NCBI GenBank assembly: GCA_963575745.1
Contig: CAUYUJ010000165.1
Coordinates: 62,001-117,357, forward strand
Reading direction: 5' to 3'
Length of the DNA: 55,357 bases
DNA from: Prorocentrum cordatum
Lineage: Eukaryota
Made by a program: the position numbers and the translations under genes. Position 1 is the stretch's first letter. Every line of letters begins with the position of its first letter. Positions 1 through 55,357 of this stretch are shown one piece after another. A model generated the notes under the pieces. The model searched no databases. It was not told where the DNA came from and was given only the letters and a program-made list of their open reading frames with translations.

Positions 1-60
1 TTCCTCCCTTCCCTTTCCCCCTCCGCACCACTCCTCCCCGCCCTTGCCTCTTCCCTCCGC

Positions 61-760
61 ATGTATCTGTTTCGACACACCCCTCACACGCTTCGTGGCC
101 CCATCGGGAGTTTCACCGAAAACCCACATGCCAGCGTTCGCACGCGCCCACCGCACCCATTTTGGTACACCCCTCACACGTGTCGTGGCCCCACGGGGGG
201 CTCCACCGACAGCCCCATCGGCTGCGTTCGCATGCGCCCACCGCGCAAATTTCGCCACACCCTCACACGCTTCGCGGCCCCAATAGGGAGCTCCCCCATA
301 CGGAGCTCCACCGAAGGTCCACATGCTAGCGGTCGCATGCGCCCACCGCGCCCATTTGGCACACCCTCCCACGCTCCGCGGCCCCATGGGGAGCTCCACC
401 GACGGCCATATTGGCTGCGTTCGCATGCGCCCACCGCGCCGATTTTGGCACATCCCGCGCACGCTGCGTGGCTCCATAGGGACCCCCACCGACGGAGCTC
501 CACCTATTTGGCAACCCCGCAAACGCTTCGAAACCCAATAAGGCACTCCACCAGCGGCCCCAGTGGCTGCGTTCGCCTGCGCCCACCGCGCCCATTGTGG
601 CACGCCCCATCGAACGTCTCGCGGCCCCATGAGCAGATCCACCGATGGCCCCAATGGCTGCGTTCGCACGCGGCCACAGCACCCATTTTGGCACACCCAT
701 CACACGCTTCGTCGCCCCACAGGGAGTTCCTCCGAATGCGGCGCACACAGCGACGGCACT
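61..760. repeat. Degenerate ~88-bp tandem minisatellite (about 7-8 units)
   Basis: Recurring GCATGCGCCCACCGCGCCCATTTTGGCACACCCCTCACACGCTTCGTGGCCCC...GGAGCTCCACCGA...GGCTGCGTTC; same family recurs at ~17345-17745. Confidence 0.9.
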
Positions 761-807
761 CACAACTCCATCTGGTCGGGTCCTTCGCCCATATATTTGT
801 TTGTGTT

Positions 808-879
<72 letters not shown>

Positions 880-959
880 AATATATATATATATATATAT
901 ATATATATCTGTATATATACACAGGTCTCTCTCTCTCTCTCGATCTCCCGTTTTGTGTT

Positions 960-997
<38 letters not shown>

Positions 998-1075
998 TGT
1001 ATGTATATATGTATATATGTATATATATATATATAGGTATGTATATAGAGAGAGATGCATGTGGATCTCTCTCTC

Positions 1076-1106
<31 letters not shown>
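808..1106. repeat. Compound (CT)n/(AT)n microsatellite
   Basis: Direct inspection. Confidence 0.95.
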
Positions 1107-1530
1107 TTGTAAACAAATGTCTATAGAATTAGTCTCGGCCCGATAGCCCCCAAGGCCCAGGGCGCAGCCAGGGCGCGACGCCCCCGAGATCTCATAGACA
1201 GCACCGCGAGGGACGGACCTGCGGCCGTCGACCGGGAGCGATCCGACCCACACCCTTTCCGGGAAGACGCAAGAGCTCGGGCACGGGGGACTCCGGTGAA
1301 CCTGACGGGGCCATCATGTTACTCACTGCATGGAGCTCCCCATAGGTGCATCTCATGTTTTATGCCATGCCATAGCGAGCGTCAGTTCATGAGCGCTTGA
1401 CTACTTTAGCGCGTCCACGTGGGCGACAGGGCCGACGAAGACGAGCCAATCCTAATGCGAATGAATGAGTATGAGTCAGAGTGAGCTTTGAGTATGATTG
1501 AACACGAGCCTCCCATTCACTCCCACTCCT

Positions 1531-4500
1531 CAGCAAACTGGCCGCGAACGGGCCCGTGAAAACACCCCGGCCAGTGTCCTACCCCCTGGCGGCTCCCCTT
1601 AGGGGTGCTGAAACCAGCGCGCCGCCTGAGACATCCTCACAAACTGGTCTAAACGCAAACAATTCTGCCCACCAGAACAGCCAAACCGCCTGAGATATCC
1701 CCACAAACTGGCCGCGAACAGGCCCGTGAAAACACCCCTGGCGGCTCCCCTTCGGGGTGCTGAAACCAGCGCCCCGCCTGAGACATCCTCACAAACTGGT
1801 CTAAACGCAAACAATTCTGCCCACCAGAACAGCCAAACCGCTTGAGATATCCCCACAAACTGGCCGCGAACGGGCCCTGAAACACCCTTTGGCGGCTGCC
1901 CCTTAGGGGTGCTTGAAACCAGCGCCTCGCCTGAGACATCCTCACAAACTGGTCAAAAGCAAACACTTCTGCCCACCAGAAACAAGCAGCCAAACCGCCT
2001 GATAATATCCCCAACAAAACTGGCCGCGAACGGGCCCATGACACCCCTGCGGGCTCCCCTTAGGGGGTCTGAAACCAGCGCCCCGCCTGGACATCCTCAC
2101 CAACGGCTCTAAACGCAACCCGTCCCGCCCACCAAACGCCAAAACCGCCTAAGATATCCCCACAACTGGCCCGAACGGGCCCGTGAAAACCACCCCCTGG
2201 CGATGACCCTTCGGGGTGCTGAAACCAGCGCCCCGCCTGAGACATCCTCACAAACTGGTCTAAACGCAAACAATTCTGCCCACCAGAACAGCCAAACCGC
2301 TTGAGATATCCCCACAAACTGGCCGCGAACGGGCCCGTGAAAACACCCTTGGCGGCTCCCCTTAGGGGTGCTGAAACCAGCGCCCCGCCTGAGACATCCT
2401 CACAAACTGGTCTAAACGCAAACAATTCTGCCCACCAGCACAGCCAAACCGCCTGAGATATCCCCACAAACTGGCCGCGAACGGGCCCGTGAAAACACCC
2501 CTGGCGGCTCCCCTTAGGGGTGCTGAAACCCGCGCCCCGCCTGAGACTCCTCACAAACTGCGTCTAAACGCAAACGAATTTCCGCCCACCAGAACAGCCA
2601 CACCCGCCTGAGAATATCCCCACAACCTGGCCGCGACCGGGCACCGTGAAACACCCCTGGCGGCTCCCCTTCGGGGTGCTGAAACCATCGCCCGCCGGAC
2701 CATCCTCACACTTTTTTCAAACGCACGCGCGTCGTCCACCAAACGGCCAAACCGCCTGAGATATCCCCACAAACTGGCCGCGAACGGGCCCGTGAAAACA
2801 CCCCTGGCGGCTCCCCTTAGGGGTGCTGAAACCAGCGCCCCGCCTGAGACATCCTCACAAACTGCTCTAAACGCAAACGAGTCCGCCCACCAGAACAGCC
2901 AAACCGCCTAAGATATCCCCACAAACTGGCCGCGAACGGGCCCGTGAAACCACCCCTGGCGGCTCCCCTTCGGGGTGCTGGAACCAGCGCCCCGCCTGAG
3001 ACATCCTCACAAACTGCTCTAAACGCAAACGAGTCTGCCCACTAAAACAGCCAAGCCGCCTGAGATATCACCACAAACTGGCCGCGAACGGGCCCGTGAA
3101 AACACCCCTGGCGACCCCCCTTAGGGGTGCTGAAACCAGCGCCCCGCCTGAGACATCCTCACAGATGTTCGAAACGCAGGCGGGTCTGCCCACCAAAACA
3201 ACCAAACCGCATGAGACACCCCCGCAAGCTGGCCGCGAACGGGCTCATGAAAAGACTCCTGGCGGCTCCCCTTAGGGGTGCTGAAACCAGCGCCCCGCCT
3301 GAGACATCCTCACGAACTGCTCTAAACGCAAACGAGTCCGCCCACTAAAACAGCCAAGCCGCCTGAGACATCCCCACAAACTGGCCGCGAACGGGCTCAT
3401 GAAAACACTCCTGGCGGCTCCCCTTAGGGGTGCTGAAACGAGCACCCCGCCTGAGACATCCTCACAAACTGCTCTAAACGCAAACGAGTCTGCCCACCAA
3501 AACAACTCAACCGCCCGAGATATCCCCACAAACTGGCCGCGAACGGGCTCATGAAAACACTCCTGGCGGCTCCCCTTAGGGGTGCTGAAACCAGCGCCCC
3601 GCCTGAGACATCCTCACAAACTGCTCTAAACGCAAACGAGTCTGCCCACCAAAACAACACAACCGCCCGAGATATCCCCACAAACTGGCCGCGACGGGCC
3701 CCATGAAAACACCTCCTTGGCGGCTCCCCTTCGGGGGTGCGGAAACCAGCGCCCCGCCGAGACATCCTCACAAACTGCGTCTAAACGCAAAGAGTCTGCC
3801 CACCAAAACCACATCCTCAACCGCCCAGATACATCTTTACGCCCACCGCGAACGAGCCCGTGAAAACACCCCTGGCGGCTCCCCTTTGGGATGCTGAAAC
3901 CAGCGCCCCGCCTGAGACATCCTCACAAACTGCTCTAAACGCCAACGAGTCTGCCCACCAAAACAGCCAAACCGCCTGAGACATCCCCACAAACTGGCCG
4001 CGAACGGGCCCGTGAAAACACCCCTGGCGACTCCACTTAGGGGTGCTGAAACCAGCGCCCCGCCTGAGACATCCTCACAAACTGCTCTAAACGCAAACGA
4101 GTCTGCCCACCAAGACAGCCAAACCGCCTGAGACATCCCCACAAACTTGCCGCGAACGAGCCCGTGAAAACACCCCTGGCGGCTCCCCTTTGGGGTGCTG
4201 AAACACGCCCCGCCTGATACATCCGCACAACTGCTCTAAAACTCAAACGATTGCCCACCATCACAGCAAACCGCCTGAGACATCCCCCACAACTGGCCGC
4301 GAACGGGCCAGTGAAAAACAGACCCTGGCGGCTTCCCTTAGGGGTGCTGAAACCAGCGCCCCGCCTGAGACATCCTCACAACTGGTCTCCGAGAAAACAA
4401 TTCTGCCCACCAGAACAGCCAAACCGCCTGAGATATCCCCACGAACTGGCCGCGAACGGGCCCGTGAAAACACCCCTGGCGGCTCCCCTTAGGGGTGCTG

Positions 4501-5255
4501 AAACCAGCGCCCCGCCTGAGACATCCTCACACATTTTTCGAAACGCAGGCGAGTCTGTCCACCAAAACAGCCAAACCGCCTGAGATATCTCCACAAACTG
4601 GCCGCGAACGGGCCCATGAAAAGACTCCTGGCGGCTCCCCTTAGGGGTGCTGAAACCAGCACCCCGCCTGAGACATCCTCACAAACTGCTCTAAACGCAA
4701 ACGAGTCCGCCCAATAAAACAGCCAAACCGCCTGAGACATCCCCACAAACTGGCCGCGAACGGGCCCGTGAAAACACCCCTGGCGGCTCCCCTTCGGGGT
4801 GCTGAAACCAGCGCCCCGCCTGAGACATCCTCACAAACTGCTCTAAACGCAAACGAGTCTGCCCACTAAAACAGCCAAACCGCCTGAGATATCCCCACAA
4901 ACTGGCCGCGAACGGGCTCATGAAAACACTCCAGGCGGCTCCCCTTGGGAGTGCTGAAACCAGCGCCCCGCCTGAGACATCCTCACACATTTTTCGAAAC
5001 GCAGGCGAGTCTGCCCACCAAAACAGCCAAACCGCCTGAGACATCCCCACAAACTGGCCGCGAACGGGCTCATGAAAACACTCCTGGCGGCTCCCCTTAG
5101 GGGTGCTGAAACCAGCGCCCCGCCTGAGACATCCTCACAAACTGCTCTAAACGCAAACGAGTCTGCCCACCAAAACAGCCCAACCGCCCGAGACATCCCC
5201 GCAAACTGGCCGCGAACGGGTCCGTGAAAACACCCCTGGCGGCTCCCCTTTGGGG
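1531..5255 (+). repeat. 152-bp satellite array, about 24 units; each unit carries two copies of the core CGCCTGAGA(C/T)ATCC(T/C)CACAAACTG
   Basis: TGGCCGCGAAC recurs at 1709, 1861 etc. (period 152); repeated peptides in the ORF track. Confidence 0.95.
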
Positions 5256-5583
5256 AGTAAGAGTATGAGTAAGTCTCAGTACGAGTAGGTGTGAGTATGA
5301 GTAGGTCTGAGTATGAGTGAGTCTGTGTGTGAGTAAGTCTGTGTATGAATACGTCTGGGTATGAGTAAGTATGGGTATGAGTATGTCTTTGTATGAGTAA
5401 GTCTGTGTCTGTGTACGTCTGGGTATGAGTAGGTATGAGTACGAGTATGTCTGAGTATGAGTAAGTCAGTGTATGAGGAAGTCTGTGTATGAGTAAGTCT
5501 GGGTATGAGTAGGTCTGGATATGAGTACGTCTGGGTATGAGTAAGTCTGAGTATGAGTAAGTCTGTGTATGAGTAAGTCTGTG
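5256..5583 (+). repeat. TGAGTA/GTCT-rich low-complexity tract flanking the satellite
   Basis: Repeated GTATGAGTAAGTCT; a short similar tract at ~1460-1500 on the other side. Confidence 0.85.
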
Positions 5584-5654
5584 TTCTGGGTGTGTTCTTG
5601 TTCTCTGGAGTCGGCGGCGTCCAAGAAATAACAAGAACCCCATCTTAGGATATG

Positions 5655-5901
5655 GGGAAAAAATCACACCAGAGCAAAACCCCAATCGGTGGATTTTTTT
5701 TCGCTGAGGAGATCAACTGGGAACCCGGGAGCCTGGGAACCCAGAACCCATGCAACGAAATCGGCCCGGAACCAATAATCGGGAACCCGGGAACCCGGAA
5801 CCGGGAACCGGGGAACCCAGCCTGCCACCAAATCGGCGGGAAACTTTCGCCAAATCTTCCAACTTCCGCTAGGACCCCTTCAGTGCAAGCACTGATTGGG
5901 G
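5655..5901 (-). mobile_element. Non-autonomous element family X with asymmetric terminal inverted repeats (Helentron/Helitron2-like)
   Basis: CCCCAATCGGTG (5680-5691) is inverted to CACTGATTGGGG (5890-5901); terminal hairpin CAGTGC-AA-GCACTG; internal GGAACCCG repeats; opposite-orientation copies at 28221-28435 and 28455-28643. Confidence 0.6.
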
Positions 5902-6262
5902 AATCACGAGGCCCAATCTGAAAGCTGACGCAAGCTCCCGCTGCAGACATCCCACGAAAACTGGACCGTCAAAAAATCCAGGACGCGCTCGTCAACAAAA
6001 ACGTCGGCAAACCCGAGTTCCGACTTACTCGAGTCTTACGTTTCCCCGATCCTTCTACGTTAGGCGGCGAGCCAAGGGGGAAAGTGAGAAGGGGCACGCC
6101 TTCTCGGAAGGCTCGGAAGCCCCCCGGACTTCTGAGAAGTTTTCTAAGCCTTCCCCGAAAACAAAAAACCACTCCTAAGGCGCGAGGGCTTCTGAGAGGT
6201 CCCGCCGCCTTCTGAGAAGGCCTTCTCCTTCTCAATTCCCACCCTCGTTCGCCGCCGGCAAA

Positions 6263-7495
6263 TGTTCCCGCGCGCGCCGCAATGGTTCCAGGGGTCCCTC
6301 GCAGCGCGTTTCGTTTACCGCCGCCGCCCAAGCCACCAGGCAAGGGCCGCCAAAGAACAACCTTGACGGAGCGGCAGGACACCAACCTCAGCCGAAAGAT
6401 TGTCTGCGTCGCCGCACCCCGGAGCAGTGTCGGCGTCGACCGAGCAGTCGCTGCTTACAACAAACCTGCTCACACACACACACACACATCAACAAAAGCC
6501 TTACAACCTACACCGACAACACCGCTCCGACTAGCATAAGATCAGAAGCGAACTGATTAAACTGCGCGGTAGGACATTCAACTACATCAAGCTGCACCAC
6601 TCTCAGACGCACAAAAGGACCACGGGCCGCGACGCCGCACCAGCAGGTACCACGGTCGAAGCCGATGCCCATCAGGGCAACGGCACCGCTCCTCTCATCA
6701 GCAGCGATGCGCAACACTGCGACGTCCCCATCGCGCCTCCGCTTCACAGGGCCGATCACGGGACCTCTAACATCCAACATCCGCGCCAGGGCCTCACCGT
6801 GAACCTCTGATGCCAGCAGGACCACCAGCGACTGCGGCACCGGCAAGGGATCAACGCAATTCCACGGTCATCTACCCTCCCATGACCTCGGAAGGGGTAG
6901 TTGCCAACAGAGGACCCTGGACTAAACCGCTGCAGCCACTGCAGCCACCGCCAAACCTTTCGGGCACACCCAACAGGGCAGAGCCCAGCGCGAACTCGAA
7001 CGAGACCCAATATACACCAGCGGCACGGCAGCTCGGACGGCCCGCCAGGACCGAAGCGCTGGCCGACCCCGCTGGTGGCCGCCCCGGCTCCCGCGACTTC
7101 TTCAAAGCCTCGACGTTCCCGACTCCGCAGGGCGGCGGCTGCCGCGCGCAGCGCTGCGTGCCCCCTGCTTCGGCCACCGCGCCCTGCGCCGCGCGTGCGA
7201 CCCGTCCGGCGCGAGAGCAATCTCCTTCGAGCCCCCGTACTTGACAACCAGGCTCTTCCTGATTCGCCTGCCAGGACCGATTCGCGCCACATCCTTACGT
7301 GTTCCCGCGCGCGCGCCGCAATGGTTCCGGGGGGCCCTCGCAGCGCGCTTCCTTTACCGCCGCCGCCCAAGCCACCAGGCAAGGGCCGCCGAGGAGCAAC
7401 CTCAACGGATCGGCAGGACACCAGCCTCAGTCGAAAGATTGCCTGCGTCGCCGCACCCCGGAGCAGTGCCGGCGTCGACCGAGCAGTCGCTGCTT
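6263..7495 (-). mobile_element. Internally deleted LTR retrotransposon remnant, Copia-like
   Basis: ~195-bp direct repeats at 6263-6456 and 7300-7495; left copy extends to 6521 and reads TGTTG...GAACA on the minus strand; TGGCGCG PBS-like motif at 7289-7283; ORF 6508..6846 ends with a peptide resembling the Copia RNase H C-terminus (DERSGAVAL...FVRLRVVQLDVVECPT). Confidence 0.55.
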
Positions 7496-8183
7496 CCTGG
7501 TTCACCTGCCCCTGGCCCCCGCGACCAGCCGGGCGATCTACACGACAGCGCACGCGCTCCGCGCGCTCCGTGCCGATCTTCGCGCTCTCCGCGACGGTAT
7601 CCGAGCTCTTCGCGCTGCGCACCTGGGCCCCCCCGTCGTCCAGGGTGGCCTCCGTCCTCTCTGCGGCGGCACGCATGGAGACTTACAGGCCCACCGTGAT
7701 CACCCACCAAGAGCCCCGCATGACCTTCGAGACGCACTCCACCAAGGCCGCGCTAACGGCGTGCTTGGTCAACGGTGCGGTTGGGAATCTGGTGTTTCTG
7801 ACACCGAGCTCACGAGGAACAACATGCAGGAAATCACGAGAGGCCGTCTCCTGCGATTCGGGCCTGCAAGCACACGTACCGAACGAGAGCGACGCAGCGG
7901 GTCGCAGGGAAACGCGAACCGCGCGTTCCTGCGAGCGCTTTGGCCACGAACCGCGCGACTTCCCACAGCTGGCTGTCCTGCTTCGCCGTGGGCCAACGCA
8001 CCGCCGTTGCGCGCCTCTGCGGCTCCCGGCGCCGAGGGCCCCAGGGGGGCCACGGGGCGCCCGCCCCCGACGCCCGCTGGCCACCGGGACCTCCGCTGCC
8101 CGAGGGCCCGCCTGCCACCGCGGGCGCCCGCCTGCGGCACCGCGGGGGTCCTTCAAACTGGAAGGATCGGCCCTTGCAAGAAG

Positions 8184-9373
8184 GAAGGGGCCCCCAGGAC
8201 ACACACAAAGAAATACACACAAACCAAAAACAAGCCCCCATATCTTCCAACATTTTCTGGGTTCCTGTCTTCCCCCCCACTTCCCATATTTTCCCGTATT
8301 TTCCTGGGAATCGCCGATTCATTGTGGCTGTGTGTTTTTTTCCCTCCTGAAAGAAGGCCGGGTCGTGCAAGGATGGGCCGGTTCTGGGCCACGGGCGGCG
8401 TGCAGCCTCAAGCGCCCGCGCTGGGGTCGCCGCCGGTCGGCACGGCGCGACCCCGCCGCAGAGGGCCACCCGACCCACAGTGCAGCCCGCCGCGGTTCGG
8501 TGCGATCTTCTCGCCGAGCAGCCGAAGGCACCCCGCGGGCCCTGCCTGGCGCGGCAGCCAGGCCAACCGTCCAGCCAGACTCCGCGCTGTTCCCCCCGAC
8601 GCCGTCCGCTGCGGCCCTCCTCGCGCGTGGCCGCCGACTCCCAGGGATCTCGGCTGCGAGGGCCTGCTCAGTGCCATCGGGCCCCACGACTGAAGGGGCC
8701 CTGGGACACACAGACAAATACACACAAATAACACTTGTGTTCCCCATATGTTCCTATATTTTCTGTGTAATTGTCTTCCGCCCCACTTCCCATATTTTCA
8801 AACATTTTTCTGGGGGTCAACGATGAGTTGTGTCCGTATGTTTTTTCCCCTCCTGAACGACGCCCGACAACCGCCCGCCGCGTCCGCCGCCCACGACGGC
8901 GCGACGACGCCCGACGAGCGCGCGCCGCACCGAACGACGACGCACGACGTCACGCGCGGTCCACAGCGACCCTCCGCGCCAGCGTCCGCCGACACTCAGG
9001 GACATCACCGGCGACGACCACCAGGCCCCACAGTCAAGCCGGGTAGTAAGGATGCGCGGTAAGGGTGCAAGGGCCGTGGACGCCCGTTTCGAAGCGTCTC
9101 CAGCGGGGCGCGGCCAACGAAAGTGTCCAGGGATGGACCCAGAAGGCAGGGAAGGGTACCCTTGGGAGGGATGCCTATCCTTAGTATGCGGGTCGCCTGT
9201 AGTGAAGGCCCCCAGGACACACAAATAAATACACACACTTAAACATATCCCCCATATTTTCCTATACCTATATGTTCTGGGTTTTTGTCTTCCCCCCCAC
9301 TCCCCATATTTTGACATATTTTCGGGGGAATCGACGATTCATTGTGTCCGTGTGTTTTGTTTCCCCTCCTGAA
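8184..9373 (+). repeat. Three ~170-bp relatively AT-rich direct repeats (8184-8351, 8692-8857, 9204-9373) separated by unrelated ~340-bp GC-rich segments
   Basis: Each starts GAAGG(GG)CCCC..GGACACAC, contains GTCTTCC.CCCCACT.CCCATATTTT and ends CCCTCCTGAA. Confidence 0.85.
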
Positions 9374-9431
9374 GCTCTAGCGGCGGCCCGCCCACCCGCC
9401 ACGGCCCACCGCGACCCCTCCGCAAAGCGCG

Positions 9432-9747
9432 CCCGAGTTATCCGGGGCAACTCGGGTCCGGGGCAACTCGGGTTCCCTGATGGTCCGCTACCGAAAATTT
9501 CCGGTAGCGCTCCGCAGAGATCGGTCGCTACCGAAATACCGAAATGTAGCGCCCAATATCGGTATCAGACCGTTCTGAAATCCGCTATTTCAACGCCCTC
9601 AAACGAAGATCCGGTCGCTACCGAAATTCGGGGTGCGTCGAAATCGCTACCGAAAATTTCCGGTACCAGACCATCTGGGTTTGGATTCCCGAAAAAGGAA
9701 CCCGAGTTATCCCTGACCCGAGCTACCCCTGATGATTCGGGGCTCTG
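9432..9747. mobile_element. Fold-back MITE (~41-bp arms) containing a nested 205-bp MITE at 9475-9679
   Basis: Arms CCCGAGTTATCCGGGGCAACTCGGGTC / GACCCGAGCTACCCCTGATGATTCGGG; inner element CCCTGATGGTCCGCTACCG...CGGTACCAGACCATCTGGG flanked by TT/TT; uninterrupted siblings at 11901-12123. Confidence 0.7.
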
Positions 9748-10199
9748 ACCTCCGCCGCGCGCCCGACAGCGCCCCCGCCGGCGCCACCGGGCGCCCCGGC
9801 CAGCGCCCCAGCCCGCCCTCGAAGAGGGCGCGGACCCTCGCGATGGCGACCGCCGGCGACCGCCCGCCGCCCGCCGCCGCAGCCGGCGGAGGCGGAGGCG
9901 GAGGCGGAGGCGGAGGCGGAGGGGGAGGAGGAGGAGGAGGAGGAGGAGGAGGAGGAGGATAGGAGAGTAGGAGGAGGAGGAGGAGTTATGAGAGGAAGGA
10001 ATGGAGGAGGGAGGGGGAGGAGGAGGGGGCGGAGGAGTGGGAGTAGGCGGACGTGAGGTCTGCATGAGTCGGATGCGTCGGGGGGAGGCGGATGCGGAGT
10101 CGGAGGCGTCGTCTGAGGAGAAAGGAGGAGGAGGCGTGCTGTCCGTGCGGTCTCGGTCGGAGGCTTCTTCTGAGTATCCATGCGGAGAGGGGGGACGTC

Positions 10200-11830
10200 A
10201 GGATTGCGGAGGTGCGACCGCCCGCCCGACGACCGCCGTTGACCGTCCGCCGGCCGCCGCAAGAGCCGCCGACAACCGACGGTCGATTCCTCAACCCCTG
10301 AGGATGACGATCGACGTCCGCCACGCCGACAAACCGACGTCGACGGCGACAACGAACTCAGCAACAACTCACGACCCAGTCCGCAGCGACCATGCGCGCG
10401 AGCGCCCGCCGACTCGCAGGGACGCCTGCCGCGAGGGCCATTAGGCTCAAGCGGTATGTGGTCCACCCCCCTGCCGAGTGTGTCGACCCATGCCGAGTCT
10501 TTGTCGACCCCAGGCGCGCTCCGCAGAGTGACCACCAGGCCAGCACTCCAACCAGTACCTGCGTTGCCGCCCATGTCCGTTCGACTACCGCTGACGACCG
10601 TCTGCCGACCGCCAGAACGACCGCTGACGACCGACTGTCGATCGCTCGACCTCTGACAACGAAACCCGTACCACCACGAATTTGCGGAGGCAAACCCGCA
10701 ACGGCTACCAACCAGGAGCGCAGACCAATCGAGGGCCACCACGGCGTCCTTGTCGGCCGAACAGGGGAACTTAACCGGTGATGGGTGGTCCAACTGACAA
10801 GCGGTAACACCGCGCACCTGCGCATGTCCAGCTTGGAAGTTCCCCCCCCAGCAAAGAGAACCTCTTCGGCGCCCCGCCGTCGACCGATCGACTGGCGTCC
10901 GACGACCGACTCACTGGCGATCCGCAGCGTGGCCGCCAGGCCCGCACTCCAGCCAGTCCCAGCGTCGACGACCGCAGACGACCGCCTGTCGACTGCTCGA
11001 AGCCCACGACGCCCGGCCGCTGACAGCCAGCGCGACGACGGCCGTTCCGAGCGTCCGCAGACCGCAGGTACCGCCGACTGCCGACGGTCGATTCCTCTCA
11101 TCGACCCCTGACGATGACGATCGACGAATGCCCCTGCGACATACCAGTGTCCGACGACCGACCCAGCAAGCAAAACACAAGCACAACCCACGACCTATGC
11201 CACAGCGACCCTTCGCGAGAGCGCCCTCCGACGCTCGGGGGCGTGAGCCACGACGGCCACCAGGCCCAAGCGGCAGTCAGTCCAACCGTAACGGTCAGCT
11301 GTGACCTGTGACCCCTCCGCCGAGCGTCCGATTAACCGATTGACCTCGATGGCGCTCCGGGCGACCAGGCGAGCGCTCCAGCCTGTCGAGTGGGCGCCCA
11401 ACCTCGCCCGACGACCGCCGACGACCCGCCGCCGACCGTCGCAACGACCGCCGACGTCCGACCGGCGATTCCTCGCTCCCTGACGCTGGCGACCGACGAC
11501 CGCCACTCTGACGGACCAGTGTCCGACGACCGACCTCTGCAGGGTGGCCACCTCCTCCTCCTCCTCCTCCTCCTCCTCCTCCTCCTCCTCCTCCTCCTCT
11601 TCCTCCCCCCTCCTCCTCCTCCTCCTCCTCCTCCTCCTCCTCCTCCTCCTCCTCCTCCTCCTCCAGCACTCCGGCTGGCCCATGCGTCCACGACCGCCGA
11701 CGACCGCCCGCCAGCTGCTCGACGTATACCGCAACGGCGGCGCCTCCGCCGACCTGTCCGTCCGATGACCGCCGTGGAGCGACCGTCGGCGGCCGGCCGT
11801 GGACTGCTCGACCTCCGACGAGAACGCCCA
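10200..11830. repeat. Degenerate CGAC-rich (GACGACCG) complex repeat region
   Basis: Recurring CCGACGGTCGATTCCTC, CGACGACCG and GCAG.GTG.CC.CCAGGCC.GCACTCCA motifs. Confidence 0.7.
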
Positions 11831-11900
11831 TCCCATCCCATCCCAGGAGGAGGAGGAGGAGGAGGAGGAGGAGGAGGAGGAGGAGGAGGAGGAGGGAGGA

Positions 11901-12123
11901 GCCCGAATTATCCGGGGTAACTCGGGTCCGGGGTGACGCGGGTCTGGATTCCCTGAAGAGGAGCCCGAGTTGGCCCTGACCCGAGTTACCCCCGATGATG
12001 TGGGGCTCTGGGCGCCCGAGTGATCCGGGGTAACTCGGGTCCGGGGTAACACGGGCTTGGATTCCCGAAACACGAACCCGAGTTAACCCTGACCCGAATT
12101 ACCCCTGATGATTCGGGGCTCTG
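11901..12123. mobile_element. Two adjacent ~110-bp fold-back MITEs (11901-12010, 12014-12123)
   Basis: Each has ~41-bp inverted arms around a ~20-bp TGGATTCCC loop. Confidence 0.75.
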
Positions 12124-13515
12124 AACCAAGGTCATCAGATGACGGGCACGCATCGGAAGCGAAGCCTCACCAAGACGCACGCCATCAGGCCCTCCCGCCG
12201 ATGAAGGCAACAACCCAGTACGTCAGACAAACGTACTCCTACGGCGGTTCGCAGCCCAGGGCAGCCGCCGCTCTCACCAGGCCGTCGCGCCATCCCACTC
12301 TGGGCACTTTGGGCAATCGGTGCTCACTTGGTTCACCCTACTCTGATCGCTGACCGACCCGATCTTCGACCCTGGGGACGGCGGACGAAGTCCTCATCGC
12401 GCCCGACACGTCGACTGCAAACCAGCGCCTCAGGCTCCGTGCACGGGCGCTGCGCTTTATGCCACGCACCCTGATCGGACCACCCGACTGACTCTGGCAT
12501 ACGACTTTTATGCTCTCACCATCTGCCTTGGCGACACTCTTGGCGCCGTCCACGGCCCTGAGGGGGCGAGGGTCAGGCGCGTCGTCTTGCACCGCCTCGC
12601 CACGGAAGCAAAGACGCCTACGACCGACGCCTGAACTGGCTGGACACCTTACACCAGGTAGCCAGCGCTGGGTACCGACGTACCCCGACAACGACGACAC
12701 CGCTCGTCCCTACGCTCCAACGCCGTCCGAGCAGTGACTGGCGCCCAAGTCCGTTGGTTGCTCCATCCCAAGGCTCACGCTGCCCCTTGGCGCCGCTGTT
12801 GCCTCCTCTGCCCCGCAAGTGCGCCACCAGGCAAGCGACCGGGCAGATCGGGACCTACTGCACGGTCCGAGGCGCGCTTCGTCGCGTGAGGGCCCGTGGC
12901 TTGTCTAGGAAACCGGCGCTCCTAGTATTGAGGCTTCTTCACCCTTTCCGCAGTCGGTTCCCACGGGGGGTGTAAACCCTCTCCAGCGCCGCGGGGTGGC
13001 ATGGCCCTTACCTCCCCTGTTCCTGCCTGCCCGCTGTGCTGGTGGGGCCTCCTGGCGCCGTCGGCGGGGGATCGGGCGGAGCCGGGGGTGCCCGCGCTTG
13101 CACGGACGCTGGTGCTGGGCCCTGCTGCCCTTGGGTCAAAAAAGGGGAGGCCCTTGCACCCCAGCGGAGTGGTGCCGTCTGCCTCTCCTCTCGGGGCGCG
13201 TGGACATCTGGCACATGCGCCCGCGTGAACAAGTGGCACACGCTCCGTCGTCTGCCTCTTCCGGGCCGCTGCGGGGGATGCCCCAAGGCGGCGCCTCTCT
13301 TCGCAGGGCGCCGCGGCGCGCACGCCAGCGCGCGTTCAAAAGCCGGCGCCTCGCTCCGCACAGGGGGCGCAGAGGGGCCCCAGCAGTCCGTGCCACGGGG
13401 GAGGCTCTCCCAGCACCCTCGTTTCGCACGCTGCGCATCCCGCCTTGTGAGGCGTGCCCGCAGATCACACGCATGGCTCAGGGGCCCGGACAGTGGCACT
13501 GCCCCAAGTGGTGCG

Positions 13516-13546
<31 letters not shown>

Positions 13547-15787
13547 TCCCTCCCTCCCTCCCTCTTTCTCTGTTGCCGCGCTGCTTTCTCTTTCTCTCTC
13601 TCTGTTGCGCCCCCCCCCCCCCTTACTCTCTCCTTTTGCCCCCCCCCCCCCCCCCCTACTCTCCGCTCTCACCCTGCCGCTCCATCTGCTTGCTGCTGCC
13701 CCTTTTCCTGCCCCGCCGTGCCAAGCGCGGCCAGCCCCCGCCGATGGGCCCCGTGCCCCCTCCGTCTTCGGACCTGCCTCTTCGGGGGCAGGCCACCGCC
13801 CTATAGTCCTGGTCCTGGTCTCCGGCCTCTCCCTCCTTCCTCGCCGTCGCTCGGACGTCCATCTCCCGTGCATGTTTCGGCTTCGTGCGTGGATGGTCCA
13901 GGATGGTTCTCGATGCATTTTCGCCGTGCATTTTGCTCGATGGTCCAGGATCGTTCATTTTCCGTGCATTTTGCTCGATGGTCCAAGATGGTCCTCGATG
14001 GTTCTCGCCGAGAAAAAAATGCACACGCCCGAGCGATGCCAGGCTTCCCCTTCTGGGGGAGGCTCGCGGGCTCGCGGCGCGGGCGGCACGGGCTAGGGAA
14101 GGGCGGGCGCGCCCCAGCATGCTGGTGCCCTGCACCAGGGCTAGGTACTCCTACGCCGCGCGCCGGGGGGAGGCGAGGGGAGCAGGACAAGGGGGGGGGG
14201 AGGGGGAGGAGGAGGAGGAGGAGGAGGAGGAGGAGGAGGAGGAGGAGGAGGAGGAGGAGGAGGAAGAGGAGGAAAATGAAGAAGTGGAGGGGGGGAAGAG
14301 GGGGAGGAGGATGGGGGGGGGCAGGAGTAGGGAGCAAGCGGGGAGGAGAGGAGAGCAGAAGAGGAAAGGAGGGCATTGGAGGGGGAATGGGACGGGCATG
14401 GTGGAAGGAAGGAGGCAGGGATAGAGAGAGAGAGAGAGTGAAAGAGCGAGGAGCAAAGGGAGAGCTGGCAGGAGTGTTGTATTTGAACGGGGGTGGGGTC
14501 TGCGTGCAGAAAGGGCAGGGTTCGGAAAAGGGACGGGGGCATTCCCTCCCGCTTCTCTTCCAGCTTGGTCCGCCTATTCTAATCCGCCTCCTCCTCCTCC
14601 TGCTCCTCCTCCTCCTCCTCCTCCAGCTCCTCCTCTACTGGTTCATCCCTTCTTTTCGGATCCTTATTACGAGCTCTTATCAAAAGCTTCGACTGTTCGA
14701 AACCTGCACGGATGGAGAGTGGCTCGTTTTCAAATGTTCTTCTCGCCTTCGCGCCGCAGAGTCGTCGCAAAGCCATACTTGTTTCGGTGATGATCGGGCA
14801 GACGGCACAGCAGGTTAACAATCGGCGCCGATCCCCTCAACAATCGCCATAGGGCTGCACGCGGAGGCCGTGGGGCGATACGGATCAACCCCAAAGCGTA
14901 TCAAGGCAATTGAGGAAGGAAGGAGGAAAGGAGAGAGAGCAGCAGGAAGAGGGAAGCGAGGATAGAGGAAGGTTATATTAAAGTGCTGTTGTTTGTTATG
15001 TGACCACTCATATGAGTGCGCATCACACAACAGCAAGCAATGAACAGCAACACGGCACAATGAAATATATCGCATAAGCTCTATGAATATACCCCGGATT
15101 TCTGACATGCCACAGCATGGGATCAAGCCGAGGAGGCGAGGGAGGAAGAATAACCACTGCAAACACACAAACAAACATTTAAATGGCGCGCTGGGCAGGA
15201 CCGCAAGTATGAATGACACAGCGCAGTGCGCTTGATTTGGGTGCGAAGTACGCGCCAATCAAGATGTAATAACTTGCCCACGTCGCAAAACAAATACCGT
15301 ACTGGTAGACGGAGGATCGCTTTCAACTTGTGCTTCTTGCTCTGGCGCCGCAGAAACGAACCTTCGCTTTACACGACTACACGGTTGCAGGGCGGTTCGC
15401 TTTCACATGACGGCTCTTTCCCGGAAGCCGAGCCCGTTTCCCTCACGTGCTCCCGACAGCTAAGCGGATTGAGGGTGATACGCCTCAAAAGTCGAACTCC
15501 TGCATCGGCGCCCCCTCGGCTCGTGACCCTCCTGTGCCCAGTGCTCCCGCCGGCGAACTGCGCGTGCGCTCCTCGATGCCGACTGGCTTGTTGAGCTCGT
15601 CCTGCGCCACGCACTGGAGCATCCCCTTGCGCGCGCGGCTCGCGTGCGGTGCTCTGGCCGCTCCGCGATCGCCGACGTCGTCGTCGCCGTCGCTGCTGTG
15701 GGGCCCACACGCACGTCGGGGGGGGGGGGCACCATCGCGCGCTGTCGCGCGGAAGGCCGCCCGTAGGGGCTCGGGGCTGGGGACGCT

Positions 15788-16180
<393 letters not shown>

Positions 16181-16613
16181 CCTTTTCGGCCGTCGCGGTC
16201 GGGCGACTCGCCGCACCGTCGGCAGCGCCGCGCGGAGGACCGCCCGCGCGCCCACGAGTCAAAAGGGAAGCGAGGGAAGAGCGAGACGGCCGACCCCCCA
16301 CGGGGCAGCGGCCGGCTGTGGCACCAGGGCGCCCGGGCAGCGCGGCAGCGGGCGCGGGGGCCGGCGAGCGGCGGGAAGCGAGGGAAGAGCGAGAGGGCCG
16401 ACCCCCCCCACGGGGCAGCGGCCGGGTGCGGCCCTGGGGGCGCCCGCCGGGCAGCGCGTGCCGCGGGCGCTGGGGGGGGGGGCGGGCAATGCGGCGGGGC
16501 GGCGAGGAGGGCGGCGCCCGCCGGGCGGGGGCGCCGGGGCCCTGCAGGGCGGGGCAGCGGGAGGGAGCGGGCGAGGGCAGGGCAGGCGGCGAGGCGGGCC
16601 CCCCCTGCGAGTA

Positions 16614-16786
16614 TAAAACGACGCGAAGATCGGGACAAAATCGGATCGGGATAACTCGAAATCTCTGAGAATCGGCGGGTTTGGAGGATGTATTGGGCGC
16701 CGCGGCCGCTCCAGAGCGTTCCGGAACGCTCTGAGAGCGCTCCGGAACGCTCTGGAGCGATTTATCCCGATCCTAGCCCTGTTTTA
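16614..16786 (+). mobile_element. 173-bp MITE-like element, copy 1
   Basis: TAAAAC...GTTTTA termini; flanks GAGTA/GAATA; subterminal inverted GGATCGGGATAA/TTATCCCGATCC; two visible differences from copy 2 at 44178. Confidence 0.85.
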
Positions 16787-17344
16787 GAATAGGCGCGGGG
16801 AGGCGGGCACCGGGAGGAGGCGGGCACAGAGCGGGAAGGGCAGAATGTCGCGGGGTGCAGATCCCAACCGGACGGTTCCAATCCCAACTCTGCATGAGGT
16901 CCAGATCCCAGCCAGTGGAAAAAAACGGAGCGGTCCAGATCACAACCAGTCTTCTGTGTGTTTTTTGGCGCCTGATAGGCACCTGGCACGCGCATGATAG
17001 GCGCTACAATGGCGTTTCCCGAAGGTGCCTCTTCAGCTTCGTGAAGCTTTCCTGACAGGTTCCTCCAAACTGTCGTGAAGGATGCCGCGGGTTCCTATAA
17101 GGCGTACTGAAGGACTATAGAAAACCGTGTGCTATGTGTTTCCCATCGGAAATCCAATAGAAAACGCGCCGACCCCAACCTCCCAGATGATTCTCTAATT
17201 CAGTAATCCTCGGTTCAATTCCCATCCATCCTGCCGTTTTTGGCCCTCGTTTTGAAAAAGACAACAAAGCCCCAGTCTCCCTAAGTCACTCCCCCTCCTC
17301 CCTCCCCCGCTCCATGCCTTTGATCCCCCCCGCCAGTCAATAAT

Positions 17345-17745
17345 TCCGGCACGCCCCTCGATCGATTCGTGGCCCCATTGGGAATTCCACCGGTAACACC
17401 AGTAGCTGCGTTCGGATGCGCCCACCGCGCCCATGTCGGCACACCCCTCACACATTTCGCGCCCCCACAAAAAGCCCCACCGAAGCTAGTGGCTTCGTTC
17501 GCATGCGCCCACCGCACCCGTGTCGCACACCCCTCACACGTGTCGTGGCCCCTTAGGGAGCTCCACCAAGGCCCCAGCGACTGCACTCGCATGCACCCGC
17601 GGCACATATTTCGGCACACCCATTCACACGTTTGAGGACCCCGTAGGGAACTCCACCGAAAGTCCCACTGGCTGCGTTCGCACGCGCCCACCGCACACGT
17701 GCCGACGCACCCTTCACACGGTTCGTGGCCCCAAAGGGAAGCCAT
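17345..17745. repeat. Second array of the ~88-bp minisatellite
   Basis: Same unit as 61-760. Confidence 0.85.
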
Positions 17746-18759
17746 TGAAGTACTGAGGAAGAGGAGGAGGAGGAGGAGGAAGCTGAGGAAAGAGGAGGAG
17801 GATGAAGAGAATGGGGGGGAGGACAGCAGGAGGAGGAGGAGGAAAAGGAGGAGGAGGAGGAAAAGGAGGAGGAGGAGGAGGGAAAGGAGGAGGAAGAAGA
17901 GGAGGAAGAGGAGGAGGAAGAGGAGGACAGACAACCACTTGCGAGCCAATGTTCTTTGTCTGTGACGGACGGAACATTGGCCCGTGTACTCCACCTCGGC
18001 CTAAGTGGGGAGGGCGAGCTCGTTCCTCAGTTGGGCCACTGATGAAGGCTACGGGCCAAAAACGACGGGGGAGGAGGGGAGGAAGGAGGAAAAGGAGGAG
18101 GAGGAGGCGAAGGAGGATGAGGAGGAAGAAGAAGGAGGGGGGGAGTAGCAGAAGGCGTATGCAATTCGTTTGAGTTACGCCCACCGCTTCCCAGCGCGCC
18201 CCCCAGACACCCGCGCTCTAAAAAAAAAACCCGGCCCCCCCTCCCATGGCCAGCCCCCCCCCCCGCCCCCAATCAAGAACCACCCTCACCCCCCCCTGGT
18301 TGGCATCTTTCTTTTCTCCTTTTGAATCTCACTCCTCTTCCTCCTGTTCCTTCTCCTCCTCCTCCTCCTCTCCTCCCCCCTTCCTCCTCCTCCACATGTT
18401 TGCTTCCCTAATACAAATAAAAATCCTGCCCCCCTCTCCCTCTCAAATTGTTTTTTGTTGCGGCATCTACATTGTCGCCGCTCGGCGTCCTTCACTACCC
18501 CGCTTGGGCCCCCTGACAATGCTGGGGCTGAGTTCTGAGCTGTAAACCTGGCGTGCGGCATTTGGAACCTGGACAAGGGGGTTTGGAATCTCTGGTGCGA
18601 TTGGCGCGGCAACGGCTACATTCTAGCCCGCGTGCAACACAGCTATGTATTCTACACGGGCCAGAGTGGGTATGTGCAAAACAGCAACAACAACAACAAG
18701 CTAACGTTCGCTGAAGACTTAGCGGACGGGTGGTTTTGTCGCCCGCCTGTCCGCCACTG

Positions 18760-19450
18760 GGGAGCGGCTTCTTCAGAAAGTCGAGCCTGTGTTTGGTGTG
18801 GCCGCCGTCCAGGCACGCAAGCGTTTGCCCGCCCCGGCCGACGAACAAATAGTTGATGCACTCCACGAAAGCATCGAGATTGAAGGCGATACCTTCGAGT
18901 GGCAAGCCGTCAGAGTCGAGTAGACGCAGCAGGCAGGATAGCTCGTCGCCGGCGTCGGCCAACGTCGCCAGCTGGAGCGCCTTCTCGTCGCCCAAACAAC
19001 GGAAGAAGGTCGATGCCACCACCGCCTCTGAAATCCAATTTAGGTTCGAAACTATCTGGCCCAACGTCGCCACCACGACAAGGAAGTATAGAGCGCGCCG
19101 GCTCTTTGCGGGGCTGGCGCTGTCGAAGCGGTGCGGGGCGAAATGCAAGTCCTTGCAGCCCTCGCGGGGGTTGACGGCCTTGAAATACGGCTCGATCTTC
19201 TGCACGTCTGCCCCAAACCAGGCGGAGAATACGTTCGAAAACAGACTGAACCAGAACGGCGAATGGATGCTCCAGACGAACATGCTCTGGACTTCGTGGA
19301 GGAAGGGGTCGGCCTTCCACCCGCGAAGCCAATCGCCTGGTCGCGTATGGCCTGCCACGCGTGGAGCGCCGAAGGTTCGCTTGCCCCGCCAGCATGAAGC
19401 CTGATCGGATTCCGTATGCAGCTGCATCGCTCGCGACAGCTTCCTTTCGG
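18760..19450 (-). pseudogene. Degenerate DDE (hAT-like) transposase fragment
   Basis: Frameshifted protein-like sequence: EAVASDAAA...RPYATRRLASR in one frame, then WKADPFL...DLHFAPHRFDS...LQLATLADAGDE in another; family assignment from motif resemblance only. Confidence 0.4.
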
Positions 19451-19689
19451 CTACACGTAAGCAGTGACCCTGGGTAAGAGTGACCTTTGGTGCGCGGCTT
19501 TTGGGGGCCGCGGGGGGGGGGGCCAACACAAGCGCGCAATACGCTACTATCGCGCCGCACTCGGCGATCGGGGGGGCCCAGTGGGCGCGCACCAAAGGTC
19601 ACTCCGGCGAAAGGTCACTCTTGCGTGTAGTCGATCCATGGACGCATTGATATTGTGGTAGAGGTCCACGTCGACCTCGGCTGCTGCAC

Positions 19690-19789
19690 NNNNNNNNNNN
19701 NNNNNNNNNNNNNNNNNNNNNNNNNNNNNNNNNNNNNNNNNNNNNNNNNNNNNNNNNNNNNNNNNNNNNNNNNNNNNNNNNNNNNNNNN
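19690..19789. other. Assembly gap (100 N), followed by (TAC)n microsatellite to ~19979
   Basis: Run of n. Confidence 1.
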
Positions 19790-19830
<41 letters not shown>

Positions 19831-19917
19831 GTACTAGTACTAGTACTAGTACTAGTACTAGTACTAGGACTAGTACTAGTACTACTGCTATTATTATTAC
19901 TACTACTACTACTACTG

Positions 19918-19980
<63 letters not shown>

Positions 19981-20217
19981 TGGTTCAGCAAAAGACGCGC
20001 AAGATCCCAACCGCAACCACTCAGGCGTAAATCTGCTCCTTTAAGGTGTCCATCGCAATGTCAGACTTCAATGGACAAGTCTGGTAACTTTTCAATATGT
20101 TTTCTTTATTCGGTTCCTCCTCGGTTGGGATCTGACCGTGCCTGGTGTTTTAGACGGTTGGGATCTGACCCGTCCGGTTGGGATCTCACGCGTCCGGTTG
20201 GGATCTGAACCCATCGC

Positions 20218-21558
20218 AGGAGGTGGGGGGGAAAGAGGAGGAGGAGGCGGAGGAGGAGGAGGAGCAGGAGGAGGAGGAGCAGCAGGAGGAGGAGGAGGAG
20301 GAGGGAGTCGGGTGGGGGGAGGAGCAGGAGGAGGAGGAGACCGAGGAGGAGGAAGAAGGAGGAGGAGGAGGAGGAGGTGAGGAGGAGGAGGAGGGGAGGA
20401 GAGGAGGAGGAGGAGGAGGAGGAGAGGAGGAGGAGAGGCATGAGAGCAGGCGAGAGGAGGAGGTAGGTGGGGGAGGAGGACGAGAAGGAGGTGGTGGAGA
20501 AGAAGAGGAGGAGGATGAGGAGGCGGAGGAGGAGGAGGCAGAGGAGGCGGAGGAGAGGGAGCATCAGGAGGTTGAGGAGGAGGAGGAGGACGAGGAGGAG
20601 GATGCTGTGATGATGAGAGGAGTAGGAGGAGGAGGAGGAGGAGGAGGAGGAGGAGGGGAGGATAAGGAGGATGGAGGAAAGAGGAGGATGAATGAGGAGA
20701 GGAGGCGAAAGCGGAGGAGGAGGAGGAGGAGGAGGAGGCGAAAGAGGAGGAGGAGGAGGAGGAGGAGGAGGAGGAGGAGGATAATGGACCAATCAGCGGC
20801 CTCGATCCCTCGATCCTCTGCCCCGGGGCACGGAGCGGCGCAGCCCCGCCGAGCACGGTGCCGCCGCGGTCGCGGCAGCGGCGGCCGCCCGCCGCGGGCG
20901 GCCGAGCGGCTGGCGCTCCCGGCCAAGCGCGGCGAGGGCATCGCGGGCCGCACCGGCGGCCAACGGGGCGTGCCGGGCGGCACCTGGCTGGAGCCCGCGA
21001 GGGGCGGTCGCGGGCGCGCTCGTCGTCGGCGACATCGTCGGCGTCGGCGTCGGCGTCGTCGTCGTTGTCGTCGACGTCTTCGGCGTCGTCGGCGTCGGCG
21101 TCATCGGCGTCGGCGTCGTCGGCAGCGTCGGAGTCGGCGTCGTCGTCGTCGTCGTCGACGTCTTCGGCGTCGTCGGCGTCGGCGTCATCGGCGTCGGCGT
21201 CGTCGGCAGCGTCGGCGTCAGCGTTGTCGTCGTCGACGTCTTCGGCGTCGTCGGCGTCGGCGTCATCGGCGTCGGCGTCGTCGGCGGCGGCGCCGTCGGC
21301 GGCGGCGCCGTCGGCGTCGTCGTGGGCGTCGGCGTCGTCGGCGGCGGCGCCGTCGGCGTCTGCAGCGGCGGCTTCGGCGTCGGCGGCGGCGGCGCTCTGG
21401 GTGCGGCGCAGGCATCACGGGCTGCCAGCGGAGGGAGGCGCAGGATCGGAGTCCGCGGAGCGCGCAGGCGGTGTCGAGGCAAGAAGGACCTCAAAAAAAA
21501 ACGAAACGCCATCTTTTCACCCCTACAGCAACAACGCTGGGAGCCTGGGAATACGCAC

Positions 21559-21598
<40 letters not shown>

Positions 21599-21910
21599 CA
21601 CATGAACACATGAACACATTCATATTCATATATATATATATACATATATATATATGTACATGCATGAATTGTTATACATACATCAATATATGTGAAAGAG
21701 AGATACCCTCCCCTCCCACCAGACCACTTTCTTTTCCCTCGTTCCTCGGTCCTCGACAAAGCCGAGACCCTCCGAAGCCTCTGACTGGAGGTCTCTGAAG
21801 GCCCCCTGGGGCCCCCAAGATGCCCACGGCGGCCGCAAAGGGGCATCTGGAGACCAGACGGCGGGCAGGGAGGCGGCAAAAGAGCAAGACGGCGACGGCG
21901 ACACCTGCGA

Positions 21911-22009
<99 letters not shown>

Positions 22010-22035
22010 CGCGGCGGCGGCGGCGACGACGACGG
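20218..22035. repeat. Cluster of microsatellites: (GAG)n, (GTC/GGC)n, (AT)n, (GAC)n
   Basis: Direct inspection. Confidence 0.9.
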
Positions 22036-22200
22036 GCGGTGACGACGCCTGCTTCGGCGGCGGCGGCAGCTCTGGTGGCGGCGGCGGCGACCACCTCGCG
22101 GCGAGGCGGCGCGGGGGCGGTGCCGGAGAGATGCCCATCATGGCCGCGTTGCTGCTCACCCCGCCTGGCCCCGCACACCTGTCACGGGTAAAGGAAAAAC

Positions 22201-22343
22201 AACTATGCACATACACCGATTCTGGCCAGGCCCATCCTGAGCCCAGGATCGGTGCATACGCCCTCCTACCTTGGCCAGGGAGGCATATGCACCGATCCTG
22301 GGTCAAGGATGGGCCTTGCCAGGATCGGTGCATGTGCATAGTT
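22201..22343. mobile_element. Fold-back element with ~62-bp arms
   Basis: AACTATGCACATACACCGATTCTGGCCAGGCCCATCC... is inverted to ...GGATGGGCCTTGCCAGGATCGGTGCATGTGCATAGTT. Confidence 0.75.
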
Positions 22344-23861
22344 CTCTTCGCCCGAACGGGGGGGGCTTCGCACGGCGTGACTCCCCTCCACCTCCATCGT
22401 CCATACCTTCCGACCTCTGCGGATGGCGCGGAGGGTGATGCATGGAAACTGCTGAAAGCCTCAGGAAGCGCAAGAGAACTTAGCATTTCACGAAGCGCAT
22501 GATTGTGGAAGGTCCGCGCGGAAGGTCTGGAAGAATGAGGGCGAGGGTCTCCAGCGGTCGGCACAGCCGAGCGCCACCGGGCAGGCTCCCTGCGGCCTGC
22601 GGCCACGGCCGAGGAGGAAAGCCACTGCGCGAGCACAAACTGTCGGAGGTTGGCGTAGATGTCTCGGACCGGCGCTGGACCCCTCCTGTGGCGGCACCTC
22701 CGGCGCCGCCCCTGGCGCGCTCCGCGCGCCGGGGAGGGGGGGTCCAGCGCTGGACAAAAAACATCCGCGCCGACCTCCAGCAGATTATGCTCGTGGCAGC
22801 TTTCTCGATGCAGCAGCCGCGCCGAGAGATCCGAGCGGGGCCCCCCAAAAGTCTCGGCCCATGCCCCGGGGACAGGTGCTTCATCCTGAGTTGTTTTTTC
22901 ACGGTCCTGGGGCCCAGCGAGGGCTCCCAGAGGCCGAAAACTGTGACAAACCTCCGCCTTGATGATTTTTAATGCGTTGGACCTCTGGGCACATGCGAGA
23001 AGAAATCCTGATATGAGGAATCTACGGGCACATACCTCGTCGGCTCGGAGCTGCGTAGGGTACCCCAGGACCCATCGGGAGGTAGGAGGTTTGTCGTGGG
23101 ACGCCCGCTGGCAGGCCAGTTTCTTCTTTGGTGTGTCTGCGGAACGTACTCCGGGTGGGATATGAATCGAGGGGTGGGCGACTGACCTTCCAACGGAGCT
23201 GGCCCATCCCCCCCTCCTCCTCCTCCTCCTCCTCCACCTCTTCCTCCTCCTCCGCCTCCCCCTCCTCCCTCTCCTCCTCCTCCTCCACCCCCCCATCCGC
23301 CCGTTCCGACAGCACGTGCCCAACCCCCCCAGCGGATCCAAGGAGGGGGCGATGACTGCCCCATACAGAGCATGCTGCGGCCGGGAGAGCTTCTGCTTGG
23401 CCTGCCGCGGCGGCGACCCCCAGCGCGACACGCCGTGCCCCTGCGAGCGGAGGGCGCGTCCCTCCGCTCTGCGGGGCGGGGGGCTCGAGGAGAGACTACT
23501 CGGGGCGCGGACGCTCGGGGACTGGGACGGGGATCGGGCGGGCGGTATCCTCCTCCCTCCTCCTCTCCTCTCATCCTCCCACGCTCCTCTCCTCCTCCTC
23601 CTCTCCTCCTCCTCCTCCTTCCTCCCTCCTCCTCCTCCTCCCCCTCCCCCTCCTCCTCCTCCTCCTCCTCTCCTCCTCCTCCTCCTCCTCCTCCCTCTCC
23701 TCCTCATCCTCCTCCTCCTCCTCCCTTCCTACTCCTCCTCCTTCCTCCTCCTCCTCCTACCTCCTCCCTCCTCCCTCCTCCTCCTCCCCTCTCTCCTCCT
23801 CCCTCCCTCCTCGTCCTCCCTCATCCTCCTCCTCCTCCTCCTCCTCCTCCTCCTCCTCCTC

Positions 23862-24212
23862 CGTGGGGGGGCGAAGCAGGATGCCCTGAAAGGGGCCCCG
23901 AGCGGGGGCTAAAGAAGAAGGGCCCTGCAGGGCCTCGTTCTTTATGGGGCGACGAAATATATACATATCCACTGCTCCCTGGCCAGGCCCATCCTCAACC
24001 CCGCAGCGGTGTATACGCCACGCCCTCCTGGCTTGGCCAGGAGGGCGCATACACAGCTCCTGGGTTCAAGATGGGCATGGTCAGGGAGCAGTGGATATGT
24101 ATAGATTTCGTCGCCCGACTTTAGCCCCCGTGGAGCCAGTGGTCAAAAGGTGCCCCAAAGGCCCCCTTTCAGGGCCTGTGTCTTCAACCCCCCTTTGGAT
24201 CCCCCCCCCATG
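23862..24212. mobile_element. Related fold-back element (core 23947-24116) within looser outer inverted arms
   Basis: GGGCGACGAAATATATACATATCCACTGCTCCCTG / CAGGGAGCAGTGGATATGTATAGATTTCGTCGCCC; outer GCCCTGAAAGGGG/CCCCTTTCAGGGC and GGGGGCTAAAG/CTTTAGCCCCC. Confidence 0.7.
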
Positions 24213-25136
24213 ACTGCCCGCCCGAGGGAATCGCATGGCGTCTCCACAGCGTGACGGGCCAGAACTGGCGGCAGGTCCGCGCGGCGTCTCGATGCACGCC
24301 AAGGTTTTCGACACAGCGTCAGTCGTTCAACCCTGAATCGATCGCGGCACCGCTCGATCAAGGTTGAGCTCCGTCGGGGCCTTGTGGCGTTACCAAAACC
24401 CTCGGTGCTTCCGCGTCGCTCCATCATGCGCAGACTTCAACCTTGAACGCCTTCGCCGGCCTCGCTGGCGCGCCGACGCCGCATGAACCTGCCGTGCCCT
24501 CCTTGGCCAGGCAAGGAGGGGGGGAACGTGAGAGCGGAGGAGGGGAGCGGCAGCAGCAGCAGACGGGCAAAGAGGCAGTCTGCGGACGGGGGGCGGGGGC
24601 GGCCGTCGGGACTGGCGCGGGCCCCCCGCGCTCCTCCGCTGTCCGTCCTCCGTCGAGGTTCGGAGATCGAGGCTTTCGGCTGTTTCCTCATGTCCAAAGA
24701 TGGGGTTCTCGTTATTACGTTGGCGATTATGTCATCTCCCTCTTCCTCGCTTGAATCGCTCGTATACTCATACTCAGACCACCCACGCCCAACTCACACT
24801 CAAATCACTCCTCTTCCTCCCTCACCCACGTCACACCCATTCTCACTCGGACTCTACTCATACTCAGACTCAGTCGCACTCACACTCACAGCCAGAACCG
24901 CTGTCACTCAGACTCGATCGCACCAAGGGTCACTCAAACACAGTTTCGCACTCAGACTCACTCACACCCAGACTCACTCACTCACTCAATCTCAGCAAGA
25001 TCAACGCACACACTAAACTCATAATCGCTTGCAATCAGACTCACTCATACCGAGACTCATTCACACTCAGACTCACGCATACTCAGACTCACCCATATTC
25101 AGACTCACTCACACTCAGACTCATTCATACTCAAAT

Positions 25137-25993
25137 CCGCCGACCCCTTGGGGCCACAGCGTGTGAGATGCTTCCCCCTCCCAAAACCCCTCCCCCGGGA
25201 GCCCGGTCCGGCCGGTTTGGAGGGGGGTGGGGGAGGGGCAAAGGTGCCAGCCGCACCCTTGGAGCCTCAGGGGGCCCCAAAACGGGCCAAGAAGGCCCCA
25301 AAACGCCCCCTGGACGGTCCAAGAGGGCTGCGAGTCGCCGGAAGATCGCTCCAAGACGCCAAAGATCGCCTCCAGACGGTCCCAGAGGCCCCCCAAACGC
25401 TCCAAGAAGCCACCAAGAGGCGTCCCCAGAGGCCCTCCAGAAGCAAAAGTCGTCCCAGTCCCGAGGGAAGACGTATATCTTTAGCACATTCGCCTCTTGG
25501 GCTTTCACGAGACCAACAACGGCCCAAGAAGCTTTTGAGATCGACCCAAGATAGCCCAAGAGGCCCCCAAGACGGCTCCAAGACGGCCCAAGAGGGCCCC
25601 AAGACGGCCCCAGAAGCTTCCAAAACGACCCAGGAGGGCCCCAGGACGGCCCCAAGAGGAGGCCCAGAGGGGGAACCCGAATGAACATTTCGAGCACTCG
25701 GCCACAAAAAAAACCTGAGGAGGCGCCAATCGGCCCCCAAGAGGCTCCCGCGAGGCCCCCGAGAGGCCCAAAAGAGGCTCCTAGAGGCCTCAAAACGGCT
25801 TCCAAGAGGCTTCAAAAGTGCTGCCAGGAGAGCCCAGAGAAGCCCAAGAGCAGAGCGGCGATCTGTCAACCGCCCCCGACGAAATCCCAAGAAGCTGAAA
25901 ACCCAAGATGCCCCAGAAATCGTTCCGCAAAGTCCGTTTTTGACTCTTACTGCCGCCCCAAGGGGTCGGCGGTGCGGCGTCAGCCAATGAATC
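25137..25993 (+). mobile_element. Non-autonomous element with 18-bp asymmetric TIRs and internal GGCCCCAAGA repeats (Helentron-like)
   Basis: CCGCCGACCCCTTGGGGC (25137-25154) is the exact inverse of GCCCCAAGGGGTCGGCGG (25955-25972), followed by mini-hairpin GGC-GTCA-GCC and AAT; AAT also precedes the left end. Confidence 0.6.
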
Positions 25994-26009
25994 CTCTCTC
26001 AGCCAATGC

Positions 26010-27300
26010 GCGGCTGTGAGGATGTCTCGAGCGAGGCGCTGGCTTCAACAGCCCCAGGGAGAGCCGCCAGAGGGGTAGTTCAGGGGCCCGGACTGCGGGG
26101 ATGTCTCAGACGGTGTGCCTCTGTTTCTGCCCCCCACAACTGTTCTCTGCTGGTGGTCCACTGCTCACCGCGTTGTAGTAGGCGTGGCACTTGGGCACCC
26201 CAAGCGGGGGCGCCAGGAGGACGCTCACGGGCCCGTGCGCACCCACACTGCGGGGGGGTCTCACGCGCTCTGCACGTGTCTGACCCCCGAGACGTTTCTC
26301 TCTTTTGGTGGTCCACAGCCCACTGCGATATGGTCGTCGTGGGAATTGGGCATCTCAGCAGGGGAGCCGCCGAGGAGGTATCCCACGCGCCCATTCGCGC
26401 CCACATTGCGGGGATGCCTCAAGCGGTGTGCTTGTTTCTGCCACCCCCACCGGTTTCTCCTTTGGTGGCCCGTTGCTCACCGCGGTATCACAGGCGCTGC
26501 ACCTGGGTACCCCCCCAAAAAAGGGGGGCGCCAGGGGAGTCCTTCCCGGGCCCGTTCGCGCCCACACTGCGGGGATGCTTCACACAGCTTGCCGGCTTCT
26601 GCCCACATGCTTTCTTTTGTGGTCCACTGCTCGCCGCGAGGCAGCAGGCGCAGCACATGGGCACGCCAAGGGGGGGACGCCAGGGGGGTATTTCACAGGC
26701 CCCTTCGGGCCCAGGTGGTGGGGGGTTTGAAGTGGATGACCTGCTTCTGCCCGACAGACTTCGCTCGTTTGGTGGTCCTTTGCTCACCACGGTATAGCAG
26801 GCGCTACACTTGGGTACCCCGGGGGGGGGGGCGCCGGGCAAGTACTTCACAGGCCCGCTCGCGCCCGACCTGGGGGGGACGCTTCGCACAGTTGGCCGGC
26901 CTCTGTCCCCGAGCCGTTCCCGACTTGATGGGCCCACTGCTCGCCATGGTGCAGGAGGCGGCGTGGCACCTGGGCACCCCAAGGGGGGGAGGGCCAGATG
27001 GGGTTTGCTATGGGCTTGTTTGTTTTTGGCGTGTGGGGATGCTTCTAGTGGATTGTTTGTTTTGTTTGTTAGAATGTTTCAAATTTGGTGGCCCACTGCT
27101 CACCGAAGTGTAGCAGGCGCAGCACTTGGCCGCCCCGGGCGGGAAGGGGACAGGAGAGAACTTCACGGGCCCCTTCGCGCCCAGACTGCGGCGATGCCTC
27201 ACGCGATGTACCTATTTCTGCGCCCCTCCCAAGCGTATTTCGCCCCTGGGGTGCCCAATTGCCCACCGCGAAGAAGCGGGCGCAGCATCTGCGCACCTAA
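26010..27300 (-). repeat. Diverged, inverted relative of the 152-bp satellite, flanked by ACTC-rich tracts (24760-25135, 27305-27655)
   Basis: CTGTGAGGATGTCTC and CTGCGGGGATGTCTCAGACGG match the reverse complement of the satellite core. Confidence 0.7.
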
Positions 27301-28140
27301 CGGGGACTCACTCACACTCATAATCATTGAAAGTCGGGCTCGCCCACACCCAGGATGACTCACACCCATACTCACTCGCACTCACACTTGCCCAGGCTCA
27401 AACTCACTCGTATGCAGACTCACTGGCACCCAGGCTCGCTCAGATTGAGATTCATAGTCATCGCATTCATACTCGCACCCACTCGCACTCAGACCCATTC
27501 GCACCCATACTCACCCACACTCAGACTCACTCATACCCAGACTCACTCGTACACCGTCTCACTATACTCAGACCCATTCGCACCCCCAGTTCAATCACAC
27601 CCCATTCGAACACACACCCAGACTCGCTCACAGTCGGAACGCTCTCATACTCGCGCACACGAAGGTCCACACGCCGGGGGCCAGCCCGATCTAGCATGCG
27701 TGGCACGTGAGCTCCCCAAGTGCTGTAACAGCGCTATGTGTTCTTGCCCGGGTTGCCGCAGTGAGAAAGATACGAAGAATTGTCCCTCGCTCTTCCATTT
27801 GCGTGTTTCCCACACCTCTCCTCACACGTGCCCAGAGGAGGAGGGCGCCACTGACATCGTCGCTGTCGTCGTCGTTGTCGTGGCGGCTGCCTACGCGGAC
27901 TCGTTCTCACACCCAGATGCTCACACACAGAGTTCCTCAGCGCGACGCGACAGGAGTATGCAATGAACCTACGGGATCTCCGCGTCGAGTAATTCATTGT
28001 TTCGGCGTTGCTGATAGGGGGGCAAGGAACGGAGGAGGGGGGGCCGAAAAAAACGTGCACCTCTCGTGCCCCTTGTCGGCCCCAAGGGGCCCCTTCAGGC
28101 CTCCAACGTGCAGGAACAAGAATAATTGTTGTTCACCCCT

Positions 28141-28186
<46 letters not shown>

Positions 28187-28220
28187 CGTCCCCCCTGGAG
28201 CGGGGTCCTGGGGAAATTGA

Positions 28221-28643
28221 CCCAAGCAGTGCTTGCACTGAAGGGATCCTGGCGGAAGTTGAAAAATTTGGCGGACGTTTCCCGCCGATTTTGGTAGCAA
28301 GCTGGGTTGCCGGGTTCCCGGTTCCGGGTTCCCAGGTTCCGAAAAAATGCTTCGATTTCGATGGGTTCTGGCTCCCGGATACCCGGTCGATCTCCTCAGC
28401 GAAAACCATCCACTGATTGGGGTTTTTCTCTGGTGTAATGTAAAATAAAATGTGGCCAAAGCTTCCCGCCGACTTTGGTAGCCGGCTGGGTTCCCGGGTT
28501 CCCGGTTCCAGGATCCCGGGTTCCTGGATTCCTGCAGGTTATTGGTTCAAGGCCGATTTCTGTGGGTTCGTTCCCGGTTCCCGGGTTCCCGGCCGATCTC
28601 CTTATCGATCAAACCATCCACTGATTGGGGTTTTTCACTGGTG
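28221..28643 (+). mobile_element. Family X: full copy (28221-28435) plus truncated tandem copy (28455-28643)
   Basis: Reverse-complement homology to 5655-5901; CACTGATTGGGGTTTTTC(T/A)CTGGTG end motif in both. Confidence 0.7.
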
Positions 28644-29371
28644 AAATATTCACCCACCCACCCTGGACATCGCCCCCCCCTAATTACGCAACGCCCAAAC
28701 ATGTTTAGCTGTGTCCGTCTCTGGGACGCCTCTCGATGGACGCAGCTGGAATGAACCCCGGAAGGGGCCCTGGGACCCGTTTCGAGCGGATCGCGGGCCA
28801 GGGGGGGAGGAATGGCCCTGGTGTCTCTGGGCGCCATGGGGAAAAACTGCACGACGGAGGCATCGCCACGCATCGACCCTGTGGTCTCACGAGCCAGTCA
28901 GGCTTGAGGACTTCTGCGTAAAGGAGGGATCGTGAGCTGCGGCGGCTGTGATAATTTCACGACGTCGAGTGTCTGGACTAGGTTTTTGTCCGTAGGCCAT
29001 GGTCAGCAGGAGGAAGGAGGCGGAGGAAGATGGAGTAGAAACAGCAGCATGATGGAACAGGATGGGGATGGGGATGAGGATGATGAAGAGTAGGCATGGC
29101 TCGCGCGATCAAATAGGACGGCCGCCGATGTGCAGCTCCAGATGCGGGTCCGGTGGCGATCGCGATCACTGCGGCAACGCGGCACGGTCGACCTAGACGG
29201 GCTACGGAGAAGTCGGAAGATGAGGAGAAGTAGGAGCAAGCACGGAGGCAGGGAGGGAGGACGAGAACGACGAGGACGGACGAGGGGGAAGGGAGTGGGG
29301 AGGAGCGCAAGAAGGAGCCAGGAGGGACGATGGGAAGGGAACCAGGGAGGAATAGGAGTAAGGAACGCTGC

Positions 29372-30175
29372 TCACTCGTCGTCCTCGTCGGCCTTCTCCA
29401 CGCTGGCAGTCAAAAGGTTCTTCGCCTCGTCTTCCTCTGGCCGGAGCATCTCAACGCCCGCGTCATCACCACCAGAGTGCATCTCCATGAGCTTGGTGAT
29501 GTCGAACTTGGGCTTCTTGAGGATCTTGACCTTCTTAATGTGGACGTCCTTCAAGGGAAAGATGCCCTGAGTCTCCTTCTCTATCTGCTTACCGATGGAC
29601 TCGGGGATGAGCTTCTTCACCAAGTCCCGGAGCTGCACCTTGTTGACCTCACCAGTCATGATGTCTGTCATCTTTTTGCGGATCTTGCGGATCTGTGCCG
29701 TCTGCGCGTAGCAGTTGTTCTTCTCCTGCCCCGGCTGCTTCTTAGTGAACGCGAGGCAGAAAAGGCGCACGAGGTAGCCGTCCGTGGTTTTCACGTCCAC
29801 GTGGGCTTCGATCAGCGTGTGCCATTTGCGGATCAGTGACTGCTGCTTGTCGCGCGTGAGCTCGAGCGCGTGGAAGTCCGTCAGGCAGTTGCGGCCCTGC
29901 ACCTCCTCGATGCAGAGCTTCACCTTCTTGTAGGCCTGGTCCTCGTCGTTGTTCAGGTCCGCCAGGTTGAGCTCCAGCACGCGCCCCTTCAGCTCCTCGG
30001 TGGCGATTTTGGTGCCCTGCGTGCGTGTGACCAAGGTCTTGCCGCAGTTGCGGACGGTGAAGACGCTGGGCGCCTTGATGTCGTACCACTCCTTCTTCAG
30101 GAACGGGTCGCCCGACTTCTTCTTGCCACCCTTCCTGCCTCCCTTGGTGAGGCGCTTGTTCTTGCCAACAGCCAT
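29372..30175 (-). CDS. RPS3A: 40S ribosomal protein S3a (eS1), copy 1, 267 aa, intronless
   Basis: [37 protein letters not shown]...[10 protein letters not shown]...DVKTTDGY...[13 protein letters not shown]...KPKFD is the canonical eS1 sequence; ATG at 30175. Confidence 0.97.
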
Positions 30176-30231
30176 GCCGGTTCGCCCTCTGTCACTCGCT
30201 ACCGCCGCGCAAGTCCGTAGCTTGCCACTAG

Positions 30232-30253
30232 CTTGAGCCCGAACGGCTGTGGA
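30232..30253 (-). promoter_or_regulatory. Relic dinoflagellate spliced leader, probable trans-splice acceptor, upstream of RPS3A copy 1
   Basis: TCCACAGCCGTTCGGGCTCAAG vs DinoSL TCCGTAGCCATTTTGGCTCAAG, 17/22 ungapped, 56 nt before the ATG. Confidence 0.8.
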
Positions 30254-31155
30254 GGCAAGGGACAGCCGAGCTGTGAAAAGCCATTGGCGCGGCGACCCCG
30301 CAGGGAGCCCCATCACAAGCTCCGGAGAAAAGAACGTGGTGATGGGGCCACCCGTTGAACTTACGCGGCCCAGCCCAACGATTAGGTTTTTTCTCTGGTG
30401 TCATCTTCACCCACCCACCCCGGACATCGCCCCCCCCTAATTACGCAACGCCCAAACATGTTTAGCGGTGTCCGTCTCTGGGACGCCTCTCGATGGACGC
30501 AGCTGGAATGGACCCCGGAAGGGGCCCTGGGACCCGTCTCGAGCGGATCGCGGGCCAGGGGGGGAGGAATGGCCCTGGTGTCTCTGGGCGCCATGGGGAA
30601 AAACTGCACGACGGAGGCATCGCCCCGCATCGACCCTGTGGTCTCACGAGCCAGTTAGGCTTGAGGACTTCTGCGTAAAGGAGGGATCGTGAGCTGCGGC
30701 GGCTGTGATAATTTCACGACGTCGAGTGTCTGGGCTAGGTTTTTGTCCGTAGTGTCTGGGCTAGGTTTTTGTCCGTAGGCCATGGTCAGCAGGAGGCAGG
30801 AGGCGGAGGAAGATGGAGTAGAAACAGCAGCATGATGGAACAGGATGGGGATGGGGATGAGGATGATGAAGAGTAGGCATGGCTCGCGCGATCAACTAGG
30901 ACGGCCGCCGATTTGCAGCTCCAGATGCGGGCCTGGTGGCGATCGCGATCACTGCGGCAACGCGGCACGGTCGACCTAGACGGGCTACGGGGAAGTCGGA
31001 AGATGAGGAGAAGTAGGAGCAAGCGCGGAGGCAGGGAGGGAGGACGAGAACGACGAGGACGGACGAGGGGGAAGGGAGTGGGAAGGAGTGCAAGAAGGAG
31101 CCAGGAGGGACGATGGGGAAGGGAACCAGGGGGGAATAGGAGTAAGGAACGCTGC

Positions 31156-31959
31156 TCACTCGTCGTCCTCGTCGGCCTTCTCCACGCTGGCAGTCAAAAG
31201 GTTCTTCGCCTCGTCTTCCTCTGGCCGGAGCATCTCAACGCCCGCGTCATCACCACCAGAGTGCATCTCCATGAGCTTGGTGATGTCGAACTTCGGTTTC
31301 TTGAGGATCTTGACCTTCTTAATGTGGACGTCCTTCAAGGGAAAGATGCCCTGAGTCTCCTTCTCTATCTGCTTACCGATGGACTCGGGGATGAGCTTCT
31401 TCACCAAGTCCCGGAGCTGCACCTTGTTGACCTCACCAGTCATGATGTCTGTCATCTTTTTGCGGATCTTGCGGATCTGTGCCGTCTGCGCGTAGCAGTT
31501 GTTCTTCTCCTGCCCCGGCTGCTTCTTAGTGAACGCGAGGCAGAAAAGGCGCACGAGGTAGCCGTCCGTGGTTTTCACGTCCACGTGGGCTTCGATCAGC
31601 GTGTGCCATTTGCGGATCAGTGACTGCTGCTTGTCGCGCGTGAGCTCGAGCGCGTGGAAGTCCGTCAGGCAGTTGCGGCCCTGCACCTCCTCGATGCAGA
31701 GCTTCACCTTCTTGTAGGCCTGGTCCTCGTCGTTGTTCAGGTCCGCCAGGTTGAGCTCCAGCACGCGCCCCTTCAGCTCCTCGGTGGCGATTTTGGTGCC
31801 CTGCGTGCGTGTGACCAAGGTCTTACCGCAGTTGCGGACGGTGAAGACGCTGGGCGCCTTGATGTCGTACCACTCCTTCTTCAGGAACGGGTCGCCCGAC
31901 TTCTTCTTGCCACCCTTCCTGCCTCCCTTGGTGAGGCGCTTGTTCTTGCCAACAGCCAT
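31156..31959 (-). CDS. RPS3A: 40S ribosomal protein S3a (eS1), copy 2, 267 aa, intronless
   Basis: Protein identical to copy 1 in the ORF track; the three nucleotide differences noticed are synonymous. Confidence 0.97.
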
Positions 31960-32015
31960 GCCGGTTCGCCCTCTGTCACTCGCTACCGCCGCGCAAGTCC
32001 GTAGCTTGCCACTAG

Positions 32016-32037
32016 CTTGAGCCCGAACGGCTGTGGA
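32016..32037 (-). promoter_or_regulatory. Relic spliced leader upstream of RPS3A copy 2
   Basis: Same 22-mer as 30232-30253. Confidence 0.8.
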
Positions 32038-32483
32038 GGCAGGGGACAGCCGAGCTGTGAAAAGCCTTTGGCGCGGCGACCCCGCGGGGAGCCCCATCAC
32101 AAGCTCCGGAGAAAACACCTTGGTGATGGGCCACCCGTTGAACTTACGCGGCCCGGCCCAGCCATATGGCGATCACCTCTCACCTGCGACGAAGCCAGGA
32201 CGAGGACAACATCGGGTGAGGATACACATCGAAAATCTCCGAGATCCAGCGGATCTGGAGGATGTCTCTGGCGCCGCGTCCTTCCCAGAGCGCTCTGGAA
32301 CGGATTCCCCCTCGTCCTCTAGCCCCGTCCGGTCGCCGCTCTCTGGGTACTGGGCCACACCTCCGAGGTCTTGCTCTGTTCAGCGACGCGCTGCGGGGCC
32401 GTGGAGCTCGCGACCGCCACACACACCCTCCAGGGCGCTCAGCTCGGTCGCGGGTCGTGGCCAGGTGGCCAACCTTATATAGG

Positions 32484-32730
32484 TCGGGCCTGTCCTCCTA
32501 CAAGGGGGATTTGGGGCGAAACATCAAACATACACCAAACAATATCAAAAAAATGCTCGAAGATAATAAAGGGATCGTCCCCCTATTATGTTTTACCATT
32601 TTTGGGCGGGCCTGTCCTCCTACGGGAACATTTTTGGCGAAACATCAAACATACACCAAACAATATCAAAGAAAAACTCGGAAATCATAAAGGGATCGTC
32701 CTCGTACTATCTTTTACTATTTTTTGGGGG
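32484..32730. repeat. Tandem dimer of a ~120-bp AT-rich unit
   Basis: GGGCCTGTCCTCCTAC...GGCGAAACATCAAACATACACCAAACAATATCAAA...TAAAGGGATCGTCC occurs twice. Confidence 0.85.
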
Positions 32731-32879
32731 CCCCGCCCGAGGACGGCCGGGACGCACCGGGGGACCTGCAGAGAGACCGCACGCCGTGCACTGACGCACG
32801 CGCCCGGGAGGTCTGTGGCGCCGGGCGGGAGGAGACCAGGTGGCGACATCCGAGCGCGAATATCCAAGACATACAAGTG

Positions 32880-32942
32880 TGTATATACATAAATATTCAC
32901 ATATATACATATACATATACATAGGCATATACATACACATAC

Positions 32943-32982
<40 letters not shown>

Positions 32983-32986
32983 GTAC

Positions 32987-33057
<71 letters not shown>

Positions 33058-33150
33058 AATACAAATACATATACCTATACATAGACATATGCATATACAT
33101 ATACCTATACATATACATATACATATGCATATACATATACATATGCATAC
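32880..33150. repeat. (CATATA)n microsatellite
   Basis: Direct inspection. Confidence 0.95.
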
Positions 33151-34999
33151 ACGTATCAATCGCATCGTCCCGGTCTCCGTGGAATATGTTCCAAGGGGGG
33201 CAGTGGGCAACATGGTCTCTCGGAGGCGCAAATATGACTGGCAGCCGGGATCCGGGGGCGGGGGCACGAGGGGGGGGGTCATCAGTTCTGCTAACAGGGT
33301 TCGGACATTACCCGCACCAACCAGCAGTTCCCCTGAATCGATGGGATGCGAGGGTGGGGCTCAGATTTCGCCACGCGTTCGGCGAATTCCGACCCATGCC
33401 CCCCCCGCCCTTCGAGTTGCTTGGGTCGCTGATCGGCGAGCGCACGGTTCGGAGCCGCCCCCGAGGGACGGAGCGGGAACAGGAAACGACAAGCTCCAGC
33501 GGCGCGCGAAAGGAGGGGCAGAGCCAGGCGGGCGGCCTTCCGGGCCAGGGGCTCTTGAAAAGGGCCCCGTCGCTCCACGGAAGGCGTCCGCGAAAGTTTC
33601 CAAGAAAGCGGCATGGTTCCTACCAGGCGGGGCGTCCTCTTAGAACCCCCCCCCCTCGCCAGGATCGGATGAACAAAACAAGCCGTATAAACACTCCCGG
33701 AGGCTCGTGTCGTGCTGACCTCGGCGTCGGTGTCTAACGCCGCGGGGATCGCTTCGACCTTGAACGCCTGGCCGTTTCTAAAACGTCAGCTTGTTCAACA
33801 TTGACCGACTCTGGGTCCGGACGTCCACGTTCCACGTTGGGCGCCTGCGACGCCCCACGGAAGAGGGAGGAGAAGGGAAGGAGGGAGAAGGAGGAGGAGG
33901 AGGAGGAGGAGGAGGAGAAGGAGGAGGAGGAGGAGGAGGAGGAGGAGGAGCAGGAGCAGGATGAGGACGAGGATAAGGGGAAGGAGAAGGAGGAGGAGGA
34001 GGAGGAGGAGGAGGAGGGATGAGGAGGGAGAAGAGGGGAGGAGGAGGGGGGAGGAGGGAGGAGGGAGGAGGAGGAGGAGGAGGAGGAGGAGCAGGAAGAG
34101 TTCGTCAACAACTCAAGCCCCGCGGGAGGGGGGGGAGGCAGCGAGCCTCCATTCGAATTGACCGCGGTGATGAGCGGCGAGACACCAGCGTCGAGATAGA
34201 CAGGCGGCGGGGAGACCAGCACGGGGGGGGGACGAGGAGAGACGGCAGAGGGCAGCAGTACGGAGGGCTCGATGGGGCGAGGCGGAGGGGGGGAAGATGA
34301 AAGCGGCAGCAATGGCGGCCGCATCGCAATAGAGCGCGGGAGCCTGCCAGCCCGCGTCCGCGAAACGGGCAGCCGTGTTATATGTCGTTTCAATCAAAGC
34401 AGGATGGCGAGCAGGATAAGGACAAGCAATGTGAGAGCCGAGCGGGGGGGGACGGGGACAGGCCGAGCGGGCGTAAATAGACGGCGACAGAGGCACATTT
34501 TCATCATGCAGGCACTAAGGACGGGGACGGAGAGCACCAGGACCACGGCTGGCGAGTAATCGGCGACGGCAATGTCGGAGCAGCTCCCGCGGACACTCGC
34601 GACGAGGGCGAGGCTGACCAGGGCGGTGCAATGCTCGAACATGGGGGCCCAACCTGCCCCTGGTAGACCGTAATCGACGGGCCACTGTCGTCCCCATCGT
34701 CCACGCCAGCAGGGGTGGCAATCTCGGTCGGAGGGGTGGTACATTCTGGAGATGGTGCCGGCGCAGGAGTGAGCCCGGGCGAGGGCGAGCGCGAGCGTGA
34801 CCCACTGGACTCCATCGCGCAGGACTCCAAATCCGAGTCCGACGTCGATCTGACCATTGGCGCGAAGCGCGGGAAGGGGGCGACGGCGCCAGAGACCGCA
34901 GAGCTTGAGCTGCGCGAAGCACGCGAGGCGGACGAGGCCGAAGGGGACGAGGACGACGAGGGGCGGCGCACAGGGCGCCGCCGCGGCCCCAGGAGCGCG

Positions 35000-37900
35000 C
35001 GCTCGCCCTCACTCAGACGGCGGGGCGCGGCCATCCGCACCGAGCGCACGCCCGCGAGGGCGGCGCTGCGGACCCACGGGGGGGGAGAGGGGCCACCCCT
35101 CGGAGCGGCGCGCCGCGTTGTGCAACGCCTGGGCTGCCGTCGCGAACGAGAAGGCCAGCGGCGAGGGTCGCTGCAGGCCGCGCTTCTCCATCGGGTCGGG
35201 GGGGAGAGGTTCGCCCAAAGCCTCTCCCAGCGCTCCACCGGCGCTCCGTGCAGGCGAGGGCGGCGAAGATAGTGGGCAAGCGCACCCCGATGGCCAAGGC
35301 AACCATGCGCGCGGCATCTCCGCCCGCACGGGCGCAGGATCCTCGGGGAGGCGAGCCAGCCGCCGCGCCAGGTGCGCAGGGGGGCCCGGGCCCAGGAACG
35401 CGGACAGCGTCCGAGGAGGAAAACGACGGTGCCCCAATCGATCTCGTCGAGCAGCTCGGGCCTCGCACCGGCGAGTTTCAGCGGCCGTCGACGCAGGTGA
35501 TCGCGAAGCGGGGCAGAACGAACAGCACGAGCACGCGCGGCCCGCTGAGGGCGAGGGCGAGCACAGGGGCTAAGATCTCAGCGCCCCTCAACGGGGGACT
35601 CCGCTAACGGGCACTTTGCCCAGTGACCCAGCGACCCCGGCCCTTCCCGAGGCGGGCCACGCTGCATTGCCAGAAAGAAGCCCCAAAAAGGCAACTTTCG
35701 GCAACATTGCAAAGTACCCGTTATCAAGTATCCGTTACGGCGCCGTTGAAGATCCCGCGCCGCCAGCGCGCCGGGGCGCCCACGCCCCAGGAGGCCCGTC
35801 CCGGGGCCAGGGGGCGGGGCCCCAGCAGCCACGGAGTGAGAGTGCTCCACCGATGCAGGAGAGCGCCAGGCGGGCCGGGCAGCAGCGCCCCGAGCGGGGC
35901 ATCCACGGCGGCCGCTGGGGAGCGCGAGAGCCTCCGCGGCGCGCCTGCAGGTCGCTGGGGGCCCCCCTGCGCTGCGGGAAGGCGACGTGGGCGGCCCGCG
36001 GCAGCGTCGCAGCGTTCAGATGGGGCCATCGCACCGCTCGAGGCCCGCTCCCCACCTCGATCTGGGGCCATGCTTCGGCCGCGAAGGCGCCGAGCGCCGC
36101 GCGAAACACCTGGGCCAGGACGCCCGGGTCCACGCGCAGTGCGCCGGGAGGCAGCCAGCAATATTGCGCCATCCAAGAGAGAGAGAGAGAGAGAGAGGTC
36201 ACAACTCTCGGTTGTAAATGATCGCAGGCATCGCAGCGGGGGCGAGGCCAGTGCTGAGTGAGCGGGCGCGTGGGCGGAGTTTGGCGAGAGGGCCCCTCCA
36301 GAGCCGACCCGAGTCAACAGCGGGGCCAAGCCAGACCCCCAAGCATAGAAGAGACTCCACGATCTCGAACGAGGCCAAGGCAGGGACTGCGAGCTCGACG
36401 CCAGCCCGAAGCCGCTGTTGGAGGCTATCGCTAAAGGCTTCCGATAGCAGGACAAACTTGCATTTCGGGGCCTTGAGCTCCAAATTGGCAGTCCGATCGG
36501 TCAGCGACGTCGCGTCGAATACCGACTTCGAATGTCGCGCAACACTCAGAGCCCCACCAATATCGCCCGCACACTCGCGGATGACCCCACGCCCCGACGC
36601 ATCGACGCGGAGGGCCAGGTCGACCAGGAAGGGCGAAGAGGCCAGCGCGCAGCGTGGGCCCGAGAGCGCGCATCCCTGGAAGATACCACTGCGAACCAAA
36701 TAGAAGTGAGTTTTCTGGCCAGTCAACGCAACGATCCCCTCGATAGCCGAGTAGAGGAAGAACGCGAACATCAAGAAGGCAGAGGGTAACTGGAAGGAGG
36801 CGGGAACGAGCATGAGGAAGCCCTGGTTGAGGAAGGGGAACGTTTGTCCTAAGTCCAGGGAGAAGAGGATCGGGATGTCCTGGAAACCAGACGGTATGAG
36901 TGAGAGCTTCCTGCTGGCGGAGTCGAGCTCCAGCGCGCCGAGGCCGAAGTTCCCCCTGGGAACGAAGCCGCGCTGACGGGCAGGATCCACGCGATCAAGA
37001 ACAGGGCGTACATGCATGTTCATAGTAGCCGATAGAACCTTGACATCGCAATTTCGGAGACCCAGATCGCGAACTTTACCCGGGGAACGAGAGCACGAGC
37101 CACTCTGGAGCTCGTCGTCATCAATGTCATTCGGGAAGGAAGCATGGATCGTCGCGCAAGCCGCGTCGAGGAGCACCCGGCCCGAGGATACCCACTCGAG
37201 ACAGGCGCACGGGACCTCGAGCCCAGACGGATCAGCCTGCCAGGCCGCCTATGGCAGCCCATCTTCATCAGCGGCCGAATGTCGAGCACGAGCTACGACG
37301 GACTTCATCATCCTGAACGCGGGGGGGCGGGAGGTCGAGGTCACCGATGGGGGGGGGGGCCTCGCGAATGCAGGGCTCAGCGGAGGACTCGCCCCATGGG
37401 CGTCTAGGAGAACACAGGGGCCCAGAACTTCTACAAGCAGGCAGGCCGATCACTAGGGGTAGCCGCTGGTGGTGCCTCGCCCGCGTCGGTAACAGCGGCA
37501 AGAGAGACGCGACGGTTGGGCGAAAACCAAATCCGCGGACGCCGCTCCAGCGCCCTCATCTGCGCCCCCAGCTGCCCAGAGCCCCCCTCGCACCCACGTT
37601 GTCTTCGCAGCTCAGTACGGGACGCCTCCACCGCATCGCGCCGCACGCGGTCAGGCCAGGCCGAGAAGGATTGAGGATGCCGCAACTGAACAGCCCCTCC
37701 CTCGCACGCCAGGAAGTCGGACGCCACCGGGTGGGAGCGAATCAACTTCTCAGAAAGCTGGATATCCTGACGCCAGATATATCGGGCAATCGATCGGGCA
37801 AACTGCAGGAGAGTACGAGGATGATGAGGGCAAGCACGAGAGAGACAATCACGGGTTTCACTGGCCGCGATCCGAACCAGCTCCTTGCTGCGCTCAAGAC

Positions 37901-38810
37901 GGCGGGGAGGGGAAAGGCGGCGAAGGTCAGCGCAGTCGATGAGAGCCCGAAGACGACGACGGCAATGGGAACCTGGAACACGCGTCGGTCAATTGGCTGC
38001 TTACCCCTTGGACGGAGAGTGAGAACCACCGCAGTGTGATCAGAGACCAAGCTATATGAGACGTCGGCAGCGGTGCCAACCGTGTTGACCTGCAAAAAGA
38101 GCTGGCCGATAATCCACCCAGGACAAGATAGGAAGAGGCGATCGGTGCACGACTCAAAGTTGCTGGCTATTTTTTCACTGGGCTAGCGAGGCACGCTCCA
38201 CCTCGATCAGCTCGGCGAGCGCACGGCGCCAGATGGCCGCCCGAGCGCGGCGCCGCCGAGCCGCGCGCCGCACGGCGGCCTGCGGCATGCGCAAGACCAC
38301 CGCATTCTCCGCCGCGATGTTGAAGTCCCCATTTACGATGACGGGCTGCTTGGCGGGGTCCTGGGCAGCGAACTCCCTGGCCCCGCGGATGACCCGCGCC
38401 ACCGCAGACACCAGCTCGGCCGCGAGCTCGTGGTCGCGGATGTTGAAGATGTCCAACTGCGCGCCGGCGGCCTCCACCAGCACGCGGAGGGCCCGCCCTG
38501 CAACCAGAGGAACAGCACGGCTCTGAACAGGGTGGCCTCCAAGAACCCCTAGCGCAGGGAGAAGAACTGCAACCCCGCCGCGCACCCGCTCCCCAGGTGA
38601 GTCGCCACAAAATGAGGCGTGAACCGTGACTGCGGGGTCGATATCCCGCGCGAATTCGCATAGTTGCCCGGCATATTCACGAAATTCATGAAGGAAAACC
38701 CTTCTCTTGCCAATGTCGAGCTTCTCCAGGTACCTCCTCTTGAGCGCGGCTTTAGCCCCGGCCGCGTGCAAGAGGGCCCTCGCATTTCAAGGCACTACAC
38801 GTAGCGGAGG
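35000..38810 (-). pseudogene. LINE-A ORF2: APE endonuclease + reverse transcriptase, with stops and frameshifts
   Basis: LRVVP*NARAL, VFLHE, GGVAVL, NGDFNI, SDHTAV (APE motifs); RDLGLRNCDVK, QRGFVP, LDLGQTFP, SGIFQGCALSG, CAGDI (decayed ADD), LCLGVWLG (RT motifs); C-terminal limit approximate. Confidence 0.88.
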
Positions 38811-38859
38811 AATGACACCACCAGGTACGGGGGCGGAGCATCTGAAGAGTCTCGCCACA

Positions 38860-40053
38860 TCAAAGACACCACCGCACCAGGTCACTCTTCTGTAGGTTGT
38901 ACTTCTGCAGCGCGGACGTGTCCCACCAGATCGTCGCTGGAGCCGCTCCCGCCGCCGCTTCGATGGGAAGGATCCTGTCCCAGCCGATGGAGAGGGCGCC
39001 GCGGTCCCGATCGCTGTAGAGACGGAGGTTGGTCCGGGCGTCAGCAATGGCCGACCGACAGCGGCGGAGCAGCATCTCGGTCCGAATCTGGCGTGGGTTC
39101 TTGTCGGGCCCCAAGTGCATCCGCGCACGAGCAGCGCCTGGGACATCCACATAGAACTCCTTCCACACACCACCCACACGAAGACGAGACAAAACGCGCG
39201 GCACCTTGCGCGAGGCCACGGCGACGAGGCCGTGGAACTTGAGCAGGAACTTCTTGCAGGGCGCCTGCCCCGCCGGTGCAATCTCATACTGGTCATCGGG
39301 GAAGCCAAGCTCCGCCAGCTATTCGGAGAGAGCAGCGCAGACAGGCGGACTGCATGGTGGTGGCGTTCTGGCACATAATGACCACCACCGTGGAGTCGAT
39401 ATCCCCTCTCGAAGCCCTGGCTGACCGCCAGCGGCTCGCGCGAGCGGGACTCGGCAAGAGCGAGCTGCTCACGGAGCTCACGCACCTGCTTCTTGAGCTC
39501 GCCAACGTCACCCTCCACCGACGTGGGACGCCCACCATGGTCCTGCAACGTGCCCGTACGCACACCAAGCTGCTCCTGCAACCGACGAGAGGCATCATCC
39601 ACACTACGCCGAACCACCCTGATAATCTCTGCTGGTCGAGCTTGGCGGGCTGGCTGGCGAGCTCGGCTCGCAACTGGCGAGCATCTCGCCGTTAGCCGAG
39701 GCGACGTGGTCGGAGACGCAAGCCTCAACAGAGTTCGCCAATTCCTCCTTGACATCCTCCAAGAGGGTCGGGAAGAGGTCCATGCATACGTGGCGTACGT
39801 AGTCGTCGGACATGTACGCATCATCACCCTCCTGATCTCCTGCGTCGGCAGCAGCAGCAGCAGCAGCACGCTTGCGAGGGACGAACTCGCCGAAGCCGCC
39901 AAGCTGAGGACCGCCAGCAGGAGCTGAACCGCGACCACCCTTGCCCGCGCCCTGGGAGGGCGCAAACGCGGCATCCTGCGAGGCGAACGTGGGGCAGACA
40001 TCGATCGCGGCAGCGTCCTGGGACAACAGCTGGTGGCCAGAGGCAGCCGCCAT
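38860..40053 (-). pseudogene. LINE-A ORF1 (frameshifted)
   Basis: Lies between SL and endonuclease; heptad-like VEGDVGELKKQVRELREQLALAES; C-terminal segment GPDKNPRQIRTE...ALSIGW. Confidence 0.65.
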
Positions 40054-40216
40054 GCCGCGGGATGTGGGAGCGTTCGGACCGACAGGAACGGGAAACGCCT
40101 CCGTTTACCCACCGTCCCGAGCGCAGGGAGAGTGAGTGATAAAAGCTGCCAGACTTCAAAAAGTCCTGCCTGCCGCGGACTAGCGGTATCCACTTCGGCC
40201 CCAGGGGAACTCGCAT

Positions 40217-40238
40217 CTTGAGCCAAAATGGCTACGGA
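40217..40238 (-). other. Perfect 22-nt dinoflagellate spliced leader exon (DinoSL)
   Basis: Plus strand CTTGAGCCAAAATGGCTACGGA = reverse complement of TCCGTAGCCATTTTGGCTCAAG; followed by ATGCG, not the GT intron of an SL RNA gene. Confidence 0.97.
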
Positions 40239-40814
40239 AGGAGAAAGAGGAGGATAAGGAGGAGGAGGAGGAGGAGGAGGAGGAGGAGGAGGAGGACGAG
40301 GACGAGGAGGAGGAGGAGGAGGAGGAGGACGAGGAGGAGGAGGAGGAGAAGGACGAGGAGGAGGAGGAGGAGGAGGGTCGCCTGCGACGTTCCACGTTGA
40401 ACGCCGGCGCTGAGGTCGCCGCCGGTCGACCCGGCGAGGACCCGCCGCCCTTTCTCGGAGGCCCTGCCGCGGAGTCCTCGGGTCGGCCAAGGGCCCCGCT
40501 GGCGGCGCCCTCCGCGCGGGAAGCCCGGAGCAAGTACGGCAAGTCCGCGTCGCGTCGACCGGCGAGGACCCTCCTCCTCCTCCTCCTCCTCCTCCTCCTC
40601 CTCCTCCTCCTCTCCTCCTCCTCCTCCTCCTCCTCCTCCTCCTCCTCCTCCTCCCTCCTCCTCCTCCTCCCCCCCTCCTCCTCCTCCTCCTCCGCCTCAT
40701 CCTCCCCCACCTCCTCCTCCATCTCCTCCTCATCATCCTCCTTTTACTCCTTCTGCCCTCCCCCTCCCGCCCCTTCCTGAAGCTTGAGGGGGGCCTTGTC
40801 TGCGGATGGATGTA

Positions 40815-40954
40815 GGGCAGCGAAGGATGGCACAAACAGAAAAAGTCAAAGGTCCGCACGGACTTCTCGGATCGCCGCCAGGGGGCCCCAGCGCCGATCT
40901 GAGAGATCTGCGCGGACCTCCGAGCTGTTATCTTTATGTCATCCTTCGTTCCCC
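40815..40954. mobile_element. Short MITE-like element with ~27-bp imperfect TIRs
   Basis: GGGCAGCGAAGGATGGCACAAACAGA vs TATCTTTATGTCATCCTTCGTTCCC. Confidence 0.55.
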
Positions 40955-41139
40955 CGGAATCAGGCCAAACAGCCCAGGTTCATTATCCCTCATGCGAAGA
41001 CGGGGACCGAAGTGAGGCCACGTCCTCATCGTGTCATCTTGTTCGGGGGTTCTTTTGCTGTCGATCCTGGTTCTTGCCTCCGCTCGGCCTGTGGCTGCGA
41101 GGGCGCGCCAATCGGCCCGCACAAGAAGCTTCCAAACGA

Positions 41140-41861
41140 TCCCTCCTCCTCAAGCGTCCTCCTTCTCGGAATCCTCCAACTCCTCCAAATCATCAAAATC
41201 CTCCTCCTCCTCCTACTGCTCCTCCTCCTCGCCTTCCTCCCAATACGGCCTCCTGCTACTCCCTCCTCCCCATCTGTTCAGTCCAAGATGGCTCCTCCTA
41301 CTCCTGCTCAGTCTCGCACCTTTCCTCCTCCTCCTCCTCTTGCACCTCCTCGTCTTCCTCCTACTCCTCCTGCTCACACTCCTCCTCCTCCTCCTCCTTC
41401 ACCTCATCATCCTCCTCCTCCTCCTCCTCATCATCATCATCATCACCACCCTCCTCTCAGCACCATCATCATCAGCAGCATCCTCCTCCTCCTTATCAGC
41501 ATCATCACTACCAGCATAATCACAAGCATCGTCATCATCATCACTATCAGCATCATCATCATGTTCATCATCACTATTAGCATCATCATCATCAGCATCA
41601 CCATCAGCAACAGCACCACCATCATCAGATGCATCGGCCTCATCATCAGCAGCAGCAGCATCCTCATCACCACCATCATCACCAGCAGGAGCATAATCAT
41701 CACCATCAGCATCACCACCACCACCATCATTATCATCAGCATGGTCATCAGTATCAGCAGCAGCATCGTCGTCAGCATCAGCAGCATCATCAACATCATC
41801 GTTACCAACATTGTCAGCATACCAGCATCAACCGTAGAATCATCATCATCATCATCATCAG

Positions 41862-41924
<63 letters not shown>

Positions 41925-42125
41925 CATCATCATCATCACCACTATCAGCATCATCATCATCGCGATCACCATCACCATCACCATCACCACCACCAGCATT
42001 ATCATCATCAGCATCGTTGTCGCCATCATCATCAGCATCATCATCAGCATCATCGTCAGCAACATCATCATCATCATGGGCAGCATCAGCATCAGTACCA
42101 TCAGCATCATCATCAACATCATTAC

Positions 42126-42181
<56 letters not shown>

Positions 42182-42206
42182 GCATCATAATCAGCATCAT
42201 CATCAG

Positions 42207-42276
<70 letters not shown>

Positions 42277-42300
42277 GCCATTGTCATCGTCGTCGAAGTC
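41140..42300. repeat. (CCT)n grading into a long degenerate (CAT)n microsatellite
   Basis: Direct inspection. Confidence 0.95.
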
Positions 42301-42505
42301 ATTATGATTCCCCACGGTTGGTTGGCAGGGCCAGCTCTTGACTCGGCCCCCAGAAAAAGGGGGTCGGCACAATGAACTCTGCCGACGCCGACTTCTGAGA
42401 ACGAACGAACTCTCTGAGCCTGTGGACCCTCATGCCCCCTGGGTCAGCGCCGCGGCCGCCGACAAAGCCCCGTGGCCGAGCCTGACCCGGCCTCCTCCTT
42501 CGCAC

Positions 42506-42662
42506 CTCTGGAGGTAGGAAAAGGGATGCGACATAGAGGGGTATGGGGTGCCACTCGTGGAAGTGGCAGGGGCTGTCTGCGATAGATCACCTCGCCAGAG
42601 TCCCCTTGACATGAAGTTAACACCACACCCCTCTATACCCTACCCCTTCCCCACCTCCAGAG
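42506..42662. mobile_element. Short MITE-like inverted-repeat element
   Basis: CTCTGGAGGTAGGAAAAGGG...ATAGAGGGG vs CCCCTCTAT...CCCTTCCCCACCTCCAGAG. Confidence 0.5.
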
Positions 42663-43228
42663 CACCGCTCCACCTCCTCCTCCTCCTCCTCCTCCTCCTC
42701 CTCCTCCTCCTCCTCCTCCTCCTCCTCCTCCTCCTCCTCCTCCTCCTCCTCCTCCTCCTCCTCCTCCCCCCCTGCGCGCCGCCGATGCCCAGACCTCCGC
42801 TGCCCCGGCCTGCTCGCTGCGCGGGCCCGTCGTGGCTTGGGGGGTTCGCAGGGCACCCGGCCCGTGGCGACGAGGGGCCTCCACCGAGGCCGCGTGCTCG
42901 AATGATGTGCACAGCAACTTCATGCCGGTGCACATACTGAAAATGGGCGTCCTCTGTTGCTTATCTTTCCTCCTCCCCGCTAGTCTCCTCGAGCTCCACC
43001 AGGCCAAAAAAGGCCCCCACAGAAGCCACGAGACGTCCAACACCATGGGCCCTCGGACCTCGCGGCTTTCGGGCAGCGGCTCAGGCCTCCGGCGGCCCGA
43101 GGGCGCTCTCGGCGGGGCGCAGCTGCTGGCAGGCAGCCCGAGGCGAGGAGGCCGACGAGAACCAACGGAAGCTGCTGAACAACTCCGACGCCCTCCCCCT
43201 CCTCCTCCCCCTCCTCCTCCTCCTCCTC

Positions 43229-43259
<31 letters not shown>

Positions 43260-44177
43260 TCCTCCTCCTCCTCCTCCTCCTCCTCCCCCTCCTCCCTCCT
43301 CCTGGTTCCTGGAGCGGAGACGTGACGACGGGGGGGGGGGGAGGGACTGGCTCACGGGGGGGGAGCACCGCTGGAAGCGGTGACGCACCGATGACAGATC
43401 GGCGATAGGCCGCCGATGGCTAGCCAGCACGCTGCTGGGTGGGACGGGGTATCGTGCACCTCCCAGCGCTGTGTGGGCGAACGGGGGTCGATACCGCTCC
43501 CCCTGATCCTGATCCGCCCCTAATGCTGCCCGTGATTCGGGGCACCCGAAGAGGGTACGGAATAATTAGCACGCTGTCCAACAACAAGTGTTGTCCAAAG
43601 CCGACAGCAGCCGCTGTTGGGCAGGAGGCCATATTCCTCAAATGGACCACGTCCGCTGCGACACCGGCAACGAACTCTGTCCCGAACGAACAATAAAGGC
43701 TGCCGGCTTTCGTACCTATCTGTCCCTGCTCATGTCGATCGAACCGATGGATCCTCGATCGGGGATACACTGACCCGGGTCAATACAAAACCTGGCCAGT
43801 CAGGCTCTGCAGGATCCTGCAAGATCCTGCAGGATCCCGCGGGATCCTGCACGCAGGCCCTGGTCAGTGCACCCCTGGCCCCGCAGGATTCTACAAGAAC
43901 CGGCGCTCCGGCCGACCCCCGTCTGCATTGCTCCCGAATTGAGCAGGGACTGACCGTCCCGGCATTCCTAGGCCTACCACGACATGTTCTTAGAACCCAA
44001 ACATGTTCTACGAACCAAAACAAGTTTCTTAGAACAGAAGCCCGATGTGATAAAAACAAGACAGACTCCGCCAGAAATGCTCTAAGAACAGCTCGTGGGA
44101 ACCGCAAGAGGTTCTCAGAACCTTCTTTGGTGGGGCTATATAGGCGAGCCAGGACGCTTCGCCACTGCTTGACCCCA

Positions 44178-44350
44178 TAAAACGACGCGAAGATCGGGAC
44201 AAAATCGGATCGGGATAACTCGAAATCTCTGAGAATCGGCGGGTTTGGAGGATGCATTGGGCGCCGCGGCCGCTCCAGAGCGTTCCGGAACGCTCTGAGA
44301 GCGATCCGGAACGCTCTGGAGCGATTTATCCCGATCCTAGCCCTGTTTTA
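44178..44350 (+). mobile_element. 173-bp MITE-like element, copy 2
   Basis: Perfect 5-bp TSD CCCCA (44173-44177, 44351-44355); near-identical to 16614-16786. Confidence 0.9.
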
Positions 44351-45026
44351 CCCCAGCCCCCGACTCGACTCGAGCCTCGACCCGCGACGCCGGCCCAGGG
44401 GGGTCCGCGCGGCCTCGTGAGCGGCGCCTGGTAGCCCACCTGGCGGCCAGAGAGGCGCCCCGCTCCCCGGCCGCCGCGGCGCTCGCGGGGCCCGCGATAG
44501 GGCGCGCGCGCGGCGGCGGGCCTGTGCGCGCGGCGGCCATGGGGCGCGCGAGGACATGCTGGTCCTGTGCGCGCGTCCTCCTTGGAGGCGTGCGCCCGAC
44601 CCGAACATAGAATCCAACCATGCTTCCCCCAACCCTCCCTTGGTTTAACCAGCCTCGAACGTATCACTATCCCAAAGATGGGAGAGCAAAAAGCGAGGAC
44701 AATCTTAAGGATAGGCCCTCAAAAACTGAGGGAATCCTTAAGATCGGCATCGAGGTGAGGTGATGTCAAACATAAGGATAGGGATATGCTCCAGGCTGGT
44801 AATGGTTGGATTCTCGTGACGAATATATCAGTGGGGTGCCTGCTCTCTTCTCCTCCTGGCCCTCCCGCCCTCTGTCCCCCACTCGCCTGCCTGCGCCTGT
44901 CTACGCCTGCCTGCTGGGGTAGCCAAGTATGTCCCCCCTCTCGCCTGCCTGCTTGTCGGGCACTGTCCCCACTGTTCCCCACAATTGTTCCCACCACTGT
45001 CCCCATTGTCCCCACCATTGTTCCCA

Positions 45027-45450
45027 CCAGCGCTGCAGCGGGAACACGATTCGGAACGAGCGGAAGCACGGAAATGAGGCACGCGCCGCAGCGGGAACGC
45101 GATTCGGAGGATGCGCAGCCTGACATAGCATGGCGTGGCGAAGCCCCGAAGTGGGGGGGGGGGCTTCTGCGGCCCCACAAAATACACGAATCGGCACCGA
45201 ATGTGGAATCGCTTACGATGGTTGCTTCGGGGGGTAATTTTTCATATTTTGGGGCCGAGTTGGAAGGACCGAAAACCGGGCCGTGGCATGGCGCTGGAAA
45301 TAATAACGCCAGCGCTGCAGCGGGAGCACGATCCGAAACGAGCGGAAGCGCGGAAATGAGGCCAGCGCTGCAGCGGGAGCACGATTCGGAACGAGGGGAA
45401 GCGCGGAAATGACGCCAGCGCTGCAGCGGGAGCACGATTCGGAACGAGCG
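45027..45450. repeat. ~53-bp minisatellite (2 + 3 units)
   Basis: CCAGCGCTGCAGCGGGAGCACGATTCGGAACGAGCGGAAGCGCGGAAATGA repeated. Confidence 0.85.
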
Positions 45451-46627
45451 GTAGCCCGAACAGGAGCCCGATAAACTCAAGCGAAAGCCCAGCTCCCAGG
45501 ATTCCTGTGTAAGGAACCAGTACGCGGAGAGGTACCGGACATTTCCCGGACGTCACCTAGGGGAGAGAAGAATTGTATTCATATTGAATACTTGACGATG
45601 AGGAAGAGGAGGAAGAGGAGGAGGAGGGGGAGGAGGAGGAGGAAGAGGACGAGGAGGAGGGGGAGGAGGAGGAGAAGGAGGATTAGAGGGAGGAAAAGGA
45701 GGAGGAGGAGGAGGAGGAGGAGGAGAGAGGAGGAGGAGGAGGAAGGAGGAGGAGGAGGAGGAGAAGAGGAGAGGAGGAGGAGGAGGAGGAGGAGGAGGAG
45801 GAGGAGGAGGAGTTGGAGAAGGAGAAAGAAGATTAGGAGGAGGAGGAGGAGGAGCAGGAGGAGGAGGGGGAGGATAAGGAGGAGGCGGAGCAAGCAAGCA
45901 AGCAAGACCTTGGCAGCTGGTTTCTCTCGCTGCGCGGCTCACCTCTTAGGGGTAAGGCCTGTAGCCATGACGGTAGCTGCTGGTAAACTCGATGCGCATC
46001 TCGAGCACGCCTGCGGGACTTCATAGCCCATCGCGGACCTTCAAAGCCCAAGTTAGCACGAAGGCGCACCACACTTCATTCAACTCGCTGTGGGTTGAGG
46101 CTTAGAGCGCTTGGGCCCATCACCTCAACCTCAGGGCTGACGGGTGCGGGGGGAGGCCCCAAGGAACTCGGGGCCGTCGAGAGCGAAAACAATGCATCGA
46201 TCCCGTCGGACCGCTAGAAAAGTAGCTGCGTGTGCGCCTTCGTGTGTCTAGGTCGTCCGTCCACACTCCACCCCTCCCCTCGCTCCGCTCACCCCCCCCC
46301 CCCCCCCCCCCCCCCCCCCCACACACGACCCTGTCAGCAACTATCCAGCAAGAAAAGGGCAGCATGTGATTTACCTCTCGGTCTGCCCATCTCGCCCAGG
46401 AAACGGCCCCGAGGCAGAGAGGACATAAAAGAAAACAACACGAACCGAACGCTCAAACAGCGTCCAGCGCAGGGGGCTCAAGATGCCCTCACCTCTCATC
46501 GTCAAGCTCGAGAAGGCGTGGCAATCATCGGAAGCCGTCTCTTCGCCTCATCCCCCCTGTCTCTTGAGATCTCGGAGCAATTGACGAGCTCGTTCGCTGC
46601 CTGCATGAGCCATGTGTCGTAAGCCGT

Positions 46628-47393
46628 CTAAATCGATTGTTCCTGCACCGCTGCCTGAACCGCTCGCTCCAGTGCTCCTCGTGGTGGGCCCCCTATCTTC
46701 ACGATGCCGCCGCTGGCGACCAGCCCCTTGATGATGTGCAACCGAATCTCGGCGATCGTGGCGTTGGGCATCTCCGACTGGTCGCCTGTCTTCTCCTTGT
46801 ACCTCTGAATCAGCTGGGGCCTGTGAAACGGGCTGATGGCAACCGGGCTCAGCATGACGTGCAGCTTGGCTTGGTCTGCCTTCTGGTTGTCCTCGTCGTG
46901 CGTCTTCTTGATGCGGAAGTAGCGCGCCAGGTCGTTCAGCTCCTCGCGGCCCATCGCCGTCATTAATTTTGCGAATGGCTCGAGGATCCCCTTGGTATCG
47001 TCTGGCAAGACCTGCGTCTTCGCGAGCATGGGAACAGCGCACCCGAAGATGCGTAGATGCGGTGGTCCCAGGTCTTTGCGCTTCTCCTCGGTACTCAGTC
47101 GGTGATATTCTTGGCCCATCCTCACGCCCTCTGTCGCCACCTGGTGGGTCATCGGGATGATGAGGCAGTCCCAAAGCGCCCCCATCAGAATGCGCAGCGT
47201 CTGCGTGTTGTTGAGCGTCAGCTTCTGTAGCGTGAACATCCGCCCGTGAATCGTCGCATCCGCATCTTCGTCTGGGCCAGCTCCAGCCCCCTTGCCTCGG
47301 GCCCGTTTGAGCTGCCGCCCCCCGCACCGCTGCACGCCGGGTGCGGGCCACTCCTGCCGCCCCTTGCGCTGGTCGGCCTATCATCCACGACAT
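46628..47393 (-). pseudogene. Unknown ~250-aa ORF downstream of the LINE-B RT (probable frameshift near the N-terminus)
   Basis: Open for 235 codons (46628..47335) with protein-like composition: KLTLNNTQTLRILMGALWD...LGPPHLRIF...RYFRIKKT...GGPPRGALERAVQ; candidate ATG at 47393 in another frame. Confidence 0.6.
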
Positions 47394-50300
47394 GTGCAGG
47401 CGGCCCTGCTGCGTGCTGCTTGACGTGATCAAGATGTGAGGGAAGCTCTGAGGTGTTGTGGCTGTACAGTGCGCACTGATAGTTCGCTGCCTCTGTCGGC
47501 ACAAACTCGAACGAAACGGCTCTGGTCGGACATAGCATGGGGCTCGCTCGTGACATGGCCCAAACGTGCCTCACGCAACTCGCCCTGGATGCACAGACCT
47601 TTCGACACCACGGGCGCACGTTCGTCGTCGTCAACATAGAGTAAAGCTCCCTCATTTTGCGCGTCTTGTTCAGGTGGCCCGTCAGGGCCCTCATCGTCGT
47701 GAGCACGCTCCCGCAAACATCCCCTTCCGGTGTTTCATGCGTGCACACGTGCTCGTGCACGCCCTCCTCCCCCTCCATATGCTCGATCCCCTCGTAGGTT
47801 CCCTCCTTCTCCTCCGTCTCGTAGTGCCTGTTAAACACATGTCTGATATGTTCAGGACGTTTCCCATAGAACACCTTTCGAAATTCTTCTTTTGTGAAGA
47901 AATCTTAAAGCCCCTCTCTCGAGTTCCATGCCTGTGCAACCTGAGAAGCTGGGTCGATCTTCGCGAAAATCTCAAGGTCGCTGTGAACCTGCTTGGCCCA
48001 GGGGGTGCTAGACTCGTTGAGGTCTCCTGCTGGCCCCGCGCGTGGCCTGTTCACTGCTAGGTCCATCCGAGTGCTTCCGAAGATGCCCGCCAGGACCTGG
48101 GAGTTCTTCTGGGGGTACCGAGACATTTTTTGATACCACCTGATCCTCTGAATTCTGAGCTCCACAGCGACTCGCGACAGCTTGTGGCGCGCGAACACCT
48201 GCGCATGCCTCTCGCCTCGAACCTTGCCATATATCTCGACTGTCGCCCCTCGGCTGAGCACGCGCAAGTATCTGATGAATACCACGTCGAGCTTGCCTGC
48301 GAAGCTGCGTGGAAACACAAACCTTACGAGCCCTGACAGACCCGCGCTCTGCACATGTGCAATGAAAAGAAGCCGTAGCATGCGAGGTGGCAATGGTTCT
48401 GACCAAATCTTCCCCATCGATCTCCACCCCGCCCTCGCTGCCCTAATGCGTCCTCGGAGCTCGGCACGCAGGCAGCCGTCGAAGGTGAGCGTAGGTCCTA
48501 ATACACGTGCTTCTCGAACTATGCTGCCTACGACCGTTCTAAAAGCTGCCAATGTTTTCACTGCTGCAAGTGACCCTTTCCCGATGACATTCGTGATGTG
48601 ATTTGTTTTGTTGTCGTTCAACGTGTGCCCCGTCTCCCCGGTGCATGTGCTCAGCTTGCTTGTTGCGGCGTTTTGCTGCAACTCCATGGCGCTCGGTGAT
48701 GCGTCGTGTGCATGTGTGTGTACTCTGGATATGTCATCTACATACAGCCCGATCCCTAAGTCCTCCACCTGCTCGACTACTCCCATCCCGTCTTCCTTCT
48801 TCAGCACGCTGTCGCATTGCAGCCACGTGTATGTGTGACCATGCGCAGCTAGTTGCTCGTTCCCTTATTAACTTGCGACGTATATACTGAAATAAAATCC
48901 CCAGCGGCCATTGCATGCCCCATTGTAGTGTCCCTTGCTGGTTTCATGTCTATGTTGCCATCGATCCCGTCCGCGTGCACGACTAGGTTATCGATCGCTT
49001 GCTTAGCCAGCTCGATATTGTGCTCGTAGTGCTGCGCGCAATGTAGTGTCCTCGAGTGCTCCCTGTCAGTGCTAGCGAACGCATTCGCGCCGTCGGAGTT
49101 GCTCGTGATGTGGCTCAGATTCAGGTCCCTACATCACCATGTCGCATTGCTCAATACTAATATAGCTCCCTCTCGTCGTCTTCCTGTTATCCCTCCATGT
49201 GCGAATGCGGGATGCTTTGGCTGGGCCCTGACTCTCTGAGCCAACTGGCCGAACCAACTCATGCTGCAAGAATCGAAACACTGTAATAGTCTCTTTCCCT
49301 TGATACCGAGCTCTCCGTTATCCTTGCTCTGTGCGAACATCTGCGATCGAATGAAACTGAGCGGCACCTCGTCCGCCTCCCTCACCAACGTTATAAACTA
49401 CTGGTAATCGTGAAGAGATGCCTCTGGCGTGATGCCCACTTCCTCCTAGTTGCCTGCCTGGTCTTCTGCGCTGTGGTAGGTCGGGGACAGTAGTTGCAAC
49501 ATCGCCTCTGCGTACACGCCCCACGGTGGAGTAGCTCTCCGCTTGGGGGCCTTCATCAGATATCGTACCTGCCCTTCCAGATCAGCTTTGGCGAGTTGAA
49601 TGGCACGGTCTCGTTCGGGTACCTTTGGGAGAAACTGCGCGTCATCGAACGCGTTGTCCCAGTCTATGATGTCTGCGCTCATGCCTCCCTGCTGCGGTGG
49701 AAGCTGGAGTCCATGTCTCCACTCTGCAACTGTCATGCTCTGGCGCACCGCGAATCTGTACCTCTTCTTAGGTCCTCTCCCTGTCGATGTCAAGCTGTTG
49801 TTAATATTGCGCATCTGCGCCCACTTGTGCTGCTTCCAAACTTCCGCCAAATCGTGTAACAATGCTTGCCGCGTGTCCGCCGTCTGCCGCTTTCTCAGAT
49901 TCTGGAGCGTCCGAGTGATGATGTGCAGTTGCCTCTGGATTCCCTGGAACTGCTCTGGGTTCTTTTCAGCCCCCTCGGCTCGCAGCCGTCCTCTTTGTCT
50001 GATCAGCTCCATGCGCCTCTTCCTATTCGTCTCGTACTCATCAGAAAGGCGTGATCCAGGAGGCAATACTTCTGCTAGGGCTGGACGTACTGCACCTCCT
50101 ATGTGTTCCCACACAGCGTGCACGCTGTTGCTCTGCATGGCGCACTGGTAGACCTCGTCGTCCTCACCCAACTTCTGCGCAACCGCGTCGAAGAACTCCA
50201 TCCTGCGGCACCCCGTGGTCTGCGCGCTCATCAGGCTGTCCCTGTTGGCAGGCGGGGAGTGCGGGTTCACTTTGTATACCTTCTTTGCGATATCAATCTC

Positions 50301-51108
50301 CGCATATACAGGCACATGGTCCTCCAATGTCGCACTCGGTTGAAGTTGGAGCGCTCGCCCCAGCTTGATCAACGTGTTCAACTTCTGTATGCTGGGGACC
50401 ACAGCCGTAGGGCACCTGATGTGATCTATCTTTGATGTCGCGCCTCCCTGAAACTATGTTGGCCCAGTGTTCCAAAAAGCCGAAGCCACGCTCAAGTGCT
50501 GCTCCGTTGCAAACTTCCGAAGCTGCGTCGGTACATGCGTCTCATGTGTTGCCTCCATCGTGCCAATATGTTCGTCCGCGACAGTGCAACATGCACCTAC
50601 AACGTTTCGCACTATTCCAAAATATACAGTTGAAGCCTCCAGCGATGATAGGCAATATGCTGGGACCCTCTTTCCCGACCTTTTGACTAATCCATTGCAA
50701 AATTATGTTTGTTGTCCCCTTAAGTAATTCAGGAGTTGTGCCCTTCGGCGGAAAGTAAACTGGAAATATGCATATTGGCTGTCCATGTACTAGCATCTTG
50801 ACTCTGGCGACTCTACCCGTGATGCCTTGTGACCTCGGGGGGGCTTCAGCTCGCTGTACTCCGCGAACGTACTTGCCCAGAAGAACGGCCAGCCCGCAAG
50901 ACTTGTCCACATACTTTGATGGCCTCCACCCAAATTGAACGACTTTGTGAAACGGCAGCTGGCTCTCCTGCATGTCGTGCTCGATGTCCCTGTGGCGCTG
51001 CGTACTTGTGACTACTATGACATTCACGCTCCGACACTGCACACTGATCTCTTCCAGCCTTGTGTAGTCGGCACTCTGGGCATTGTAGTAGGTTATCTTT
51101 AGCACCAT
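47218..51108 (-). pseudogene. LINE-B ORF: APE endonuclease + RT + C-terminal C2H2-like zinc fingers, disrupted
   Basis: LKITYYNAQS, CGLAVLL, PVYFPP, GGFN, EDHVPV (APE-like); DGANAFAS, LYVDD, RVLGP, RIRAARAGW (RT); CGSVLTTMRALTGH, WCRKVCASRASCVRH, CALYSHNTSELPSHLDHVKQH (Zn-finger-like). Confidence 0.85.
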
Positions 51109-51318
51109 GCGGACGACACCCGTGCGCCTCCCCCACTTCGGCTCTGTCTCGTGCCCTCAGTCCGCCCTCGGCCCGAGACGCGCCATGTTGATCTCTAACA
51201 CAGATGTGTGGGGGGTGTGGGTGCCGTTGCTGCCTGAAACTTCTTTGAAGCCGACATGACAGCTGGAGGAGGAGGAGGAGGAGGAGGAGGAACTCTTCCG
51301 CGTAGTCGGCTTGAGGGG

Positions 51319-51367
<49 letters not shown>

Positions 51368-51612
51368 GCGGCGTCGTCTAGGGCGTCCCGGTGGGCGTCA
51401 GCCCCGGCGTCGGCGGGGTGGTCAGGCGGGAGGTGCGGAGGGGCAGCGGAGGGCGGGGGGCCGTCCTCCGTGGTCCAGGGACGGGCTCGTCCTCCCGAGT
51501 TCGGCCTCGGGGCATCCTGCCCTACAGTGCGAGAGAGAGAGAGAGACGGCCGGGAGCGATGGAGGGAGGAAGGAAGGAGGAGACGAGAGGACGAAGGAGG
51601 AAGGAACGACTG

Positions 51613-51644
<32 letters not shown>

Positions 51645-53486
51645 GGGAAAGAGAGGAGGGTAGAGGGAGGAGAGGGAACCGGGCAAGAAGGAGGAGGGAG
51701 AAAAGAGGAAAAGGCAAAGAGGAGGAAATAAGGATACGGAAATGAGGACTAGGAAAAAGGGAAGAGCGAGAAGGGAAGATGGAACGAGGGGGAGATGGGA
51801 GGGAGTAAGGAGGAGGAGGAGGAGGAGCAGGATATCGATTCTGCCTCGAGAAGAGCTAGCTAGCTGCGACAGGCGCACGCGCAACTGCACTGGCACGCGG
51901 ACTCGTCGATGAGGCTACTGCGCATCATGGCGATAGGACACGACAGGTACCTGCCATGACGGCGTGCGCTATGGCTTCTGTCACCAGATGCCCGATTCAA
52001 GCTTGCACATTCCCCGCTGAGTCTCAAGAGACTATGGGGGGTCTTCAATCTTGAACGCCAGCCAGCGCCTGCGCTGCCACCACGCCGAGACGGCACAAGC
52101 CTATCGTACGGGAGACCGGCAAGCAAGGACGGCGAACCGTTCTGGGCCTCTGGAACCTCGCTGGCTGCGGCTGGTGGGCGAAGACGAAGCAACAAACTCG
52201 TCCACGGAGTGGCCCTCGGAAGCAGAAGCGCTCCCCTCCCCTGTCCTTACCGGCCTCCCGGTATATCATCCTTGACCGAGCCCCCTGAGCCTCCGGTGAA
52301 GATCTGTGCTTCAGGGCCTCCGGGCTCCGACCGGTGGGAGGGCGCCGGCCATCCACCACGCGCCGACGCTAACCGAGCTGCCGGGCCTGGCCCGAGAGTC
52401 GCACGCAGACGCCGACCCGGGGGCCCCGGCATGGCCCTGGCCAAGCTCGGGGTTGGCGGATGCGTGGCACAGCTGGTTCTTGAATTCTTGTATTCCAAAA
52501 GCAAGGCTTTGGAATTCAGAGACCCCGTTCGAACACCAAGCCCCAGGATGGTCCTGGCCAAGTTCGGGGTTGGTGGATACTTGGCACAGTTGGCGGATGC
52601 TCGGCGTCCACCGAGAACCGAGCCTCCTGAGAAGCGCGGCCCAGAGGCAGGCCGACTGGGATAACACACAGTCTGCCAGGCCAGAGGAGGGCACGAGCCG
52701 GGCACGCCCGCGGCGCACGGCGTCGACGCGTCCCTCTCCCCCCTCCGCCGCGCGCTCCTCCGCCACCTCCCCTCCCACGGCGGCGGCCCCCACCATGACC
52801 CCATCCTCCCGAAGAGAGTCCTCCGAGGGTCGATCCCCAGGCCCTCCTCCCTGATTCGGCGCTGCCCCCTCTGGACGAGAGGGTGCCCGAAGGCCGACGG
52901 ACGAGGGGGAGGGGGAGGGGGAGGAGGAGGAGGAGGAGGAGAAGGAGGAGGAGGAGGAGGAGGAGGAGGAGGAGGAGGAGGAGGAGGTGGAGGAGGAGGA
53001 GGAGGAGGAGGAGGAGGAGCAGCGGGATGCCTCGGGAGGTCTCTGGAGGCCATGCCCCCCTGGCGCCCAGAGGCCCCCGAGGCCTCTGCGGGCTGCAGAG
53101 ACGGCGGCATGCCAAGAGCGAGTCTTCCTCCCTGACGGCGACGGCGGCCTCTCCGCAGCGAGGGAGCCCCTCGACGATCCGGGGAGGCGAGGCCCTCGGC
53201 GGTCCGTCTTGTGCAGCGGCTCTGGACTCAGGCTGACACTCCTGCTGAAAGTGAGCTGGCCTTCACACCCTGTCACAGCTCAGCGAGTCAGCAGCATGTC
53301 TTCCTCCTTCTGGCGGCGGCGACTCCAGAGGCCTCCAGGGAGGGGTGCCCGCCTGCCCCGGGAGGCCCGCGGGGTCCCAGAAACAGAACGGCCATGCCAA
53401 CAGAAACCCCACACGGAAGGACGACTGCGAGACTGCGACCACGACCAGCACCATGGCGCGAGTGGCCCTGGCCCCCCAGCGAGAGA

Positions 53487-53498
53487 CGACGACAATTA

Positions 53499-53577
<79 letters not shown>

Positions 53578-53640
53578 CACGACCACGACCACCACGACGA
53601 CCACGACGACCACGGCCACGGCCACGACCCTCGCCACGAC
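53487..53640. repeat. (GAC)n microsatellite
   Basis: Direct inspection. Confidence 0.95.
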
Positions 53641-55132
53641 GAAGGCCCACTGGCCTCTCCCCATCCCTGGCGAGCGCAAGAGCGGGCGTGGAGGGACGAA
53701 CGAACGAACTCTGCTATCGCCCAGCGTCCATGCAAGGGAGGCAGGCGCGACTGCAGCACTCCGGCCCTCTGCAGGAGGCCACTGACAGCGGAGCCGTGGC
53801 GAGCTCGCAGTGGAAGATGGCACGTTCACGCGGAGCGCACGGTCAGCGCCAAGCGTGCTGAATGACGTGCCGCTCGCTAATAAGCGAGAGGAAACTACAA
53901 AAAACAAGTTCGCGTGAGGCCGCGGCCGAGTGTGCGGCCAGCCGACTGCGCCCCTCCGGAGCGCCGCGGCGGTCGCTGTCGTTGTCGCAGTCGTCGCCGT
54001 CGGCGGCGTCGGAGGTAACAGCGGACCGTGAGGGGGGATCTACCTGTTCCGATGATCATCAGAACGTGTGTTAGCGGCGCCAGCGGGCTGCGTGCTACCG
54101 ACCGAGTTGAACGGGGTACAAACTCATTTGGACAACGGCCGTCCTAGGGATCATCGCCTCCTGGGGGTCCCAAGAGATCATCGTCACCCCGAGTCCCCCC
54201 CACTGGCTCACCGCACGGTGTGGACACCGCAACTTCTGGGGGCCCCCGGATCTCTGGCGACTCGGCCACACTGCGCCAAGAACAGCTCTCAGAGGCCGCA
54301 AGCCTTGAAACGGCGTGTTTGATTCTTTCACGACGCTTGGATCGAAAGAGGACGAGAGAGGAGGGAATGAGGAGGAGAAGAGAAAGGAGGCCAGCGCAGC
54401 CCATGTGCGCGTGGCTCAGACCGCGCCCTGCAGGGTGTTGGCCTCGGGAGGAAGCCCCCTCCCAATCTGGCAAGACCCAAAAGCCTGATCCACCCTCCTC
54501 CACCCTCCAACCTCCGACGTCCTCTCTTGCGCTCCGCCTCCTCCCCTCCCCCTTGGCCTCCTCCCCCTCGAGGATCGCAGGTCGTGAGCCTCTGTCTGCC
54601 CCTGCCTGAGAGGTCAGGAGCTCGGATGCCTCCAGGAACCTCCGAAGGTCAACCAGAGTGTTGGAGCGATGGGTGGCCATGCGCGAGCAGCGTGCCAGCA
54701 TCCACGGCATTAACAATGTTTGCCTGACCTACGGGCTTCCGCTCTAGCCGCCTGAGCCTGCTGCAGTGATGGGGCGGAGTGACTGGCATGGAGTCTGGGG
54801 GCGGCGGGTTTACGCGGACGGGTCCACGTCAGCGTCGGCGCTCCCAGGTCTTACTATTGGCTCGGGAGACTGTTCTCATAACTCTGGTCCACGGGCCAAC
54901 GCGCCAGTTTGCCGGTCACACGTTGGTGAGGTCAAGGAGATCTGGGCTTGCACCACAAGGCTTGCAACACATACAGCTTACACCACATGGCTTGCACTGC
55001 GCAGCTTACACCGCGTGGGTTGCACCACATCGCTTTTTTGTCATCAGGCAACGACCACACCTGAGAAGGATACGTCGGGAACCGATGCTGGAATTCCGTG
55101 CCGCTGCTGCCACAGGGGCGGAGGACGACGAG

Positions 55133-55357
55133 GGAACGGGGGAGCAGAGGAGGAAGACGGAGCCGAGGGAGAAAGCGGCGACGACCCCAGAGCCTTAGGG
55201 ACGACAGCGCGCGAGGCAGGGACACGCCCACGGCTCGCAGCACGCAGCTCCCACCGCGCAGTTGCCCCCCCCGGAACGGGGGAGCAGAGGAGGAAGACGG
55301 AGCCGAGGGGGAAAGCGGCGACGGCCCCAGAGCCTTAGGGACGACAGCGCGCGAGGC
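55133..55357. repeat. Start of a 140-bp-period tandem repeat running off the window
   Basis: GGAACGGGGGAGCAGAGGAGGAAGACGGAGCCGAGGG...GCGCGAGGC at 55133 and 55273. Confidence 0.85.

What the first reader, a model, noticed from the sequence alone, without database searches (positions are those of the whole stretch)
33860..40377. SL-capped LINE embedded in (CCT)n: a retrotransposon that may use host trans-splicing to define its 5' end
Seen: the minus strand reads (CCT)n - perfect 22/22 DinoSL - ORF1 - APE - RT - (CCT)n, with no SL-gene intron after the SL. Established: DinoSL is added to nuclear mRNAs by trans-splicing, and genomic SL copies fused to genes mark reintegrated cDNAs; R2 elements define their 5' end with a ribozyme, while SLACS/CRE/NeSL elements insert into SL genes. 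Inference: this LINE transcript was trans-spliced and fully reverse-transcribed. The upstream (CCT)n could serve as a ready polypyrimidine tract and the SL's terminal AG as acceptor, so read-through transcription plus trans-splicing could regenerate the exact 5' end without an internal promoter.
Basis: partly seen in the sequence, partly recalled or inferred. Interest (0 to 1): 0.85.

Follow-up and report, generated by a model that had tools for sequence, protein, structure and literature searches.

The report
Dead spliced-leader-headed LINE inside (CCT)n repeats
A worn-out jumping gene (a LINE) in a dinoflagellate genome begins with a perfect DNA copy of the short leader these algae splice onto their messenger RNAs and is flanked by CCT repeats, but the repeats look like a side effect of how it inserted, not a device for renewing the leader.

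Summary
On the minus strand the order is (CCT)46, a 22/22 DinoSL (40238..40217), a ~6.1 kb APE+RT LINE, then (CCT)78. No GT/GC SL-gene intron follows the leader. The copy is dead. It is colinear with Prorocentrum cordatum LINE proteins through 7 frame changes, and its RT active site reads CAGD where three relatives read CADD.

1. The best target-site duplication (13 nt) lies outside both repeat arrays. One contig of a DNA run of the same organism joins the two flanks without the LINE or either array. The leader is therefore not the 5' edge of the inserted block.
2. The first AG after the tract is the leader's internal AG. Published relict leaders are cut there, so re-splicing should leave a relict, not the exact 5' end.
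3. The leader plus the next 45 nt is a separate high-copy module with a sharp 3' boundary.

No RNA data and no whole genome were available. Purine/pyrimidine tracts cover 7.6% of the window. Earlier notes of this scan report the same kind of element on other DNA of this genome. Verdict: real and moderately interesting; the self-renewal idea is untested and disfavoured.

The parts
40387..40399 (-). Upstream copy of the 13-nt direct repeat CAACGTGGAACGT. This is the best target-site-duplication candidate and lies outside the 5' array.
   Evidence: exact 13-mer in both 60-nt flanks. 7 of 2565 random 60-mer pairs from the window share 13 nt or more.
40379..40389 (-). Upstream copy of the 11-nt direct repeat CGTCGCAGGCG. 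It overlaps the 13-mer by 3 nt. It is either an alternative TSD or a terminal repeat of the inserted block.
   Evidence: 12 of 2565 random pairs share 11 nt or more; none of the other 8 occurrences of its 8-nt core or its reverse complement lies within 100 nt of a tract.
40239..40376 (-). 5' (CCT)46 array directly abutting the leader.
   Evidence: period 3, 46.0 copies, 86% matches, no indels.
40217..40238 (-). DNA copy of the dinoflagellate spliced leader, 22 of 22.
   Evidence: 0 mismatches; the next best sites in the window have 5.
40172..40216 (-). 45-nt leader that, together with the SL, forms a high-copy module. It holds an inverted degenerate SL copy (plus strand 40183-40204, 15 of 21).
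   Evidence: depth 540-830 in X1 against 2-5 for single-copy contigs of this locus; 7 (X1) and 8 (X2) contigs break off at 40172. Searches cover the pairing.
40054..40171 (-). Rest of the 5' UTR, up to the ATG at 40053.
   Evidence: ORF 39604..40053; one X1 contig of depth about 30 spans about 40082-40192, so a subfamily shares the module/UTR junction.
38875..40053 (-). N-terminal, ORF1-like coding part. The conserved block is 39360-38875.
   Evidence: 52-54% identity to P0002 and P0004 over 162 aa. No Pfam family.
37599..38780 (-). APE-type endonuclease region and linker, spread over three frames.
   Evidence: Exo_endo_phos, E 0.0096. (P0003 residues 333-675). (P0003 Exo_endo_phos at residues 354-524). 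The SDH motif is visible.
36211..37326 (-). Reverse transcriptase. Its active-site motif reads CAGD where relatives read CADD.
   Evidence: The relative P0003 matches human L1 ORF2p at E 1.9e-6.
34987..36199 (-). C-terminal part of the LINE protein, in two further frames.
   Evidence: P0002 residues 1058-1157, P0003 residues 986-1055 and 1155-1324.
34101..34986 (-). 3' untranslated region. It has no A-tail and runs straight into the repeat.
33866..34100 (-). 3' (CCT)78 array. It is composite: pure blocks separated by degenerate stretches.
33842..33852 (-). Downstream copy of the 11-nt repeat.
33827..33839 (-). Downstream copy of the 13-nt repeat (TSD candidate).
   Evidence: The joint 33818 to 40396 skips 6577 nt with 15 other letters between (net 6562). 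The prediction for insertion plus one 13-nt repeat is 6560.

Best explanation
This is a dead, full-length retrocopy of an APE-type (L1-like) LINE of a dinoflagellate. It runs on the minus strand from 40238 to 34101. Its template RNA, or that of an ancestor of its roughly 10-copy subfamily, carried the 22-nt spliced leader at its 5' end.

The element has no A-tail and runs into (CCT)n. I infer that it belongs to a family whose RNA ends in that repeat and integrates by pairing the tail with (AGG)n/(CCT)n tracts. Such integration automatically leaves a same-sense pyrimidine tract in front of the leader. The tract is then a by-product of integration, as with microsatellite-specific LINEs.

Shown: the leader, the LINE domains, the decay of the copy, both arrays, the flank repeats, and one contig bridging the flanks.

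Inferred: tail-to-tract targeting, and a two-step history in which a repeat-bearing insertion came first and the LINE then landed inside it.

Not shown: any use of the tract or of the leader's last AG for trans-splicing.
For: - SL 22/22, unique in the window, 0 of 100 shuffles.
- The next bases are AT, not the GU/GC of SL-gene introns.
- Colinear with P. cordatum RT/APE proteins at 42-50% identity, and the relative P0003 matches L1 ORF2p.
- 7 frame changes, and CAGD in place of CADD.
- No A-tail: the 3' UTR runs into (CCT)n.
- Both arrays have the same sense as the LINE. Tracts cover only 7.6% of the window, so exact abutment at both ends is not chance.
- APE-type LINEs that insert specifically into microsatellites are known: Kibi, Koshi, Dong, Waldo, Mino (PMC3812793, passage).
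- A contig of depth about 30 spanning about 40082-40192 shows that the leader-module/UTR junction is shared by a subfamily.
- Earlier notes of this scan report other SL-headed LINEs inside (TCC)n in this genome. These are leads, not evidence.
Against: - The 13-nt and 11-nt direct repeats lie outside both arrays, and the bridging contig lacks the arrays as well as the LINE. A simple 'LINE into an old tract' history therefore needs an extra earlier event at this site.
- The inserted block has an unexplained 8-10 nt terminal direct repeat.
- The two arrays are no more alike than unrelated arrays: score 190, against 121-200 for 12 other arrays versus the 5' array.
- The other tracts in the window show no clear TSDs, so 'tail-only' insertions are not evident there.
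- SL plus 45 nt is far more abundant than the LINE body and ends sharply at 40172. The SL may have arrived as part of that unit and not by trans-splicing of this LINE's RNA.
- The bridging evidence is one contig of depth 2.5 with 34 nt on its shorter side.
- The in-window relative of the flank matches only the upstream flank significantly: score 82 against a shuffle maximum of 63. The downstream flank scores 25 against a shuffle mean of 24.
- The family's tail and target preference could not be checked on other copies.
Confidence: 0.5

Rival explanations
1. One reading: a self-renewing 5' end. Read-through transcription crosses the upstream (CCT)n. The tract serves as the polypyrimidine tract and the last AG of the DNA-encoded leader serves as acceptor. 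Trans-splicing then replaces the old leader with a new one and restores the exact 5' end without a promoter.
For: - The tract abuts the leader.
- The LINE lies on the same strand as the two ribosomal protein S3Ae genes downstream, so read-through in one direction is conceivable.
- This copy has one complete leader and no relict.
- The module/UTR junction is shared by a subfamily, so a complete leader persisted through copying.
- Use of the terminal AG would leave no trace in mature RNA, so relict surveys cannot exclude it (inference).
Against: - The first AG after the tract is the internal one, ending at 40232. Papers report relicts cut there.
- The TSD candidates enclose the tract, so the leader is not the edge of the insert.
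- The copy is dead.
- The one host retrogene family in the window (2 copies, leader 17/22) has no (CCT)n array before its leader.
- The fixed orientation follows from tail-to-tract pairing alone.
Confidence: 0.12
2. One-step copy of an unprocessed read-through RNA. A source copy already sat in a (CCT)n tract. An RNA starting just upstream and ending just downstream of it was reverse-transcribed whole. It carried the tract, the internal (inherited) leader and the source's own short duplication, and it made the 13-nt TSD here.
For: - The 13-nt repeat lies outside both arrays.
- The block ends in CGCAGGCG(A/C)C at both ends, as expected if an old TSD was carried along.
- The size of the skip in the bridging contig fits the 13-nt model: 6562 against 6560.
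- The gap in two uninterrupted relatives is 24 nt. The 13-nt model predicts 26 nt and the 11-nt model predicts 49.
Against: - It needs the RNA's two ends to fall exactly at the outer edges of the old duplication, which is an unlikely coincidence.
- There is no leader at the block's own 5' end and no A-tail at its 3' end.
- It rests on one bridging contig.
Confidence: 0.2
3. The leader came with a separate 67-nt unit. SL plus 45 nt is a discrete RNA or DNA module: an SL-like small RNA, a long-form leader, or a shared retroposon 'head'. It was fused once to this LINE's 5' UTR, for example by template switching of the reverse transcriptase, and was then inherited. This does not conflict with the account of the arrays in the main explanation.
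For: - Depth is 540-830 at 40193-40216 in X1, 34-52 at 40131-40160, and about 2-17 over the 254-nt bins between 35940 and 40003.
- 7 (X1) and 8 (X2) contigs leave at exactly 40172 into unlike sequence, with agreement 0.55-0.56.
- The module contains an inverted degenerate leader (15/21) that gives 12 contiguous pairs with the SL. That length is reached in 124 of 20000 shuffles and in 11 of 3678 genomic 60-mers.
- SL-like genes without donor sites, expressed at levels like real SL genes, are reported in Fugacium (PMC6616646, passage).
- A shared 77-nt 5' module heads trypanosomatid retroposons (PMC8190864, abstract).
Against: - The module's folding energy is unremarkable: z -1.33, and 19 of 200 shuffles fold as well.
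- It matches no Rfam family.
- It is not the conserved SL RNA intron.
- Depths are sums over contigs and only rough copy numbers.
- The sequences that follow the module elsewhere could not be read.
- The 21-nt leader pattern has 0 exact matches in the metagenome and viral collections.
Confidence: 0.25
4. It is an SL RNA gene, or a LINE that targets SL genes in the manner of SLACS/CRE/NeSL.
For: A complete leader sequence lies next to a LINE.
Against: - There is no GU/GC donor after the leader.
- There is only one leader in 55 kb and no SL array.
- The leader lies at the element's head in sense orientation and is not split by the insertion.
- The endonuclease is APE-type.
Confidence: 0.02

Closest known systems
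DinoSL-tagged retrogenes ('recycled' processed cDNAs) of dinoflagellates
   Same: A DNA copy of the trans-spliced leader sits at the head of an intronless retrocopy (passages in PMC12014239, PMC7245778, PMC3229502, PMC5585692). The same window holds a host example: two tandem ribosomal protein S3Ae genes, each with a 17/22 leader.
   Different: - Here the tagged unit is the autonomous LINE itself, the presumed source of the reverse transcriptase.
- It has no A-tail and no relict.
- The leader is separated from the TSD candidate by a 138-nt repeat.
- Song et al. 2017 report enrichment of 'RNA-dependent DNA replication' among retrogenes (passage). Beyond that, I found no paper describing LINEs headed by DinoSL.
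Microsatellite-specific APE-type LINEs (Kibi on TC, Koshi on TTC, Dong on TAA, Waldo on ACAY, Mino on AC)
   Same: An APE-type LINE is flanked on both sides by one simple repeat in one orientation, with no A-tail (PMC3812793, passage).
   Different: - The repeat unit is CCT.
- The host is a dinoflagellate.
- The element is headed by a spliced leader.
- Target specificity of this family was not tested on other copies.
- Its clade among LINEs was not determined.
Pr77-headed retroposons of trypanosomatids (L1Tc/ingi, NARTc/RIME, SIDER, DIRE)
   Same: A short 5' module is shared by different retroposon families in an organism that trans-splices its mRNAs (PMC8190864 and PMC1874656, abstracts in the listing). 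The analogy is to the high-copy SL+45 module.
   Different: Pr77 is an internal promoter that gives unspliced transcripts. The module here begins with the spliced leader itself, and its function is unknown.
SLACS/CRE/NeSL elements
   Same: A non-LTR element is physically associated with spliced-leader sequence.
   Different: Those elements insert into SL RNA genes. Here there is no SL gene, no donor site and no SL array.
U6-L1 chimeric retrocopies and SINEs with snRNA-derived heads (the first is recalled; the second is PMC4494074, title and abstract in the listing)
   Same: They are a possible model for a small-RNA-derived 5' unit fused at a sharp point to a LINE-mobilised sequence.
   Different: It is not shown here that SL+45 is a small RNA.

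Membership tests
APE-type non-LTR retrotransposon (LINE) | Reverse transcriptase domain of the non-LTR type | tested here: met
   The copy hits RVT_1 at E 0.0014, below cut-off. It is colinear at 42-50% identity with proteins that pass RVT_1 at 5e-10 and 7e-12. P0003 matches L1 ORF2p at E 1.9e-6. The active site is mutated in this copy.
APE-type non-LTR retrotransposon (LINE) | Apurinic-type endonuclease N-terminal to the RT | tested here: inconclusive
   Exo_endo_phos scores E 0.0096 in the copy and 8.9e-5 in P0003; both are below Pfam's cut-off. The order is right and an SDH motif is visible.
APE-type non-LTR retrotransposon (LINE) | No long terminal repeats; target-site duplication at the ends | tested here: inconclusive
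   The only long repeats are the microsatellites. Direct repeats of 13 and 11 nt exist, but they enclose the arrays too.
DinoSL-tagged retrocopy | Leader sequence at the 5' end of the copied unit, not followed by an SL-gene intron | tested here: met
   22/22 match. The next bases are AT.
DinoSL-tagged retrocopy | Leader is the first sequence inside the target-site duplication | tested here: not met
   148 nt (a 10-nt repeat plus the 138-nt array) lie between the 13-nt repeat and the leader. The bridging contig lacks the arrays.
DinoSL-tagged retrocopy | Poly(A) tail at the 3' end | tested here: not met
   The 3' UTR runs into (CCT)n.
Microsatellite-specific LINE | Copies of the family lie in one kind of repeat, in one orientation | not testable with these tools
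   This copy fits. No other copy could be fetched: no genome is held, the metagenome scan gave 0 hits for the leader pattern and 2 weak RT loci of 163 candidate stretches, and the window has no second copy.
SL RNA gene / SL-gene-targeting LINE | GU or GC donor and intron after the 22-nt exon; SL genes in arrays | tested here: not met

The most novel reading that the evidence does not exclude
The 67-nt unit (leader plus 45 nt, containing an inverted leader copy) is a dedicated 5' head shared by several dinoflagellate retroposon families. It lets promoter-less LINEs ride host read-through transcription, and it is renewed at each cycle by trans-splicing, with the (CCT)n left by tail-targeted insertion serving as the pyrimidine tract. 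In that case the elements that make dinoflagellate retrogenes would themselves depend on the spliced-leader machinery.
Probability: 0.12. Interest if true: 0.85.

Novelty: new variant of a known kind. Interest (0 to 1): 0.5.

Why it matters
Dinoflagellate genomes are full of retrocopied genes that carry leader relicts, and the enzyme source is only presumed to be LINEs (PMC5585692 and PMC12014239, passages). A LINE that itself carries the leader shows that LINE RNA passes through the same mRNA processing as host genes, and it ties these elements to the recycling process. If the leader or the 67-nt module is renewed at each cycle, that would be a way for a retrotransposon to define its 5' end without a promoter, by a route different from R2 ribozymes or the Pr77 promoter. 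This copy alone cannot show that. Its value lies in the anatomy: the TSD lies outside the repeats, and there is a sharp-edged high-copy module. Together these say which genome-wide counts and which cDNA reads would decide the question.

Tried and rejected
- Whole genome of the window: not held.
- Other copies in public collections:
  - the 21-nt leader pattern gave 0 matches in metagenome contigs and 0 in viral contigs;
  - the RT protein gave 2 weak loci of 163 candidate stretches (31 aa matched), neither with a leader.
- Sequencing runs: no RNA holder was listed, so expression and the splice site could not be examined. Runs X3 and X4 added nothing beyond short low-complexity matches.
- The repeats themselves were skipped by the read-laying tool, so the array/leader junction has no independent cover.
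- Rfam: no family at gathering score in the window, and only chance-level hits around the leader.
- Earlier findings searched by sequence or by relatives: nothing. By words for 'CCT ... polypyrimidine': nothing. Near this place: nothing.
- Protein search with the 130-aa frame that starts at the ATG after the leader: none of 60 candidates reached E 10.
- Is the 5' array a copy of the 3' array? No: the alignment score lies within the range of 12 unrelated arrays.
- Are the other tracts in the window tail-only insertions with TSDs? No clear case. The repeats found were array sequence itself, apart from one non-adjacent 10-mer.
- Is CGCAGGCG the end of a general microsatellite-core element? None of the 8 other occurrences of it or its complement is within 100 nt of a tract.
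- Does the in-window relative at 8395-8586 prove an empty site? Only the upstream flank aligns significantly; the downstream flank does not.
- The paper with the original SL RNA gene sequences (PMC1838650) is not held, so the Prorocentrum SL RNA intron was not compared directly.
- Supplements of PMC6616646 (its SL gene sequences) were not opened.

Full report
**What is there**

On the minus strand the window reads, 5' to 3':
- a (CCT)n array at 40376..40239 (46.0 units, 86% matches, no indels);
- the 22-nt dinoflagellate spliced leader at 40238..40217;
- an ATG at 40216;
- about 6.1 kb of LINE sequence;
- a second (CCT)n array at 34100..33866 (78.3 units, 79% matches).

The 21-nt leader core occurs once in the 55,357-base window even with three mismatches allowed, and 0 of 100 shuffles gave a match. 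A scan allowing more mismatches finds only two other leader-like sites on that strand, each with 5 mismatches. The consensus I compared with is the one printed in PMC7245778 (passage).

**The LINE**

Pfam on the open pieces is weak: RVT_1 at E 0.0014 and Exo_endo_phos at E 0.0096, both below cut-off. The RT piece finds three proteins named by NCBI as Prorocentrum cordatum products (1310-1887 aa, 42-50% identity) and one 193-aa fragment (55% identity). Two of these pass RVT_1, and one has Exo_endo_phos at 8.9e-5, below cut-off. P0003 matches human L1 ORF2p at E 1.9e-6.

By tblastn the element is colinear with P0003 residues 93-1324 from 39602 down to 34987. The eight pieces lie in frames 2,1,2,3,2,1,3,1, which is seven frame changes. 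The RT motif reads CAGDIGG where P0002 and P0003 read CADDIGG. There is no second copy in the window. The 3' UTR (34986..34101) has no A-tail and runs straight into the repeat.

**Not an SL gene**

The leader is followed by AT. SL-gene introns in Fugacium start with GU or GC (PMC6616646, passage). The general dinoflagellate SL RNA probe listed in PMC3101222 Table 1 implies CAAG followed by GTACA. Rfam gives nothing.

**Are the repeats special?**

Homopurine or homopyrimidine tracts are common here: 28 tracts, 7.6% of the window. A random insertion would land in one a few per cent of the time. Exact abutment at both ends in the sense orientation is therefore meaningful but not extraordinary. 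The two arrays are no more alike than unrelated arrays: score 190, against 121-200 for twelve other arrays versus the 5' array.

**Where the insertion ends**

The 60 nt outside the two arrays share two exact direct repeats, in swapped order:
- a 13-mer at 40399..40387 and 33839..33827;
- an 11-mer at 40389..40379 and 33852..33842.

Among 2565 random pairs of 60-mers from the window, 7 share 13 nt or more and 12 share 11 nt or more.

I laid the contigs of four public runs on 33400-41000. Run X1 holds this very locus: several contigs have no differences. One X1 contig (depth 2.5, 34 nt on its shorter side) joins 33818 to 40396 with 15 other letters between, skipping 6577 nt. The net difference of 6562 nt fits the 6560 nt expected for the block plus one 13-mer.

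A weak relative of the upstream flank lies in the window at 8395-8586 (score 82, shuffle maximum 63). The downstream flank does not align there significantly (score 25, shuffle mean 24). The gap length in both uninterrupted relatives (24 nt) fits the 13-mer model (26 nt) better than the 11-mer model (49 nt).

Whichever repeat is the true duplication, both arrays lie inside it. The leader is therefore not the 5' edge of the DNA that is extra at this site. The block also ends in CGCAGGCG(A/C)C on both sides, which I cannot explain. None of the eight other occurrences of that 8-mer or its complement is within 100 nt of a tract.

**Possible histories**

1. Two steps. A repeat-bearing insertion came first, and a leader-headed LINE cDNA then integrated into that repeat by tail-to-tract pairing. 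This is how microsatellite-specific APE LINEs are thought to end up inside repeats (PMC3812793, passage). It explains the fixed orientation without any role for splicing.
2. One step. An unprocessed read-through RNA from a source copy carried the tract and the source's own duplication along. That would be a case in which the tract and leader were not used for trans-splicing.

I prefer (1), because (2) needs both RNA ends to coincide with an old duplication. The data do not decide between them.

**The proposed acceptor**

After the tract the first AG ends at 40232, inside the leader (GTAG). The terminal AG ends at 40217. Three papers state that relict leaders are cut after the internal AG: PMC3229502, PMC5585692 and PMC6616646 (passages). 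PMC12014239 adds further truncated forms. Re-splicing of a DNA-encoded leader is thus expected to leave a relict. This copy has none.

No run on record as RNA was listed, so nothing could be observed.

The only host comparison in the window is a tandem pair of intronless ribosomal protein S3Ae genes on the same strand (32172..31159 and 30400..29375; Pfam 2e-76). Each is headed by a degenerate full-length leader (17/22, at 32037..32016 and 30253..30232). That leader is preceded by ordinary pyrimidine-rich sequence, not a (CCT)n array.

**An unexpected module**

In X1, depth is about 2-5 for the contigs identical to this locus, 34-52 at 40131-40160, and 540-830 at 40193-40216. In the metagenome run X2 it is 83-90 there. 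Seven X1 contigs and eight X2 contigs match down to exactly 40172 and then continue into sequences unlike this locus and unlike each other (agreement 0.55-0.56). From the distances to contig ends, one X1 contig of depth about 30 spans about 40082-40192. A subfamily of roughly ten copies therefore shares the junction between this module and the LINE's UTR.

The 67-nt unit consists of:
- the leader;
- 12 nt;
- an inverted degenerate leader (15/21, plus strand 40183-40204);
- 11 nt.

The leader forms 12 contiguous pairs with the inverted copy. That length is reached in 124 of 20000 shuffles and in 11 of 3678 genomic 60-mers. The unit's folding energy is ordinary, however: z -1.33, and 19 of 200 shuffles fold as well.

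A sharp edge with many partners is what a discrete unit gives. Such a unit could be an SL-like small RNA, a long-form leader, or a shared retroposon head comparable to Pr77 of trypanosomatids (abstracts listed). This weakens the simple inference that this LINE's own RNA was trans-spliced at 40216. I could not read the partner sequences.

**Literature and earlier notes**

Six searches were run. Among the papers held I found no description of LINEs headed by DinoSL. The nearest is Song et al. 2017, who report 'RNA-dependent DNA replication' enriched among leader-tagged retrogenes (passage).

This scan has noted leader-headed LINEs on other DNA of the same genome at least ten times. Two of those are inside (TCC)n, and one was judged a normal result of repeat-targeted insertion. 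I treated these notes as leads. My own result agrees on the by-product reading. It adds the TSD outside the arrays and the 67-nt module.

**Verdict**

The self-renewing mechanism is untested and is disfavoured by the position of the duplication and by the known acceptor choice. The finding is a new variant of a known kind, leader-tagged retrocopies extended to the autonomous element. Interest is moderate.

Noticed in passing
window 32172..31159 and 30400..29375, minus strand; leaders at 32037..32016 and 30253..30232: Two tandem intronless ribosomal protein S3Ae genes (Pfam 2e-76 each). Each is headed by the same degenerate full-length spliced leader (17 of 22) about 55 nt before the ATG. This is a host retrogene that was duplicated at the DNA level. 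It lies on the same strand as the LINE and downstream of it.
   Followed up: partly
window 31149..30998 and 29365..29215, minus strand: Each S3Ae gene is followed by a ~150-nt pyrimidine-rich 3' tract. Each tract ends next to CCGTAGCC, the first 8 bases of the leader core. This may be the worn start of another leader.
   Followed up: no
window 40815-40954: A 140-nt imperfect palindrome (71% self-complementary). Its core at 40873-40924 has summed contig depth up to about 15,000 in run X1 and about 3,700 in X2. It is a very high-copy repeat, and a weak copy lies at 22643-22695.
   Followed up: partly
window 40239-40778: The 5' (CCT)n of the LINE and an oppositely oriented array (40570-40767) enclose a 193-nt GC-rich spacer. 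The spacer is itself repeated in the genome (summed depth about 190 in X1) and has a relative at 8395-8586.
   Followed up: partly
window 40172-40238: The leader and an inverted degenerate leader copy 12 nt downstream can form a 12-bp stem. The stem length is rare in shuffles (0.6%), but the total folding energy is not unusual.
   Followed up: yes
window 32485-32732 and 32882-33149: A 121-nt tandem repeat (2 copies, 84% matches) and an (ATATAC)n array of about 41 units lie between the S3Ae genes and the LINE.
   Followed up: no
window 41404-42276: A long degenerate (TCA)n-like array (about 290 units, 76% matches) lies upstream of the element. Open frames there gave no Pfam family.
   Followed up: no
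window 19690-19789: A run of 100 N (assembly gap), far from the element.
   Followed up: no
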